1,826 nt of DNA from Naegleria gruberi (Eukaryota). Positions 1 through 1,826 of the stretch are shown in pieces. The stretch lies in the NCBI GenBank assembly GCA_000004985.1, contig GG739323.1. The stretch is one strand, 5' to 3'. The notes under the pieces are model-generated. The model ran no database searches, was not told the DNA's origin, and was given only the letters and a program-made list of their open reading frames with translations. Numbering within the stretch: the stretch's first letter is position 1; the number at the start of each line of letters is the position of its first letter. Made by a program: the position numbers and the translations under genes.

Positions 1-589
1 TAAATCTTGGTGCATGGAATATTTCCTCCAGAAACGATAGCTTGCATTGAAATCAAAGCAAAATCGACAACTGCCTGATCGAATAGAGTTTCAGATGGAT
101 CATTACGAATTCTCATAAATCTCTTGACACCTTTTTGAGGATTTTTAGCTAATTTTTGTAAACGTTCTTCCAATGGAACAATATTAATAACTTTTCCATT
201 TAAAACTTCAGCAATTTCCAAACTTTGAATAAGTAAACGTTCGTATGGAATCATAAATCTATTGAAAGTAAATTTGAATTGGTCAATTACATCCAAATCT
301 CTAATCTTACTCATTTCATTGTAAAGATATGAAAGATCAGAACTTTCAGATAAGAATGACTCGCTCTCCATCACTGCAACATGAACTTTTCTATCTGCGT
401 CTGTACCATTCACTTGAGAATACCACTTTTTCAATCTAGGATCAGCCATCATTCCAATCTTTACAGTCATCAAAGTAATATTCGATACAGTTGGAGAATT
501 TGAAAGGGATTCCATCAGCTCTACATTCGGACGAATATGGCCTGGAAATGGTAATGACAATATCAAAATATTCTTCTCATCACAATAAG
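1..589 (-). CDS. Exon 2, 3'-partial and continuing left of the window, of a secreted or membrane UDP-glycosyltransferase (UGT/GT1 family, N-terminal substrate-binding domain)
   Basis: Minus-strand frame with codons at 5-3, 8-6 and so on is open for the whole span 3..599, with no TTA/CTA/TCA in that plus frame. The translation reads AYCDEKNILILSLPFPGHIRPNVELMESLSNSPTVSNITLMTVKIGMMADPRLKKWYSQVNGTDADRKVHVAVMESESFLSESSDLSYLYNEMSKIRDLDVIDQFKFTFNRFMIPYERLLIQSLEIAEVLNGKVINIVPLEERLQKLAKNPQKGVKRFMRIRNDPSETLFDQAVVDFALISMQAIVSGGNIPCTKI. The segments 'ILILSLPFPGH' and 'FDQAVVD...NIP' resemble conserved UGT N-domain motifs (compare 'ILVYSP..SH' and 'FDVLLAD...NIP'), recalled from memory rather than searched. 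Codon usage (AGA/CGT, GGA, CCA) fits nematode coding sequence. Confidence 0.7.
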
Positions 590-643
590 CTAATTTAATT
601 TAATTAATTTAATTAATTAATATTTAAATAAAATTTATCGTAC
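590..643 (-). other. 54-nt intron, minus strand, GT..AG, consisting of an A/T-rich (TTAAT)n-like tract
   Basis: Minus-strand donor 'caag|gtacgataaatttt' at 644|643 and acceptor 'aaattag|CTTATTGTG' at 590|589. The length of 54 nt is typical of short nematode introns. In the unspliced frame the interval contains a minus-strand in-frame stop (602-600), which is consistent with an intron. Confidence 0.5.
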
Positions 644-740
644 CTTGATGAGAGGAGAATAAAATAGTAGTAACAAGGATGAATAGAATGCAAAATATTA
701 AAGGATTGCTGCTTCGGAAGAGGAAACGATGATTCATCAT
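644..740 (-). CDS. Exon 1 of the same gene: start codon plus N-terminal signal peptide/TM (MMNHRFLFRSSNPLIFCILFILVTTILFSSHQ)
   Basis: ATG at 740-738, with a second at 737-735. It is the first ATG after an in-frame TAA at 773-771. The exon is 97 nt (32 codons plus 1 nt) and ends at a donor AAG|GTACGA. Splicing to 589 restores exactly the frame of the long downstream ORF (G+CT gives Ala). It encodes a hydrophobic stretch typical of a signal peptide, as expected for ER-lumenal UGTs. Confidence 0.55.
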
Positions 741-1002
741 TATCTTTGCTCGAGTTATTGTTGGATTTTTTTACTTATTTCATATGTCTAGTAGGAACGC
801 ACATTTTTTTTTGAGGTTGAAACACTTGCCGTAGTATTACCATTTGTGGCTGTTGTACGCAGTCAATCAAAATATTAGCAACCAAAAGATTTGAATATCG
901 TCTCAATTTGTCGAGACTGAATATAAAGACGTCCTTTGAATTAAGGCAAATGATAATAAGGAAATTGACCTTGCCTACTGAAAGTGTTTTTGAAAAATAC
1001 TG

Positions 1003-1033
1003 TGTAGGGACCATGGTCTAGTGGTAGAAACAC
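1003..1033 (+). pseudogene. tRNA-like 5'-half fragment (D-arm resembling tRNA-Glu: ccATGGTCTAGTGGtAG); not a complete tRNA
   Basis: The 12-15-mer 'atggtctagtggtag' matches the conserved D-stem/loop of eukaryotic tRNA-Glu from memory. No anticodon arm, T-arm (GGTTCGA) or acceptor pairing follows. The sequence runs straight into array A instead. Confidence 0.3.
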
Positions 1034-1141
1034 TTTCTCAATGAAACACGTTTACAATGAATCCCTTTTGTAACAGATCCCTTCTGTAATGAATCCCTTC
1101 TTTAACGGATCCCTTTTGCAATGAAATCCATTACCAAAAAA
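1026..1141 (+). repeat. Minisatellite array A: about 7 tandem 16-bp units (tgaatcccttttgtaa / cagatcccttctgtaa / tgaatcccttctttaa / cggatcccttttgcaa, plus degenerate flanking units) followed by an A-run
   Basis: Direct reading gives units at 1026, 1042, 1058, 1074, 1090, 1106 and 1122. The core is GRATCCCTTYT. The array ends in ccaaaaaaag. Confidence 0.9.
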
Positions 1142-1169
1142 AGAAATGTATAAAAATAGAATAAAATTT

Positions 1170-1291
1170 GAAACTATCACATCCATAATGAATCCATTCT
1201 TCAATGAATCCCTTTCAGAACGGATCCCTTTTGCAATGAATCACTTCTTCAATGAATCCCTTCCTCACAAATCCCTTTCTCAAAAAAAAAT
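1170..1291 (+). repeat. Minisatellite array B: leader 'gaaactatcacatccataa', then about 6 units of 16 bp (tgaatccattcttcaa, tgaatccctttcagaa, cggatcccttttgcaa, tgaatcacttcttcaa, tgaatcccttcctcac, aaatccctttctcaa), then A9
   Basis: Same repeat family and same orientation as array A. Units start at 1189, 1205, 1221, 1237, 1253 and 1269. Confidence 0.9.
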
Positions 1292-1310
1292 GTAAAATTA
1301 GAAGGGATTT
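1269..1310. other. Hairpin or inverted repeat: the repeat core 'aaatccctt' at 1269-1277 pairs with 'aagggattt' at 1302-1310, a 9-bp perfect stem with a 24-nt A-rich loop
   Basis: The reverse complement of 1302-1310 equals 1269-1277. This is an inverted partial copy of the minisatellite unit just past the A9 run. Confidence 0.4.
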
Positions 1311-1700
1311 AATTGAATATTATCTATTTCCTTTTTTTAGAAAATTTACAATTATTAAAAATATTCAAGAGAGATAGAATAATTTATTGTAAATAGAAAA
1401 ATAACATTTTAATAATATGAACAATTACATTTTTTAAAATTAGAATGAGATTAAATTTTAAAAGAAAATGAATCAAAATTACAAACCATCAAAAAGTGTT
1501 GATTATGCACATTACTGTCATAATAGAAAATGTGAAATCAATCAATTTACAGAAAATAATCAAACATCAAATAACAATAAAAAAACTTGATTTTTAATTT
1601 TCAAAATTATATATTTTTATTAATTTCAAATTAGAGACTACCCCTTCCGCAATTTTTTTTAATACAAATAGATCAAATTTCAATTAAATATTCGAAAGTA
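1311..1700. other. About 390-bp ORF-free A/T-rich spacer (over 80% A+T) between arrays B and C, with a single GC island 'gagactaccccttccgc' at 1634-1650
   Basis: No open frame longer than a few codons on any strand. It has the composition typical of nematode intergenic or intronic DNA. Confidence 0.6.
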
Positions 1701-1812
1701 ACTAACACATTCTCAATGAATCCCTTTTGTAACGGATCCCTTCTTCACGGATCCCTTCCTCATGGATCCCTTCCTCACGGATCCCTTCTTCAATAAATCC
1801 CTTTCATAAAAA
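1701..1812 (+). repeat. Minisatellite array C: leader 'aactaacacattctcaa', one 16-bp unit, then a 15-bp periodicity (cggatcccttcttcac, ggatcccttcctcat, ggatcccttcctcac, ggatcccttcttcaa, taaatccctttcata), then an A-rich tail
   Basis: The leader plus first unit is nearly identical to the start of array A (aacacWttctcaatgaatcccttttgtaacRgatccctt). There are four GGATCC (BamHI) sites within 50 bp. Confidence 0.9.
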
Positions 1813-1826
1813 TTAGTGGTATGATT
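1812..1826 (+). other. Second tRNA D-loop-like fragment (tTAGTGGTATGATT, resembling the tRNA-Pro/Gly D-arm) at the window edge
   Basis: A 13-mer resembles 'CTAGTGGTATGATTC' of eukaryotic tRNA-Pro. The preceding bases (ataaaaat) cannot form an acceptor stem. The fragment is truncated by the window end. Confidence 0.2.

Follow-up and report, generated by a model that had tools for sequence, protein, structure and literature searches.

The window that we analyzed is an entire Naegleria gruberi scaffold of 1,826 bp, which holds the 5′ part of a gene and the region upstream of it. Our overall explanation, to which we assign a probability of roughly 0.8, is that this gene encodes a membrane-bound GT1 glycosyltransferase and opens with a first exon (exon 1) that is followed by a 54-nt intron. 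The scaffold carries about the first 40% of what is an ordinary enzyme gene from a well-known superfamily and a known genome. What is new is limited to the corrected gene model and to the membership of the product in an undescribed heterolobosean UGT clade; the gene opens no long-standing question, and its value lies mainly in the correction of the model. The features of the window are these:

740..644, minus strand: proposed exon 1, 97 nt, beginning ATGATG and encoding MMNHRFLFRSSNPLIFCILFILVTTILFSSHQ plus the first base of the codon for Ala33
643..590, minus strand: proposed spliceosomal intron, 54 nt, phase 1, with donor AAG/GTACGA and acceptor AAATTAG/C
589..1, minus strand: exon 2, incomplete, 196 codons and 1 nt, stop-free, running off the left edge of the scaffold
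537..575, minus strand: codons K38-H50 (KNILILSLPFPGH), strand beta-1 and the loop that ends in His50
539..537, minus strand: codon for His50, the presumed catalytic base, in PFPGH
63..65, minus strand: codon for Asp208 (...LFDQAVVDFAL...), presumed to pair with the catalytic His
36..515, minus strand: deposited partial CDS XP_002668101.1 / EFC35357.1, "predicted protein, partial", 160 aa

A preliminary description of this DNA had joined a 97-nt exon beginning with ATGATG to a stop-free minus-strand frame of 196 codons by way of a 54-nt GT..AG segment. These coordinates proved exact. The frame occupies 589..1 and runs off the window edge, and exon 1 joins it in phase once 643..590 is removed. 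The start codon of exon 1 is the ATG at 740..738, and a second ATG follows at 737..735. Exon 2, in a frame that is open already from 599, encodes residues 33-228 of the spliced product, which amounts to 228 amino acids without a stop. By an arithmetic estimate, an open run of about 196 codons in DNA of 30% GC has a chance probability of roughly 1e-7. The program-made list of open reading frames is indeed blank at this place, as had been remarked, since the list omits ORFs that run off the source.

The gene had also been called unannotated. This holds for exon 1, the intron and the start of exon 2, which are absent from the database models, but not for 515..36, which the GenBank partial model XP_002668101.1 covers. 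In that model translation begins at the internal Met58 (window 515), and its end, at window 36, lies 11 codons short of the scaffold end. Exon 1, the intron and the opening 25 codons of exon 2 are missing from it. Beyond its last residues (...MQAI) the frame stays open to the scaffold edge and reads VSGGNIPCTKI (window 3-35, minus strand). A second, longer N. gruberi protein reads straight through the same site (VAGGNIPCTKIYAAY...), so that the 3′ end of XP_002668101.1 looks like a modeling artifact. The second protein is the product of the following locus:

NAEGRDRAFT_72667 (P0010), XP_002672196.1 / UniProt D2VUH7: 556 aa, encoded on a 331-kb scaffold

Over the stretch from Met58 to the scaffold end the window product is identical to P0010 at 169 of 171 residues, the two substitutions being N182T and S218A. 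P0010 matches the UDPGT profile PF00201 over residues 380-550 (E 1.6e-13, 50.7 bits against a cut-off of 19.5). Its sugar-donor block has the form FVPQ...THCGANS..E...P...DQ and reads FVPQKALMS..FFTHCGANSVNEALYFGKLLIGFPYAFDQ, and its C-terminus consists of a transmembrane helix followed by a KxKxx-type tail (..CCNRRKVKKE). A C-terminal transmembrane helix with a KKxx or KxKxx tail is likewise found in five relatives (P0002, P0011, P0006, P0012 and P0005). Because this near-identical protein reads on into a PF00201 domain, the concern that a stop codon might appear just to the left of the window is answered.

The wider family was recovered by an exhaustive phmmer search of 1.84 billion representative proteins, which gave nine matches, from N. 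gruberi, N. fowleri, N. lovaniensis and Willaertia magna and from two ENA contigs. A word-indexed protein search found only the deposited fragment and missed P0010; the exhaustive search and a further one seeded with P0002 were needed. Apart from P0010, the relatives are 30-59% identical to the window fragment. Six of the matches are full-length proteins (544-696 aa) that align to the window over their first ~200 residues, and all six (P0002-P0007) score above the PF00201 gathering threshold in their last ~170 residues (24.6-63.4 bits). These PF00201 matches lie within profile positions 320-495 and extend across the membrane-anchor region, to position 484-495 of 499. When the spliced 228-aa translation itself was searched against PF00201, as had been proposed as a check, there was no match, an outcome that had been named in advance as a refutation; only noise was returned (E of at least 0.006, all below the cut-offs). 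The profile is weak in its N-terminal half, and the segments that the relatives match are encoded beyond the window, which accounts for this result. The other Pfam families gave nothing significant with the spliced 228-aa product, and a phmmer search of the window product against PDB sequences gave no match. A profile of the whole family retrieved 107 GT1 sequences from the PDB (best 3e-22), all by way of the C-domain, and a profile of the N-domain alone retrieved one, the plant enzyme LbUGT, with PGH aligned on GIGH at a non-significant E of 0.57. In NCBIfam there was a weak likeness to the macrolide-GT subfamily (46-50 bits against a cut-off of 260). Membership in the MGT subfamily (TIGR01426) was rejected on these scores, which lie far below the cut-offs.

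We modeled the spliced 228-aa product with AlphaFold, using the family alignment, and obtained a confident model (pLDDT 83.5, pTM 0.76). The model has the N-terminal Rossmann-like domain of the GT-B fold, and the best 30 Foldseek matches are all GT1 enzymes, at E-values that are modest (3e-4 to 2e-2). The strand at 38-43 is followed by His50 at the N-terminus of helix 48-62, and Asp208 stands directly after strand 204-207 and before helix 212-220. The catalytic His-Asp pair of GT1 enzymes occupies such strand and loop positions, and in the model a His at the end of the first strand-loop and an Asp after a later N-domain strand are both present and in place. G49 and H50 of PFPGH are invariant in 10 of 10 family N-domains. 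Asp208, in the VVD block, is invariant in one family alignment (A2, where it is numbered D172) and nearly invariant in another (A1). The PFPGH and VVD blocks had been singled out before any of these comparisons, and they do contain the family-conserved His and Asp. By analogy, His50 is the presumed catalytic base and Asp208 its presumed partner; for Asp208 the role is one that we take from general GT1 enzymology. Altogether, the assignment of the window fragment as the N-terminal acceptor domain of a GT1/UDPGT-family glycosyltransferase, which had been proposed from the letters, is supported by the 99% identity to a PF00201 protein, the six PF00201 homologues and the GT1-like predicted fold.

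The product of exon 1 has a basic n-region (R5, R9) and a hydrophobic core of roughly 17 residues. Its Kyte-Doolittle hydropathy, averaged over 19 residues, peaks at 2.13 for residues 13-31, and AlphaFold places a helix at residues 13-30. Judged from this composition, its role would be that of a signal peptide or signal anchor. In all family members that extend to the N-terminus, a hydrophobic segment of signal type precedes the (K/R)NxLIL..PGH block by 6-35 residues, and once 643..590 is removed the proposed signal peptide of the window product lies at a family-typical distance from the motif. The earlier proposal that exon 1 encodes a hydrophobic signal peptide thus finds support in the hydropathy and in the relatives, which carry a contiguous one before the motif. 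The model of an N. gruberi paralogue, P0002 (573 aa), begins MMNNKNILILSHPFPGH, at the catalytic block, and is without a signal peptide; this start differs from that of the window exon 1, which begins MMNH. In P0002 a comparable signal-peptide exon may be missing or mis-modeled.

Upstream of Met58 the window frame, though open and coding for the conserved block, contains no ATG, which makes an upstream exon necessary. Reading through 643..590 is impossible, as the retained segment would bring three in-frame stops. The GT..AG boundaries of this segment restore a continuous, homologous reading frame, and of all GT..AG joins only that at 643..590 retains the hydrophobic N-terminus together with the conserved KNILILSLPFPGH block. 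The GC content of the segment is 7%, and that of the two flanking exons is 33-34%. We subjected the join to a chance test, which counted ATG-started, stop-free, signal-peptide-like N-termini that could be linked to the KNILIL codon without a gap or through a GT..AG segment of at least 30 nt. Among random or shuffled upstream sequences, 1.5-2% allowed such a join; among 346 real non-coding windows of this scaffold, none did. For the sequence as it stands there is a single solution, the ATG at 740 (or 737) with the 54-nt intron. The position of the intron is not conserved: in four of four relatives whose DNA was examined, signal peptide and mature domain are encoded without an intervening intron. 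The genes of N. lovaniensis P0011 and N. fowleri P0012 have a single exon, and in genomic DNA the signal-peptide coding sequence is contiguous in N. fowleri P0006 and Willaertia P0007. An intron need not be conserved to be real. One Willaertia magna gene of the family, ABK040_007585, has an intron of 80 nt (locus L005, 1570-1649; AAG/GTAAGA...GGTAG/T, 28% GC, phase 0). It follows ...TIVLQK, at a position other than that of the intron proposed for N. gruberi, and has a donor like the latter's. A 26-mer spanning the spliced junction had no match in metagenome_contigs. Genes of N. gruberi have on average 1.7 exons (PMC8296547), and RNA-seq of this organism exists as PRJEB23822 (PMC6142364). We consider the splice of 643..590 likely to be real. 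Exon 1 with the 54-nt intron is the best available gene model, since a signal peptide directly upstream of the motif is the family norm.

The main rival to the splice is an AT-rich, frame-breaking insertion. The 54-nt segment would then be microsatellite-like, and the gene would have a decaying 5′ end (a pseudogene or null allele) in this copy or in both N. gruberi copies. The segment is of low complexity and consists of tandem units of the TTAAT/TTAAAT/TTAA type, TTAATTTAA included, as would suit an insertion. Its length is divisible by 3, so that both exons keep the same frame; homologous genes of other species are uninterrupted here, and the scaffold itself is tiny and unplaced. Against an insertion, the segment is bounded exactly by a good donor (AAG/GTACGA) and an AG, and its removal leaves the family-typical distance between signal peptide and motif. 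The 196 codons downstream show no sign of decay: they are uninterrupted, and over 171 residues they depart from the second copy at only two. The chance test puts such a join at only about 1.5-2% in random upstream sequence. We therefore regard the insertion as unlikely. A further rival is that another first exon is used, for example the ORF at 1014..775, whose donor at 917 would be joined to the acceptor at 590 (a 328-nt intron), or an exon beyond the window. Enumeration of GT..AG pairs does yield formally possible, stop-free joins of this kind, but many are expected by chance in AT-rich DNA. Their donor contexts are poor (TCA/GTCTCG, for instance), and the peptide MVPTQYFSKTLSVGKVNFLIIICLNSKDVFIF has a short hydrophobic run that falls short of a signal-peptide-like N-terminus. 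We rejected the ORF 1014..775 as first exon for its poor donors and for a product that is not signal-peptide-like, and this whole class of explanations appears extremely improbable.

The deposited models would be right if the gene had no intron and started at Met58 (window 515), with a product that has neither signal peptide nor PFPGH. Met58 is the first in-frame ATG of the uninterrupted frame, and XP_002668101.1 and XP_002672196.1 both begin MESLSN there, without signal peptide and without the catalytic-His block. Against this start, the 28 open codons upstream encode KNILILSLPFPGHIRPNVEL, where the family is most conserved and G and H are invariant, and according to the AlphaFold model a protein beginning at Met58 would miss strand beta-1 of the Rossmann fold. 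The models of N. fowleri FDP41_013533 and Willaertia magna ABK040_007585 start at the same conserved Met, despite open frames upstream that continue for 59 more codons to an ATG in the former (locus L004, 1324-1500) and for 42 more in the latter (L005, 1375-1500). These upstream frames encode a signal peptide and the RNxLxL..GH catalytic block. The two database proteins are thus N-terminally truncated, and the start at the conserved Met is a recurrent artifact of gene prediction. For the N. gruberi gene we judge the Met58 start very unlikely, and the model with exon 1 and the 54-nt intron is preferred. Its practical value is the correction of two N. gruberi entries and of at least two in relatives; expression, or a prediction of localization, from the database sequences would give an inactive, mislocalized protein.

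Upstream of the gene the window contains clusters of tandem units of 15-16 nt (1027-1125, 1176-1286 and 1720-1792). Their plus-strand consensus is roughly yAAyGrATCCCTTyyk, and there are 14 [AG]ATCCCTT cores, many of which contain a BamHI site (GGATCC). The clusters could be a minisatellite or a dispersed repeat, and they are possibly the reason why the scaffold stayed unplaced. Directly 5′ of the first cluster, GGGACCATGGTCTAGTGGTAGAAACAC (window 1005-1033, plus strand) resembles that half of a tRNA which comprises acceptor and D-arm, and the repeat units (..GAATCCC..) recall a tRNA T-arm. ARAGORN found no tRNA in the window at the default or 80% thresholds; at 60% a tRNA-like call appears among nine other noise calls. 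An Rfam scan of the window gave no match. The element at 1005-1033 may be the relic of a tRNA-derived repeat. Between the gene and the repeat clusters lies an ATG-started ORF of 79 codons (775-1014, minus strand); in DNA so rich in AT it has most likely arisen by chance.

N. gruberi NEG-M is considered a heterozygous diploid (Fritz-Laylin et al. 2010, as cited in PMC9928731). Judged from the two sequences, the window scaffold is probably the unmerged second haplotype of NAEGRDRAFT_72667, that is, its other allele, the alternative being a recent duplicate; the haplotype is the simplest way to read a 1.8-kb scaffold whose protein shares 99% identity with that of a locus on a 331-kb one. The homologues collected here make up a small family of UGTs that are anchored in the membrane and occur only in Heterolobosea, the pathogen N. 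fowleri among them. The acceptor domain of this clade appears to be so divergent that only nine similar proteins were found among 1.84 billion, and a literature search for Naegleria UGTs found no description of a heterolobosean UGT family. A joint reading goes further: a clade of ER-luminal, membrane-anchored UGTs of metazoan style, confined to Heterolobosea, could carry out an undescribed, lineage-specific glycosylation, and the N. gruberi intron may be a new one that arose from an AT-rich microsatellite within the signal-peptide region. We hold this combination to be rather doubtful. If it were true, the clade could glycosylate a lipid, a sterol or a xenobiotic in a lineage-specific manner.

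The mechanism that we propose for the gene and its product is the following. Exon 1 would supply the start codon and the hydrophobic signal peptide, and 643..590 would be removed from the transcript. Exon 2 (589..1 and beyond) would encode the acceptor-binding, N-terminal Rossmann-like half of a GT-B enzyme. The product would be a type I membrane protein made into the ER, where we infer its residence and the cleavage of the signal. Its layout would comprise a signal peptide, a luminal GT-B body, a C-terminal anchor and a tail of the KxKxx ER-retrieval type; the anchor, the tail and the sugar-donor half are taken from the relatives and would be encoded beyond the scaffold. In the active site, His50, held by Asp208, would take the proton from the hydroxyl of the acceptor; once activated in this way, the acceptor would attack C1 of a UDP-sugar that the C-terminal half binds, and the transfer would be inverting.

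Several known systems bear on this proposal. The preliminary description had placed the gene in a nematode. Its source is the heterolobosean amoeba N. gruberi, a host to which neither the context of nematode detoxification clusters nor SL1 trans-splicing is applicable. With the nematode UGT clusters the window gene has in common only the superfamily and the general layout of signal peptide and transmembrane segment, and the N-domain homologues detected here are all heterolobosean. The metazoan ER UGTs (UGT1/UGT2/UGT8 type, PF00201) have the same signal peptide, luminal GT-B body, C-terminal transmembrane segment and lysine-rich tail as the proposed protein, which is expected to work by the same mechanism. 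Plant family-1 UGTs and bacterial macrolide-type GTs (UGT73K1, PcApiGT, CalG4, YjiC/MGT) are the best structural matches of the window fragment, and plant and bacterial GT1 enzymes are also the best PDB and NCBIfam sequence matches of the family C-domain. In the plant family-1 UGTs and bacterial macrolide-type GTs, a Gly-His stands at the same place, at the end of the first strand-loop. These plant and bacterial enzymes are soluble and cytosolic and have neither a signal peptide nor a transmembrane anchor.

Follow-up and report, generated by a model that had tools for sequence, protein, structure and literature searches.

Three paralogous minisatellite blocks upstream of a UGT-family gene of Naegleria gruberi

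Background

Minisatellites are tandem repeats of the VNTR type, with units of 10–100 bp. The locus described here, from the heterolobosean amoeba Naegleria gruberi, shares with them a short unit (15/16 bp), short arrays, degenerate edge units and the homogenisation of unit variants within an array, and it shares with minisatellites affected by segmental duplication the copying of arrays and flanks together as a block. It differs from them in that its three blocks (A, B and C) are equal in unit number (seven), and in that unrelated, AT-rich DNA of about 0.4 kb separates one block from the others.

Other described systems have features in common with the locus. Helentron-associated elements (DINE-1, Cg_HINE, pearl) display the same succession of left flank, a few tandem repeats and right flank (PMC7492417, PMC4067079) and likewise occur near genes, and copy B of the present locus has a small inverted repeat on its 3' side. 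HINE elements, however, have monomers of about 140–180 bp, and besides subterminal inverted repeats of 11–12 bp they possess a 3' palindrome (PMC7492417, PMC4067079), whereas the units here are of 16 bp, subterminal inverted repeats are lacking, and a hairpin is present in B only. Likeness to tRNA-derived SINEs lies in an A-box-like sequence before A (TGGTCTAGTGG), in the sequence GAATCCC, which approximates half a B box, and in an A-rich 3' part, but neither the structure nor the sequence of a tRNA was detected in the present blocks, B and C are without the head, the A-run lies within the block, and target-site duplications are missing. Homotypic clusters of transcription-factor sites also have many same-orientation copies of a conserved core of 7–8 bp upstream of a gene; in the present cluster these would be putative sites. 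Set beside these systems, the locus looks like a new instance of the ordinary minisatellite type, duplicated locally.

The contig and its UGT-family gene

The window (the whole stretch of DNA analysed, 1826 bp) is an entire small unplaced contig of N. gruberi. The nematode context assumed in the earlier note is wrong, as the product of the minus-strand gene is 100% identical to the N. gruberi entry XP_002668101 / EFC35357 ('predicted protein, partial'), which is its sole database match at that level. The gene has a proposed first exon at nt 644–740 (minus strand), with an ATG at nt 740 and a hydrophobic N-terminus, followed by a 54 nt, very AT-rich intron with GT..AG borders (nt 590–643, minus strand) and a second exon (nt 1–589, minus strand) that runs off the contig. 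Within the intron (nt 591–637) lies an AT-only, palindromic microsatellite composed of TTAA, TAATT and TTAATTTAA repeats. The NCBI partial model XP_002668101 starts at an internal methionine codon (ATG, nt 515–513). Since the upstream exon and the 54 nt intron fit the N-termini of homologous proteins, this public model is probably missing its first exon (nt 740–644). A start at the ATG of nt 740 is supported by the fact that the N-termini of homologues are hydrophobic too; the exon 1 N-terminus aligns with those of three of them (from N. fowleri, N. lovaniensis and a metagenome contig).

Only the N-terminal 228 aa of the protein are encoded within the window, and these gave no match to Pfam. 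An exhaustive HMMER search recovered nine relatives, six of them full-length: a paralogue from N. gruberi, two proteins from N. fowleri, and one each from N. lovaniensis, Willaertia magna and a metagenome contig. Aligned to the N-terminal part they show 33–59% identity, and all six carry a C-terminal UDPGT domain (PF00201) above the Pfam curated cut-off. The UDPGT-bearing N. gruberi paralogue, XP_002669418, is 59% identical. The label of UGT given earlier to this gene appears right by homology, through the UDPGT domain of its full-length homologues, and on the same grounds the gene would be assigned to the UGT (GT1) family. The distance originally reported for the arrays, 290–1070 bp upstream of the UGT start, also agrees with a start codon at nt 740.

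Within the gene, the codons for M-E-S-L-S (TGGAATCCCTTTCAAA; nt 499–514, minus strand) include a 12-nt exact inverted match to the repeat unit at nt 1206–1217. This match is probably due to chance (E=0.16), and its weight-matrix score falls inside the null range. A 79-aa ORF occupies nt 775–1014.

Structure of the repeat arrays

Tandem Repeats Finder (TRF) reported arrays at nt 1027–1125 (periods 16 and 32), nt 1176–1286 (periods 16, 32 and 15) and nt 1720–1792 (period 15), with scores of 75–107 across periods 15, 16 and 32. When the units are cut in register, each of the three arrays has seven units of 15/16 bp on the same strand, in a block of roughly 110 bp. Array A (nt 1025–1136, plus strand) consists of seven 16-bp units, array B (nt 1172–1282, plus strand) of six 16-bp units and a last one of 15 bp, and array C (nt 1700–1808, plus strand) of units of 16, 16, 16, 15, 15, 15 and 16 bp. 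The unit consensus is A[TC]G[AG]ATCCCTTYYKYA, and loss of a single A from this 16-mer gives the 15-bp unit. A drift of the unit from 16 bp in A and B to 15 bp in C had been described before; units of 15 bp do occur in C, but they comprise the three central units only, and the last unit of B is also of this length.

Array A is degenerate at its edges: AACAC replaces ATCCC in the first two units, and the last unit reads AAATCCATT. Units with ATGAATCCC and with ACRGATCCC alternate, giving a 32-bp dimer, and across A and B together there is a tendency for ATGAATCCC units to take turns with ACGGATCCC units, which accounts for the 32-bp period reported by TRF. In array C the central units have been homogenised to ACGGATCCCTTCYTC.

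The core ATCCCTT occurs 16 times in the window, and 14 of these copies are on the plus strand within the arrays, while dinucleotide-preserving shuffles gave a mean of 0.40 and a maximum of 2. A weight matrix built from the units found 16 strong units, all on the plus strand and all inside the three arrays, and detected no cryptic units above the null elsewhere in the window. Head-to-tail repetition of a unit within the 10–100 bp range of minisatellites is evident in the arrays, beyond chance expectation.

No RNA family in Rfam matched the arrays, and folding z-scores ranged from +0.3 to −1.3, with the exception of the minus strand of B (−2.6), where the value is caused by an inverted unit. A structured RNA was rejected, the scores being unremarkable apart from this explained case.

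The DNA between blocks B and C (nt 1318–1690) is a very AT-rich spacer devoid of repeat units. Across nt 1300–1700 the G+C content is 14–22%, far below the 26–41% of the coding part, and neither repeat units nor significant repeats of any other kind were found there. An 11-nt inverted match (nt 1307–1317 and 1679–1689) was considered as the mark of an inserted element and rejected, as it is at chance level (E=0.64).

Paralogy of the three blocks

The earlier note held that the arrays are copies of one composite unit rather than independent microsatellites, and this is correct: unit number, first and last units, tail and orientation are all common to them. A, B and C are paralogous blocks. The leader and tail strings quoted for them are present as written. 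The leaders are indeed related among the copies, but what was called the leader is simply a degenerate edge unit: the first unit of all three blocks has CAC for CCC. Similarly, the last unit of each block has AAATCC instead of GAATCC or GGATCC. Blocks A and C have a 17-nt leader in common, and AACACWTTCTCAATGAA occurs exactly at nt 1029 (A) and nt 1704 (C), with 0.07 occurrences expected even at up to 3 mismatches. Blocks B and C share the last unit, AAATCCCTTTC. The statement that the first 50 bp of A and C are almost identical stands as a match of 40/44, but only once an extra 16-bp unit, present in A relative to C (nt 1041–1056), is removed; the best ungapped stretch is 30/31 (nt 1714–1744 vs 1055–1085).

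The tail of A (nt 1137–1162, plus strand) has an A-run followed by GAAATGTATAAAAATAGAA, and the tail of B (nt 1283–1304, plus strand) an A-run followed by TGTAAAATTAGAA. Aligned to each other, the two tails agree at about 21 of about 25 columns, and the alignment contains two short gaps. The tail of C (ATAAAAATTAG, nt 1806–1816, plus strand) is shorter than those of A and B, lacks the long A-run and ATGT, and ends at nt 1816 and not at nt 1812 as first given. The motif tgtaWaaaWtag proposed for the tails is not common to them in exact form, since indels distinguish one tail from another. The sequence AATAAA lies close to two of the tails, those of A and C. AAUAAA is the poly(A) signal of N. 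gruberi (PMC11529991), and a reading of the tails as poly(A) signals was discarded because the pattern is inconsistent, B having no AATAAA.

Blocks A and B adjoin each other and stay in register when shifted by 147 bp, which identifies them as a tandem block duplication, and block C follows 528 bp beyond B. The colinearity extends beyond the repeat units in adjacent copies, as expected of a block duplication: A and B keep register and tails, and the leader and the last unit are shared as described above. Pairwise divergence among the three copies is about 18–20%.

Edge motifs and inverted fragments

The 8-mer TAGTGGTA lies immediately 5' of array A (nt 1019–1026, plus strand) and again immediately 3' of array C (nt 1814–1821, plus strand), 5 bp from the contig end; it is found twice, with 0.01 occurrences expected. 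Its recurrence after C, so near the end of the contig, suggests that the homology may reach past the arrays into DNA not contained in the contig. Overlapping in part with the copy before A is TGGTCTAGTGG (nt 1012–1022), which fits the pol III A-box consensus and is found at copy A only; the sequence GAATCCC lies about 45 bp downstream of it, where a B box would sit (nt 1012–1067).

Pieces of the block are also found in inverted orientation. Directly after the tail of B is a partial inverted repeat unit (nt 1296–1317, minus strand; reverse complement TTCAATTAAATCCCTTCT), and a 9-bp inverted repeat pairs nt 1269–1277 with nt 1302–1310, the only one detected, after copy B. Further upstream, ACATTTTTTTTTGAG (nt 801–815) is the exact reverse complement of a 15-mer in the tail of B (CTCAAAAAAAAATGT, nt 1279–1293), and GGTTGAAACACTT, which overlaps ACATTTTTTTTTGAG by one base, matches the leader at nt 1023–1035 in 12 of 13 positions. 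Together these two sequences (nt 801–827) may represent a possible rearranged relic of the block.

Search for related sequences

A pattern scan for three cores at 15/16-bp spacing retrieved 120 metagenome and 25 viral loci. When compared to the window by BLAST, these proved to be unrelated 15/16-bp repeats with similarity at the level of the motif only. The dimer, leader and tail were absent from all 152 loci retrieved (0.99 Mb), and the dimer pattern was not found in the viral contigs. One viral contig (IMGVR_UViG_3300032334_000501, nt 6713–6850) has a 16-bp (TGGATCCCTTTTTTAC)n array that is alike in period and in its GGATCCCTT core, and outside the core its unit matches at 6/9 positions. This resemblance is probably a coincidence, as the core was fixed by the search pattern itself.

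No such arrays were present in 78 kb around the UGT homologues of N. fowleri, N. lovaniensis and related metagenome contigs, a weak comparison for the two Naegleria species because their genes are distant paralogues (33–42% identity). A perfect (GGTTTG)x218 repeat, equivalent to (TTTGGG)n, stands at the start of the N. fowleri contig VFQX01000048.1 (locus coordinates 13067–14376). It reaches the contig end with the G-rich strand outward, and is telomere-like. According to a 2013 survey, nothing was then known of Naegleria telomeres (PMC3622300). A search of the literature found no description of minisatellites in Naegleria or of the present repeat motif.

Origin of the blocks

We consider it slightly better than even (a probability of about 0.55) that the blocks are a non-coding minisatellite block that was locally duplicated in the AT-rich 5' flank of the UGT-family gene. 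The structure of the arrays and their paralogy are directly visible; for the order of events and the mechanisms we infer the following course, and we likewise infer an absence of function. Through replication slippage or unequal exchange, a 16-bp unit, partly organised as a 32-bp dimer, would have multiplied to about seven. The entire block, with the A-rich tail and the degenerate edge units, would then have been copied in tandem with a period of 147 bp, giving A and B, and a further copy placed about 0.5 kb away would have become C. Within C, the variant with the 1-bp deletion (15 bp) would have spread across the central units by homogenisation within the array; the confinement of this variant to contiguous units is what slippage and homogenisation would be expected to produce. 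The small inverted fragments (nt 1296–1317 and 801–815) would be remnants of further local rearrangement. Two features, TAGTGGTA before A and after C, and the inverted pieces of the block, would not be predicted by a simple tandem duplication and seem to speak against it.

These same two features would instead fit copies of a short, N. gruberi-specific, non-autonomous dispersed element with an internal minisatellite, SINE-, MITE- or Helentron-associated-like, that was inserted or amplified near the gene. We regard such an origin as unlikely. In its favor, the blocks are composite with conserved ends, fragments of the block are present in both orientations, and TAGTGGTA occurs at the outer edges of A and C. 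Moreover, non-autonomous elements with central tandem repeats are known elsewhere (PMC7492417, PMC4067079). The tiny unplaced contig stops right after array C, 10 bp past its tail, which would also suit a dispersed element. Assembly breaks of this kind are common at multi-copy repeats.

A reading of the blocks as SINE, MITE or retroposed copies, as had been put forward before, nonetheless failed every structural test run, whether of head, inverted repeats, duplications or the position of the A-run. The A-box-like TGGTCTAGTGG that precedes A, together with the GAATCCC some 45 bp downstream of it, would favor an element of this type and suggested a tRNA-derived head, but ARAGORN found no tRNA genes in the window and Rfam no tRNA match at E<=10, even for the 126 nt of nt 985–1110 submitted alone, and the motif is missing before B and C, so that this candidate was rejected. 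The tRNA head with pol III A and B boxes that marks a tRNA-derived SINE was accordingly not found. No inverted repeat, terminal or subterminal, joins leader to tail in A, B or C, and the blocks have neither the terminal inverted repeats and short target-site duplications of a MITE nor the 11–12 bp subterminal inverted repeats and 3' palindrome of HINE / DINE-1, A and C being without any. The search for target-site duplications around the copies, which had been recommended as a check, gave nothing above chance: sharing between flank pairs goes no further than 5-mers, a level reached by 66% of random flank pairs as well. Conserved sequence (ATGTA..AAAWTAG) comes after the A-run, which therefore lies inside the conserved block and is not a terminal tail; the terminal poly-A with adjoining target-site duplication of a retroposed copy is lacking. 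Also against a dispersed element, A and B abut in tandem, and no related copy was found in the metagenome and viral contigs, protein databases and other Naegleria loci searched. Transposable elements are reported to make up just 0.28% of the N. gruberi genome (preprint 10.64898/2026.06.24.734286), which lowers the prior for a dispersed family.

A possible regulatory role

The arrays may also be viewed as a cis-regulatory module, in which the units would be candidate sites for a DNA-binding factor controlling the adjacent UGT-family gene. Either origin, local duplication or dispersed element, would allow such a role, which we hold to be doubtful. Such a module would offer about 16–21 sites in the same orientation with the core RATCCCTT, some units having in addition a Myb-like YAACGG. 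The arrays are suitably placed, 0.29–1.07 kb upstream of the proposed start codon and in a single orientation, and the 32-bp dimer would correspond to about three helical turns. The 7-bp core is nearly invariant, while positions 12–15 occur in nine variants. Counted over 16 units, mismatches to ATCCCTT affect 2/112 cells, compared to 43/144 at the other positions, in a post hoc test whose units had been selected by the presence of the core, share ancestry and are not independent. The near-invariance hints at constraint rather than neutrality, but it can also come from recent shared ancestry and homogenisation of the units. The absence of comparable arrays upstream of the N. fowleri and N. lovaniensis homologues likewise counts against a regulatory module, with the reservation already made that these are distant paralogues.

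A combination of these two possibilities would make the blocks an undescribed, N. gruberi-specific family of non-autonomous elements of about 115–145 bp, containing a GGATCC/GAATCC minisatellite with a putative protein-binding core, RATCCCTT; we think this improbable.

It is very improbable that the arrays stem from an error of assembly or from contamination, or that they encode a repetitive protein segment. The contig is indeed very short and unplaced, but the arrays of only about 110 bp lie well inside a single read, and copies that differ by about 18–20% are not one read collapsed or duplicated. The neighbouring gene has a spliceosomal intron, and its homologues are heterolobosean. A coding repeat is opposed by stop codons in all six reading frames of A and B and by a protein search with 359 aa of concatenated array translations that returned nothing at E<=10.

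Significance

The locus is a well-defined case of a minisatellite duplicated as a block, in intergenic DNA of a protist whose genome is dense in genes and poor in transposable elements, and as it stands it matters little beyond this. The arrays carry BamHI sites and could provide a length-polymorphic marker for strains. A dispersed distribution of the block, should one come to light, would establish a new family of repeats in Naegleria. To our knowledge, cis-elements are almost unknown in heteroloboseans, and if the core is a binding site it would give a rare handle on heterolobosean transcriptional control. If both were true, the element family would seed ready-made clusters of binding sites into the promoters of a genome that is nearly free of transposable elements.

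Follow-up and report, generated by a model that had tools for sequence, protein, structure and literature searches.

Two tRNA-like pieces on a small Naegleria gruberi contig as probable halves of a tRNA-Pro-type gene interrupted in its D-loop

We analyzed two short tRNA-like sequences in a 1,826-nt stretch of Naegleria gruberi DNA (hereafter the window; assembly GCA_000004985.1, contig GG739323.1). The two pieces are probably the halves of a single N. gruberi tRNA-Pro-type gene, whose D-loop would be interrupted by a 787-bp insert that lacks terminal inverted repeats (TIRs) and is bordered by a target-site duplication of 5-8 bp; we assign this reading a probability of about 0.6. The event would most likely be ordinary mobile-DNA damage rather than a tRNA-derived SINE, and insertion of mobile or foreign DNA into a tRNA gene is a kind of event that is already known. 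The window is a complete, small, unplaced contig, and position 1826 is its last base. On the minus strand, positions 1-589 form an open exon whose translation had a single protein match, at 100% identity, to "predicted protein, partial [Naegleria gruberi]" (EFC35357.1 / XP_002668101.1). The source and this sole protein match replace the Caenorhabditis-like (nematode) host that an earlier note, made from the letters alone, had proposed. No Pfam match above threshold was obtained for the neighboring protein (XP_002668101.1). The left tRNA-like piece is intergenic, lying ~266-270 bp upstream of the neighboring gene's inferred ATG at 740 and in divergent orientation, and its GC content (55% at 1007-1026) compares with 30% for the window.

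Both tRNA-like strings were found at the sites where they had been reported, i.e., ccATGGTCTAGTGGtAGaa (equivalent to ccatggtctagtggtagaa) at 1011-1029 and tTAGTGGTATGATT (equivalent to ttagtggtatgatt) at 1813-1826, the latter ending on the contig's last base. On the plus strand, the putative 5′ piece of the gene, GGGACCATGGTCTAGTGGTA (1007-1026), would correspond to nt 1-21 of a tRNA-Pro-type gene, an assignment based on a 13-mer identity, nhmmer matches, the GG start, and GC content. It can be divided into the 5′ strand of the acceptor stem, GGGACCA (1007-1013), U8-G9 (1014-1015), and the 5′ strand of the D-stem with the D-loop, GTCTAGTGGTA (1016-1026). The A box motif (TRGCNNAGTGG), previously described as partly present, turned out to be intact (TGGTCTAGTGG, 1014-1024) and is identical to the A boxes of real tRNA-Pro, tRNA-Gly, and tRNA-Glu genes. 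The 13-mer TGGTCTAGTGGTA at 1014-1026 is identical to positions 8-20 of a metagenome tRNA-Pro(AGG/CGG). The right piece, TAGTGGTATGATT (1814-1826, plus strand), consists of the right copy of a direct repeat (1814-1821) followed by TGATT (1822-1826), which represents nt 22-26 of tRNA-Pro, and the contig ends here. This fragment has 13/13 identity to positions 13-25 of the same library tRNA-Pro as the left piece, with a corresponding nhmmer match, and so resembles the D-arm of tRNA-Pro, as had been noted. A tRNA-Glu identity, which had been proposed for the left piece, was rejected, since the window has GGG where tRNA-Glu has TCC and the D-arm is better matched by tRNA-Gly and tRNA-Pro. The left piece also matches a bacterial-type tRNA-Ala(CGC) starting GGGCCTA at 21/23 positions.

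The evidence that carries the split-gene reading is the relationship between the two pieces. A tRNA library was generated by running ARAGORN on fetched metagenome loci, which gave 186 distinct tRNAs, and this number was reduced to 133 by excluding those that contain a 16-mer shared with tRNA-Gly (discussed below). When both strands of the window were compared with the 133-tRNA library, the only matches of at least 11 nt were 1011-1029 and 1814-1826. Both pieces match the same tRNA-Pro on the plus strand and are collinear (positions 8-20 and 13-25), and their overlap is the 8-mer TAGTGGTA. The window contains exactly two copies of this 8-mer (1019-1026 and 1814-1821), both on the plus strand, vs. 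an expectation of 0.01, and two occurrences were reached in 0/200 shuffles. The copy at 1019-1026 would be the left one of a putative target-site duplication covering tRNA nt 13-21. Past the shared 8-mer, the left piece continues with GAAAC, which is repeat DNA, and the right piece with TGATT, which is the continuation of tRNA-Pro. Removal of 1027-1821 generates GGGACCATGGTCTAGTGGTATGATT, equivalent to nt 1-26 of a eukaryotic tRNA-Pro, with 21/25 positions identical to tRNA-Pro(AGG/CGG) and 18 of the matches contiguous. An nhmmer search of the intact window, using an HMM of tRNA-Pro, gave two insignificant matches (E=0.074 and 2.4), with the left one at 1014-1027 and the right one at HMM positions 13-25; after excision of 1027-1821, a single match to HMM positions 7-25 was obtained (E=0.0031).

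Each piece alone is at the level of chance, as a single match of 13 nt or longer to the 133-tRNA library was obtained in 10.7% of dinucleotide shuffles. This frequency favors a rival explanation without any insertion into a tRNA gene. In this account, the left piece would have arisen by chance or would be a lone 5′ remnant (~16-23 nt) of a tRNA whose D-stem is of the AGAA type, e.g., tRNA-Gly(GCC), and the right piece would be the A/T-rich tail of a repeat unit (unit C, below), with a fortuitous resemblance to tRNA-Pro. To be set against this is the joint arrangement, in that the sole matches of at least 11 nt agree in tRNA, strand, and order, overlap by 8 nt, and are followed on the right by TGATT, the exact continuation of tRNA-Pro. 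We defined a split configuration as two pieces that match one tRNA on one strand, the second of them lying downstream of the first and extending it, with at least 0 nt of overlap. Such a configuration, when each piece had to be at least 13 nt long, was obtained in 1/100,000 shuffles (1e-5). When scored by summed piece length, configurations of at least 26, 24, and 22 nt arose in 4e-5, 7e-4, and 8e-3 of shuffles, respectively. With a union length of 18 or more as the criterion, the frequency was 1.1%, but this statistic accepted two adjacent 10-mers, was therefore too permissive, and was dropped for the piece-length statistics. The insert itself could account for part of the right match: the tails of its repeat units A, B, and C all read AAAA[AT]TAG, so that the "TAG" of the right repeat may be the insert's. 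Under this most conservative reading, the right piece leaves 10 unexplained nt with a chance probability of ~3e-3, a value that would be expected by chance across thousands of windows. The nhmmer score of the reconstruction is likewise modest, the total evidence amounts to 25 nt, and the 3′ portion of the gene, which would be decisive, would lie beyond the contig end at 1826. Weighing these points together with the tRNA-Gly data that follow, we regard a coincidence or a lone relic as a serious alternative, albeit a somewhat unlikely one. The methodological lesson is that neither snippet, at chance level by itself, was informative until both were read as parts of one gene.

The isolated-relic version of this rival draws mainly on tRNA-Gly. 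All 16 positions of the 16-mer TGGTCTAGTGGTAGAA (1014-1029) are identical to nt 8-23 of eukaryotic tRNA-Gly(GCC), in the D-arm, and the 16-mer is also present in the plant tRNA-Gly of CRISPR tRNA-gRNA arrays (PMC6037947). A scan of metagenome contigs for the 16-mer gave >120 loci, most of which are tRNA-Gly(GCC) genes with the 16-mer at nt 8-23, attesting to a widespread D-arm, and many of which are non-tRNA contexts (approximately a quarter among those listed). No tRNA-Gly similarity was found outside of the 16-mer, with flank identities of 27% (left) and 17% (right); the 90 nt downstream of the 16-mer gave a Smith-Waterman score of 13 against tRNA-Gly, vs. 15.4 for shuffled controls. In addition, the GG(G) start of the left piece is wrong for tRNA-Gly(GCC), in which 0/41 library members start with GG, whereas 5/7 library tRNA-Pro start with GGC. 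The last three bases of the 16-mer, GAA, are also found at the start of the insert's repeat unit when a gapped alignment is used; on that alignment GAA would belong to the repeat unit, and the 16/16 match would reduce to 13 tRNA bases shared by both tRNAs plus the first three bases of the insert, provided that the hand-placed gap is correct. A tRNA-Gly(GCC) relic was down-weighted on these three grounds, namely confinement of the similarity to the 16-mer, the wrong acceptor start, and the occurrence of GAA at unit starts.

The same observations bear on a reading that involves two tRNA genes, with a Gly- or Pro(UGG)-type gene on the left and a Pro gene on the right, both joined to the element via recombination, one-ended transposition, or an assembly join at the shared D-loop. 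Such an origin would fit with the AGAA-type left piece, a perfect 16-mer, and the TGATT-type right piece, and with the tiny, unplaced nature of the contig; moreover, fragments from different tRNA genes often border copies of Dada-tL (PMC3706591). Nevertheless, it calls for a larger number of events than one insertion, the unit start accounts for GAA, and the GG start is unfit for tRNA-Gly(GCC), making two source genes improbable in our estimation. The earlier note had offered, as its fallback, that the pieces are relics of tRNA genes disrupted by the repeat element. The data are consistent with such a disruption, but of one tRNA-Pro-type gene in place of separate Glu and Pro relics, and the 8-bp direct repeat shared by the pieces is as expected of a target-site duplication.

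tRNA-derived SINEs begin with a tRNA-related head that contains both A and B boxes, followed by a body and by a tail that is A-rich or derived from a LINE. The earlier note favored this architecture, and in its fullest form the window would contain a Pol III retroposon with a tRNA head at 1007-1029, a body made of the 16-bp array, and an A-run tail, with the right snippet being the head of a neighboring copy. Several features resemble a SINE, including an A box-containing tRNA-like stretch at the left edge (with the A box intact at 1014-1024), a repeat body, short A-runs (A5-A9) that close each unit, a flanking direct repeat, and the lack of TIRs. Real tRNA-like elements with this D-arm also exist in metagenomes (e.g., loci L001 and L070), though those retain a B box. 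In the window, by contrast, a search for the B box (GGTTCRANTCC) with up to two mismatches gave 0 matches, vs. 2.06 expected by chance. ARAGORN detected 0 tRNAs in the whole window, and Rfam RF00005 had no match at E≤10 in either the whole window or 960-1140, so the idea of a tRNA head fails in the covariance-model search that had been suggested for it. Over 4227 families, the Rfam threshold of E≤10 is approximately E≤0.002 per family, and the weakest matches listed scored ~11 bits. No similarity to a tRNA 3′ half was found anywhere in the window; under the split-gene model, the anticodon, the B box, and the acceptor 3′ strand TGGTCCC would all fall beyond 1826. As had been noted, the remainder of the cloverleaf is thus missing after the left piece, and it was absent in any form that ARAGORN, Rfam, B-box, and 3′-half searches could detect.

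Other properties of the left piece also speak against a SINE. Folding of 1007-1070 was no better than that of shuffled sequences (z=+0.47), and a TTTT at 1066-1069 would stop Pol III after ~60 nt. The tRNA-like stretch is only 20 nt long and is missing from the other copies of the repeat unit (B and C). The right snippet is not a second head either, as it departs from the left piece after 8 nt and follows genuine tRNA-Pro. Finally, the direct repeat is located inside the tRNA-like sequence, and the tRNA-like sequence is therefore the target and not part of the element. Taken together, we consider a tRNA-derived SINE highly improbable.

If the tRNA-Pro-type gene was split as proposed, the insert would extend from 1027 to 1813, bounded by the two copies of TAGTGGTA. 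It is AT-rich, starts with GAAACACTTTCTC, ends with CCCTTTCATAAAAAT, and is composed of three repeat units and a core. Tandem Repeats Finder (TRF) and alignments delimit unit A at 1027-1169 (plus strand), with a head (GAAAC..ACTTTCTCAATGAA, equivalent to GAAAC..ACTTTCTC), approximately six 16-bp units, and an A7 run followed by ATGTATAAAAATAGAA. The 16-bp consensus of unit A is approximately CAATGAATCCCTTCTT / AACGGATCCCTT (register family D1; TRF rows 1027-1061, 1055-1125, and 1061-1115). Unit B (1170-1312, plus strand) is in tandem with unit A and contains the head GAAACTATCACATCC and a 16/15-bp array, after which an A9 run leads into TGTAAAATTAGAAGGGATTT (TRF rows 1176-1263, 1187-1267, and 1239-1286). 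An AT-rich core of 384 bp (1313-1696) separates units B and C; it has no recognizable coding or RNA feature, with ORFs of at most 41 aa and only sub-threshold noise in Rfam. Unit C (1697-1813, plus strand) forms the right end of the insert and has the head GTAACTAACACATTCTCAATGAA (equivalent to GTAACTAACACATTCTC), a 15-bp array (ATCCCTTCTTCACGG; TRF row 1720-1792, family D2), and the tail CATAAAAAT, which lies directly against the right copy of TAGTGGTA and contains just five A's.

Units A, B, and C are homologous and share the same orientation, each consisting of a head, six or seven repeats of 15-16 bp (CAATGAATCCCTTCTT / ACGGATCCCTT), and an A5-A9 run. From 1027 on, unit A can be aligned with B and C, both of which have unrelated sequence in place of its tRNA-like stretch. 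The homology can start immediately to the right of the left repeat copy, at G1027 (GAAAC, GAAAC, and GTAAC in A, B, and C, respectively), but this requires a hand-placed 4-nt gap in unit A; MAFFT left the region ungapped, with 7/12 identity. The insert contains no ORF of at least 80 aa. TIRs were not found at any offset (the best was below 11/20), nor were subterminal inverted repeats within ~130 nt of either insert end, and the only inverted word of at least 7 nt shared between the ends is the 8-mer AAATTTGA, located 134-138 nt inward. No second copy of the putatively mobile insert was found in viral contigs (minisatellite scan), in 120 metagenome loci (minisatellite motif), or among predicted proteins (six-frame array peptides). 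Similarly, the scan of viral contigs gave no match to the reconstructed tRNA, exact-protein look-ups with the neighboring protein and three window ORFs gave no further contigs, and a full-text literature search for the sequence had no match.

From the collinear pieces and the direct repeat, we infer an insertion event and its kind as follows. A tRNA-Pro-type gene of N. gruberi may originally have been situated ~266 bp upstream of, and divergent from, the protein-coding gene. A non-autonomous 787-bp insert (1027-1813) could then have entered the D-loop through a staggered cut, which would have duplicated 5-8 bp of the target (TAGTGGTA, tRNA nt 13-21) that now flank it. To the left of the insert, tRNA nt 1-21 (GGGACCATGGTCTAGTGGTA) would have been retained, and to its right the gene would resume at nt 13 (TAGTGGTATGATT) and run off the contig. 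The insert would have brought in three minisatellite blocks in the same orientation together with the AT-rich core, and its A-rich tail would abut the right repeat. With the A box ~800 bp from any B box and with T-runs within 50 nt (TTTT at 1066-1069), such a gene should be dead. Insertion targets would have been plentiful, since 924 tDNAs are reported for N. gruberi (PMC2888827). Regarding the route, we favor two candidates, namely target-primed retroposition in the plus orientation and insertion of a Dada-like DNA transposon that lacks TIRs and targets tRNA genes, and we do not choose between them. The 5-8-bp repeat, the lack of TIRs, and the end ...CATAAAAAT joined directly to TAGTGGTA are compatible with retroposition, but the tail comprises only five A's, and neither a partner LINE nor further copies are known.

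A precedent for such an event is provided by TIR-less elements that insert in the A box of tRNA genes with short duplications, including those of the protist Perkinsus (PMC3706591; PMC8869645). Dada DNA transposons generate target-site duplications of 6-7 bp, lack TIRs, and target tRNA and snRNA genes, with nt 8-13 being favored in tRNAs (PMC3706591; PMC8869645), and Perkinsus marinus carries Dada-tIA, -tIB, -tY, and -tG_PMar (Kojima & Jurka 2013, PMC3706591; Kojima 2022, PMC8869645). The N. gruberi insert shares with Dada the lack of TIRs, a protist host, a position within the A box of a tRNA gene (if the gene was split), and a short duplication starting with TAG (TAGCTC+AG and TAGTCT+AA in Perkinsus, TAGTGG+TA here), and internally deleted, non-autonomous derivatives of Dada are known. 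In Perkinsus, an apparent 8-bp duplication (TAGCTCAG) was read as 6+2 (PMC3706591). On the other hand, the insert occupies nt 13-21 vs. the Dada hot spot at nt 8-13, its apparent duplication is 8 bp (5-8 possible) vs. 6-7 bp, it has neither a transposase nor subterminal inverted repeats of 7-9 bp near its ends, and it is built of minisatellite blocks, a trait not reported for Dada. A profile of two Dada transposases, constructed from Dataset S1 of PMC3706591, matched only Perkinsus proteins and gave no Dada homologue in Naegleria in a word-limited, low-sensitivity search. The insert behaves like a Dada insertion but is not filed as a member of this group. In the literature surveyed, Kolobok is the only DNA transposon superfamily that we found recorded from Naegleria (PMC9587614).

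Two other systems were compared with the window. Cut-and-paste elements of the hAT and P types generate 8-bp target-site duplications, and the consensus of hAT targets is nTnnnnAn. An 8-bp direct repeat around a short non-coding insert is what these elements would leave, but TAGTGGTA does not fit the hAT consensus. Membership in hAT was rejected, as no offset gave a TIR scoring 11/20 or better, despite the presence of the 8-bp repeat. Arrays of tRNA genes with intergenic short tandem repeats are found in Entamoeba histolytica, likewise an amoeboid protist in which tRNA genes lie beside AT-rich spacers with tandem repeats of 8-16 bp; these arrays are also mentioned in PMC2888827. In contrast, the tRNA genes of E. 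histolytica are intact and the repeats lie between them, whereas the window has a split tRNA, an 8-bp duplication, and no intact tRNA.

More speculatively, the insert could be one copy of an undescribed, non-autonomous family in Naegleria (Heterolobosea) that is TIR-less, carries minisatellites, and is specific to the A-box/D-loop region of tRNA genes. It might then represent a lineage distantly resembling Dada whose target has shifted to nt 13-21, or else a new retroposon with target specificity; we hold the existence of such a family to be unlikely. If it exists, the unusually large number of tDNAs in N. gruberi (924) would be its landing ground, and only if the insert proves to belong to a tRNA-targeting family would the event become more interesting. 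Transposable elements are poorly catalogued in heteroloboseans. Confirmation of the split tRNA-Pro-type gene would provide a clean example, from a free-living heterolobosean, of a mobile insertion that has knocked out a tRNA gene, and the repeat-rich insert would be a candidate for a family of tRNA-targeting elements. Elements that reside specifically in multicopy RNA genes attract interest, both for their "safe-harbour" strategies and for their use in targeted integration. If the reading is not confirmed, the pieces would be a coincidence in AT-rich intergenic DNA, of no consequence.

Two minor repeats were also observed. A direct repeat, GGT[TA]GAAACACTT, is present at 815 and 1023, at a level expected by chance for an AT-rich window of 1.8 kb, and a 10-bp inverted repeat pairs 980-989 with 1028-1037, where the hairpin (z=-2.06) was judged to be at chance level; neither was used in the interpretation.

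The contig is from Naegleria gruberi, and not from a Caenorhabditis-like genome as the earlier note had supposed. It is 1826 bp in its complete form, coextensive with the window, and encodes the protein EFC35357.1 / XP_002668101.1. The annotated protein is partial and starts at an internal methionine (MESLSN...). Upstream of this residue we found an apparent, unannotated first exon at 740-644 on the minus strand (MMNHRFLFRSSNPLIFCILFILVTTILFSSHQ), whose product is hydrophobic and resembles a signal peptide or membrane anchor. It is followed on the same strand by a 54-nt intron at 643-590 with GT..AG borders and an in-frame junction to exon 2, the splice being inferred by eye. A word-based search of 5.8 billion proteins returned no homologue of the protein besides itself, and no Pfam family scored above threshold. 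At the level of sequence comparison, the protein encoded by 1-740 (minus strand) is an orphan.

At the left junction, where the 5′ part of a putative tRNA-Pro-type gene (1007-1026) meets the proposed insert (1027-1813), we identified a perfect 10-bp inverted repeat at 980-989 and 1028-1037 (GAAAGTGTTT / AAACACTTTC), through which the flank upstream of the tRNA piece can pair with the opening bases of the insert. The corresponding hairpin (975-1042) gave a z-score of -2.06, with equal folding in 6 of 200 shuffled sequences; it is near chance level, though curiously placed astride the junction. Two other features were noted here, namely a near-perfect palindrome with an NcoI site at its centre (GGACCATGGTC, 1008-1018) and complementarity of the putative acceptor 5′ strand, GGGACCA, to the adjoining TGGTC(T). 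Both are probably coincidence. Within the insert, the repeat unit is present once in inverted orientation, as AGAAGGGATTT, 3′ of minisatellite array B; by eye, AGAAGGGATTT and AAATCCCTTTCT (1269-1280 / 1300-1310) form a hairpin with an A9 run as its loop.

The minisatellite unit TTCAATGAATCCCTTC (1087-1100 and 1250-1263) is similar to the T-arm of a tRNA (GTTCGAATCCCTTC) if a 3-nt insertion is allowed for, and the 10-mer GAATCCCTTC is identical to positions 56-65 of a tRNA-Gly(TCC) in our library of tRNAs from the scanned loci. Since chance alone would give about 10 such 10-mer tRNA matches in each window, this resemblance to tRNA was treated as noise. In the AT-rich core, a GC-rich island at 1633-1661 (AGAGACTACCCCTTCCGCAA) is followed by T8 and resembles the 3′ terminus of a Pol III unit, with ...CCGCA and then a run of T; it showed no tRNA match beyond 9-mers.

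Useful contrasts to the window are provided by tRNA-related sequences among the metagenome matches to the 16-mer at 1014-1029. The 16-mer match in L001 (42-120) is tRNA-like and retains a B box, and was not called by ARAGORN; that in L070 (88-164, minus strand) has a similar sequence context and also keeps a B box. A further match, at L028:8761-8830, is a tRNA-Gly relic that is 5′-truncated (L028:8773). A Perkinsus contig, L121, carries a transposase 99% identical to that of Dada-tG, one of the Dada transposons of Perkinsus marinus. A tRNA 3′ half (L121:3836-3870, minus strand; GGGTTCGAGTCCC...) lies a short way downstream of the second ORF of this element and may mark the junction between element and target.
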